Origin: Eledone cirrhosa | Taxonomy: Eukaryota | Reading direction: 5' to 3' | Length of the DNA: 64,000 bases | Assembly: GCA_964016885.1 (NCBI GenBank) | Contig: OZ024743.1 | Location: forward strand, 341,806,001-341,870,000 | In this document: in pieces, positions 1-64,000 of the stretch | Position numbering within the stretch: position 1 is the stretch's first letter | How the letters are laid out: each line of letters starts with the position of its first letter | Notes under the pieces: model-generated | Seen by the model: only the letters and a program-made list of their open reading frames with translations | Database searches by the model: none | Told to the model about the DNA's origin: nothing | Made by a program: the position numbers and the translations under genes

Positions 1-98
1 GCGGACCCTGATATATATATATATACACACATATATATATATACATATATATATATATAAATTACATAATTATCAAAGTTATGTTCAAATCATTTAAT

Positions 99-145
99 TG
101 CTGACAATCGTTTCTTCCAAACTTTCGTTTGGGGTCATCGGAGCA
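99..145 (-). ncRNA. Minimal type I hammerhead ribozyme (U4C core), 5' inverted pLTR copy
   Basis: Reverse complement reads tgct-CCGATGA-ccccaaacgaaagtttggaa-GAAA-cgattg-TC-agca. Confidence 0.7.
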
Positions 146-349
146 TTAAGCAATGTTTGTACATATAATTAACCTCCTATTCAACTGAACAATCATATAA
201 AACATATATATTGCTGTTGCGAACAAGAGTTTCGTATTTACAGGGTGTAATGGATGCGACATATATTATGCGAGAATAGTACAAAAATTCAAATTCAAAT
301 TAAAAGCAGAGTGGAATACATGCGACAGATAATACAAGAGAATAGTCTT

Positions 350-2558
350 TTAAAAAGCCTCCTCACAACACCTTATTAAACTCTTTTGAAAATGATCTAA
401 TAAAACAAGTTAAGAACATAAGGTACAAAAAACATCGTAATAGAAACAACACCTTCTTAAACAACCTTAACTCCACTATTAAAGGATTTAATAAAAAAAA
501 AAAATTCTAGTACATGCAGATAAAACTAATAATATATATAGCTTAGATTACGATCCGTATAGAAAATTTATATATAAAGAACTGCATAGGAGCTATAAGA
601 AAACTAGTAATAAAACCTAGAAGATATACATATAGAAGGCCGTAGGATAGTGTGTAAATTGGGACTTCAGAGACATACACAGCCATACATCCCTAACCCC
701 CCAAGATTCTCTCTGAAGGACCATAAAGACGAGTTCATTAGTAACCCTTCGATAAGTCTAATTTGCCCTTCCAAATCTGACATTGGTATTATCAGCAAGA
801 AAATATTAGATAGAATCATCCCACAATTTAAGCACAAAATATATCTTAACCAATGAGGAAATACAGGTGAAGTTATTGAATGGTTCATGGATATTAAAGA
901 GAATAATAAAAAAAATTATACAATTTGATATCAATTCATACTACACCTCTATTTCTCATATCCTATTAAATAAGGCTTTAATTATGGCCATGAAGAATAG
1001 TGACCTGACTAGATTCCAAATTGATGTCATACTTGCGGCCCGAAAAACGATAATTACAAGATCAATTATAGATACGGATAACAACTTTGACATAACTATG
1101 AGATCTAGTGACTCGGTGGGCCTATATCTACTAAATGAAGTTCATAAGAACCTACCCTACCTCAATGGTGGTTTATACCACGATAATGCACTACTCCTAA
1201 TAGACTATAAATAATTTATATAGAAAGAAGTAGGAAAAAATTACATAACATTTTCAAAAACTTCAACTTAAGTACTACCTTAGATAAAAACACTAAAAAC
1301 GTTAACTTCCATGATGCTACCATCTGCCTGGACTCTAAAATATATACACCCTTTCATAAACCAAACGAAAAACTAATTTATGTGGATACCAACTCTAATC
1401 ACCCTCAATCCATATTAAACTCAATTACTAAAGATATATCTAATACAATCTCTAATCTATCATATAATGAAACCATATTTAACAATAATTCCCAATACTA
1501 TAATGAGGCCTTAGCTAAATTAGGCCATACAAATGGGATTGCATTTCTACCTATAAAATCACATAGTTACAACATTATTTCTCACAATATAGCTATGAGA
1601 AAAAATAATAAAAGTACTAGCCACTCTAACTCTAATACGAAGGGTAATATCAAACTTAACTCGCACCAAAGTAAACACACCAATAAGGAATACAAATACC
1701 TCAAAAAATATTACAAAAACCAAAAATAGAAGAATAATACATTCTTCAATCCCCCCTTTCAATCTAAACGTCTCTACCAACTTGCCTAAGACTTTCTTCT
1801 CAATCCTGGAAAAAAACTTCCCACCCGGCCACAAATACCATAATCTTATCACTAAAAATACGATTAAAATCTCTTACTCTACCACACCTAACATCGCATA
1901 TCATATAGCTAGTAGTAATAAAAGGAAGATTAATAATTATTTTCAACTAATTAAAACACAACAGGAGGTAAACTTAGTACCTGTAAATTCTAGTAGTAAT
2001 AGTAATAATGGTAATAGCACTAATGAAATCAATAACAATAGGAACGACAACCATCTTTACCCTAATGCTATCCCTAGCAACCAGACTTCTACACAACATA
2101 GTAACCGGCAAGCAAACATCCAGAATAAATGTAACTGTAGAGCTAATAGAACTTACCCCTTTGGTAATAATTGCTTAATCAAAGACATCATTTACTCATG
2201 CACGCTCAACGCAAACAACTCTTCTAAAACATATATTGGGTCTACTTCGAACTGCTTCAAAACGAGATACAACTCGCACTTCCACTCTTTCAAAAATCAC
2301 AATCTAGCCAACTGCACTGCTTTATCTAGCTACATACACTCTCTGAAAACTAAGACTAGCCCAATAACACTTCAATGGGAAGTAGTAGGTAGGGCCACAT
2401 CGTATAAACCACCGAATAAATTGTGTAACCTCTGTCTTCTAGAGACCCGTACTATAATATTTTTGAAACTAGGCCTCCTAAATAGAAAATCAGAGGTATT
2501 TTCCTCCTGCCAGCACCACTACCTACACTCGTTCCATAACTTTAAACCTAGCTGCTAG
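350..2558 (+). pseudogene. PLE RT + GIY-YIG endonuclease pseudogene (frameshifts and stops)
   Basis: Motifs ADKTNNIY, SLKDHK..NP, QFDINSYY, FDITMRSSDS, GGLYHDN (decayed YRDD), linker CNCR..PFGNNC, IIY..YIGSTSNCFKTRYNSH, CNLCLLE, LNRKSE..CQH. Confidence 0.88.
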
Positions 2559-3045
2559 TATATAACAATGTCAGATTTACACTTCACTTCTAGGACTTAT
2601 CAGCCCCCACAGCATCACACTCTTTAATCAGCTCTTTCCTCTACACAACTCCTATTTATCTCAAACCTTATACTGTACAATAACTATTAGAAATAAACAT
2701 GAAGTTACCACCTTTTAATATAACTACTATAGCTTACTTATATTATATACAGTAATGGATATATAATAGGTAGAGACATTTAATGTAATATATATATAAT
2801 ATATATATATAATTAAATTAATAGCATTTTATATAAGGGATTAACTTTTAACAAAATATAATGTATATTATTAACACAAAAGATTTAACTAATTGGACAT
2901 GTAAACAGCTATACATTTTTCCATAACTTATATCTTGTCCAATAATGGATAGATAACAATTTAATGAGACCTTTAATGTATTATAGGAAAATAGACTGTA
3001 TTTAAAAATTGGTATAAATATATAACATTATGTAACATAGATATT

Positions 3046-3420
3046 GGTGGATTGGCAGTATCGGTAGAGGGTCGGACGCCATGCTTTGACGCATTGAGTT
3101 ACGGCCCTTGCCATTCTGAGTTCAAATCCCGCCGAGGTTAACTTTGCCTTTCATCCTTACGGGGTCGATAAAATAAAGTACTAGTAATACGCTGGGTAAT
3201 TGCTGGCCTTGTGCCTAAAGTAGAAACAATTATGTAAAATAGATTATATCGATACTGCGGTGGATTGGCAGTATCGATAGAGGATCGGACGCCATGCTTT
3301 CCAGCATAGTTACGTCCTTTTACGATATGAGTTCAAATCCCGCCTTTCATCCTTACGGGGGTCGATAAAATAAAGTACCGGTAATGCACTGGGTAATTGC
3401 TGGCCTTGTAGAAACAATTA
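3046..3420 (+). mobile_element. Two tandem tRNA-derived SINE copies (3046-3232, 3257-3420) inside the PLE-1 3' region
   Basis: B-box-like GAGTTCAAATCCC and core gcctttcatccttacggggtcgataaaataaagtac shared with more than 10 dispersed copies in the window. Confidence 0.85.
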
Positions 3421-4198
3421 TGTAAAAGAGATTCACTTGTATCACAATATAATGTGTATTAGAGCAAATAATTTAAATAATTGATATTCTCCTATATATT
3501 TTAATTTAATCTAATTAGCTAGTTACCTCCCCTTACGCATTAGATCCCCTTAATCTTGGATCTCATACTCACTTCCGGATATTAAACCGTTAGAAAAACT
3601 CCTGTGGGACAACTCTAATCCCTGAATAAGACCAATTTACAATCTATTGCTGTATCTAACTAAAAACATTAAATATAAACATTAACTAAAATATAATTTA
3701 ACATATGTAATGGAAAAGATAACAATAACTTTGATATTCTCAGCACATACAAATTTGAACACTACAGTAACTATCATCACATTACATCCACCATAATTTT
3801 TTAATACACTAACACATTTGCTTGGTATTTTATGTGATACCTTTGCCATACAATATTTATTTATTCATTTATATATGCCTAATACCTTTGCTTGCTTCCT
3901 TCTCATATATATGACTAACGCATGTTCACTCTCTACACGCTTGCATATGTACTGCTAGTGTCCTCATTCTTTCTTAATGCCTCTTTAATTATTAAACTAT
4001 TCTCTTGTATTATCAGTCGCATGTATTCCACTCTATGCTTTTAATTTTAATTTGAATTTTTGTACAATTCTCGTATAATATATGTCGCATCCAATACATC
4101 CTGTAAATACGAAACTGTTGTCCACAATATCAATATATATGTATCTATATGATTGTTCCGTTGAATAGGAGGTTAATTATATGTACAAACATTGGTAA

Positions 4199-4245
4199 TG
4201 CTCCGATGACGCCAAACGAAAGTTTGGAAGAAACAATTGTCAGCA
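4199..4245 (+). ncRNA. Minimal type I hammerhead ribozyme (U4C core) at the PLE-1 3' end
   Basis: tgct-CCGATGA-cg-ccaaac gaaa gtttgg-aa-GAAA-caattg-TC-agca: stem I tgct/agca, GNRA-capped stem II, palindromic stem III. Confidence 0.75.
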
Positions 4246-4441
4246 ACAAAGGAGGTGTGGTAAGGAATCAGATAGACCATAACGCACCATAGTACTCATT
4301 ACTTAGGGTAGTAGAGTGGGTAAATAGGAAATGATTAACCCCGACGGCAGAGCTCAAGCGGTTACGAGGGCTATTTCTGGACTACAGAAATAGCCGTCCA
4401 AACGGCTTGAGCTCTGCCGTCGAGGTTAAACATTTTCCTAT
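4245..4441 (-). repeat. Short hairpin-bearing dispersed repeat with an internal palindrome (arms 4325-4379 / 4385-4440)
   Basis: Homologous copies at 36811-36950 (+) and 47677-47810. Confidence 0.7.
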
Positions 4442-4523
4442 ATATATATATTAGCTTTGTATTTAACATAGTTCAGTGTCTTTCTTTCATCCAATCTTCC
4501 AAACCCTTGACACCCACCCACAA

Positions 4524-4658
<135 letters not shown>

Positions 4659-4711
4659 TAAACAAATAATGAATAAACAATGAGACAGTTCCTTATATTA
4701 AACAAAAAAAG

Positions 4712-4865
4712 TTCATTATTTAACGATCGTTTCTAGGATATATATGTGTTAGAATTGGCATGCATATTCAACAGATCTATGTACAAAATTATACAAAATT
4801 ATACAAACTATCAAGATTAAATATACATACCAACACATATATACGCCGTCTTCAGAAATAATGAA
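4712..4865 (-). ncRNA. Hammerhead ribozyme with a 115-nt stem II (3' pLTR of PLE-2)
   Basis: Reverse complement of the copy at 10814-10967. Confidence 0.7.
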
Positions 4866-5498
4866 GTATATTTATTGATAATAACAACAATTCAAAATTT
4901 CAGGTCCGTTTGGGAACAAAATTGACCAATGAAAACACAAAGGGTTAAATGCAGTTCGGTGTGTGTATATACATGTAAAACCCTTACACATATTTTACAA
5001 AAATGTATGTATAATTTGTATACGCATACTAAAAGGATGGATGCAAATACAAAATTTCAAGGTTAATGTCTCTGTAAGTTTATAATGCACAGATAAGATG
5101 CGTATAGACACACAAATATGAAATTAAGTATATAAATATATTTTTTCATACTCACATATATCCGTACAATCACACATACACGCGCGTATATGCATAAATA
5201 TACACATAACCACGAACATACAAACACACACACACCCCCACTCACATTTATATATGTGGATATAAAATCATAAGCACATGGATATTAATTCACTCACATA
5301 AACACTGGCACACACATTTAGATCAAGATACAGAAATTAGGTGGGAGGGGGGGGGGAGAGGTCAGTATTCAACGGTAAGAGCAGACTGCCTAATATAGAT
5401 GTATCTATAAACTAAGAAAATAAAAAATAATAAATAATAAATAAACATTAAAGAGGAAAGAATAGAAAGAAAAAAGAAAAAAGAAATATATCAAGAAA

Positions 5499-7740
<2,242 letters not shown>

Positions 7741-8277
7741 AGATGATAATAGTATGGGGGAAAGGGGGGGTTTGGAGAAGGGGATCATAGTAAATATATG
7801 TTTCAAGAAACATAGAATATTTTCCGTATCTTGATCCAATGTATGTTTTTACATAGTTTCAGTGTTAGGAAATACAATAAACAAGAAATAAGGCAAAATC
7901 TATGCATCTCAAAATAAACAAGTATACCATTAATTATAATTAAATTTTTAGGTTGATTAAAATTAAAACCAAATTATAAATATATTTCTAAAATGTATAT
8001 TAATTAGGTCTATAATACTAAAAATTATTTCTCTGTCATTGGATACACGATATTATTTTGTTATATTTTATCTGTAAAAGAATTATAATAAAAGGTTTAA
8101 ATAAATTAAAATTAATCTATAAATTAAATTACTAAGTATATATTAGTAATATTTAAAGGTTTTTCACAATTTATGATTACATAATATTTTATATTCTCAT
8201 CTGTAATAAAATTTTAATTAAATTAAATTTATAGGTTAACTAACATTTAAATTAAATTAATTTCTAAAATAATGTTA

Positions 8278-9955
8278 TTAATTAGGTTTATAATATTTAA
8301 ATGTTTTTTTTAGTTTATGATTACACGATATAATTAATTCCTGTCGTTTATTTAATAAGATATCCTTAGACTTCATTATTTCAAATAGTTCTTGGGAACA
8401 TAATCTACATTCATTTCTATTATTTTGATAAGGGGTGGCTCTTTTGAGCACACTCCAGGTCAAATCATATTCTATATTCTTATTTTTATAACTATTGATT
8501 TTTTCTGCTAGAGATGTTGTATTAGCCAGTGCGGCATTTTTAAAACTATGCTTGTGGGTATTAAACCTTGTCTTAAAATTGTTAGAGGTAGCTCCTATAT
8601 ATGAGCAAATAGAATCTTTAGTTTTAACATTACATTTATAGACTATGTTGTTAACAAGACAATTCCCTTTTAATGGGCAGTTTGCTTTGTTTCTACAGTT
8701 ACATCCTTTCGTTAATTCTGTATTTGAGGAGATATTATGGTTAATTTGATGTACTGGTGGTATACTTATGGTTTTCTTACATTTATATGCATTATAGGCA
8801 CTTATATTTTGTTTTATGTTATTTGTTGTAGAGTATGAGAATTTAACTGTAGACCTATTTAAGATTTGATGGTATTTGTGGTTTGGCGGGAAGTTTTTCT
8901 CAAGGATATAAAAAAATTTTTTAGCAATATTATCCTTAACTTGTAAATTAAATGGAGCATTATACCAAGTAACCCGTCTATTACGGTTTCTATGTTGTTT
9001 ATTATTTTTATTATTTTTATAGGTTGTATCGTGATTTTTACTAGGAGGATTAATGTTAATGATCTCACCACAACCATTTTTAGTTATATTTGTAGATTTA
9101 GGTGTTTTATCCTTTTTATTAGGAGTTTTATTATTAATATTTATTAGAGTTGTATGATGAGTAGTTTTTTGAGAGTTACTATACTTTATATTAGAAGATT
9201 TGGTATTTTGGGGTATAGTGTGGGTGGCATTTAGGTGTGTACTTTTCATTTGGTGTTTGTTGGTAATATTATGTTGTATGCTTTCAGTATTTTTAGTAGA
9301 AGGTATATACTCTAATCTATTTTTGTGGCCACTTCTATCTAGAGCTTAGTTATAGAAGGTCGCATTTTTATCAAATACATCTTGGTTAGAAGAAAGGTTA
9401 GAAATTCTAAGTGATATATTATATGCAAGGTTTTTAAGGATAGATTTAGGGTGATTAGATTGTGAGTGTATGTAATGTAAGTTTTGGTTAGGTTTATGGT
9501 AAGGTTGGTAGATACCCGTAGCTAAATCTAAAGTTATATCTAGGAAATTTACTACTTTACTTGTTTTTTCAAAAGTAATATTAAGATTATAATAGTCTTT
9601 AAGGAAAGTTCTAATATGTTTTTTGTTTTTTTCAATTTCTGAAAGGCTAAGGTTGTTAGAAAGAAGAAGACAGTCATCACGATATAAACCACCTTTGAGG
9701 TGGGGAAAAGAGGCATTTATGTTGAAAAGGAGAAAGAGGCCCACAAGATCAGTAATTTGGGCGGAATCGCTTGAACCCATAGTAATATCAAAAAGATTAC
9801 TATATGTGTTTCTGGTCCAGTATTCATTCTGAAATTCAATAAGTGTTAGTCTAGCATGTGTAATAATATTAATGTCATCCAAAGTTAAGTTAGATCTATT
9901 TTTAGCAAATATCAATGCTTTGTTCAGGAGTATAGGTGATATAGAAGAATAGTAA
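8278..9955 (-). pseudogene. PLE RT (YRDD intact) + GIY-YIG endonuclease, 5'-truncated, frameshift near 9346
   Basis: [95 protein letters not shown]. Confidence 0.92.
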
Positions 9956-10092
9956 TATGTGTATATGTATGTATGTGTGTATATGTATATGTTTATATAT
10001 GTGTGTGTACGTATGTTCTTAGTGTGGATGTGTGTATATGTATGTATGTGTTTGTATATGTGTGTATATATATGTATGTGTGTGTGTGTGTC

Positions 10093-10179
<87 letters not shown>

Positions 10180-10813
10180 TTTCTTGATATATTTCTTTTT
10201 TCTTTTTTCTTTCTATTCTTTCCTCTTTAATGTTTATTTATTATTTATTATTTTTTATTTTCTTAGTTTATAGATACATCTATATTAGGCAGTCTGCTCT
10301 GACCGTTGAATACTGACCTCTCCCCCCCCCCCCTCCCACCTAATTTCTGTATCTTGATCTAAATGTGTGTGCCAGTGTTTATGTGAGTGAATTAATATCC
10401 ATGTGCTTATGATTTTATATCCACATATATAAATGTGAGTGGGGGTGTGTGTGTGTTTGTATGTTCGTGGTTATGTGTATATTTATGCATATACGCGCGT
10501 GTATGTGTGATTGTACGGATATGTGTGAGTATGAAAAAATATATTTATATACTTAATTTCATATTTGTGTGTCTATACGCATCTTATCTGTGCATTATAA
10601 ACTTACAGAGACATTAACCTTGAAATTTTGTATTTGCATCCATCCTTTTAGTATGCGTATACAAATTATACATACATTTTTGTAAAATATTGTAAGGGTT
10701 TTACATGTATATACACACACCGAACTGCATTTAACCCTTTGTGTTTTCATTGGTCAATTTTGTTCCCAAACGGACCTGAAATTTTGAATTGTTGTTATTA
10801 TCAATAAATATAC

Positions 10814-10967
10814 TTCATTATTTCTGAAGACGGCGTATATATGTGTTGGTATGTATATTTAATCTTGATAGTTTGTATAATTTTGTATAATTTTGTACAT
10901 AGATCTGTTGAATATGCATGCCAATTCTAACACATATATATCCTAGAAACGATCGTTAAATAATGAA
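10814..10967 (+). ncRNA. Hammerhead ribozyme with a 115-nt stem II (inverted pLTR of PLE-2)
   Basis: ttcattattt-CTGAAGA-[10831-10945 long hairpin]-GAAA-cgatcg-TT-aaataatgaa; perfect 10-bp stem I. Confidence 0.72.
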
Positions 10968-11194
10968 CTTTTTTTGTTTAATATAAGGAACTGTCTCATT
11001 GTTTATTCATTATTTGTTTAATATTTTATCTTGACTCTGTATACCGTTTATCTTTCACCGAAAGTGATTTTTCATTACATCTCTTCTTTCCATGATATCC
11101 GGAATACATTGAGTTCTTCATACGGATTGGACACTACCGTAAACTCTTGGTAGATTTATCTACATATATATATATATATATATTTATACATATT

Positions 11195-11965
11195 TATTAA
11201 AATAACAGATTAAAGTTTAAGCAAATAATCGCTGGTTTCACCCTTGACGGGATCTTCTGAAACTAACAAAGTCAATCTGTGTACTCAGAAGTGAATATTT
11301 CAAAACATTTTGCAACCGGAGGAAGACAGCAAGAGGATACTTTGGTTCGGGGAAGCGTTCCCTGGCAAAGAACGGGAAAAAACGAATATAATACATCATT
11401 ATATGGAGCGGTGAAAACCAATTACACGCAAAGGCAAAACCACGTTTATGGTATAAAAGATGTCGTAGACTAATGTTCTCTTAGGTGGTTCATAAAGACG
11501 TTCTCGGGTAATGAACGGAAAAAACGAAGATAATACGCCATATGTGGAGCGTGGAGAATAATTGCACGCAGAGACAAAAGCACGTAAAAGGTATAGCTGA
11601 AGTCGTAGACTAAAATTCTAACGAGGAAACCGAATGATTCTCCGCTTCAGAGTTAAGAATAAAGTAAATAAAATACAGAGGTAATTGAAATTAAATAAAT
11701 ACATAGACGCATCCATATACGTAGCATACATAGGAATACAAGCACACATAGGTATACAAATACACGCACATATAAATATGTGTGTGTGTGTGTGTGCGTG
11801 TATATAAATAAATAAATACGTATATAACAAGCGCACACAACACCTAGATGTAAATACACATATGTTCGGAGAACCACGTCAACCAAAACACAAAGTACAC
11901 ATATTTGATATATATTTATCCTTATCGAGCCCTCTTTGGATTTTAGTCTTCAAATTTATTATTAT

Positions 11966-11967
<2 letters not shown>
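11195..11967 (-). mobile_element. Non-coding ~770-bp element ending in a CAGAAGA-core hammerhead-like motif (11214-11264)
   Basis: Both ends match the short copy at 31909-32010; the 3' end also matches 47586-47660. Confidence 0.6.
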
Positions 11968-12005
<38 letters not shown>

Positions 12006-12212
12006 CGTTTCTGAATTTGTTTAACAAGATTCTTTATCTGAAAACGTGTGTTGAAACCGATATTGTTATACTTTGGGAGGGTCATGTTGCCAATAAGAAC
12101 ACACGCACCAGTTGCTTTCACTTCAATTTATTATAATAAATTTATAAATTTAGGAATTTATGAATTTCCGGTTGGTTGGTTGGTTCCATAATCAGATGGT
12201 TGTTTATACATT

Positions 12213-12255
12213 GTCAAAGTTCTTTCGTCACACATTCTGTGACCTCTTCAGTGAC
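12213..12255 (-). ncRNA. Minimal hammerhead ribozyme (PLE-3 3' pLTR)
   Basis: gtca-CTGAAGA-g-gtcac agaatgt gtgac-GAAA-gaac-TT-tgac. Confidence 0.75.
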
Positions 12256-12456
12256 TGGGGATTCTTTTCTTTGTTTTTGTGCCACTCCTTTGTTCTGTCC
12301 TACGCCATTTTGTTTCTGTGTGTGTGTTGTGTGCTCAGTCTGCACATGCGCCACATCCGGGTGTCTGTGTGTGTTCATATTCGTTTATTTATTTGTTTAT
12401 TTACATGTTACAGGTTGGTTGTTTGTTCTATGTGCGTGTGTGTTTTCATTTTGTCC

Positions 12457-13770
12457 TTAATTGTAAGTTGTGATGTTGCTGTTCCACTCATATTTTCTAT
12501 TTAATTTTGGTTGTAATTCTTTTATGTTTATTGCCTCTGTGATTTGTCTAAACATTTCGTCTTTTCTGTGTGTAGATTCTATTTTTATTTCTATGTTCTC
12601 TAATTTACCCTTATGTTCTATTTTAGCATGTTGGTAGAGTACAGATGATTCTTTACTATATTGAAGGTCTTGCCAGTGTTCATGTATCCGTTCGCCTTCA
12701 CTACGAGCTGTCTCACCTATGTACACCATATTTTTGTCTCTACATTGTCCTTCAGTACATCTTATGCTATATACTACATTTCTAGTTTTACAGTTAATAT
12801 GGGGGCTTAATTTACAGGTTATACATTTCTTATCTATACAGGGGGTCTTTGAAAAGGGTATGTCTTGCTAATAAGTGTTTTTACGGAGGTACCTGGTCTT
12901 TCTACTATCTTAATATTGAGTTTATGTTTGTCTAGGGCCCTTCTAAATTTGTAAGCTAATTCACCTCTAGGGGTTGTATCGATGAACATTACACTCTGGT
13001 ATGTATTGCCATCATACCATGAGTTTATTCTATTTGCCTTATTCCTAGTTCTTTCTATTCTATTCCAAAATTTGCTCCTATACATGGGGCAGGTCCCATT
13101 TGTGTCATTATTTACCATTTTTTCCCATTTGGTTCTGGCTCCTCTATACACTCTGATTTTATCTCTCTGATTGTAACCAGAGAACTGCATACGGTGGATG
13201 AAGTGTTGTATGTGTCTCTCTAGTTCCTCGGGGTTGCACATGCGAGACACGTTTCTCATCACCCGTACCAAATCCGCAATCAGTATGTTGATTTTGGTAT
13301 GGTCCGAAACAGCTGAGTTTCGGTGGATCAGATATTTGGAAGTCATGGGTTTGACATAATGGGAATGGAGGATTTGTTTTTGTTATTAATGATATCTAAC
13401 CAGAGCTCTGTGTCTAGTACAGGCAATCGATGGTTGGGGTGTTTACTTGGGTAGTCTATAGTAACTCTAATACTCTGGTGGATGGAGTTAGCTATTTGCT
13501 GGATGCTTTCCATCGTGTTTTTCTCTAATTCCTGACTGTTCTCTAGTGGGGGTGTTTTAACTACGATGTTTATATCATCAACGTAGCGGGAGTACATTAT
13601 CAGGGTTAAGGGGTCTTCTAATTGTTCTTTAAGTTTAAGTTTAATTCTTCTGTCCCACCATACCATGAATAAGTTAGCTATGTCGCCTGCAATGCTAACA
13701 CCAATGGCTTCTCCTTCCTCTTGGGCATATGTTTTTCCATTAAATTTGAACATATGTTCCTTAAGGGTTA
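12457..13770 (-). pseudogene. PLE RT + GIY-YIG pseudogene
   Basis: GEAIGVSIAGDIANLFM, YSRYVDDI, LPVLDTELW, linker PCIDKKCITC..NCKTRNVVYSIRC..C, then VYIGETARSEGERIHEH, RQITEAINI..LNRKYEW. Confidence 0.88.
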
Positions 13771-13909
13771 ATAAATAAATAAACGAATATAAACACACAC
13801 AGACACCCGGATGTGGCGCATGCGCAGACTGAGTACACAACACACACAGAAACAAAATGACGTAGGACAGAACAAAGGAGAGGCACAAAAACAAAGAAAA
13901 GAATCCCCA

Positions 13910-13952
13910 GTCACTGAAGAGGTCACAGAATGTGTGACGAAAGAACTTTGAC
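13910..13952 (+). ncRNA. Minimal hammerhead ribozyme (PLE-3 inverted pLTR)
   Basis: gtca-CTGAAGA-ggtcacagaatgtgtgac-GAAA-gaac-TT-tgac. Confidence 0.75.
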
Positions 13953-14098
13953 AATATATAAACAACCATCTGATTATGGAACCAACCAACCAACCGGAAA
14001 TTTATAAATTCCTAAATTTATAAATTTATTATAATAAATTGAAGTGAAAGCAACTGGTGCGTGTGTTTCTTATTGGCAACATGACCCTCCCAAAGTAT

Positions 14099-14148
<50 letters not shown>

Positions 14149-14248
14149 ACTTTGCTTGTTTCACGTATTATGTTATTTGTGGACATCACTTTCATTTGTT
14201 CTAATGAAATATATCGCCTCAAACAATTAGTCATTTTTATTTTGTCAG

Positions 14249-14289
14249 ATCACCTTGTATGTTGTGGCTACTGAGGACCAGCTGCAGCG
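14249..14289 (+). CDS. Putative internal coding exon of an unidentified host gene (ITLYVVATEDQLQ/R)
   Basis: Acceptor tttttattttgtcag, donor CG|gtgaga; 41 nt, phase 2, compatible with the exon at 15736. Confidence 0.45.
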
Positions 14290-15735
14290 GTGAGAAACTC
14301 TGAAATGTCATATCAAAAGAACATCATTAACTATATAGCTTGATACCGTGTTTTGGAATCAAAGTTATTTCTTCTTGCCGAGGTATTGTTTTCTTTGGTT
14401 CTACAATACCAGAAATCAGCTTGTTCTCCTCTCACCGCTCTAAATATATTTACATCGTGTTGTCAGGATATGGACTTTGCCAGATGCTGTTTTAGACAAA
14501 TTGTTTATAAACCATTTTTTACACATATCCGGTAGACAGGTTAATGTTTACAACAATATTAATCCGAAATTCATGATGAAAAACAATGTTTTAAAAAGAT
14601 TAATTAATTATTCTCTGAAGTGAAAATCTTTCATACCGGTTGTTAAAGTAATTTCCTTGCAACCAACAATTGACACTTACCCTTTATCAACAAATTCATG
14701 CAGACTTAGCGAAACAATTTTTAAACTCATAACCACTTAGACAACCAATCAATAAAATTAAACAATAAAGCTGATAGTTCATGACGATAAAAATATCCGA
14801 AGAATGGAACAAATAATTTGCAAGCGTAAAAACACATAAAATTGATATTACAGAAAATATTTAGAAATAATGACACAAAACAGAATAAATTTATATATTC
14901 GGAATTGTCTTCAAATTAGCATTGACTAATACAAATTGCATTATCCTAAAACATAGCAATACGTAATAAAATGTTCGTAGTCTATAGAATAATAATAACT
15001 AATACAGCTTAATCCAAAATATTGACTCGAACTAATACAATAGAAACAGCATAGGAAATAGCTTTAACCAATATAATTAATAGCTACATTAATAATATTA
15101 ACATTTTTGAATAATACAATAAATTAATAATTATTTTCGTATCTATTAGATGTTGATTTCAAAGAGACGATATCATTCTGTATGGATACGGTCTCTCAAA
15201 TACACAATATTTAATTCGTCACCTATTATCTTTTCTCGATACAGTACTAGAAAGATATCGTACATTGTAGATTTACACGTCCATAATTAAATGCCTTTGA
15301 TCATATCATTTATCGAACCTGGCTCAAACTAATTCAATGTCAATGGCATTTTCTTCTCGAAATGTACATAAATTTGACTAAGCAAAACAAAATTATCGAA
15401 AAACTCAAAAATATATTACAGAAGAAATCAAAATTATAAACATAATCTTCTAGAAGTATTTAAGATTTCAAAATGTCTAGTGTCCACGAATAAATGAATA
15501 TCCAAATAGGAAATTATTTACACATGTAATCTATTTAGTCTCTCTTTCGAAAATAAACAGAATATACCACATTTAACTTTTACATTAGAATATAATCACT
15601 TTTGCATTTTCAAAATGATATATGGCAGGGATAGTAATATTGTAATTCTTTCATTTATACTAAAAAAGCATTGTGAAAGATTCTTTCAATTGATAACATC
15701 AAAAGGAGCATTTATTTTTCCTTTCTCTTCACTAG

Positions 15736-15802
15736 GACATACATCGCCATATTGAAGAAGACACGAAATAAATCAGCATTCAGATATAATGCAGGGAAAT
15801 AA
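15736..15802 (+). CDS. Putative terminal coding exon (R/TYIAILKKTRNKSAFRYNAGK*)
   Basis: Strong acceptor tttttcctttctcttcactag; continues the frame of 14249-14289 to a TAA. Confidence 0.45.
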
Positions 15803-16129
15803 ATCAAAACTAGATAATCACATATGTTCTCCAAGAAGGAAAGGCTGCAAGTCATGTATCGTGGTACATAATTTATAGCTTGCTGCTGTTCAAGTAAGTT
15901 TATACATTCAGATCTAAACAATGTTTAGAAAGTTATTCAAAGATACGACATATTCCAAAAGAAAAGAGTAACAGTATAGATTATTTTTATCAATATAATA
16001 TCGTCTAGTATTGACAGTATCTTATAACATTTAATATTGTATACTAAGAAATGCTAATATATTTTGCAACAAGAAATATAGAAACACTAACTACAAATAA
16101 CTAGTTTAACATTAACTTTAATGCAAACG

Positions 16130-18140
16130 GATTTCGGCTAGCCTCACCGCTCTCAGGAAGAAAGAGGGTGACATACGCCCCATCGCCATGGGCAATGTAT
16201 TCCGGAGGCTGGCTGCCAAGGTGGTCTGCAGGTCCATAACACCCGAACTGGGTGAGGAGTTCAGTCCGGTACAAATGGGTGTCGGCGTGTCCGGTGGCTG
16301 TGAGGAGGCCGCACATGCAACCAGGCAGTTCTTCAACAGCTGCCCACCAGAACCGGCATCCAAGGACTCCAGGCACCTCATTGTCAAGCTTGACATGAAG
16401 AATGCCTTCAACTGCTTACGCCGGGATCATCTGCTCGAAGCCTGCCTCTGCCGAGCCCCCTCTGCCTACCTGTCGTATGGAGTCCCGAGCATGCTCCTTA
16501 CTGCTGATACGGTCATACATTCGGCCACTGGGGGTCCAACAGAATGACCCTTTAGGACCCCTCCCGTTTGACCTTGGTATAGACCACATCACCCGGAGTA
16601 TCACGCCCTCACTCAGTGTTTGGTATCTGGATGATGCTACGTTGGGCGGGCTCGTACAGACTGTCTGCCATGACCTACAATCCGTCGTTCCTTACCTGGC
16701 AGGAATCGGCCTCCAGGTCAACTCGGCCAAGTCGGAGGAGGTGAATGTCAGCCACGATGCTGAGAGCTTTCCATCATTCGTCTCGGACGTCCGGTCCATT
16801 CTCCACCAGGTATAGGTGACACCCAAAGTGGATGTCCTCATCCTCGGGTCACCGATCCACCCACCGGCCATCCGCTCCACCATCAGGTCCAGGCTTCAAC
16901 AAATCCAGACTCTCATGAGCCGGCTGGGCTTGATCGACGGCCACCCAGTCCTCTTTCTGTTGAGGAACTGCTTCGCCATTTCGAAGCTCCTCTAAAACAT
17001 TCACAGTGCTCCGTGCTACACTCACACATCTCTCCTGGCTGCCCTCGATATTTGTATTCAAGAAGCAGGCGAGGAGATATGCAACGTCAAGTTTGACGAC
17101 ATTGGATGGCAAAAGGCCCCTTTACTTGTCAGGTATGGCGGCCTTGGCTTCCGCTCCCCGATCTCACTGGCTTTGCCGGCGTATATTTCGTCGGTAACAT
17201 CGTTCCGCGTCCTCGTCAGCAGGGTCCTTCTAAACACAATAGAACCCTCTGTGTTCAGAGAACGTGAGGCCGCCTGTGAGACGTGGGACAGTGTGGGACT
17301 CAGCCCAGTAGACGTCCCTCCTCCTTCTCCCCCTGTTGACGTCAAGTTCCCCCAAAGCACTTGGGATGCCATCCAGTGCAGCTTGTCCTCAGACAGGCGC
17401 ACACGCCAGTTCGACCAGCACCTCCATGCTTGTTTTTGTGCGGCCTCGAAACCCCACAGTGGTACCTGGCTCCATGCCCTGCCCTCCTTCTCCACTGGCA
17501 CGCAGCTAGACAATAATAGCCTGCGCATTGGCGTTTCCTTGAGGCTCACCCTCCGGATATGCGAGCCACACCAATGTCGCTGCGGATCCACCGTGAACGC
17601 TTCCGGCCTCCACCCGCTTTTCTGTCGCCACAGTGCCGGCCGCATTCCATGACATGCTGCCCTCAACGAGGTCATAAAGCATTGCTTGGACACTGCAGGC
17701 TTCCCTTCCCAGCTCGAGCCGGTGGGACTGGACCGAGGGGACGGCAAAAGGCCAGATGGCATGACCATCTTCCCGTTCCGCGGTGGCAAACCCCTCGTCT
17801 AGGATGCCACTTGCACCAACACTTTATGCAGCCGCAACCTGGTGCAGTCTGCGATTAACCCGGGTTCTGCTGCACGTCGGGCTGGGGAGGCTAAACTCCT
17901 CAAATACCGGTCGATCTCCGACAGGTTTGCGGTTGTACCCCTAGCTGTGGAGACTTCTGGTGTCCTTGGCCCTAGGGCTACCTCCCTACTCACCACCATA
18001 GGCGCTGAGCTGGCCAGCCGCAGGTATGAGCCCTGTGAGTTGGAGTGGCTTTTCCACCGCGTCTCCCTTGCTGTCCTCCGGGGAAACGCCTTCTCCATTA
18101 AGACCGCCGGGGCTGTGTGTATGGTGGGAGGGGGGGGGGG
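16130..18140 (+). mobile_element. CRE-clade non-LTR retrotransposon (RT + restriction-like endonuclease), 5'-truncated, decayed
   Basis: IRPIAMGNVFRRL, QMGVGVSGGCE, KLDMKNAFN, GVQQNDPLGP, WYLDDATL, CRCG..GLHPLFC, RPDGMT, PLAVETSGVLG; visibly GC-rich. Confidence 0.88.
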
Positions 18141-18427
18141 AGCATATCGTATCATTCCATATTTAATTATGGTCGGTATGTGTATGTTTATATATATTAC
18201 TTTTATTTTCATTCGTAATTTAATCAACTTGTAACTGAAATTAGGTTAATGTGGAAATATTTGATGGTCATTGGAGTAGAAGAAACAAATATCTGGTAAG
18301 AGATACATATAAATATGTATATATATATATATCTTCCTGCTATATCAAGCGTTAACCTAATATATACCCTCCATATACTGTACCGATTGTGTTGTTATTT
18401 CTGTTTACCTTTTACATACACACACAT

Positions 18428-18500
<73 letters not shown>

Positions 18501-18507
<7 letters not shown>

Positions 18508-18760
18508 ATACTTGGGGAGAGTCATATTTGTGTAATATTGCCAGAATTAATAACAGAACACACTCACTGTTTGGTTGGTTTTCGCTTTTCGCTTCTGTGT
18601 CTTTTATATCGGTAATCTAATTTATTCGGTCCTCAATGTTGCCATTGACTGACCAACGGTCAAAAATAATACAGATACAATATAGACACAAACACATATA
18701 TATAGTTTATCAAAGTTCTTTCGTTGCACATCTGCAACATCGTCAGTGGTGCTATTGTTT
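18501..18760 (-). mobile_element. Solo pseudo-LTR related to PLE-3, with a hammerhead at 18709-18750
   Basis: acca-CTGACGA-t-gttgca gatg tgcaac-GAAA-gaac-TT-tgat. The terminus ..ccaagtataacaata matches the PLE-3 arm end and 44011-44227. Confidence 0.7.
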
Positions 18761-18763
18761 CCT

Positions 18764-18896
<133 letters not shown>

Positions 18897-20501
18897 TGTA
18901 TGTATGTATGTATGTATGTATGTATGTATGTACGTATGTATGTTTGTTTGTAGGTATATATGTCAGGTGACCAGTTGGTGCTACTGTTAACGTGTATCCC
19001 AGTACAACCCCACCAAGGTTTCTTGGTGAGGAGAGTGATTTTGGACATCCTGCAGGACAAAAAACAAAACCTGTCAAAGGGCAAAGGAGCTTTTAAGAGT
19101 CAATGGCCATCCAAAATCACCGGGCGAGATGACCCCTTAGCCTGTGTCAAGGCAGAATTCTAGGAGAAGGAAAACTCTGATATAACACCTGCAACCCTGA
19201 TGGTATCCAATTATGTTGACTTGTTCTTCTTTCTAATAAATATCATCTTGGTTAAGAGAGTGGGACTGGTTTTGTGCAGTGCCTTTGCTCACTATAAAAG
19301 CTTCATGGCACAGGCATTGCTTTATATCTGGAGATCTCTCTGCACTTGTCGTCACATGGTACCATAGGCCCAGCACTATGTGTCAATATTTGTCACAAGT
19401 GTAGTGTTTGTGCAGCGCATCGGTAGGGGTTCTCCTACATGGATATAAAGTAGTGGCCGTACACGAAAACGAGTTGGCAGCCACCATGTATGTATGTATG
19501 TGTGCATGTGTGCGTGTGTGTGTACGTGTGTGTGTTTGTAAAAAACAGTAAAATCTGTTTCATGGTCGGTGGTCGGTGATTAAACTGGCTCCCCAACCAG
19601 ACCTTTATGGAAACCCAGCAGCAGAGAAACAAGAGTGGTCAAAGGGCGGATGTAAACCAGAGAGTCAACGGCCATCCACTCCAACTATGGATTAAATAGC
19701 TTCACCAACCTGCGAAGTGTGGTGTCTACAACTACACCCCCTGGAGAGATTAAACTCTGACACTAACGCATACGCCCTGTTACTGTAACTGTTACCTCGT
19801 AACTCTCCTGTTATCTTGTCTTGTTTTGTCACTAGACACATATATGTGGGGAAGGAGTGGGTGTTATATGTGTAGCACTAGCACGTAGCATTACCATCTT
19901 TATGTGCATATATTTCTTTACAAGACCCACAGTGGTGGAGCAGTGGCAACGTGTGCAGACCCTACCTATTAGAAGCACTGTTAACCTGAACAGCAACATG
20001 CTTCGGTTGACTCTTGAGCATTTGAGCAGCCCTATTTGGGGATGCACTGCTCATTCATCCCACATACAATGTGTCTAGAAAAGATGACTTAAACAAAGCT
20101 CATTCAATCATCGCACTAGCCAGCAGCCTGCAGTGGGCGGTAGATCATAATAGTAGGGAATTCGTTGAAGAGACGGCCGCCTTCTGTAAAAATGTGGCAG
20201 TTATCATATCATATCATATTTATATATATATGTGTGTGTGTGTGTGCGATACAAATACAATTATGAAATAAGTTTGGTTAGTTGGAGGCTCTAAAATGCA
20301 TGTAAGGTAAAAGTGCCAAGGTAATAAGAATTTGAGGAAATAGATAGAGAGAAAAAAGAACTGTGATAAAAGAGTGAGAACGATAAAAAGTTAATGTAGA
20401 AATGTTAATGGTCCCAAATATTTTCAGATTTTCCATCCATTATCAAGTGGAGTCCGTAGGAGATGACTTCAGAGAAAAACCTGAGAAATGTTGTGGGTGG
20501 C

Positions 20502-20565
<64 letters not shown>

Positions 20566-20664
20566 CAAGGCATAAATTGAGTTAGAAACTCAAAATAGTC
20601 TCATTTCAGTAAATGTTGAACACATATATGTAAATGCCTGTGTTCGTTTTTCTTTTTTGTTCGG

Positions 20665-20824
<160 letters not shown>

Positions 20825-21018
20825 CCCAGTGTGAGAGAGTAACGGGTAGATAGATATAAAGATATATGGTATAGTTTGACAGGTGTAATAATAGGAGTGA
20901 TAAAACTGTTAGGATTATCCTTGCAATCACAAGATAACTCATCCAGACAATAACATTATGAAACAACAAGCAATAGAGATCATCCCAATTGTAAGCGCTT
21001 ATCCAAATTTTTGTAAAT

Positions 21019-21130
21019 AATTGTTTCTACTTTTGGCACAAGACCAGCAATAACCCAGTGCATTACTGGTACTTATTTTATCGACCCCGTAAGGATGAAA
21101 GGCAAAGTTAACCTCGGCGGGATTTTAACT
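21019..21130 (-). mobile_element. tRNA-derived SINE, partial
   Basis: Reverse complement of the SINE core. Confidence 0.8.
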
Positions 21131-21149
21131 CAATTTTGGTAAATAATGC

Positions 21150-21480
21150 TAATCTGTTACATGTAAATTTTGTTTTACAAATGTGGTATCTTGAGACAGC
21201 AATGGGCATATTGCGATCTTGTTCGATTTCCACAGAAAACTGCATTGATTTCAGTTACTAAGACGATGAAATTATCAGGGCATATGAAAGATAAGGTGAA
21301 AGTAGTGATGCAAATTATTAATATTAACAAAAGGACCCGGAATAGAAACTTAGAGGAACATGCATTTTTAATATACATGTATTTGTGTTTGTGAATGATA
21401 GATCTATGACATTTAATAAAGTTATATGCAAAGAACCGTAATGTTCTGCCATTCTGCTACGTCTGTCATTTTATCGCCCT
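21150..21480 (-). pseudogene. Highly decayed LINE (CR1/L2-like) RT remnant
   Basis: Minus frame VP*VSIPGPFVNINNL resembles VPQGSILGP..INDL. Confidence 0.35.
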
Positions 21481-21899
21481 TAGATTATACAGATATTGAT
21501 TTCTCATACTTGATCAAGTGTGAATAGTCGATTTCATCGATATTTATTTTCTTGTTTTCAGGGGAAAGACAACTTCTATTATGCTGAGATTTCACTTCAG
21601 AATGTACAAAGTCGAAGCTGAATGCCATAATTCTACTAATTCAAATAAATAAGATATCACCCGTTTGCTATCCGTCGTACATATCAACATTTAGATGAAA
21701 TTATGTCGTGTTTTAGAGGTATAAGAGTACGTTATACTGGATACATATCTCCGTCCATTCTTTTTGATACAGGGCTGATCAGTTCTTTGAGGATATTTGC
21801 ATGAATTTGCAAAAGACGCATAGGACATGGCAGAAGAGCTTTATTTCAGAAATCGGCATTAATATATTTGAGACTTTACCTGATGCATATTTTCAATGA

Positions 21900-22860
21900 A
21901 TCCACCGTTAGCATCGATGGCTACTTTAATATGAGGTCTAAAACGTTTACATGCCCGAATCAGATGATCTTTCTCTATTTTAGACAGGCTAGTTATAGCG
22001 GATTGTAGAGATGTTATAGTATTATAGGTGTGTTAATTCATTTCCCTGTTTACTTCATTACATTTGTAGTAGACCAACGGGTTCATGTCTGAAGAGCTGG
22101 GAGGCCAAATGTCTAGGGTGATGTGATAGCAACTGATCTATTCTTGGGTCATTTAGGCCATATAAGACGGAGTAGAGTATTGTTGGTAGATGTACGGTCT
22201 TTCTTTGTCCACCTTCTGTATTCAATGCCTCACAGCTATCTCCAACATATCCTTATCGTCAGGGGCACTGCACCTTCAGCTCTATAGAAGAAGTAAGAGG
22301 GCATGGCATCCCGTCGCTGTTCAGAACTCCTAGAACCTTAACAATTGCCGGTAACCCTGTATGACTTTTGGAATATCTTTAGGACTTCTGCATAACCATC
22401 TGTCAGCGTTTTTGTTCTCAGAGATACACAAATTATTTCAGGCCCTTCGTGTACCAGCTTGGTCAAGATGAGCTGTGCACAGATTACATTGTTAAATTTT
22501 CTCTTTCAGACACTATTCGACATTTCCACATCAATTATGTCTTTTATCGAAAGTTATCAGGCAAAATTCAACGTAGAGTGTGAAATCTTGAGCTCCTTAA
22601 CAATTGTCTTCTCAATATTTTTCTCCACCTTTCCTACAAATGTGAGTGTTTAGGTGGTATTTGGCTTCTCAGAAGGGGATTTAAATTTGGTTACAGCTGT
22701 AAAATCCCCGGCAACGGTTACCAGGCCTTTACAATTTTTCATTTGCTGAGTTGGGTTGATGTCTGTCGTCATTTATGTGAAAAGAAATGGTAACAAGAAC
22801 AAATTAGAAAATCGTTAGTGCTATTAAAATCCGTTTCCTCAAAGAACTGGTCAAATCTGT
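21900..22860 (-). mobile_element. Tc1/mariner-superfamily transposase relic
   Basis: Minus-strand IWPPSSSDMNPLVYY (cf. WPPSSPDLNPLDY) and YIYQQYSTPSY (cf. QQDSAPAH); many stops. Confidence 0.7.
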
Positions 22861-23325
22861 ATTAAGATGTGATTCGGTGGATACTTGTTGCAGTTCTATT
22901 AAGTAGAATAACAACATAAGTTTTCTTTCTTTGGATTACAATTATTTAAAAATGAACAAATGGTTCTAAAATTAACTTTGTTATCATAAAGCTCCAGTTC
23001 GATCCCCATGACATCATGTGCAAATATCATTTGTTATAGTTGCGGATCCATCCATGCTTCTTGACGGAATTTCGGCAAATGGAAGCTGTTTAGAAGCCCC
23101 TCGGGTCGACTGTACCTATAATTTAAAGCGCCAGCTTTACCACTCATTCTGTTACATGGAATCACCTCGAGAATTAGGGTACATGTGTAAATTGAATGCT
23201 TTGCTACTTACACGTTTATTTTATGAGTTGACCTCATCGTTGTTCGAGCAACTGAAACATTCATTGTTTGAAACTGAGATAGGCCATTATCTAGTTAAAT
23301 AATGTATTGTTATTATTTTGTTCCA

Positions 23326-23548
23326 GGGCGGTGGATTGGCAGAAACGGTAGAGGGTCGGGCAACATGCTTTGCAGCGTGGAGTTATGGCCTTTTTACGGT
23401 CTCAGTTCAAATCGCACCGAGGTTAACTTTGCCTTTCATCCTTACGGGGTCGATAAAGCAAAGCACCAGTCCCGCACTGGGGTCGATTTAATCGACTTTC
23501 CCCACCCCAAACATTGCTGGCCTTGTGCTTATATAAGAAAGCATTATT
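23326..23548 (+). mobile_element. tRNA-derived SINE, full length
   Basis: ggcggtggattggcag start, B-box, core, ggggtcgatttaatcgact tail. Confidence 0.85.
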
Positions 23549-24689
23549 ATTGTCCCATGTTAGTTATGATTGAATAAGCTAATTACCAAAGCATCTAAGC
23601 CGTGTTTGGAGTGTTTTTCTTTATGTCATAACTGATAGAAGACTACATAATCCAGTTTTCAGACATCTCCATCCATTTTTAGGAAAGTAACAAGCTATGT
23701 AACACCATCAACGATGGACCCCATTTGCTCATAATACAGAGAGATGACGAGGGCGAGAGAGATGCAGGCGAGGGCAGTGGGAGTTCGGCTCTTCCGTGTT
23801 CGGACCCGGTGTGCAGCGTCAGTTGTCCGTAGGGAGGGAGTGGTTTGTACTTATCAAAGGTTTTTAGAACCTTGTTTTTGCGATTCCCGTATGTTTTATT
23901 GTCCAACAGGGAAATATAAGCTTAGATGTTGAAGGAATAATTTTCCATTTCTTTTCTTCCCTTTGGTTTCGAATCAAAGATTGACATGGAGAAGCATCCA
24001 TCTTGTAAATGTTCACTCTTCTCGTCATCCCAGCAAACTATTCTATCTTACGAGTACATGGCTGGTTGCTAACTACTTATAATTAAAGTAATGATTTAAA
24101 CGAGTTTACAGTTTCATTAACATCGAATATTGTAAAATACACTTTCTAGATGCATAGAACAATGGAATAGAACTTGAGAGCACGTGATTGCTAAGTAAAC
24201 TTTAAAAATATGTCGATTCATTGGACCTTGTGAATTGGAGATAAGTCTTCTCATCAAATTTTTTAAACATTTTCCAATTAACGGGGTCTTTCATATAATA
24301 GTAGCTATTTCAATGTTTTCTTTCTTTAAATTAACCTACCACTAAAACTTCATAGCACAAAATGTTTGTAGAATTATGTTCCAAACACGGGCTTAATATG
24401 CCAATAAATTGAAATTGTATATGATTTTGTTTTAAAAAGCACTACAGATTCGTTTGAAGATTAATTGCAATATAAGCAGTGGATTTCGTTTGCAATCTGA
24501 GCATTATCGAAATTATGTTCGACTACTTTATTGATATGGAATTTTAGAATCTAATAACATAAACAGATACTAGATGTAATGAATAGTTGCTGCTTCTATG
24601 ATTTATGAAATATTTAGTAGAGTGAAACGCTTTACACAAATTTTTTATCTAAAAACAATGAACAAAAATATATCATGTATAAATAACAG

Positions 24690-25315
24690 TCTCTGATAAT
24701 AAGGCGAACACTTTTTGGGGAGATAGAAAAGTCGATTAAATCAACCGAAGTTCGTTACTAGAACTTTATTTTTTCGACCATGTAAGGATGAGAGGTAAAG
24801 TTAACGGTGTCAAGATTTGAACTCAGAACGTAAAGGGACGTAAGTCAGAAAGGAAGCTGTCCGATGCTCTACTGACACTGCCAATCAACCACACTAATAT
24901 CATGTATAAATAAAGGTTTCTGATTTAGGCACAAGGCCAATAATTTTTGTGGGGAGAGAAAAGTCAATTAAATCGACCCAAGTACTTGGCTGGTACTTTA
25001 TTTTATCGACCTTGTAAGAAAGAAAGGCAAAGCAAACTTCAGCAAGTTGTGAACTCAGAACGTAAAGGGCAGTAACTATATACTGCAAGCACGTTGTCCG
25101 AGACAGTACCGTTACTGCCAATCCACACCTCCAATCCTATATAAATAATGGTTTCAGATTTAGGCACAAGTGCGTGCCTGATACTTGATTTTATCGACCC
25201 CTTAAGGATGAAAGGCAAACCTAACCTCGACGGGATTTGAACTCTGACGCAAAGGGTCGTAACTCTATGCCACGAAGCACAGTGTCCGCGCTCTACCTGT
25301 ACTGCCAATCCACCG
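24690..25315 (-). mobile_element. Cluster of three SINE copies (24690-24893, 24914-25130, 25147-25315)
   Basis: Reverse complements of the SINE consensus. Confidence 0.8.
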
Positions 25316-25354
25316 GGAAATTTTGGATTCAAAATATTTTGAAATGTTGTCATT

Positions 25355-25500
25355 AGGCGCAGGTATGGCTGTGTGGTTAAACGGTTCACTTCATAATTAA
25401 TTGGGTTGAGTTCCGTCGCGCTGCATATGACTTTTACTGTAGCTTCAGATTGTTCAATATCTTATGAGTGGATTCTAATTGACAGAATATGTCTCTATAT
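25355..25500 (+). mobile_element. Second SINE family (ggcgcaggtatggctgtgtggtt...), decayed; relatives near 46045-46185 and 59365-59480
   Basis: Shared tRNA-like head and downstream sequence among the copies. Confidence 0.55.
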
Positions 25501-26196
25501 ACCGTATTTCCCGGCGTCAAAGATGCTACTTTCTTCCTAAAATAAGTCTCAAAAATCTACCATGCATCCTGGAGGCCGAAGGTTGTTTATTATTTTTTTT
25601 CAACTTTTTATTGTCAAAATTAAGGGTTGACGACAAGGTCAACAAATATGTAGCAGACATGAAAATGTAAGTCTTGGGTCGATATAATTGACTAATTCAA
25701 GGTGGTGCCCCAGCAAGACCGCAGTTTACAAACAGAAACATGTAAAAGAGTAAACAAAGAATTAGAATAAAATAACACATTATTTATTTAAATTCTATTA
25801 ATAAGTGAGCGAATATAGAAATTCAAAATATGTTTACTTTATTTAAATTTTAGTCTGTGGATGTGAAAAGAGAAAATAACAGCCAAGTTATACAAAGTAA
25901 TAATTACGTTTATTTAAAACATGTTAATGTAGTAGTAACGTTTTTATTCTTGTTTAGATAACACCGTGTCGAACAGATATATGATCAACGGTGTTACAGC
26001 TTTCATCATTCTGTCTATTATCTAGGCTCAACGTACCCATGCCAATATTATCGCATGTGTCCTTCTTTTTAAGACAGTGGGTCGTTATTTCAAGCAGTTT
26101 CAACAGTCATGTAGAGGATTTTTCAAAGGTTGAACCGCTTTATTCATAATTGAATTTTTGGATAGCAAGCACAAAAAAAATGAATGTTTACATATA

Positions 26197-26411
26197 ATGG
26201 TTTCTTATATAGGCACAAGGCCAGCGATTTGGGGAAGAGAAAGTCGATTAAATCGACCCCAGTGCGGGATTGGTACTTTATTTTATCGACCTTGTAAGGA
26301 TGAAAGGCAAAGTTAATCTCGATGGGATTTGAACTCAGATCATAAAGGGTCGTAACTCTATGCTGCAAAGCATGGCGTCCGACTTTATACCGATACTGCC
26401 AATCCACCGCC
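26197..26411 (-). mobile_element. tRNA-derived SINE, full length
   Basis: Reverse complement of the SINE consensus. Confidence 0.85.
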
Positions 26412-26714
26412 ATAATGTTTACATATAAGGAAGAGAATATAATAATTATGGAGCTTAACTGGTTATATAGAAGGTATAACATCAAATAACTTCAGAATCC
26501 AATTCAAATAATATTTTTCCTCAAATACTTATCTGTACAGAGACCACACAGGATTTAGCCGAAGCTAAACACACATTTATATTTGCAAAAAGTTCTTTTG
26601 AAATGTTGACATATATAAATGTCCATGCGATTTACATATAATTTGCAGCTTCAGTTTCTGTACAGATAGGGATTTATAGTATATTTCCTCAGCTTAATAC
26701 ATAATATTCTCTTT

Positions 26715-27140
26715 CTTTTACCTATACCATGACGAAGTTGCTCCTCCAGCTTATTCTGTCCATCTGAGGTTCCTTTGCCTCCAACCCAGTGTCTTCTTCA
26801 AGAATATCCTTCAGTGTAATGTTTTGTCTCCCAACTCGTTTGCATACATTTAGATCCCAGAGAAATAACTCTGCCAGCAGGTTCATAGTGACGTTTCACA
26901 TGTCTAGCTAATGCGAGCCTCAATCACCTTATGATGTCAGATGTGAACCATAGAGCGATTTATTTGCTACCTGTATTTTCTAGGAAAAGCTTTGAACATT
27001 TCTCAACATTCGCCTGTATGTGCCATTGATCTACTTTGTATGTTTTAATGTCCATGTTTCCTTCTGTTGAGTGCAATTGACTCAACCGTTGCTTTAAATA
27101 GTTTCATTTAGCTGTTTTCTTTATCGGAAATACCCACACC
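26715..27140 (-). pseudogene. RTE-like LINE 3'-end remnant
   Basis: LFKATVESI, ETWTLKHTK*INGTYRRMLRN, LRLALARHVKRHYEPA. Confidence 0.65.
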
Positions 27141-29970
27141 TTCGATAAAGAGAAAACATGACTGCTGCACAATAAATTATATATGTTATGTATATATATC
27201 ATATAATATTGCCTCCGTTTTATTTGAAGTGTGGGAAGCTAGAAAACAAAGCTTACAATAATATATGCATTGACATATTAATTATTCAAATGTGCTATAT
27301 GGTGTAACATCATCACCGAGCTTATGGGGGATTTATATTCGGGTCGAGTCAAGCCTTCCGAGCTAAGTTATGTAGACACAAAGCACAAAGTATAGAAATC
27401 CACCATGTAGACAGTGTCTGACATTCCATGGTGGAAATAATATTCTGCTTTGTTTAACCCTTTCATCTGGCCCGTGTGTGCAATATATTGAAGTGACTCT
27501 AATGTTTATGAGTAGAATTGGATATACAGAATCTTGGCGGAAATTTATCAGATGGACTGTACATATTCTAAAGGCGGACACTATCGTGTCACCTGGTTTA
27601 ACAAGACGTCATAACCACTGTGAATGAAGTCAGCTTCACTAAACTTGTTCTTAATTAGTAGATAAATCTGTTGCTAGGATGAACATTACCATCCGAGCCT
27701 TCCGTCCTTTAGCCATTTTCGACACAAACTTTAAGAGGGAAATTAGACAACAACTACTTGAAATCCCATCATATAGATTGTACAAGCCTTTGGCAAGTAA
27801 ACCTAATCCAGTTTAATACCTTCCTCTGGCCCTTGGATACTCTACAATGTACTAAATCGCTTTTATTTCGGCGCTCGTTGAATTACAAGTGACTAAAATT
27901 ATAATGCTGCAAGAATGTGAGTTCCAAACGTGACAGATACAAATAGTAGTTTAAAACATCTACAATATCTAAGGCAATGTATGGTAAATTAAAACAGCTA
28001 TAGCAGAGTCGTGTTGGGTGTCTGTAAAAAAACAATGTATTACTATATAAGATGATGTCGCTGTAGGTTTCAATTTGAAACACTGCCGAGGTTCGTTTGA
28101 GGTTTCATTGCTTTGTGATGAAAGAAAGCAAGAGTTATGTAACTGCTGTTAGGCTTTGACTGAAGGGTTCTATCATCAAAGATATTCCAGCCATAATCAT
28201 CACATTGCGTGTCTGCCCTATTTCTGTCATTTCGACTGACCACAATGTGTTTCCGCGCTGACTTGTATAAGTATCGATCTCTTATTTATTTATTAAAAAA
28301 ATATTTTTGTCACTTAAACATATAGACCCATCTAACTGGAACTTATCCTTCTTTTATGTGAAGTTAAGCGCTTGAGAGAACAAAACATGGCACCAGTCTT
28401 TCGGACCTTTAACCCGATTCTGCTGCTGATATTCATTTGCAGTTTAGTGAATTGGAACAACATCAAATGCTGTGCCTCGTTTAAGGATTCACCCTGCCAC
28501 CCGTTCTGGGGATTGAATCCACAACGTCATGAGAGCAACACCCTTCCCACTAGATTTTATGCTCACGCTAAATTACTTGGGTAGATTTAATCGACTGTTC
28601 CATCTACTTTAGTGCCATAGTAGCGATTAGACATAACATGCAGCGGATAGGTGGAATTGGTAGTAAAGCCCGGACATCTAGTTACGTATTTTTGCGTTCC
28701 TCCGTCAAATTCTACCGAGCATGACTTCGGCTTACATTTTTCCAAGGACTATAAAACTAGTAACAATCAGCAATGCCATGCTCATACGTCTCTGGTGTTG
28801 AGCCTCACTTAGAAATCAATATTATTAATGTATACATTTGAATGCCTTTAAATGTTGAGTGCAAATATTTATCAAATCACCTATGATAGGCAAGTACCAG
28901 CCAACTATTTAGGATTTATATAATTCACTATATTGATAAACAAAAATGTGAGGCTTCATGATTATAGTAGACAACAATATATTATCCCATTATCGAATAT
29001 GATGTTTAAAAAAATATTAAAATCTAAAATACAATCAATTACAATGATAACCATAGATTTCCAGAAGCTTGCAATTTATAACACTGGAAAAATTACAGAT
29101 TCACTTGAATATGAACTAAGAAAAACATTCACCTCATATGAATATAATTTAGTAGAAATGAAATAAATATGTATAAGAAATTGCATTGAACACTATTGAT
29201 TATTCTGGAGAATAATAAATCAAATGGTAGCATTGATATTAAAATATAATGTATGCATAAATATAATAATTAAAACCAAAACAGTGTTGTATTGATTTGA
29301 AGACAAATATATTATTAATTTTGTGCATGTTATAAACTCTAGGGAAATTATTGTAATATTGAGCGAGAAACGGAGGTTGAAAAGAATGTGATTTTCTTGT
29401 CATTTATTTCTTTATGAAATATATTAAGCCTGATAGTGGAAGATCTATAGTCACAGGCATTCAAACAAAGTCATTCGATTTTTATACATATATAGGACTA
29501 TGTTATTCATTATATCTTTCTTTTTTTTTTTCGTTTTTCTAGGTAGAGGGTGATCAGAGGAGAACTTGATTCCTATTTTGAGCATATCAAGAAACGGCAG
29601 GTACGTTGCCTCGAACTGGAGTTGGTTATATAATATATATTTATTTTCCATATGGGAAACAGTTTTGTTTCAAACTTGGTAAATTTTCAACCATAACCTT
29701 TTTCAAAGTCTCCCGAGCCAAAATAGAAGTGTCTGATCAGCGGAAAATAGCATTCAAATTTACCACAATCTGTATGGCACTAACGCAAAATTAAAGTTAA
29801 AAGCACAATCCATATGTAGAACTTCCATACAGTTTGGATCTACTCAATTTCACTCTCGCCTTGGTAAATAACACTTGCCCAACCCGCAGTATGACATAGA
29901 CCCAAATACCCAAATTTAATGATTGTTAAATAAACCTCCTAAATAGCCGATACCGTTGCGTCTGCAACAT

Positions 29971-30015
<45 letters not shown>

Positions 30016-30021
<6 letters not shown>

Positions 30022-30720
30022 AAATAAAATAAATAAGTCTAATGTTTAAAATTTGGCTTCGTTTATTACTACTATATATATTTCGGTGACAGCTATCTTT
30101 GGCTGTGACCCCATCAGGCAGTCCGAATTAATGTGGTGGAGACGAGTACACATGTTGTTGAAGTGTTTAACAACATGTGTACTGATATGCCCAGTCCCTG
30201 ATTGGTTTGTTGTTTCACTGAGGAATTGGAATCATATGAATTTAAACAAACGAATTTCAGCGTCAAAGGACATCTTCACCTCTCATTGGTCAGTTGTGAG
30301 AACATTCCTCAGACAACAGTCTACAGAAATTCGTTCTGAGGCAAGGCAATCTGTAGTGGTTGTTCTTGTTATTGTTAAGTACATCTGACCTCTACTCTTA
30401 TGTTGGTAGTGGTGTTGGTGTCAGCTCAAAAAAATGATAAATTGGTAGAAGGAATGAGATGGTAAAGGAACAAAATAAAATAATCAAATAAAATGTGTGT
30501 GTGTTATACCTAATCTCAATGTTATAAAAATGTGTGAGGTTAAACACAAATTTAAACACGAAGTTAAACACCTCAACAATATGTGTACTCGTCTCCACCA
30601 CACTAATTCGGACTACCTGAAGAAGTCACAGCCAAAGATGACTGTCAGCGAAATAGATATAGCAGTAATAAACGAAGCCAAATTTTAAACATTTGAATTA
30701 TTTATTTTATTTTATTTTAC
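30016..30720 (+). mobile_element. Miniature PLE derivative: inverted arms 30016-30172 / 30562-30720, each with a hammerhead
   Basis: + copy 30612-30666: actac-CTGAAGA-agtcacagccaaagatgactgtcagc-GAAA-tagata-TA-gcagt. - copy 30068-30122: actgc-CTGATGG..GAAA-tatata-TA-gtagt. Confidence 0.72.
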
Positions 30721-30834
30721 ATTACTCCGGAGTAACCAAACCAACCTGCACACTTCATCGAGTGCTCCAATCTGCATACTGAGGTGTTGGTATACAACCA
30801 ACATATACTCAATATATATATATATACTGTATAC

Positions 30835-31320
30835 ATACAAATAGTAAAACAATGAAATTAAACAGAAAACGGTTAATTCATAGTACAATTCATCTTTTTT
30901 ACGATCGTTCCTGGGGGGGGGGGTAATTCCCCGTATGTCCATTCTATTATTGATCTATGTAAAATATATTACAAAATATCATAGTAAGAAATATATTTCT
31001 GAAGATGGCGGGTTGTGAAGACGTATGTATATTTTCTTACTATGATATTTTATAATATATTTTACATAGATTAATAATAGAATAGACATACGGGGAACTA
31101 GGACCCAGAAACGATCGAAAAAATGAGTTGTGCTATGAATTAGCCGTTTTTTGTTTAATTTCATTGTTTTACTATTTGTATTTTTGACTCAGTATCCAAT
31201 GAATTGTATTGTTGAAAATTTTATATTTTAAACTTTGCTTCACGACATCTTCTACATACGGATTACATTGAGTTTTTCATACGGTTTAGACCCTACCATT
31301 AATTGGTGGATTTATCTTTA
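30835..31320 (+). mobile_element. Solo pLTR related to PLE-2, with a fold-back (arms 30835-30996 / 31028-31181) and a decayed long-stem-II hammerhead
   Basis: tttCTGAAGAtggcg ... GAAAcgatcg and the downstream tail align with 10821-11161. Confidence 0.68.
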
Positions 31321-31823
31321 TACTGTATATATATATATGTGTGTGTGTATATATAATTTTATATATATATATATAAATTTCATAATAAATACCCAAGTGG
31401 GTAGAGCAGTCAATCCTGGGGACGTTTTGTGTTATATAAAATATTTCATTTCATTTATATTATATTATTCAAATACGCATGTTTCACTAGGTGGGTCTAA
31501 GACTTTCTCAGTTCATCAGTACGTTCATATTTTTTCATAAAGAGTTCAAAAGAAAGCGGCAATAGTTATCAAACGGTTAAATTTGTTGAGAGGGTGGCAC
31601 ATAGGGTAGCTTAGTCGATTTTAATTAGGAAGTATTTCCTTATTAGAGGGTTTAAAGAAGTTAATTTTTCATAGAGACAGGTGAAGTGTGTCTCAAAGTG
31701 TGTTTGCGTTGTCTGTGTGGGGTATTTTCAAACTGGGATTTTTCATTTTTCAAATAAATATTTGAACACGTGTGAAGATCTTGGAATTAGGCAATTACTC
31801 GTCGATTAAAATATCTAAGGCTT

Positions 31824-31895
<72 letters not shown>

Positions 31896-31908
31896 AGTAT
31901 ATATATTA

Positions 31909-32010
31909 ATAATAATAAATGTGAAGACTAAAATCCAAAGAGTTTCAGAAGATCCCGTTAAGGTTGAAAGCAGCGATTCTTCGCTTAAACTTTAATCTGT
32001 TGTTTTAATA
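31909..32010 (+). ncRNA. CAGAAGA-core hammerhead-like motif (31941-31991) in an internally deleted copy of the 11195-11967 element
   Basis: agttt-CAGAAGA-tcccgttaaggtt-GAAA-gcagcgattcttcgc-TT-aaact. Confidence 0.55.
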
Positions 32011-32031
32011 ATAATAACACTAATAATAATG

Positions 32032-32068
<37 letters not shown>

Positions 32069-32069
<1 letters not shown>

Positions 32070-35000
32070 CGAGGTAAACTGTAACACTTCGAATCCCAGG
32101 GTTGGGGCGGAATCACTGGCAACAGAACAAATTAAAGAAAGGATCGAAAAAGTGGAGGGAGTGCATGCTCAGGATGAAACTCCAAATGAAAATAATGAGA
32201 TCGTAAATGATAAAGAAATGAATGAGAATGAACTTGCCAACTTGAAGGATGAAATTATGATCGAATGGATGAAAATGAAAGAATCTGACATGGGGGAACG
32301 AGACACCCTCCCTAAGATCCAGAACTCCAAACAGAACCAAAAGATAATACACAAGACTAACATAATTCTCAAAAACATTATCATCACAAACAAACTAAAC
32401 ATTACTGACTTAAATCATCTCTATTATGCATCGGCTAAAGTCAGCACTCACTTATGTGGAGTGAAGATGAAAAAACAAAGGAATTCCCACAAGAAATCCA
32501 CTTAGCAAGAGAACATCAATCGCCAAATAAACCTTCTCCGATCTGACATATAAAATTTTAACAAACTATAAAGTAGGTGAACATGTTAAACAAACTAAAC
32601 TTAGAAAATTGAAAAAAAAAGTACAGTATAAAATCAACATGTGACATAGACATGCTGATAGAAATAATCAAGCAAAAAGTGTCGGCCAAAGCTGCTCGTA
32701 TAAGGCGCTTTGAAAAACGATCTAGATTCTATAAGGACAATAATATGTTCAAAAACAACCAAAGAAACTTCTACAGAAAAATTGGTAAGTCAACAATAAC
32801 TGCTAAATCAATACCACCCAAGGAGGAAGTGCAAGAATTCTGGGAAAAGATCTGGGCCGAAGAAAAAGTTCATAACATACATGCCTCATGGATAGACAGA
32901 CAAATGAAAGATACAGCTCACCTTGAGGAACAAACATGGGAAAATATAACAGTTGAACAGTTGCACTTGGCTCTAAGAAAATCCAGCAAATGGAAATACC
33001 CAGGAAAAGACAAAATACAAAGCTTTTGGATAAATGCCTTCACAGAGTCTCTGTGAAGGCATTTATCCAAATGAGCTGTTAGCCCAACTTTACAATGAAA
33101 TAGTTAAGGAGCCAGAAAAGATACCTTCATGGCTAGTTAACGGCATTACATTCCTGCTTCCGAAGAATGATGAGACAAACAATCCCAAAAATTACAGACC
33201 GATAACTTGCTTGACCACAATGTATAAAATTTTAACATCAGTCCTAACTGAATACACATATGACCACCTGATAACAAATGACCTATTTCCCATTGAGCAG
33301 AAAGGGTGTAAACGAGGCTCATATGGCTGTAAGGATCAGCTTCTGGTTAACAAAATGATACTGGAAGATTGTCATAATAGACACAAAAATCTATCGATTG
33401 CTTGGATAGATTATAAAAAAGCATTCGATAGTTTGCCACACAGTTGGATTGAAAAATGTTTAGAGATTTTCAAAATATCCCCCGTTGTCAGGAGGTTTTT
33501 GTCATTCAGTATGAAGACATGGAAAACGACACTCCTTTTGAATAGTGAAACAAAATCACTGGAAGCTGGAGAAGTTAATATTAATTGTGGAATTTTTCAG
33601 GGTGACTCTTTATCACCGCTTTTATTCTGCATCGCCCTTATACCATTAAGTAAAATGCTCAATGAAGCAAAACATGGATATAAAGTCTATGACAAAACCA
33701 TTAATCACCTGTTCTACATGGATGACCTGAAACTATTTACAAAAAATGATGAACAATTGCAAGGGCTATTATCCACTGTGAAGCAGTTCAGTGATGACAT
33801 TAAAATGGAGTTTGGACTGGATAAATGCGCCAAAGCAACGTTCAGCAGAGGAAAGCTGCTGAAGAGTTCAGACATTAATCTTGATCGGGGGAACGTGATA
33901 AGAGAACTTGATCAAGAAAAAACTTACAAATATCTAGGTGTTTGTGAAGGAGACGGAATCAAGCACTCGACAATGAGGGAAAGGATAAGGAAGGAATGTT
34001 ACCGCAGAGTAAGAGCAATCTTAAGAACGGAATTGAATGCAAAGAATAGGATCGATGCCATAAACACGCTTGCGATACCAGTAGTAACCTACAGTTACAA
34101 TGTCATCAACTGGTCAAGCACAGAGATCCGTAGGCTCAATACAAAATTTCGAAAATTCTTAACCATGCACAGAATGCATCACCCTAAGGCAGATATAGAT
34201 AGAATATATCTCCCTAGGAAAGAAGGAGGACGTGGGTTAATCCAGTTAGACATTGCGTTGAAAACTGCAACAATTGGATTATCTACATATCTAAGGGAAT
34301 CACATGATCGGATGATCAAACTCGTTTTGAAACACGAAAGCATTAAAAGATCATATTCCATTACAAAAGATGGACAAAGATACAGTAATGGACTACAAAT
34401 TTCAGAAGTCCCATTTACTGCTGAAATGGAAAACACAGAAAAAGCAAAGCAGGTAAAAGTAACTGCAAAGAAAGAACTGTTACAGAAACTGGTTAAGAAA
34501 TGGCAAGAAAAGCCTCTGTATGGAAAATACCCAGAGCGAGCTAACAATCCTGATGTTGACAAAACTTTAACCCATCAGTGGTTGGCATCCTCTGGACTGA
34601 AATCGGAGACTGAAGGACTGATTATATCGGCACAAGATCAGTGCCTGCCAACAAAAAATTACCAAGCCAACATAATAAAAAATGGGTGCAGCCCATTATG
34701 CCGTGTATGCAAAAAAAACAAAAAAAAAAAAAACAACCTGAGACCATTGACCATATAATTTCAATGTGCAGTCCTATAGCTCCAACCGAATACCTAAACA
34801 GGCATGACAGAGCTGCACCAAACATACATTGTATAATGTGTAAGCATTTTGACCTGCCCCATCAAAAGAATTGGTGGGAGCATCAACCACCTCCCATACT
34901 TGAAAAAGATCACATTTCAATCTTGTGGAACTTTAGCATCCAAACAGAATGAAAAATAGATGCAAACAGACCTGATATAATATTGAAAGACTTTCAAAAG

Positions 35001-35425
35001 AGGGTATGCCTGCTAATTGATATGTCTGTTCCAATAGACAAGAATGTATCAATAAAAACATTTGAAAAATTGAGCAAGTATAAGGACCTGGAGATAGAAA
35101 TTGGAAAAATGTGGAAATTGAGAACTAAAACAATACCAGTGGTTGTAGGCGCTCTAGGAATGATACCTAAGGGGTCTAATGATTACTTATCGCAAATCCC
35201 AGGAAACCCGCGTATAGGAGAAATACAAAAGATAGTACTAATGGGAACTGCCCATATACTAAGGAAGATTCTGTCAATATAAGTACATCACAAGTCTAAA
35301 CACTAAAGATGCATGTGTGAATATGTATGTTCTTTCTTGAACATGGCGGACCTTGTTGTCTCTTGAGGTCACTGGTTGTGACTTGGTGATAACTCGTATG
35401 AACATAAAGCAAGATAAATGCAACT

Positions 35426-35426
<1 letters not shown>
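32069..35426 (+). mobile_element. Dong/R4-clade non-LTR retrotransposon (RT + restriction-like endonuclease), near full length, frameshifted, flanked by (TAA)n
   Basis: NYRPITCL, WIDYKKAFDS, GIFQGDSLSPLLF, HLFYMDDLKL, CRVC..ETIDHIISMC..RHD, RPDII..IDMSVP..EKLSKYKDL; (AAT)n at 32007-32068 and 35427-35468. Confidence 0.92.
33034..34758 (+). CDS. Reverse transcriptase segment of the Dong/R4 element (574-aa open stretch)
   Basis: RT motifs including YMDD, uninterrupted until an A-run frameshift near 34710-34740. Confidence 0.85.
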   Translation: MPSQSLCEGIYPNELLAQLYNEIVKEPEKIPSWLVNGITFLLPKNDETNNPKNYRPITCLTTMYKILTSVLTEYTYDHLITNDLFPIEQKGCKRGSYGCKDQLLVNKMILEDCHNRHKNLSIAWIDYKKAFDSLPHSWIEKCLEIFKISPVVRRFLSFSMKTWKTTLLLNSETKSLEAGEVNINCGIFQGDSLSPLLFCIALIPLSKMLNEAKHGYKVYDKTINHLFYMDDLKLFTKNDEQLQGLLSTVKQFSDDIKMEFGLDKCAKATFSRGKLLKSSDINLDRGNVIRELDQEKTYKYLGVCEGDGIKHSTMRERIRKECYRRVRAILRTELNAKNRIDAINTLAIPVVTYSYNVINWSSTEIRRLNTKFRKFLTMHRMHHPKADIDRIYLPRKEGGRGLIQLDIALKTATIGLSTYLRESHDRMIKLVLKHESIKRSYSITKDGQRYSNGLQISEVPFTAEMENTEKAKQVKVTAKKELLQKLVKKWQEKPLYGKYPERANNPDVDKTLTHQWLASSGLKSETEGLIISAQDQCLPTKNYQANIIKNGCSPLCRVCKKNKKKKNNLRPLTI

Positions 35427-35469
<43 letters not shown>

Positions 35470-35491
35470 TATTATTATTATTATTATTATT

Positions 35492-36652
35492 GTTGTTATT
35501 CCTTGAATCTCAGTCATTGATGTTGGTTAACTGGAAAGTCCGTTGGATTGAATATCAAGCCACTACCTGCAGCCTCAGATATTCAGGACGTATCGGAGGG
35601 TTATTGCTGTTCCAAGCAAGCATGCCTTTTGAAGCGTTCCAAAAAGCGTGAAGGGGCCGATATTCTTTAACCATCCCTGGAAACTTTTGGAGATAGTCCC
35701 CAGTGCGCCTATGACAATCGGGATCACTTTGACTTCATGGCAGTTCCAAATCCTTTTCACCTCCCACTTTAGGTCCTGGTATCGGTTAATTTTCTCCCTC
35801 TCCTTCTCTTGCACTCTCGTGTCGAAAGGGCAGGCCACATCCACAATCAGACACGATCTTTTTTCTTTGTCCACAACCACCAGGTCAGGTCTATTGTGTT
35901 CCAGTTTTTTGTCCGTCTGTATCCTAAAATCCCACAGCACCTTCACCTGATTGTTCTCCATCACCGCCTCTGGCCTATGCTCATACCATTTCTCAGAATG
36001 TGGTAAATTGTTTACTTTGCACAGGTGCCAGTGGATCACCCTGCCCATCACATCGTGTCTCCAGCCCTTATAGTGGGTCTGGGCTAGGTGTTTACACAAT
36101 GTGAGCCACAGTCTCCTCTCTCTCTCCACAGATCCTGCACAGTGGGCTAGCCTCCTCCTTGTAGATATGGTGCTTCAACCACTTCGTTTTGAGGGCCTGC
36201 TCCTGCGCAGCCATTAGCATTCCTTCTGTAGCCTTTTTGAGGTCTCCTCTTCTCAACCAGTTCCATGTCTGTGGATCTCTAAATTCAGTTTTCTCAAAGA
36301 AGGTACTATGAAGGGATTTTCCCTTAAGGCTGCTCTTCCTCCTTGATGTTATTTCCTCCTTGGACACCCCCTGGCCTACTGTCCCCTCCTTCAATACAGT
36401 TCTGAGCATTGGCTCCTTACTATAGGTCACGTATTTGTATAGGTTGTTTTTCTCCATCTGAACACAGTCCTCTATGCTGATGAGACCTCTTCCACCCTCA
36501 GATCTCCTTAGGTAGAGTCTATCGACATCACTCCTCTTGTGGAACATGTTGTAGATAGTCAATAGCTTCCTAGTCTTCCTATCCATTTCTTTTTGTTCAG
36601 CAACATTCCATCTCAGAATTCCCGCACTGTACCTAATAATAGACACAGGCAA
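35492..36652 (-). mobile_element. Second Dong/R4-clade element, 5'-truncated, tail-to-tail with the first
   Basis: RLYLRRSEGGRGL, CRICGEREETVAHIV, RHDVMG, NRPDLVVVD..IVDVACP..EKINRYQDL, PIVIGALG; minus-strand (TAA)n tail at 35469-35491. Confidence 0.9.
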
Positions 36653-36810
36653 ATTAAGCCACCCTTACTTCCCACCAAATGCCATGATAGACTTATTTGT
36701 GTTTACAACAAATTTTAACCAATCCTCTTGACAACTACGATCTTCCCATATAAGGAAGTAGCCCCTTGACAAGTTCGGCTATTTATTCACCAGGCTAAAA
36801 ATTCTAATTT

Positions 36811-36947
36811 AGTCCAGAAATAGCCGTCGAAACGGCTTGAGCTCTGCCGTCGGGGTTATACTTTTCCCTATTTCCCACTCTACTACCCTAAGTATTGAGT
36901 ACTCTAGTGCGTTACGGTCCATCTGTTTCCTTACCACAATTCCTTTG

Positions 36948-36950
<3 letters not shown>
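36811..36950 (+). repeat. Copy of the hairpin-bearing short repeat (agccgtcgaaacggct)
   Basis: Homologous to 4245-4441 and 47677-47810. Confidence 0.7.
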
Positions 36951-36995
<45 letters not shown>

Positions 36996-38094
36996 ATGCA
37001 GTAAAAAGCAGAGTTTACCTTATATGAGATATTAAAGATATAATGATGTGTATATTGTAAACCGAACTCCCGGAAAAAGATAGATATGTGCCTTTTGATC
37101 TAGTGATTAAATTTAACGGGCGGATTTGTTTCAAATTGATTCTTGTTTTTCCCAATAATTTTTGATGTGAAAAATCTTTAAAGTTATTTTAATCATAATT
37201 ATTGAAAGTAATCAATTTTTAGTTTGTGTTTTAATGTTTTAATGCTTTCTGTTATAATGTTTATTGTGATCTCCTCCGTTATTGTTCTACCTGTTTATCT
37301 TATTGCTATTTTCTACAATATCCTGTTTAAATTTCTTTGTCATTATTTCTAAATTCTTCGGATATTTCAATTGTTATGAACTGACAGATTTATTGTTTCA
37401 GTTTATTGATAGCTTGCTGAAGTGTTCATAGCTTTGTTTATAACTTTATTACTAGTCGTTTGTCTTGGTATGATGATTGTATTAATAAAGGGTAAATGTC
37501 ACACTTTAATGGTAAGGAAATTACTTTAACCAGCACTCCGAAAGATATTCAATACACGAAATAATTAATTGTTGCATTGAACATAAAAAAATTCAGATAA
37601 AGATTCTTTCTTAAGTATTCAGCTGCCTGCAGGATGGGTATAAATAATGGTTTGATAAACTACAAATATATTGTATATAAAGTACAGTGTAGCAAATAAG
37701 GGTTTATACACTTAGAATTTATGAATCATAGTATGCATCATTATAAATGTATGAAGTTCTTAGATCGTAGACACCATCCGAATGAAATGATTCCCCGCAA
37801 AGCATCCTAAAGGCAGATATTTTGTTCAAGTGAAGAAAATAGTATAATCACGTCCCTTCTTATATAAATATTGCACAGCGAGAATATATTTAGTAGGCAA
37901 TAAAAAATATACTACGTGTTGCCCCCTAAAATCTTGCGAAAGGAGTACAGTGCTCTTTTTCTAACTTCATTAACATGCAATTTAACAAACAAATATATAA
38001 ACTTTGTGATCTAGGAAGTTATATACTCAACTTGTTCGAACATTCGATAGGCAATGCCAAGATGTATACATGTATATATGTAAATATAAATATA

Positions 38095-40150
38095 TACAGA
38101 GCCATCCTCAGCATTCTCGTGTAGCCCTCATCCACCATTTGAGTGAGTTTCTGGGTCAGTGTCCAAGTCTCAGACCTGTATAGTAGCACAGACTCCACTG
38201 TAGTAACGAAGAGGCGGATCTTCAGGTCTTTACGAAGGTCTGACTTCCACACCGCTCCCAAACTGTGGCACGTCGTCCAGGCTTTGTTCTTCCACTCAAC
38301 CATATCATTCTCTGTTTTCATAATCTTTGCTCCCAGATACGGAAAATCCACAACCAACTCTAGAGGCTTCCCGCATACATTCAGAATTTTCTCCGGCTTC
38401 TTAATGTTCTCTACCAGATACTTCGCCTTAATCTCATTCATTCTCAGCTCCACACTCATCAGCATAGTCTCCACCTCCTGCATCAATTCCTCTGCCTCCT
38501 TCACTTAACAGAGCTATGTCGCCAGCAAATTCAGCATCTGATATCTTTATAGCCTTAACTACTCTACTTTGAGCCAGTGTAACAGTAAGGCCACAGTCCT
38601 GGTAGTCCTCCAGGGCAATGCGCATACAATAGTCCACTGCGATTATAAAAAGGTAGGGAGCCAATGTATCTCTCTGGAGCACTCCAGCTAGTGTCTCAAA
38701 GGACTCCATCATCCCGTCATGTTTAATAACTCGGGCTATGGTGCTGATGTAGAGCAGTGATATCAGGTCCACTATCCACTATCCATAAGCCTGCAAGATC
38801 TTCGTCAGGCAGTTTCGGTCCACAGAATCAAAGGCCTTCCTAAAATCAAGGAGAACCATGACAACAGGAAGGCACTTTGTTCTAGTTCCCTCTAATATCT
38901 TCTTCGGCATCAGAATGTGACTGGTGGTTGATCTTCCCTCATTGAAGCCGTTCTCGTATTCTCGGGCTGGATCCTGTTAAGAATCATCTTGTTGATGTTC
39001 TTTGACACATGTGATGTCAGTAAGACCCAACTGTAGTTGTTGGTGTTAGAGAAATCTCCCTCCTTTGGCACAATGACGATGTTACTGATTGTCCACTGAT
39101 TCGGGGCAACTCCTTTCTCTAGTGCCTGTATAGAGAACTCCAGGATGATATCATCAAAAGCACACCTCTTCATCACCTCCGATGCTATTCCATCTTCTCT
39201 ATGGGTCTTCCTCTCTTTGATCTTTTTCTTGGCTCTCTGAAGCTCCTCTCTGGCGAAGGGTACTGTCTAAATATCCAGTTCCTCAAACAGCTGCCTGATC
39301 TCCCCAGTGATCTGGGCTTTGGAAGGTGGCTTTCCTAGTAGGGTCTTAAAATCGTCCAGGCATTTCCTCCTCCAATCCATGGGCCTTGTTCCCTGCATCT
39401 GACTCGAACTCGCTCTCTTCCTTCCTGTGATATCGTACATGGTCGTCCAGCTCTATTTACACCTAGACCTGTCAACCGCACTTCTGATCTTCTCTATCAA
39501 CGCCTCCTCTCTGGCCACAGTGCAAGCGGTACAGAGTTATTCCTTTATCACCTCCATATTCTCCTTCCTCTCCTCCATAGAATTAGCATGGAGTTAGTCC
39601 TTCACAGCTTGCAAGTGTTCTCTGGCTGCACACACTTTTGGGTCTGCAGAGCTGACTTTCTTCCTCTTGTTCTCTCTCCTCGACAGTGTGGACTTGCTTC
39701 GGCCACTGCATTGGTGAAGTACCTATACCTCCTCGTCACACTCTCCTCAGTCCCTCGAATGTCTCTTTCCTCTGCCTCTCTACGCAGAGCACTGAATCTG
39801 TTCCTCACTTCTACTGTCTACCTCTCCTGTAGCCTACCATCTTCCGTCAAAGCTCCCCAGTCATAGATTGCTCTCTTGGGCTGAGCATTACTCTTCCTTA
39901 ACCTAACCTGGACCTCATTCATAACAAGCCGGTGGTCACTGCCCGGTGTAATGAAATAATTGTATGGTTCTGTGTTCAGAACACTATTCCGCCACTTCTT
40001 CCTCACGAGAATGAAATCAATCTGGGACTTGGACAGGTGCATATCAGAGAGTTAAGTCCACAACTTCCCCGGATTCTTCCTAAACCTTAGTTTGTTTGCC
40101 ATCAATTTCGCCTCCAGCAGGGTGCCCCTCAGTAGTCTCCTATTTGTCCT
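38095..40150 (-). mobile_element. RTE-like LINE body (C-terminal APE + RT), decayed, 3'-truncated
   Basis: IDFILV..GSDHRLV, VPKEGD..NY, DFRKAFDSVD, GVLQRDTLAPYLF, EFAGDIALL, FPYLG, ETWTLT..GYTRMLR. Confidence 0.88.
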
Positions 40151-40429
40151 GGGCATGAAATTAAACTGCATCCAGTGGAAATGCTCCATTTCGAGAGTTC
40201 AGGAGCTGTGGGGAATATGGATAATGTGGAGTAACCCCTTAGTTGTTATCACTCCTAGAGCTGCTCTAGCCAGGAGTAGTAGTACCTGTTATGGTCCCAA
40301 TTATGTGTTAAATAATTACCTTACTCGAGTGGCGCCGGTAAGGTATTATCAGCCATTGAAAAGAACGTATTTAATGTATTTAACGGCAGTAGGGCTAGAG
40401 CCCCTAACTACATCGTCAAGGAGCAGTCT

Positions 40430-41025
40430 GGTCATTGTCACTCTGCCGGTTTAGAGACAGAGAGAGGGCCAGTGGATGATGGATCAGCTGTCTCTGAGAC
40501 AAATATAAAGAACACAGTTCTGTCCTGCAGAAGAGCCATAAAATCGGCGCTCTGAATGTGAGGTCGCTGGAGAAGAGAGAGGAGTTGTGTCATCTGTTCG
40601 AGGAGAGAGCTATGCAGATACCTGCGATCCAAGAACAGAGGATCCTACATGATGATCCCGTGAAGAGAGTGATGATTGGAAACAGGAGCCAGCTCATCAC
40701 CACATCAGCAGTGAGGAACACAAGTAATGCTGCAGTAAGAGGAGTGGGATTTGTGTTCAGTGTAAGAGCCAATCTATTGGTGAGGGAAATCATACCTGTC
40801 TCCCCATGAGTATTGAGGGTGACCTTCAATGGAAACCCAAGGCTGACAGTCATCTCAGCCTATAGTCCAACCGAGGGCGACAATTATGTGAGTGCAGAGG
40901 AGTTCCATGAGAAACTGTGCAGAGCTGTCAACACCACACCAACTCATAACATCCTGCTTGTTCTCGGTGGCTTCAATACACATCTGAGTAAGGAGAACAG
41001 TGAAGGTCCTTGCCGATGCTTCTAT
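40430..41025 (+). mobile_element. Inverted 5' part (APE N-terminus) of the same RTE-like LINE
   Basis: LNVRSL..AIQEQR..RGVGF..VISAYSPT..VLGGFNTHL..CFY, continuing into RTNRRLL at ~40150 on the minus strand. Confidence 0.8.
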
Positions 41026-41030
41026 ACTAT

Positions 41031-41102
<72 letters not shown>

Positions 41103-42368
41103 GTGTGTGTGTGTGTGTGTGTGTTTATGTCCGTGTCTGTATATGTGAGTGCAATATTGAATACGATTATCTAAGCTTCCTGTATTGTATTTTTCACAAT
41201 ATTACAGCCCCACCCTTACTCTTCTAGTGCAATTCTCCACTATTTTCCTAATTCTGGTTACACTAATATCCTTCCTTCAAGCGTCAACAATGGTAAATAT
41301 TGACGGTCTTCACTTTCACTTATGTTTCTTTTTATATGCTTATATATTCTGCTAGACTTCCCGATAGTGATAAAACTAGTATTAATTTTTTACATTGCTG
41401 ACAATGTTAGATGCATTAGGCTATCTTAGGTTTAGGAACAGCAGGGATATTCGTCCGAGAGTTGACAAATGAGAGAGTTCTTGTTTATTGGTTGCATTTC
41501 ATTCACTACTTTTTTTTATTTGTTGTCACATGTTTTTTTACCGTATCTGGGCTATTCATTATATATAACACCACCAAATAAATGACCAGTATCATCCACT
41601 TAAGTGCGTCAGGAAAATAGCATTTATGAGTCATTGTAATTAAATGCGCAAGATTGTAAATGAGTTCACGTGGAAAGATACATTTCTTTAAATGTAAGGA
41701 TGGCTAGAAGAAAGATTGATAAGAAAATTATATAGATACCAATCTGAAAAAGGAAGAAATAGGAAAATATAGATAATACTGGTTTAGGAAACTAGAAGAT
41801 AAATTGAAAAAAAATCAGAATGACAGACTTGAAAATATGTGGAACTGTGTCAAATGAAATAAACATAGATTTATTGGTATTTATTCCGAATAGAAAAAAC
41901 ACTGATTTTAACTTCCTTATCTCACCACAATTTTGCTTTAAGAATAAAACTAAACTGTCACCTTTTAAGAGATATGATTAAAATTAATATATTCATTTTG
42001 TTTATATTCTTCTATTTGCAATACTTCAACAGTGTGACCAGATTACCACGAAGTTTGATACGTAACCACATGATATTGTATTTCTTTTGGTACGCAGTAA
42101 TTTTCAAAGAAGCTATATATATATATATATATAACTGTTATTAATCTCGAAACCTTTAATCTTGGTGTATATATATATATATATATATATATAACTTTTA
42201 TTAATCTCCAACCCTTTTAATTCTGGCGTTTCACCTGTATATTCACAGGGACATTAGACTATAAGTATAAATAGGCAAAAATTCCAGAATATCAGACATC
42301 ATTAATATTTTAACATTGATAGTATATATACACACATAAACAAATAATAAAATAATACACGCATTCAA

Positions 42369-42465
<97 letters not shown>

Positions 42466-42466
<1 letters not shown>

Positions 42467-42599
42467 TTTAATATAGATGAGATTCTACAGGACTAGAACT
42501 GTTTCATTCTTTAGAAATCATCAGGAATCTGGCCAGATTCCGGATGATTTCTAAAGAATGAAACAGTTCTAGTCCTGTAGAATCTCATCTATATTAAAA
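42466..42599. repeat. 134-bp near-perfect palindrome made of two head-to-head hammerheads (42480-42530 -, 42535-42585 +)
   Basis: agattc-CTGATGA-tttctaaagaat-GAAA-cagttctagtcctg-TA-gaatct on the minus strand; the plus copy has CGGATGA; centre GG|CC at 42532/42533. Confidence 0.9.
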
Positions 42600-42665
42600 C
42601 TTTTATACTCTGCTATGTATTGAGTACCTTACTTACTGTGGTTACCTCCGATTCAACCCGGAATA

Positions 42666-42696
<31 letters not shown>

Positions 42697-42745
42697 ATAA
42701 TAAAATTCGCAGTAGTTTCAGATGTTAAAGTCCGCTATTGATAAT

Positions 42746-42820
42746 GTTGTGATACATATTTCAATGACGACAGTGGCCACACGATTCCGTATACCCAGTG
42801 CCATGAAATCATCAGACAGC
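42746..42820 (-). ncRNA. Hammerhead ribozyme, extended stem II
   Basis: gctgt-CTGATGA-tttcatggca...gtcgtcatt-GAAA-tatgta-TC-acaac; a related flank lies at 43700-43760. Confidence 0.6.
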
Positions 42821-44010
42821 TTCTTACATAATAAGGTTACGTTCCCGAGGCAATCCAAATTGAAACAAGGGAACGGACAAGGCGCGTGTTCTTGAATCCC
42901 TCCCCGTTACCTCGTGAGCCCCAATTCACCTCCACATGTTTGCGCAGGCGCAAAAGTGAAGGGACCATCCACTACCCCAAACTCAACGGAACTAGGCTAG
43001 GCAAGTCCCCACCTCAACCAAACAACAACCCCCATCCAGGCCGGTAACATGACACAGTTAAAGTTTACTGCTATTCGCCCTGCCAGTGACAGATTACCAA
43101 AGCGTAGAGGTGGTGGCAGAGTATGAATTTCAATAGGCCTCAATACTACCCCTAATTTATGCTTGGACAATAGAGTTGAACATACCCGCTAAGAGAATAT
43201 AAACTTAATTCTAGATATTATGGTTTCACAGTGGAAATTAAGAATAAAAATTAGAAATTAAAAGTTAAAATCTTAATTGAAGTAAATGAAAATACATATA
43301 TATATATAAAATAGATAGAGAGATGTTTAAATTATAGTAAGAAGTACCGGACGGAAAATTATAGCAAGAAATTTTGAAAAGGGGATCAATATTGGATATT
43401 ACATATATATTATCCATATATAGAACGATAGTACCGTACGGTAGAACAGAAGGTAAATTAAAGTATGAGACGTAGTAATTAGGCAAACAGTTAGTTAATA
43501 TCTTCTGCCACATGAACCAAAACAAAAAGTATATAGATTAAAATGAGAGAGGAAATATATATGAGAAAAAATATATGAGAAAGATAAACAGGTATATAGG
43601 TATGCAAATGAGAGTAGAAGTGGTGAAAATGCTTTACGGTAAATATTGATGCAATTCAATTCAAACACTCTACATACTTTATCTACAAGAAAATGCGAGT
43701 AGTCTCAGATGTTAAAGTTCTTTATTGACAAGGCTGTGATACATATTTTGATGTCAGAACAAGAACTGTTTCATTCGAATGAAATTATCAGGAACGCCGA
43801 CTATCAATGTGATATGGTGGTATTTCCACATTTTCTGATGGTAGGGGAAGATGGTGATTGGGATGGGTGGAGGTCATTGAGTGATGGATTTAAAGAATGG
43901 GGATTCTTTGAAAAAAAAACTATATTTAGAGAAAAATACATAGTGATTCAGAATGATACAAATGCAGGCACCCCTACTTTTGAAATTTCATTTATTCCCG
44001 GAGGAAACAT

Positions 44011-44224
44011 AAGAGTACCACTGATGATGTCACAGGTGTGTGATGAAAGACACATATATATTTTTAACCGTTGGTACATCAATGATAAATATTAATTGCC
44101 AGCCTAAATTAACTATGGTGATATAAAATATACAGAAGTGAAAACCAATCCAAACCAAAGAGTGAATGTGTTTTATTATTAATCTGGCAATATTAGAGCA
44201 ATATGATCCTTCCCAAATATAACA

Positions 44225-44227
<3 letters not shown>
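44011..44227 (+). mobile_element. Solo pseudo-LTR (PLE-3-related) with a decayed hammerhead at 44015-44077
   Basis: gtacca-CTGATGA-tgtcacaggtgtgtgat-GAAA..; homologous to the reverse complement of 18501-18760. Confidence 0.62.
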
Positions 44228-44256
<29 letters not shown>

Positions 44257-44284
44257 GTGTGTATGTGTGTGTGTGTGTGTATGT

Positions 44285-44374
<90 letters not shown>

Positions 44375-46231
44375 ATAATTGTCATGGGAGTCAACATATG
44401 ATTCTTGATGTCACTTGAATTAATAGAAAAAGGACTAAAATATCCGTCAAATAACTATGTAATAGAGTATTAAATAAAGCTGAAATTGATAGTGCGGTCA
44501 TAAATAAATTAAGTATACGGAGGACACTGAGTATTCCTTACAGTGTTACCTTTAGGCTGCTCAATCAGACATGCCATTTCTGTTAATCAAATATATCCTA
44601 TTGATAAAGTAATTCTAGAAACTTAAATGAAAATGTTTGGAAACATTGCATTAGTTTGGTTTGTTTATTTCTGTTTAAAATTTATGTCAATAATATCTAA
44701 TCTATTTTCCATAAAACATTGTAACAGATAATTCATTCATAATTTGATTCCTGCTTTATTCCTGTCATAAATATCGAATTGGAGAGAGGCCTTATATATG
44801 CTCTACACTGGTGTATGTATAGAATTTAACTTTACTGCTATGCTTAATAACTGACAGGCTATTGTGTAAAGGTAAAATCAGAACATATGTAAAATTATAT
44901 AGCAGAACGAAATATATATAAGTACCTACTTTTAGATAGAGATAGTTAGACAGGCACTCTGTTGTATTATCCATAATGTCGGCACTTGACAAGCGATATT
45001 TACATGATTTGAGCCCTGTCATTGGGTTTGACTATTTTCTTTCGTCACAAATAGCTATCTATTTAATTTTGTTATAAATATCATTCATTAATCCACTGAA
45101 TATCACATTACGTTGGAAATCTTAGCATTTATGATATTGATTGCAAAATAAGAACACCTTCGCCTATTTCTTGTCCTTTTACAAATATCAGTTATCATAA
45201 ATAGTAATTAAATGCTAGTTTGCTAGCGCACGATTTCCAGAAACATTATCAGTTTGAACAAAATGGTCTCTTACAAAATTCACTTTAATTTAATATATCT
45301 CCTTAAATTTAATATATCTGTAAAAATATTTAAACATTAATAATCCTAGTATTCTTATTTTTTACAAATCTTAGCTATTTGTATTCCATTTGCATTACAT
45401 ATCATCTGAGACTATTAAAATATACTAAGATGATGTTTTTGTTTTTGTTATTTAATCTCATGTCGACACAGATCGAGATGTATGATCAAAGCTTTCCAGC
45501 TATGAACATCCTGCGTTTTATACGAACAGTCATACTAATAGACCATCCTATATGTGACTACATTTTAAAGGCAGTGATGTATAACTTGACAGAAAATATG
45601 TATATAGTAGCATGATTGACCACAGTTCATTGTGTACTTAAGTATATTATATATTGAAAAACACAATGCGAAAATTCTGTACTTATAATCCAGTAAAATA
45701 TTCCAAATTATAAACGACCTTAATATATTTATTTACATAGAAATTCATGTTTGGTTTTTCATGCTTACTTTAATTAGAAAATGATAGGATGTTTTAATTA
45801 AAATATATGAGATTCTAATTATTAAATACTTTATAAAATAATGCTCTCTTCTACTTTGGTTAAAATAAAGAGGATATAATTAAAATATATGAGGTTTTAA
45901 TATTTACTTGCTTTATAAAATGATAATCGCGCCTTATACATTAATTAAACATAAATCGATATGTTTAAATTATACGATGTTTTGTTCGTTTGTATTTATG
46001 CACATTTCAGATATAAGTATGCCAATATAAATAGACTGTTTGGTTAACATGTTCGTTCAACAACCACGTGATTTTGAGTTCAGTTCCACTGCGTGGTACC
46101 TTCAGCAAGTATATTTTATAATTTGTGGTTGAAATTTGTGAATCAAATATTCTACACAGTAACTTTGTCGCATACATACACACACATACACACTCTCGTA
46201 TATAGAGTTTTTTCACTTAAATTTAATATGT

Positions 46232-46266
<35 letters not shown>

Positions 46267-46341
46267 ATATAATCAAGGTTTAGCAAATAAGAAAAAGTTT
46301 TAAAATAAATTTTAAAAAATTCGCTGTACTCACTATGGTCA

Positions 46342-46427
46342 CCTTTACCGAATCGGTTTCGAGTCTCAAAAATAAATGGACAGTCCTTGCGGTCTTTCCA
46401 TTTCAAAGATAAACTCTCGTCAGAAGG
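46342..46427 (-). ncRNA. Hammerhead ribozyme, canonical core
   Basis: Reverse complement of the copy at 47303-47388. Confidence 0.8.
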
Positions 46428-47302
46428 ATCTTTTCACTCGGAGAATATAAAATTCACGAGTTCAAATTACGAGCTGGCGCTATTCAAAATAGTTCCTGAG
46501 ATGAGAATAAATGATGTGGAAGCAATTCCGTCCAGTGCCGTGTGTAAAGATAGAAGCAAAGGCAGGGAGGTCAGTCTACTACCACTATAACTAGCAGCAG
46601 TCAGAACGACCAAATTTTGTTCTCGACTAAGAGGAGAATAATAATAAAGTATATATCCCTACACGCAAAAAGCGTCTAGAGACACATGTATTGTCCAACC
46701 ATATGCCAATGTGGTTCAATGGCAGGTTAATAAATTATCGAGCCAGAACATATATAATCAAGGTTTAGCAAATAAGAAAAAGTTTTAAAATATATTTTAA
46801 AAAATTCGCTGTATTCAATCTGGTTACCTTTACCGAATCGGTTTCGAGTCTCAAAAATAAATGGACAGTCCTTTTTTGAGACTCGAAACGGATTCGGTAG
46901 AGGTAACCATAGTGAGTACAGCGAATTTGTTTAAACTTATTTTAAAACTTTTTCTTATTTGCTAAACCTTGATTATATATGTTCTGGCTCGTTAATTTAT
47001 TAACCTGCCATTGAACCACATTGGCATTTGGTTGGACAATACATGTGTCCCTAGACGCTTTTTGCGTGTAGGGATATATACTTTATTATTATTCTCCTCT
47101 TAGTCGAGAAAAAAATTTGGTCGTTCTGACTGCTGCTAGTTATAGTGATAGTAGACTGACCTCCCTGACTTTGCTTCTATCTTTACACACGGCACTGGAC
47201 GGAATTGCTTCCACATCATTTATTCTCATCTCAGGAACTATTTTGAATAACGTCAGTTCGTAATTTGAACTCGTGAATTTTATATTCTCCGAGTGAAATG
47301 AT

Positions 47303-47388
47303 CCTTCTGACGAGAGTTTATCTTTGAAATGGAAAGACCGCAAGGACTGTCCATTTATTTTAGAGACTCGAAACCGATTCGGTAAAGG
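47303..47388 (+). ncRNA. Hammerhead ribozyme, canonical core, extended stem II
   Basis: cctt-CTGACGA-gagttt..aaatgga..tccattt..agactc-GAAA-ccga t tcgg-TA-aagg. Confidence 0.82.
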
Positions 47389-47588
47389 TAACCATAGTGA
47401 GTACAGCGAATTGTTTTTTATTTATTTTAAAACTTTTACTTATTTGCTAAACCTTGATTATATATGTTCTGGCTCGTTAATTTATTAACCTGCCATTGAA
47501 CCACATTGGCATATAGTTGGACAATACATGTGTCCCTAGACGCTTTTTGCGTGTAGGGATATATACTTTATTATATATATATATAGTT

Positions 47589-47639
47589 AGTTTCAGAAGA
47601 TCCCGTTAAGGGTGAAAGCAGCGATTCTTTGCTTAAACT
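47589..47639 (+). ncRNA. CAGAAGA-core hammerhead-like motif, best-paired copy
   Basis: agttt-CAGAAGA-t ccc gttaa ggg t-GAAA-gca gcgattctt tgc-TT-aaact. Confidence 0.6.
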
Positions 47640-48213
47640 TTAATCTATTATTTTAATAAATATATATATATATATAGGAACGAGTAGGACCCCGACGGCT
47701 GAGCTCATGCCGTTTTGACGGCTAATTCCTATTACCCATTCTACTACCCTAAGTATTGAGTACTTTGCTGCGTTATGGTCCACCTGGTTCCTTAGCACAT
47801 TTCCTTCGTTATATATATATATATATGAACAGAGGGAGAACGAGACGATTATTAGGAAGAAAGATATATTAATTTCCTTTTTTGTCTCTCTCTCTCTTTT
47901 TTCTGATTAAAACGAAATGTTTTACTTTGTGTGAAGTGTTAAGCTATTAGTTGATTTATTTATTATTTAACAATTGCATTTATTTATCTATTTATATATT
48001 TAATTATTGTCTATTACCGGTTTCAGCATTTTTATGCATTATCAAATGATAGTGAAATGCATTAGTGTGGTGTCGCACATGTTACACAGAAGGTGCAGAA
48101 AGAATAATGTTATTTACAAACAAAGTCATTGAAGTTAAGCAGATCAAAATGTGTTAATGCAGCAAGAGTGCTTAGTTGATCCATGATTCCGTGATGTAGG
48201 CAAATGGTGGACT

Positions 48214-48326
<113 letters not shown>

Positions 48327-48959
48327 TGGGGAGAGAGACAGACAGACAGATAATTGTTTGCGTGTGGCCGTCTTCATTTGTTAGTTTAAGTCGCGTAACT
48401 TAATGTTTTGATAAAATGTTATTGGTACAATCAGTACCTGATTTTAAAAAAATAAGAAGTCAATAGGATCGATTAAGAAAAGTTCCTTGAAGCCGGTGAC
48501 CCAGTATAGCAACAAGCCAATGAATGAAATCAGAATAAGAATAAGTATATATAAAAGTATATTTATTTTGATTGTTTTAAAATTTGTATAAATTGTGAAC
48601 GTTAGCGCACTTTCTGACAGCTTTCCAAACAGTTCATCACACATTAACTGTAGTCACGTTGGTGATATTGGAAAAGTAAGATATATTATAAAGTACTGCA
48701 TAAAATGTGACATAACGCGCCAACGAGAGAAACCTTTATGCTGTCCCTGGACGCGCTAGTCAGATATCCCTCAAATTACACCATGCTGTTTTTACTCTCT
48801 TTGCATACAATAATATATACAATTAGAAAATAATAATATTTGAATGAAACAAAAAAGAAAGGGAAATGAGAAAAAGAAAAAAATAGAATAAAAAAACGAA
48901 AAAAAGGGAGAAAGTGTGGGAGGAACAGACTCTAAACCTCAGTCTGAATGGTGCTTCGG

Positions 48960-49960
48960 TTGTGCCCCCAGAAAAAATGGCGAAGGTATTGCCACAGACA
49001 ATAGCCAGTGACACGCCCTGCAACATTCAATCGCCTCACGGGGCGCCCACCTCAGGTAGGCTGCTGTCTTTTCGATTTTGCAGAGGAACTCGGCAGTGAC
49101 GGAACCGAGCACATCAGATGTCTCGACGGCGATTGTTACAAAAATGAAGCCGTTGGTCAAGTCCCGGTATTTCTTTAACTTCCTCATCTCTGCATTGTAG
49201 GCGGCGTGCCCGGGTTTGCTGATCGTATATACGAGTGTTAGGCATTGAAGGAGTCTCAATAAGTTGCGTCATAGACTCCAGTTATGTCGGAAAGCCGGCT
49301 GCGTCGGGGCTCCTCTTAATGATGTCGTTCAGAGCGGCGTATCAAGATAACCGGCCTGTGCTAAATCGGCATGATAACGGGCGCATGCAGAACTCGTCAA
49401 CAACAGCCCCACACCGGCATTTCAGCCACACGCCGAAGTTTGGTTGCGAGGCGGATCGGTGGGATATAAAACGGAGTCGGTCCAAGGATGACTCTATCTT
49501 ACTGAAGGTTGACCTGCACCTGCTGTCGTCCCAGGTACGTTGGGCAGCTTTATTGTTTGCAAAGGTGAGACCTTCGTCAGCCCAATAGGCCAAATTTGAC
49601 TCCAGTTTTCAGATCACGTAAGGTTTTGCCGCTTGCGAAGGATCTCACTGATGAAGGTATGGCTGGCATGGATTAAAGAGTGATAGACCGGTAGTGACAT
49701 GTCTGAAGTGGTTCAGAGGCCTCCCAGGGAGGGTCGCCTGTTTACAGCAGAAGCTAACATTGTTTGAGTTCTGCACAGCGTCGGATTGTGGTATCGAATT
49801 TGGTGATACGATCTCCAAATTGGTTCTTAGATCTCTAAGGTGGTCGAATCGCAGGCCAACAACTTCGCCACAGCTGCTCCCTCGGAAGGATCACAGGGCA
49901 GCTTCAACGCCTTCAATGGACGTGGTCAGAGCGATATCACATGCCGTAGAAAACAATATT
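48960..49960 (-). mobile_element. Second CRE-clade retrotransposon fragment, more decayed
   Basis: CRCGAVVDEFCMRPLSC, KLKKYRDLTNGFIFVTIAVETSDVLG, VSLAIVCGNTFAI. Confidence 0.75.
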
Positions 49961-50399
49961 TTGGACTCTCCCTAAAGCTATTTCACCTCCACTTACTGTA
50001 TCCTATCCTGCATCTTTTCCCCTTTCACGTAATTTATAATTTATTATTTCTCTCTTTTATCTGTTATTTGTTATTATATTTTTTCTTCCTATTCTAACCC
50101 TCTGAAATATAACCACTACATATGTATATATTTAATATTTATTTTCATATTAATAGTATTTATACCCTCATCACATCTTTATACTTACTCACCACTATAA
50201 CTTTAACCACCACCACTATCACCATCACTATTATCAACAATCATATTATGTTCATATTTTTTAAAACTTATTTTTCATCATCTTCATTCTAACTTCTTTA
50301 TCATTATTTTTTTCTTTTTCTCTTTTTTTATTATTATTGATGTTGTTGTTCAGATTATCCGTTGTATCTATAAATTCAAACTCCGCGTGTAAATTATTT

Positions 50400-50510
50400 A
50401 GTATTCCGATGATTTGATCAGGCAAACGCTGTATTTAAGGTCGAGTGACACAACTCCGAGTGATTAGAGGCCTTCAGACATACCTAATCAATGAAACAAT
50501 TGTTAATACT
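50400..50510 (+). ncRNA. Hammerhead ribozyme, U4C core, 80-nt stem II region
   Basis: agtatt-CCGATGA-tttgatcagg...cctaatcaat-GAAA-caattg-TT-aatact; the flanks ttattta/taaataa extend stem I. Confidence 0.68.
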
Positions 50511-50628
50511 GTAAATAAAACCCTTTTTGTACAGCTGACCATGTTATTCTTCAATCTTTCACTATTATTACTCCAAGATTGACCTGCAGAGGAATTCTCG
50601 CGAACTCGCTGCCTAACTGTGAAACCTC

Positions 50629-51184
50629 TTGTTGAGTCAAACAACCTATACCAATAATTTGGTATCCCATATATATTTATATATCAATGACCGAGATAGA
50701 GACATAGATAACAACATAGGTAGCAATAGTAATAGCTTTACTTCAGGAACTAGGAGCGACCGTGACAGAAAATGCAACTGTCGTGACAGGGGTGGCTGCC
50801 CTCTCAGGGGAAACTGCCTGACTGATACTGTTATTTATAGGTGCACCATAAGTAGCCATAATAGAGTTAAACACCATATAGGGGCCACCTCTGACCAGTT
50901 CAAAACTAGATTTAGAACACATCTCCACTCTTTCAGGAACAAAAAAACTAAGGCACTCCACGTCACTTGCCAATTACGTCACTACATTAAAAGACGCCAA
51001 CATCGGCTTCTCCACACACTGGGATATTGTCGCTAGGGCTGCACCCTACAATTTCAAGAGGAAGTGCGAGCTTTGCTTCATGGAGGTTTACTACATCATA
51101 AGAACACCCCTTGAACTCATAAACAGCAGAGCTGAATCAGTCATAAGCTGCAGGCACCGAATACAGCTGTCTTATTTCGAGTAG
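50629..51184 (+). pseudogene. PLE (Naiad-like) GIY-YIG endonuclease fragment, PLE-4
   Basis: CNCRDRGGCPLRGNCLTDTVIYRC..HIGATSDQFKTRFRTH, then WDIVARAAPY..CELCFME..INSRAE..SCRH in another frame. Confidence 0.82.
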
Positions 51185-51791
51185 GAACCGACTGTGGCAT
51201 GAAAACTATAAACTGGGTACCCCTGCCCAAACCATAACACTCCGGCGCAAACAAACATCTGTGAACTAAATATTCATCCCAGACCCGGCTTGAACCGGCA
51301 TTAGTAAAGCAGAACCCACAAAATAATAACGCAAAACACCATCATGTGAACGGGTAAAAAAGCAGTCGGAGAAGATTATTCAAGCACCGGCCCGAGTTAC
51401 TCCCCTTGATCTGTGGAAATAACAACAGATGTACTTAAACGTAGAATGAACTCTGATGTGAATTTAACCTTAAAACCCCTCCTGGGTCGCGTACTGATCC
51501 TTTTTTTTGTTTCCTATGCCCTTGAGAAGCCTTTTTGGGGCGAAACGTATATAGGTACATTGTTATATAAACATGTTTTAACGGAATATACTCCTTTGTA
51601 TTTATTTCTTTTGTAACCACTCAGCTTATATTCTCGCCCACTAAATATTAACGATTCTAATATTTAACCCTGTAGGCACAAGTATTGAGCACATTTGCAC
51701 AAACCATTGGCAACTAAATATATGTATCGCTCATCTCTTCTTTTTTTCTCTCTCTCGATACTTAAACATTCTCTCTCTCTCTATATATATA

Positions 51792-52091
51792 TACTATAAG
51801 GATAAGGAACAATGATTCAGTGTTGCATCATAACATATTTAATAACATATTACATATGTTTCACTATCGATCAGCTTGAGCCAAGAACTATTATAGATCG
51901 AACCTGAGTCTGTAATCGAGGGTTGATCATATTGACATATTGACTAATGTATAGCATTTATATAACCCAAGTCAGTCATGTTCGATCTATAATAGGTCTT
52001 GCCACGAGCTGATCGATAGTGAAACATATGTAATATGTTATTAAATATGATATGATGCAACACTGAATCCTTCTTCCTTATCCTTATAGTA
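51792..52091. repeat. Fold-back element (arms 51792-51903 / 51980-52091) with a decayed hammerhead at 51933-52040
   Basis: Arms are reverse complements; tgacatat-[tgacta]..GAAA-catatg-TA-atatgtta. Confidence 0.7.
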
Positions 52092-52119
52092 TTATACTCT
52101 GCTCTGCGCGAGCATCGAG

Positions 52120-52420
52120 TGCTCAAACTGCATACCGCCTACGGGCGCATTTTTCATGCAACCATACAACTATATATATATTTTTTTCAATGTGGTCTAC
52201 CCTTGGTGTTGTATTCCAGGTAGATAAACTGATGAACTGTCTCTATCTCCGTTTTCCCGTTGAAGACGCAACAAAGGGGGTAATAGGGGTGAACAGCCGG
52301 TCATCTGTGTGGTATCATTTTCAGAGTCTGACACCCAGACATGATACGGGATTTGAAATTATAAATTGGAAAGATCGGCTAAATACTCTCCATCCTTACT
52401 ATTTCTAAATGTCGAGGAGT
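52120..52420 (+). pseudogene. Decayed CR1-like LINE C-terminal remnant
   Basis: KLHTAYGR, WST..VDKL, ATK, GFEIINWKDRLNTL resemble the LINE ORF2 tail. Confidence 0.4.
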
Positions 52421-55116
52421 GTAAAATACCTGAATGAATATATATCGACTAAAGTCCTGCATATTTGTTTACCTTCTAATTTTTAAATAATAATTTAGCA
52501 TATTGAAAACATTATTGATTATGAAAAGAATGTGTTGTGTATTAGAAGTTATCAATGCAAAGTTTTGAATATGTAAGAGGACTTTGGTAACCCAGTATTA
52601 TTTCAACGTTTAAAATAATGTACATATTCGATAGCACTGAATATTTGCTGCACAAGTAACAACATCTAATGTGAAAATCAAATTAAAATTGTTTTCATAA
52701 AGATAATCAATTATACCTTTCGTGCTGCGATATCCACATCCACAATGTAAGAGAATTAAGTATTAAATATGCAGACAATTAATTCATAGTTTATCACATT
52801 AAATTGATTATATAATATGTAATTGCTTTCTATTTGCCTTCGAGCAAATAATATATTTTGTACATTTTAATGCGTGTTAATTCAACGTAAACAATCTGAA
52901 TAGTTTGTGAGTTAAAATTTGGAAAGATTCAGTCTCAAAACTTTATGGCCAAAATCTAAGTGTTATATTCCTCATTTATGTCAATAATGTGTTTTTTATT
53001 TATTATCCACGAAACTCTTAAACAAACTAAATGTATAGATCAGTTATTGTAAAACAAACCATTCGATATGCGTTTGAAAAGGAGAGGAGAATGAAATGTT
53101 GGTCTATTATGTGTTCGATGAGCGAATATGATGGTAAACTGTTAATAACATTGCAACATTGCACGTTTTGTTGTAGCTTTGTATAAATTCTATGTTGTAC
53201 TTTGAGGATGATTTAATTGATATTTCTAGCAGGCCGTGTGACCACATACGAGCTGCATCATTATTTAGTTTGTAATGCATATTTATTTCTGGTATAATTG
53301 TTTTACCCTTTAGCATTTGGGAAAATATTGCTAACGTATGTCTATGTCGATGTGGTCATTATGATATAACAATATTACTGCTACAATAACAATATATACT
53401 GCTACAATGACTATATCTTTCAAATGTATATTTCTACGAATACGATCATGTTTAACTTATCAATTTAGTATAAGATATTAATAGCATACATAGTTATGCC
53501 CAAATTGTATCACTCATATTATGTTCGCTGTTTGTGACTAACCAGCTCCTCTTCTTGTAAATATAATTATCTGAAAATCGAACATAATATAATCGAATTA
53601 CACCCATCTATCAAATTGACGTTGATAGTAATTCCCCTTGGAATTTCTCGTTTTCAATCATGTTTACCAATTCTGATTTTCATTTTATAAATCACAGAAG
53701 CCAGTTATATTTTAGGTGTGGAATAATCCTATTTTTTCAACGTGTTATAAATCCCATTCGCCAAATGAAGATAAATTGGATAATATATTCCTGGATATAC
53801 GAAACATATAGGATTGTCACAACTTGAATGGTTTTAATTATAGGTTAGCTTTACCAGAGTTGGCTTGTTGTTAAACAACGGTAATAACTTAAATTCTACA
53901 GGTCCTGCTATAAGCAGTAGTCAAATCGTCATTGAATGACATCACACCATCTTAAAAAGGACAGGAAACATTAGACAATGCATGTTAGAGAGACACCTTA
54001 ATAAGATGAGCTGGTCAAGCATGGAATGCTTATGATATCAGCGAGAGAGAAGTCTATATGTAATCCTCCAACTGGCTAAAAATAACCAAATCTCTCTCAA
54101 ATCACAACCTATCGTTTGTCAATATACAATATTATTCATTGGCCTCAATGAATATAAAATAAATTTTACTTCGCATATATGTTTCCAGATGTAATGTTTA
54201 CCAGATATTTTATACATGAATAGAAATACATTGGTAGTGAACTCTTATATTCACTGGTATAATAAGGGACATTCTGGTTGATACCAATATATAAAGATCC
54301 TTCAGAAGCAAATTTTATCTGATCCTACTTGCTTTGTATTTTAATCGTTTGCTGAATTCATGCTGAACTACTATCTGCAAATAGTGTACATGGATTATAT
54401 CAATCACAGTATTTGCAGTGGTGTTTATTTTATCGATCATGAACGGAAGAAAGGAAAATTTTAGCTGTGCGGAGGGGCTAAAATAAAAGACACTAAATAC
54501 AAAAAGATATTTTTATTCGCCGCACACTGGTGGCTAAAATAAAATAAAAAATGTATACTTTCGGGGAAACCTCACACAGTTTCCGACAACCAAATTTTAC
54601 CGCCAATATAATTTGACTTATGGGAGAAAATAACCCATGGTATCGAACTCGAAACTTTAAATTTTAATGAAAGTATATTTACACATATTTCGATCGGGTT
54701 TTGTATTCCTGGTTATGAGTAATGTGAATTCGAATTACAAAAGCATATTTCCAAATTAAATTGTATACAGCTTTCAGTAATTATGCCATTTCTACATATT
54801 TAGCTTATCTGAATTAGGTTTTCATCAAAAGCAACATATCATTAAAAAGATCGTGCTATAGCTATGAATGGTTCTTTTTTCAGCCATATTTTTTTACTTC
54901 GATATTTGTCCTCTCACTAAAGCAGACACGTCAACGCCCCACGTCCGGCGGGGAGATTTCCTATACTCTTTCGAATGGGTGAGCGATTCCTTCTCTTTTG
55001 GAAATGGTTATAGCTTTAATTATGTAAAAGTTCCCCATTTTGCCTCATTTTTCCCAGTTTCGGGGGAACTGGTTTTCTTGGTACTTCCCGTTTGGGTTGG
55101 CAGGTTGGCAAGTCTG

Positions 55117-55266
55117 CTAAAGTGTTTTGATGCCACTCTTAATGGAGCTTAACACTACTGTGCGGTATGTCATAGATACAGTTCTTATGTTCTGGCCATT
55201 CCTGTATTCAAACGTAATAACACACTTGGCACATTTCCCATCAACGTCAAAGCCATCAGGCAATGA
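55117..55266 (-). CDS. Putative terminal coding exon (SLPDGFDVDGKCAKCVITFEYRNGQNIRTVSMTYRTVVLSSIKSGIKTL*)
   Basis: Acceptor aaatttcag, phase 0, 49 sense codons to TAG; non-repetitive sequence. Confidence 0.55.
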   Translation of the reverse strand, partial: SLPDGFDVDGKCAKCVITFEYRNGQNIRTVSMTYRTVVLSSIKSGIKTL

Positions 55267-55411
55267 CTGAAATTTTAACCAGTATACTTAGCTGTAGCAT
55301 CAGTATAAATGGTTATCTTCTTTGTACAGTTAATGTAAATAACCTAAAAAAACGTTATATTAAATGTACATGTGTCAGTGGACTAATGGATAAGAACATT
55401 ATGACACTTAC

Positions 55412-55456
55412 TTCAGGATCCGGTACATATAGCTTAGTGAATATGCAAAATGACAG
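55412..55456 (-). CDS. Putative internal coding exon (LSFCIFTKLYVPDPE)
   Basis: Consensus donor GAA|gtaagt, acceptor tatag; 45 nt, phase 0; 145-nt intron to the next exon. Confidence 0.55.
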
Positions 55457-55727
55457 CTATATATATGATTAAATCGATGGAATGATAAATGGATGTGTGC
55501 ACATGGGCGTGGAAGTGTTGTCTGCGCGCGTATTTAAGCGCATGTTTGCACGTCGATACATGCACATGCATGAATATGTATAAGAACTTAATTAAGCATA
55601 TGCAGGCATGCTATATATATATATATATATATATCCCCAAGTAAATATGCATTCCAGACATACAAACTGATAGATACACACATGCGAGCTTATCGATTTA
55701 TATTCACCACACGGCTACACTCACACA

Positions 55728-55780
<53 letters not shown>

Positions 55781-55799
55781 TACTGGGATGTATGTTCTT

Positions 55800-56119
55800 A
55801 GCACAAGGCCAGCAATTGTGTATTACTAGAGCATTATAAAATTTAACCTCGACAGGATTTGAACCTAGAACGTAAAGGACCATAACTCTATGGTGCAAAG
55901 CATGGTGACTGAGACTCTACCGATACTACTAATTCACCGCCCTATATGTAAATAATTGTTTCTACTTTTGGCACAAGGCCAGCAATTACCCAGTGCATTA
56001 CTGCTACTTTATTTTATCGACCCCGTCAGGATCAAAGACAAAGTCAACCTCGGCGGGATTTGAAGTCAGATCGTAAAGGGACGTCCGACCCTCTACCAAT
56101 ACTGCCAATCCACCGCCCT
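55800..56119 (-). mobile_element. Tandem pair of tRNA-derived SINEs
   Basis: Two reverse-complement copies, each adjacent to ccgccctatatgtaaataat. Confidence 0.8.
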
Positions 56120-56225
56120 ATATGTAAATAATGCCTAAGAAACACCACATATCAGTTCGTTTTCACTATCAACCCACCACGAGGTGCAGCTCTCTACATC
56201 CATACATGCTTGCCTACACACCCAC

Positions 56226-56266
<41 letters not shown>

Positions 56267-56804
56267 GATCAAGTTTAATACAGAGATGGTTTCTACATGA
56301 CTAGAACTGTTCTGCCGTTTCTATCTAACAAATTTCATCAAGTTGCCGCGCAATATTACAGAAGCTAATAGTAGAAGGTTACGAGTACAACGAACTCATT
56401 AACATTACAAGAATATATGTAAAACATTAATAAAGAAAGAAAAACCCTGATCCTGCTAACATTCACATTAAGATGAAATGAAATGAAAGATTTTATAGCG
56501 CTATTGATTTTGATATCAATCTGATTTATGTTAAAGTTAAAAACTTGTTGAAGAAGCCACGAAATTCGTTTTACTTAAAAGCTTCATATCTTCATTTTGA
56601 TATTTGATCTATTTATAGAGCCTCAAATGCAAATAAATCGAATGTCGCGAGAGTCACATTGCCTTACTTACAGTAGAAAGGAACTTCCAAGAATTTAGTT
56701 TTCTACGCTTTTACTCTTTTACTGATTTCAATCATTCCGATTACGGCATATCTATATTTCTGCAGCATCGTCTTCAAAGGTTTTATGTATATATATATAT
56801 ATAG

Positions 56805-57390
56805 GTATGTATGTACACGTACATACTTATATGTATACAGACGAACTGTATGTCTGTATACATATATGTATGTACGTATACATACATACTTACATTTAAG
56901 TAAGTGCAGTACTAAGAGGGAGAAATGAAATTTCGTTTCATTCTATTCTATTTATCGTTTTCGGTGCGCCCGGCCGACTGAACTCACTCGATATGCAAAT
57001 TAGGCTGCTCATCCGTCAATGTGCATAAGGAAAGTATATACTTTCAGACGTTCAACCATCTGGCAGGAAGGTATACGATGCTGAAGATAGCTAATAAGCT
57101 TGAAACTAGTCAATCATTCCTGTGTCAGTGTTAAACAAAATTGTGACGTGGTTGCCTAAACACTGTACGGCGTAATTCGGGCTGTTTGTTTGTTTACAAA
57201 CAAACCGAAAATTTTAATAAATGTTCGGTAAACCGATACGTGCATATATATATGTGTGCCTGTATGTATATACATACATACTACTGTACAGCTGTATACA
57301 TATATGTATGTACGTATACATACATACATACTTACATTTAAGTAAGTGCCGTACTAAGAGTGAGAAATGAAATTTCGTTTCATTCTATTC
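56805..57390 (+). mobile_element. Non-coding retrozyme-like element: ~440-bp unit with terminal direct repeat, short inverted 5' arm, hammerhead at 57077-57115
   Basis: 56854-56948 is repeated at 57292-57390; 56805-56840 is an inverted copy; gatg-CTGAAGA-tagctaataagctt-GAAA-ctag-TC-aatc. Confidence 0.68.
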
Positions 57391-57922
57391 CATATATATA
57401 TATATATATATATTAGCACGTGGCCTGAATTCCTTTCAGAGTTCATTGTCACGCGCATGCATTGTTTTTTTTTTTGGCGGTAATTCACTTCATCATTTTT
57501 TGAATCAGTTCGAGCACTTCTTTTAGAACTGCTGGACTGGCTACCTGACAGATACCTCAGGCACAGAAAGTGATTATCGCTAAATGGTGATGTTGGTTAG
57601 ATTATCAATATTAGTATTATTGGGGCACCCACTGATGAATTATAGGAGCCCACTTGAATATATATCTATTGATGGTATACACGCTCCTACATAAATTGGT
57701 ATAATTTAACCAAATTGTAGGAGTCCTATAATGAAACGAGACGTCCGTCTGGGAAGAGATATATTAGATATGTCTCATTTGAAATAATACAGCCAATTTC
57801 CCACGCAATACTTAGCACCCCGAACACATAATTGGGAATACAATCACTTATTTCCTAATGTTTGTTGAGTGAGTTGGAATTTGGCCGGAGTATCGCTAAA
57901 AAGCTTTCTCCGATATTGTATT

Positions 57923-58016
<94 letters not shown>

Positions 58017-58096
58017 TGTGATGGCTTAGTAAAATCTAAGCTTTGGCTGTGGGCAAGCAAAGACGACTACAATATGAATGAGTTAGCAAAGCACTC

Positions 58097-58202
<106 letters not shown>

Positions 58203-58270
58203 GTACATACATATATATATATATAGTGACGAAACATAAGTCAATTGCATGAACTCATAATCCTATATTT

Positions 58271-58326
58271 ACTGCTATATATATTTCAATGATAGCCATT
58301 GAATGGCTATGAGCTCATCAGGCAGT
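58271..58326 (-). ncRNA. Hammerhead ribozyme, canonical core, in a ~180-bp island between (TA)n tracts
   Basis: actgc-CTGATGA-gctc atagccat tca atggctat catt-GAAA-tatata-TA-gcagt. Confidence 0.78.
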
Positions 58327-58399
58327 TAGTTAGTTCTTAGATATGCCAGCTCTGTGTGTATAGTGTAGATGGTATCAGAGCCTTTGGACATATATATAT

Positions 58400-58472
<73 letters not shown>

Positions 58473-58483
58473 ATGGGTATATT

Positions 58484-58551
<68 letters not shown>

Positions 58552-58749
58552 CATATATATATATATATATTATATGTACATTATGATCGACGACATCGTT
58601 GTCTTTCTTCGCAGATTCAATCTGGAAATTCCATTCATTTACCACCATCTTACACATAAGTTATACAAATAAATTGCAATTCAGATATAAACCTGAAGCA
58701 TGTACACATGTATTGCATTTCATTCAAACACCCTTCTACTTGAAAATAA

Positions 58750-58925
58750 TGGTTTTTCATTTAGGCACAACGCCAACAATTTTAGGGGAAAATGCGTGAC
58801 TGGTACTTTATTTTATCGACCTCATAAGGATGAAAGTCAAATCTAATCTCGGCGGGATTTGAACTCGGAACTTAAAGAGGCGTAACTCTATGACGCAAAG
58901 CTGGGTGTATGCTAATACTGCTATG
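58750..58925 (-). mobile_element. tRNA-derived SINE
   Basis: Reverse complement of the SINE core and B-box. Confidence 0.78.
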
Positions 58926-60289
58926 CCAAATGGATTCAATCCTGAGCATAGATGTATTAGTTATTTGAGAGACTTAATGTCAGAATCGTCAGAAAGTTGG
59001 ATAAAGTGCCTTCTGGCTCTTCACATTCTGTGATTTGCTTTTCCTTCTTCTAGGGTCGATAAAATATATTGCAACTCAAATACTGGAGTGAATGAAATTG
59101 ACATATCCCGCCCTTTGAAACTGCTGGTTTTGTGCCTAAATTATAAAAAAATGATATGATTGTCTTTTCAAAACGTGAGGTTGCTATTTGAGAGAAATTC
59201 AGCTGATATTTCTAGAAGGTAGCTCTCATTTATTGAAAAAGTGTTTGTGTAAAAATATTTTCTATTCAATAATAATTATTCGTAAACAGAAAATAAGCCG
59301 ACGGTAGATAATGTTGATATAAAATCACTGGGCCTTAAAAAAAAAAGAAAAAACGATTTATCAATATGGCTGTGTGATTTAAAAGGTCACATCACAACCA
59401 CTCACTCATTTGTGCAAGGCGAGTCTAGTTTGTTATAATCTCAGATAAACCTAAGCCTTCTTGATGACATTCATTAGACGTATAGTAGGATACATTTGGA
59501 CATGGACGTACACGCACACGTACACATACGTATATCAGTGTATAGTTTACGAATATCTGTGTAAAAAGTATGTACAAAAAGCCTTGATCTATTTGTATTA
59601 TATATGCCTAATTTGCTTTGTCTTACGTTATCCTATCAAATCAATAAACATAAGTAACGGAAAAAGTGATGCAGACCAACGAATCGATTAAACTGCTTGC
59701 ACGTTGTATCGACACATGGTAGTTGTCCAAACTGCAATCCCAGTAAAAAGAACAAAATAATAATTATATATGTATATTTCTCTTGATCTAATTGCATACA
59801 TTTGTACCAATATAGATAAAAGCTGCTTTATTTTTTATTCAATTTAAATGGCTAACAACTAATTTATTACATTCACGATGGTGGATAGATAAACGAAAAA
59901 ACATGACAAGATTTATTTTACAATCATAGCTATTGCAGACACAAATGCACTGTTGTATTGATGTCTACTCCGTTATTTTTATTTTATTCTATTTTATTTA
60001 TTATTTTTTTATTTATTACTTTTAATATATTATTTTACATCTCTGATTTTAGCATTCACAACATCAATGCACAAATAATGGAAATATATATTTCATTAAC
60101 TGGAGAATAAATACACCCTCTGCTATCTAAATATTTGTTCATATCTCGGGTTATTATGGTTAGGTTACATTCAAATATTAAGAAGATTTATATCATTCAT
60201 ATAAAAATGGCAACACGTAGATGACTACATGTAATAATTTTCTTATTAATATAAGAAAAGATACGACTGTGTATCAAATACATTCGGTT

Positions 60290-60817
60290 AGCAATGGCAT
60301 GCTGCTAGGGTCGATGACATTATGCAGCAACTTAAACTATTATTTACTAGCATAACGATCTGAGTTCAAATCCCACCGGTTGACTTTGCCTTTCATCCTT
60401 ACGGGGTCGATAAAACAAAGTACCAGTAATGCACTGTGTAATTGCTGGCCTTATGCCTAACATAGAAACAATTATTTACTAGCATAACTTCAGTTTTATT
60501 AGTATGAGTGAAATTGTTCCGACTCTATAATTTCTGAATTCAAATCCCGCCGAGGTTATCATTTCCTTTTATCCCTCTGGAATCAATAAAATATAGTACC
60601 AGTCATGAACTGAGGTCGATGTAATCGACTTGTTCTTCACTTTTTCAAATTGATAGATTTGTGTCTCCAATAGAAGATATTATTATAAGAAAAATATAAG
60701 TTCAAATCCCGCCGAGGTTAACTTTGCCTTTCATCCTTACGGGGTCGATAAAATAAAGTACCAGTAATACACTGCTGGGTAATTGCTGGCCTTGTGCCTA
60801 ACGTAGAAACAATTATT
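60290..60817 (+). mobile_element. Cluster of three SINE copies
   Basis: B-box GTTCAAATCCC and core near 60362, 60538 and 60700. Confidence 0.8.
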
Positions 60818-61546
60818 ATAAGAACAATTGGGAAATCGATAATTGCTTCGAAGCACAAAGGCCTGTGTAATTTCGTATATAGACATAAGTCTTCGCTGAG
60901 TTTAATATTGACAATTGACCATTCTCTGGTGTTAGCAGGCTTCATTGTTTAAAAGCATTAGGGCCGCAAGGTATGACATGAATAAGTCTTTATCTTGACG
61001 TGCATGTTACCATTGTACCATTGTAGTGAATAATAGATCGCGGCATTTTCTATCTTTCGCCCCAGTAGTTTACAGAATCATGGTTTGCAGTTCTCTACTC
61101 TGCGTAGGACCTATGTATATATATATAAATAGAGAGAGCGAGAGAGAGACAAAGAGAGAGAGGGAGAAAAGAGAATGAAAAATAGAGAGAGTGGGACAGA
61201 GAGCTATTTGTAATAGCTTAGAAAATTGAGGAAAATAAATATATGGACGAAAAAACTGTTTAGCAGCCGCTATGGAAAATCGAATGCCCTTTCTCTCAAA
61301 TACTAGCAGAGTGCTCTGATCATTGACCGAAACATCCTCTGACAACAGATTCCTTCTGAGTTAGCTAATGATTAGGTCTTCTTGTTTAGTTCGTTGTAGG
61401 TGGAACGGACTGCCTTTTAATATTTATTGATATCGTTTCCTTTTTAAGGAGGAGCGTGTTACATTTGTCATTCTCAAGCTCGTATACAGTCTTGGATTTG
61501 TGCAAAAAAAAGGAGTGCTTTATGTTCTAAAACACACAGACGCACA

Positions 61547-61684
<138 letters not shown>

Positions 61685-61880
61685 GGGAGTGTAACATGAA
61701 GTTACTATAGGTTCACCCAGGTGAGCACTCGATGTTTAGGTTCACGTTAGTAGCGAGGTGTAGAGCTAAACAGAGTGTAATATAATTGTTTCTATTTTAG
61801 GCACAAGGCCAGCAATTACCCAGTGCATTACTGGTACTGTAATATAATAATACAAGGTCGGTTGTTAAGCCTTCATTACG

Positions 61881-61916
<36 letters not shown>

Positions 61917-61919
<3 letters not shown>

Positions 61920-62550
61920 ACCACCCATCCACCATCTAAGTGAGTCTCTTGGTCAGTGTCCAAGTCTCAGACCCACGCAGCAGCACAAACTCCACTGTGG
62001 CGACGAAGAGACGGATATTCAGGTCTTTTCGAAGGTCCGACTTCCACACCAACCTCACACGCCGCCCAGGCTTTGCTTTTCCTCTCCATCTCATCATCCT
62101 CTGTGTTCCGAATCTTTGCTCCCAGATATAGGAAGCCTTCAACCAACTCTAACGTTTTCCCTCCTACATTTGTAAGCTTCTCTGGCTTTTTAATGTTCTC
62201 TTCGTCTTACTCTCATGCATTCTCAACCCAGCACTCATCGACACAGTCTCCACCTCCTGCATTAACTCCTCTGCCTCCTTCACTATGTTAGTCACTAGGG
62301 TGTCTCTGAATATTAATGAGTATACACTGAGGATGAAGAACTCAGTACTCCAAAAAGTCTGCTCGAAAGTAACACAGAGAATATTGAGTTTAGCTGGACA
62401 TGTTCACCGACATTCAGAGTTGACACTGCACTCAGTGCTCCTGTCGGAGCCTCTACACGGACATACTAGAAAAGAGAGATCGAGGATGATATCTATATAT
62501 TGATTCCCTTAGAACAGACTCTGCGGCGATGATGAATGACAGAGACCGTA
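61917..62550 (+). mobile_element. RTE-like LINE 3' end (62296-62550 +) with an inverted upstream segment (61917-62292 -)
   Basis: The minus piece ends ..ETWTLTKRLT*MVDGWYT; the plus piece resumes RVSLNINE..QRILSLAGHVHRHSE; same family as 38095-40150. Confidence 0.8.
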
Positions 62551-62782
62551 ATTTTTTTCCATTCTTTTGCGTTTCTTCCTTTAATTCTGCCCTATCTATC
62601 GATTTCTTCTTTAACTTTTCATTCTATCTTCTAATGAAGGACTAGCACGCAAAATGTTAAGATTATTTTCCTACTGTATCATGCGTTAAACTAATATATA
62701 TATATTCAGTGTGCTATTGGTGATTTCCTTTTATTTTTGCATACACTTACATACGCATTCTCACACACACACATACACACAC

Positions 62783-62818
<36 letters not shown>

Positions 62819-62909
62819 AAATATCTATGATCGTCGGCAAATCACTGATGAGGGACTCATTTTATTACATGTTATCCATGCGCTACCTGCAGTATTTTTC
62901 TCCATATTT

Positions 62910-62978
<69 letters not shown>

Positions 62979-62985
<7 letters not shown>

Positions 62986-63685
62986 GACGTAAAATAAGAA
63001 AATTTTAAAATTTTAAATTTTAAAATTTTCTTATTTTACGTCTTTCATATAATTGTTCTGCATCCCCTTGCATAGAACCACAAAGTTACTAAGACATAAC
63101 ATATATATTTGCTAGCATAGGTATACATCTGTATATATATGTTGGTAGATATACTAATTCTTTATATTTATCTCCAAATTATTTGTTGAGCAAAACCTGC
63201 CGAAATTACTGCTATGGTTCATGGTAGTAGTTAGGCTCTTGTCTTATTACCACCCACTGATTAACCTCAGTGTCACGTGATTGATTCTTTAGAATTTGCC
63301 ACTGAGCTAGTAGGCAGTGAATTTTTTCAATGTCCAGGAATTTACTCCCCGCTCGCTATTTTCCATCCACTGAATTATTTTTATATGAGTTCCTTGTGTC
63401 CACGCATTGCCTGGGAACTTAGCTGAGAATAGACTCCCGGAAGACGTAAGGATTTCTCTATGGTTGCGTTGCATAACCATATTTATTCCCTTACAGAAAC
63501 TAATTAGTTGGAGTGAAAATTTTAGTAAGTTAATTTTAAAAATTTTCTTATTTTACGTCTTTCATATAATTGTTCTGCATCCCCTTGCATAGAACCACAA
63601 AGTTACTAAGACATAACATATATATTTGCTAGCATAGGTATACATCTGTATACATATGTTGGTAGATATACTAATTCTTTATATA
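62979..63685 (+). mobile_element. Non-coding retrozyme-like element: 517-bp unit, terminal direct repeat, inverted 5' arm, hammerhead at 63433-63514
   Basis: ttattttacg recurs at 63031/63548; palindrome 62979-63050; actcc-CGGAAGA-cgtaagg..tatggtt..aaccata..ccttaca-GAAA-ctaattag-TT-ggagt. Confidence 0.72.
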
Positions 63686-63830
63686 TATATATATATATAT
63701 GGAAAGTTATATTTAAATTGTTGGGTTAACAATGAGTAAATATTTATAACTGATATAAAAGCACTCAACAAGTATTTGGAGTATATTTATGATATTAAAT
63801 AAATGGAAACTATATTTATAAAACCATATT

Positions 63831-63896
63831 TATTTCATTATATATATTTCAGGGATATCATATTAACAATATGTTATGCCTTCATCAGACAAAATA
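63831..63896 (-). ncRNA. Hammerhead ribozyme; an inverted partner starts at 63983 and runs off the window
   Basis: tattttgt-CTGATGA-agg cataacatattgttaatatgatatc cct-GAAA-tatata-TA-atgaaata; arms 63879-63914 / 63965-64000. Confidence 0.75.
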
Positions 63897-64000
63897 CAAT
63901 ATAAACAGTCTTATAAATAAATAGATATGACATACCTTTCAATCGACTTGCATTTGGGAAGTTGATAAGACTGTTTATATTGTATTTTGTCTGATGAAGG

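What the first reader, a model, noticed from the sequence alone, without database searches (positions are those of the whole stretch)
62979..63685. 517-nt unit with a U4G hammerhead: inverted arm plus 1.3 tandem copies
Seen: a ~155-bp direct repeat (63015-63165 / 63532-63685, period 517); a short inverted copy of the unit start forming the 62979-63050 palindrome; an HHR with a perfect 5-bp stem I, a two-helix stem II and palindromic stem III (ctaattag). The architecture matches 46266-47575, but the sequence is unrelated. Inference: a more-than-unit-length copy whose start lies away from the ribozyme is what reverse transcription around a circular RNA would leave.
Basis: partly seen in the sequence, partly recalled or inferred. 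Interest (0 to 1): 0.72.

Follow-up and report, generated by a model that had tools for sequence, protein, structure and literature searches.

The report
Decayed copy of Penelope-type retrozyme family
This 0.7-kb stretch is one copy of a dispersed, non-coding 517-531-base repeat with a hammerhead ribozyme fold, likely pasted into TA repeats by a Penelope-type jumping-gene enzyme; its odd ribozyme core occurs in no other sampled copy and is likely decay, and the family's copy ends pile up near the predicted self-cut site.

Summary
Observation confirmed: a 37-bp inverted arm (62977-63013) plus a 670-nt sense arm (63015-63684, 1.3 units of 517 nt) holding a type I hammerhead fold (63433-63514). 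It is one of many dispersed copies (2779 first-look candidates). The U4G core is private decay: 1 of 42 sampled ribozymes has it, 30 have CUGAUGA. Outer ends are fixed, not permuted: 133 of 143 arms end at one of two sites about 115 nt apart, in (TA)n, and 46 of 48 classed arm pairs have one of each, the Penelope tail-and-inversion signature. The unit is non-coding; no partner element was identified. The sense arm starts 22 nt past the predicted cut, not away from it. Inner ends cluster there in this family (26 of 132) and in an 84%-identical sister family (10 of 39, window fixed beforehand). This favours partly cleaved linear multimers as a main template; circles are neither shown nor excluded. 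The circle idea is already in print (PMC4209133, PMC7229834). This scan found the same kind of system before on other DNA of this genome. Verdict: new member of a known kind, interest 0.36.

The parts
62913..62976 (.). (TA)n target microsatellite, left flank
   Evidence: 64 of 65 A ends and 62 of 68 B ends in the family run into (TA)n
62977..63013 (-). Inverted arm, 37 nt, whose outer end is fixed end A (…TTTCATATA)
63015..63684 (+). Sense arm, 1.3 units of 517 nt; starts 22 nt past the predicted ribozyme cut in unit register and ends at fixed end B (63679-63684, ambiguous with the TA flank)
63055..63078 (+). Bulged hairpin 1 (GTTC / inner stem / 2-nt 3' bulge / GAAC, then CACA), 3 nt past end A; likely copying-start signal
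   Evidence: fold; same build with different inner stems in the sister family, the 46266 element and a 457/467-nt family
63104..63153 (+). Long predicted hairpin inside the tail between ends A and B
   Evidence: predicted
63172..63190 (+). Bulged hairpin 2 (CTC / inner stem / 2-nt bulge / GAG), just past the internal end-B position
   Evidence: found in this and the sister family; the descriptor found no twin in the 46266 or 457/467 families
63433..63514 (+). Type I hammerhead fold with long two-helix stem II; this copy has U4G (63439) and N7 U>A (63442); predicted cut 63509|63510
   Evidence: both changes seen in 1 of 58 full units
63569..63684 (+). Tail: second copy of the unit start between end A and end B, with a second hairpin 1 at 63572-63595
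63685..63700 (.). (TA)n target microsatellite, right flank

Best explanation
This is one aged copy of a dispersed non-coding hammerhead repeat (a non-LTR retrozyme) that was likely inserted by a Penelope-like RT/GIY-YIG enzyme acting in trans, likely from multi-unit RNA only partly cut by its ribozyme. Inferred cycle: an array is transcribed; some hammerheads cut, making 5' ends at the 63509|63510 position; the enzyme nicks both strands of a (TA)n tract and starts one cDNA at site A and one at site B, each a few bases before a bulged hairpin; the two cDNAs run 3'-to-5' along the RNA until they drop off or reach a cut end, and are joined head to head, often through microhomology. Here the A cDNA was 37 nt, the B cDNA 670 nt, and both stop about 22 nt short of a cut site. 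The ribozyme core of this copy mutated after insertion and would cut poorly. Shown: copy structure, fixed ends, target, covariation, end clustering. Inferred: transcription, cleavage, the enzyme, the hairpins' role.
For: Dispersed copies at 91-94% on many contigs. 79 de-duplicated loci, 143 arms: 65 end at A, 68 at B, 10 elsewhere. Of 56 divergent arm pairs 46 are A+B, 1 A+A, 1 B+B, 8 involve an unclassed end; 35 junctions overlap, 4 are blunt, 17 have filler. Sister family: 11 of 11 classed pairs A+B. This matches two RT start sites bounding the tail, cleavage of both strands and AT-rich targets shown in vitro for a Poseidon element (PMC11167929, main text read) and the inverted-arm-plus-one-sided-tail layout (PMC8557442 passages). 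Longest Met-ORF in the doubled majority unit is 27 aa. The genome holds PLE enzymes: 10,597 GIY-YIG candidates, 150 scored; 6 of 9 long ORFs hit both RVT_1 and GIY-YIG in Pfam. Inner ends within 33 nt 3' of the cut: 26 of 132, rate ratio 2.7, p 2.5e-5 (window chosen after looking, 4 of 300 null scans reach it on an earlier 97-event set); sister family with the window fixed beforehand 10 of 39, ratio 4.1, p 6e-4, and both arms of L164 begin exactly at the cut. Stops occur at the second ribozyme site reached (16 of 47) as well as the first (10 of 65), which a linear multimer with an upstream cut explains; only 3 of 133 arms are within 12 nt of one unit, so no one-lap barrier shows. Tandem units differ in a 4-nt AGTA indel in 13 of 21 multi-unit arms.
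Against: No RNA data, so transcription, cleavage and circles are all untested. The cluster is not sharp: in this family no inner end sits exactly at the cut (nearest -1 and +4), in the sister family 8 of 39 lie up to 20 nt before the cut, and the zone holds an AT-rich hairpin and the 12-bp stem III palindrome that would favour joining by microhomology without any cleavage. Two other hot spots have similar rates: unit 370-380 at 9.1 per kb and 311-335 at 6.8, against 10.1 at 458-474. Third-pass stops are 0 of 11. The family ribozyme has a C.A mismatch where G10.1-C11.1 is usual, and in the 2026 preprint only 1 of 9 retrozyme dimers cleaved in vitro; PMC11167929 found uncut RNA the main substrate and no RNA-seq ends at the cut. 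Units within a locus never switch subfamily at the main diagnostic sites and a few locus-private variants are shared by all units and both arms (L044, L069, L098), which fits a single-unit circle equally well. The AGTA indel recurs in both subfamilies and the sister family, so it may be RT slippage. The partner enzyme was not identified.
Confidence: 0.62

Rival explanations
1. Same family and enzyme, but the main template is a ligated monomer circle that RT laps from sites A and B.
For: Most arms read through the cut site (55 of 65 first passes, 31 of 47 second passes). Arrays reach about 7 units (L098) although mean drop-off is about 3 per kb, so length must be regenerated somehow. Units in a locus agree at diagnostic sites more (92%) than units of different loci (65%). 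Circles are shown for coral, mussel and axolotl retrozymes (PMC7229834 passages and Discussion).
Against: A circle has no 5' end, yet second-pass stops cluster beside the cut (16 of 47). No pile-up at one lap (3 of 133). Mixed AGTA state in 13 of 21 multi-unit arms. In L098 and L039 variants are shared by subsets of units, which suggests local duplication after insertion.
Confidence: 0.25
2. The short inverted arm arises by fold-back (self-priming) of one cDNA, not from a second RT start; end clustering reflects palindromes, and the ribozyme plays no part in insertion.
For: This copy's arms are a perfect palindrome about one base, and both share an A-run length that differs from the downstream copy. 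L028 and sister loci L164, L170, L172 also have both arms ending at nearly the same place. Self-priming was proposed for such junction palindromes (PMC3846280 passage).
Against: In most pairs the two arms stop at different unit positions, often hundreds of bases apart, and the strict A+B pairing (46 of 48) follows directly from two start sites.
Confidence: 0.1
3. The unit is the pseudo-LTR of an autonomous coding PLE, or a local tandem duplication or satellite.
For: Truncated PLE ends have the same layout. Two loci abut coding PLE fragments (L064, L081).
Against: Units are joined head to tail with no ORF between them. Of 40 GIY-YIG loci only two hold the unit or its sister, both apart from the ORF (L118, L129). 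The two abutting PLEs belong to different families. Copies are dispersed over many contigs.
Confidence: 0.03

Closest known systems
Metazoan non-LTR retrozymes (Cervera and de la Pena 2020, PMC7229834: passages and Discussion read; Li, Clavereau and Pollet 2026, bioRxiv 10.64898/2026.07.22.740005: parts 1-3 of 5 read, supplements closed)
   Same: Non-coding AT-rich tandem unit with one type I hammerhead; mostly few units per locus; dispersed; co-occurs with PLEs; unit length inside the 51-972 bp range of the preprint.
   Different: Longer than the 150-450 bp units of the 2020 paper; long two-helix stem II with a C.A base mismatch; neither text as read maps fixed ends, inverted arms or stop points; expression and circles are not shown here.
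EN+ Penelope-like element insertions (Craig et al. 2021, PMC8557442: passages, section 11, supplement hits; Arkhipova et al. 2013, PMC3846280: passages)
   Same: Partial tandem plus inverted 5'-truncated arm, one-sided tail, (TA)n targets, junction palindromes and microhomology, hammerhead upstream of the tail.
   Different: No ORF; tail about 115 nt against the usual 30-40 bp.
Poseidon PAc of Anolis, in vitro (Frangieh et al. 2024, PMC11167929: parts 1-2 of 4 read)
   Same: Two RT start sites bounding the tail, near a stem-loop downstream of the hammerhead; both target strands cut and extended.
   Different: PAc is autonomous, and no RNA ends at its ribozyme cut were seen; here genomic ends cluster near the cut.

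Membership tests
Metazoan non-LTR retrozyme | Tandem non-coding unit of a few hundred nt, no LTR, no ORF | tested here: met
   517-539-nt units head to tail; longest Met-ORF 27 aa
Metazoan non-LTR retrozyme | One type I hammerhead per unit with conserved core | tested here: met
   CUGAUGA in 30 of 42 sampled copies; helices covary. Not met in this copy (U4G); base of stem II is C.A; no Rfam hit
Metazoan non-LTR retrozyme | At least two consecutive intact ribozymes ('active' in the 2026 preprint) | tested here: not met
   This copy has one, mutated; other loci have two or more (e.g. L039, L098)
Metazoan non-LTR retrozyme | Self-cleavage in vitro | not testable with these tools
   only indirect end clustering
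Metazoan non-LTR retrozyme | Expressed as linear and circular RNA | not testable with these tools
   no RNA holder listed
Penelope-type insertion (non-autonomous) | Inverted 5'-truncated arm and one-sided tail between two fixed ends | tested here: met
   46 of 48 classed pairs A+B; sister 11 of 11
Penelope-type insertion (non-autonomous) | Insertion into AT-rich or (TA)n targets | tested here: met
   126 of 133 classed ends
Penelope-type insertion (non-autonomous) | Sequence shared with the pLTR of an autonomous partner | tested here: inconclusive
   none among 40 of 150 scored GIY-YIG loci; Hydra-clade elements were not sampled
Autonomous PLE | RT plus GIY-YIG ORF between pLTRs | tested here: not met
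Novel U4G hammerhead variant | U4G conserved across copies | tested here: not met
   1 of 42, 1 of 58 units; run X1 reads T at 63439 in 80,810 of 81,251 depth

The most novel reading that the evidence does not exclude
The copy ends are a fossil record of the Penelope reaction on a parasitic RNA: they would show that the hammerhead does cut the template in vivo (stops pile up at the cut in two families), that twin bulged hairpins shared by unrelated retrozymes set the two start sites, and that the enzyme stutters at initiation like telomerase, adding (CT)n only where the template reads CTCT (13 of 25 such ends have 4-31 repeats, 0 of 18 ends of the other form, 0 of 61 internal junctions).
Probability: 0.4. 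Interest if true: 0.62.

Novelty: new member of a known kind. Interest (0 to 1): 0.36.

Why it matters
The headline oddity (U4G) is decay, and the class is known. What remains useful is mechanistic: the role of the hammerhead in Penelope-type transposition is stated as unclear in PMC8557442 and was not needed in vitro in PMC11167929. Copy-end statistics in this family and its sister give an indirect genomic handle on that question, on linear versus circular templates, and on repeat addition at initiation by a telomerase relative. A short non-coding substrate with defined start signals would make these directly testable.

Tried and rejected
Rfam scan of the whole window: 112 matches at E<=1, all microsatellite-driven small-RNA models, no hammerhead. 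Apparent recurrent start points at unit 472, 322 and 200 in plain BLAST were partly indel artefacts of using the window copy as reference; redone with subfamily references. One search used a mis-registered structure string and is void; one search replaces it. The core tally failed on a regex and was redone. RNA-editing scars: no sense-strand A>G excess (private variants 34 A>G against 46 T>C, p 0.91; shared variants lean the other way). Allele switches between tandem units were not used: unit 116 is a flank artefact and 466/492 are the same change in mirror contexts, likely a mutation hot spot. Locus-private variant sharing does not separate circle from linear. Expression: no RNA holder listed; the one run laid (X1, kind not on record, contigs) cannot show ends. 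Partner search: GIY-YIG loci, two hairpin patterns (only non-coding families) and the GAACCACA motif in the Craig 2021 supplement (5 hits, none recognisably this hairpin) found no partner. Sequence look-up in earlier findings returned nothing. Rows dropped before counts: 19 overlapping loci, segmental duplicates L007 and L089, one local duplicate in L091, one edge fragment in L026; in the sister set L153 and L165 (overlaps). Paper searches listed no report of 5' ends clustering at the ribozyme cut or of (CT)n addition at PLE starts; the library lacks most subscription papers and preprint supplements were closed.

Full report
Observation. A (TA)n run is followed by a perfect palindrome 62977-63051 centred on 63014, and a direct repeat of period 517 (63022-63167 against 63539-63684, one mismatch). 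A type I hammerhead fold spans 63433-63514, with predicted cut 63509|63510. Rfam gives no hammerhead match in the window and the motif alone folds weakly (z -1.56); the whole unit folds at z -5.47. I number the unit from u1 = 63053; the cut is u457|458.

Copy number and the U4G core. A search of the 3.0-Gb own genome with 351 nt of the unit gave 2779 candidates, 40 scored, with full-length matches at 91-94% on many contigs. A 25-nt canonical-core pattern has 86 exact matches against 0 for the control. Among 42 ribozymes in 27 loci found by DNA similarity (not by the core), 30 read CUGAUGA, 4 CAGAUGA, 7 have other single changes and 1, this copy, reads CGGAAGA. Both changes occur in 1 of 58 full units, and run X1 reads the canonical bases almost throughout. 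This copy is 95.9% identical to the family majority (mean 96.9%). U4G is thus decay after insertion. The fold itself is supported: across this family and a sister family at 84%, 98.7% of cells pair and 5 of 22 pairs change on both sides. These are in effect single events between two lineages, and helix IIb was taken from RNAalifold on the same alignment. The base of stem II is a conserved C.A mismatch, so activity cannot be assumed.

Architecture. In 79 de-duplicated loci (100 fetched; overlaps and two segmental duplicates dropped) there are 143 arms. 65 end at site A (u516), 68 at site B (u109-122), 10 elsewhere. 126 of these 133 ends run into (TA)n. Of 56 head-to-head pairs, 46 are A+B, 1 A+A, 1 B+B and 8 include an unclassed end; 28 loci have a single classed arm. 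The sister family repeats this (11 of 11). The window copy is an A arm of 37 nt and a B arm of 670 nt. So the ends where copying starts are fixed; only the inner stop points vary. This is the Penelope signature: inverted truncated arm, one-sided tail, (TA)n bias (PMC8557442), explained in vitro by two RT start sites and cleavage of both strands (PMC11167929). The unit encodes nothing (27 aa at most). The genome has many PLE enzymes, but none of 40 sampled loci has this unit as its terminal repeat.

Start signals. Three bases past A lies a hairpin with outer GTTC/GAAC, an inner stem and a 2-nt 3' bulge. The same build, with different inner stems, follows end A in the sister family, in the 46266 element and in a 457/467-nt family (about 0.5 chance hits per shuffled window against 5 seen). 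After reading earlier scan notes on twin hairpins I found a second such hairpin just past B in this and the sister family, but the descriptor found none in the other two. Their role is inferred. The notes' link to Hydra-clade elements was not tested, as none was sampled.

Circle or linear template. Correcting for how loci were found, 26 of 132 inner ends fall in u458-490 (rate ratio 2.7, p 2.5e-5; 4 of 300 null scans reach this on an earlier set). In the sister family, with the window fixed in advance, 10 of 39 do (ratio 4.1, p 6e-4), 8 more lie in the 20 nt before the cut, and both arms of L164 start exactly at it. Stops occur at the first ribozyme site reached in 10 of 65 passes, at the second in 16 of 47, at later ones in 0 of 11. 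Second-pass stops need a template with one intact and one cut site, that is a linear multimer, unless the zone is a hot spot for other reasons. It may be: it is AT-rich, holds palindromes, and two other hot spots reach similar rates. There is no pile-up at one unit length (3 of 133). Tandem units differ in a 4-nt indel in 13 of 21 multi-unit arms, not expected from faithful laps round one circle, but slippage could cause it. For the circle: most passes read through, units in a locus agree at diagnostic sites (92% against 65% between loci), and a few private variants cover whole loci. No RNA run was available. I put partly cleaved linear multimers first and circles second; both may contribute.

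A side result. Where the template at B reads CTCT, 13 of 25 ends carry 4-31 CT repeats; where it reads CTTT, 0 of 18; internal junctions never exceed 2 (61 cases). This points to stuttering at initiation, recalling telomerase (comparison from general knowledge). My one search for this in print listed nothing relevant.

Comparison and novelty. It works like a non-autonomous Penelope-type element and meets the sequence criteria of a metazoan non-LTR retrozyme (PMC7229834; bioRxiv 10.64898/2026.07.22.740005); cleavage and circles are untested, and this copy alone would not count as active. The circle-template idea is published (PMC4209133). The scan has noted the same kind of system many times in this genome; those notes are unchecked leads and were not counted as support. 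Verdict: new member of a known kind; the U4G claim falls; the end statistics are the part worth keeping. Interest 0.36.

Noticed in passing
B ends of family loci, e.g. L037, L068, L077, L082: (CT)n runs of 4-31 repeats at 13 of 25 B ends in loci whose internal junction reads CTCT, 0 of 18 in loci reading CTTT (Fisher p 1.6e-4), never at 61 internal junctions; suggests reiterative synthesis at initiation.
   Followed up: partly
L143-L172 (e.g. G000:C3:134578650-134579900): Sister family, 521-nt unit, about 84% identical, 2557 first-look candidates, same two ends and compensatory changes in stem II.
   Followed up: yes
window 46266-47575; L122:6510-7419; L173-L202: The 485-nt element and a 457/467-nt hammerhead-like family (418 pattern matches) share hairpin 1 just past end A with different inner stems.
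   Followed up: partly
L064:2250-3650: A family arm is joined, through a 24-nt inverted piece, to a broken PLE RT frame on the same strand, of the same family as the window's coding PLE; template switch or deletion.
   Followed up: partly
L081:1923-4150: An A-ended family arm lies back to back with a 5'-truncated coding PLE (L131 type, no zinc-finger linker) that ends in (TA)n; possibly a mixed-template insertion.
   Followed up: partly
window 12005-14105: Fold-back copy of a broken coding PLE with an RT motif and a hammerhead on each arm (12255 minus, 13910 plus).
   Followed up: partly
L098 (G000:C1:178960150-178963900): Seven-unit arm whose units show an alternating variant pattern, as from dimer duplication after insertion.
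   Followed up: no
window 63270-63276: TCACGTG E-box-like motif kept in both families (label recalled, no call); a possible internal promoter element.
   Followed up: no
window 63700-63930 and G000:C4:341871350-341872850: The right flank is itself a repeat (19 hits among held loci), and a Neptune-like PLE fragment lies 1.4-2.8 kb beyond the window end.
   Followed up: no
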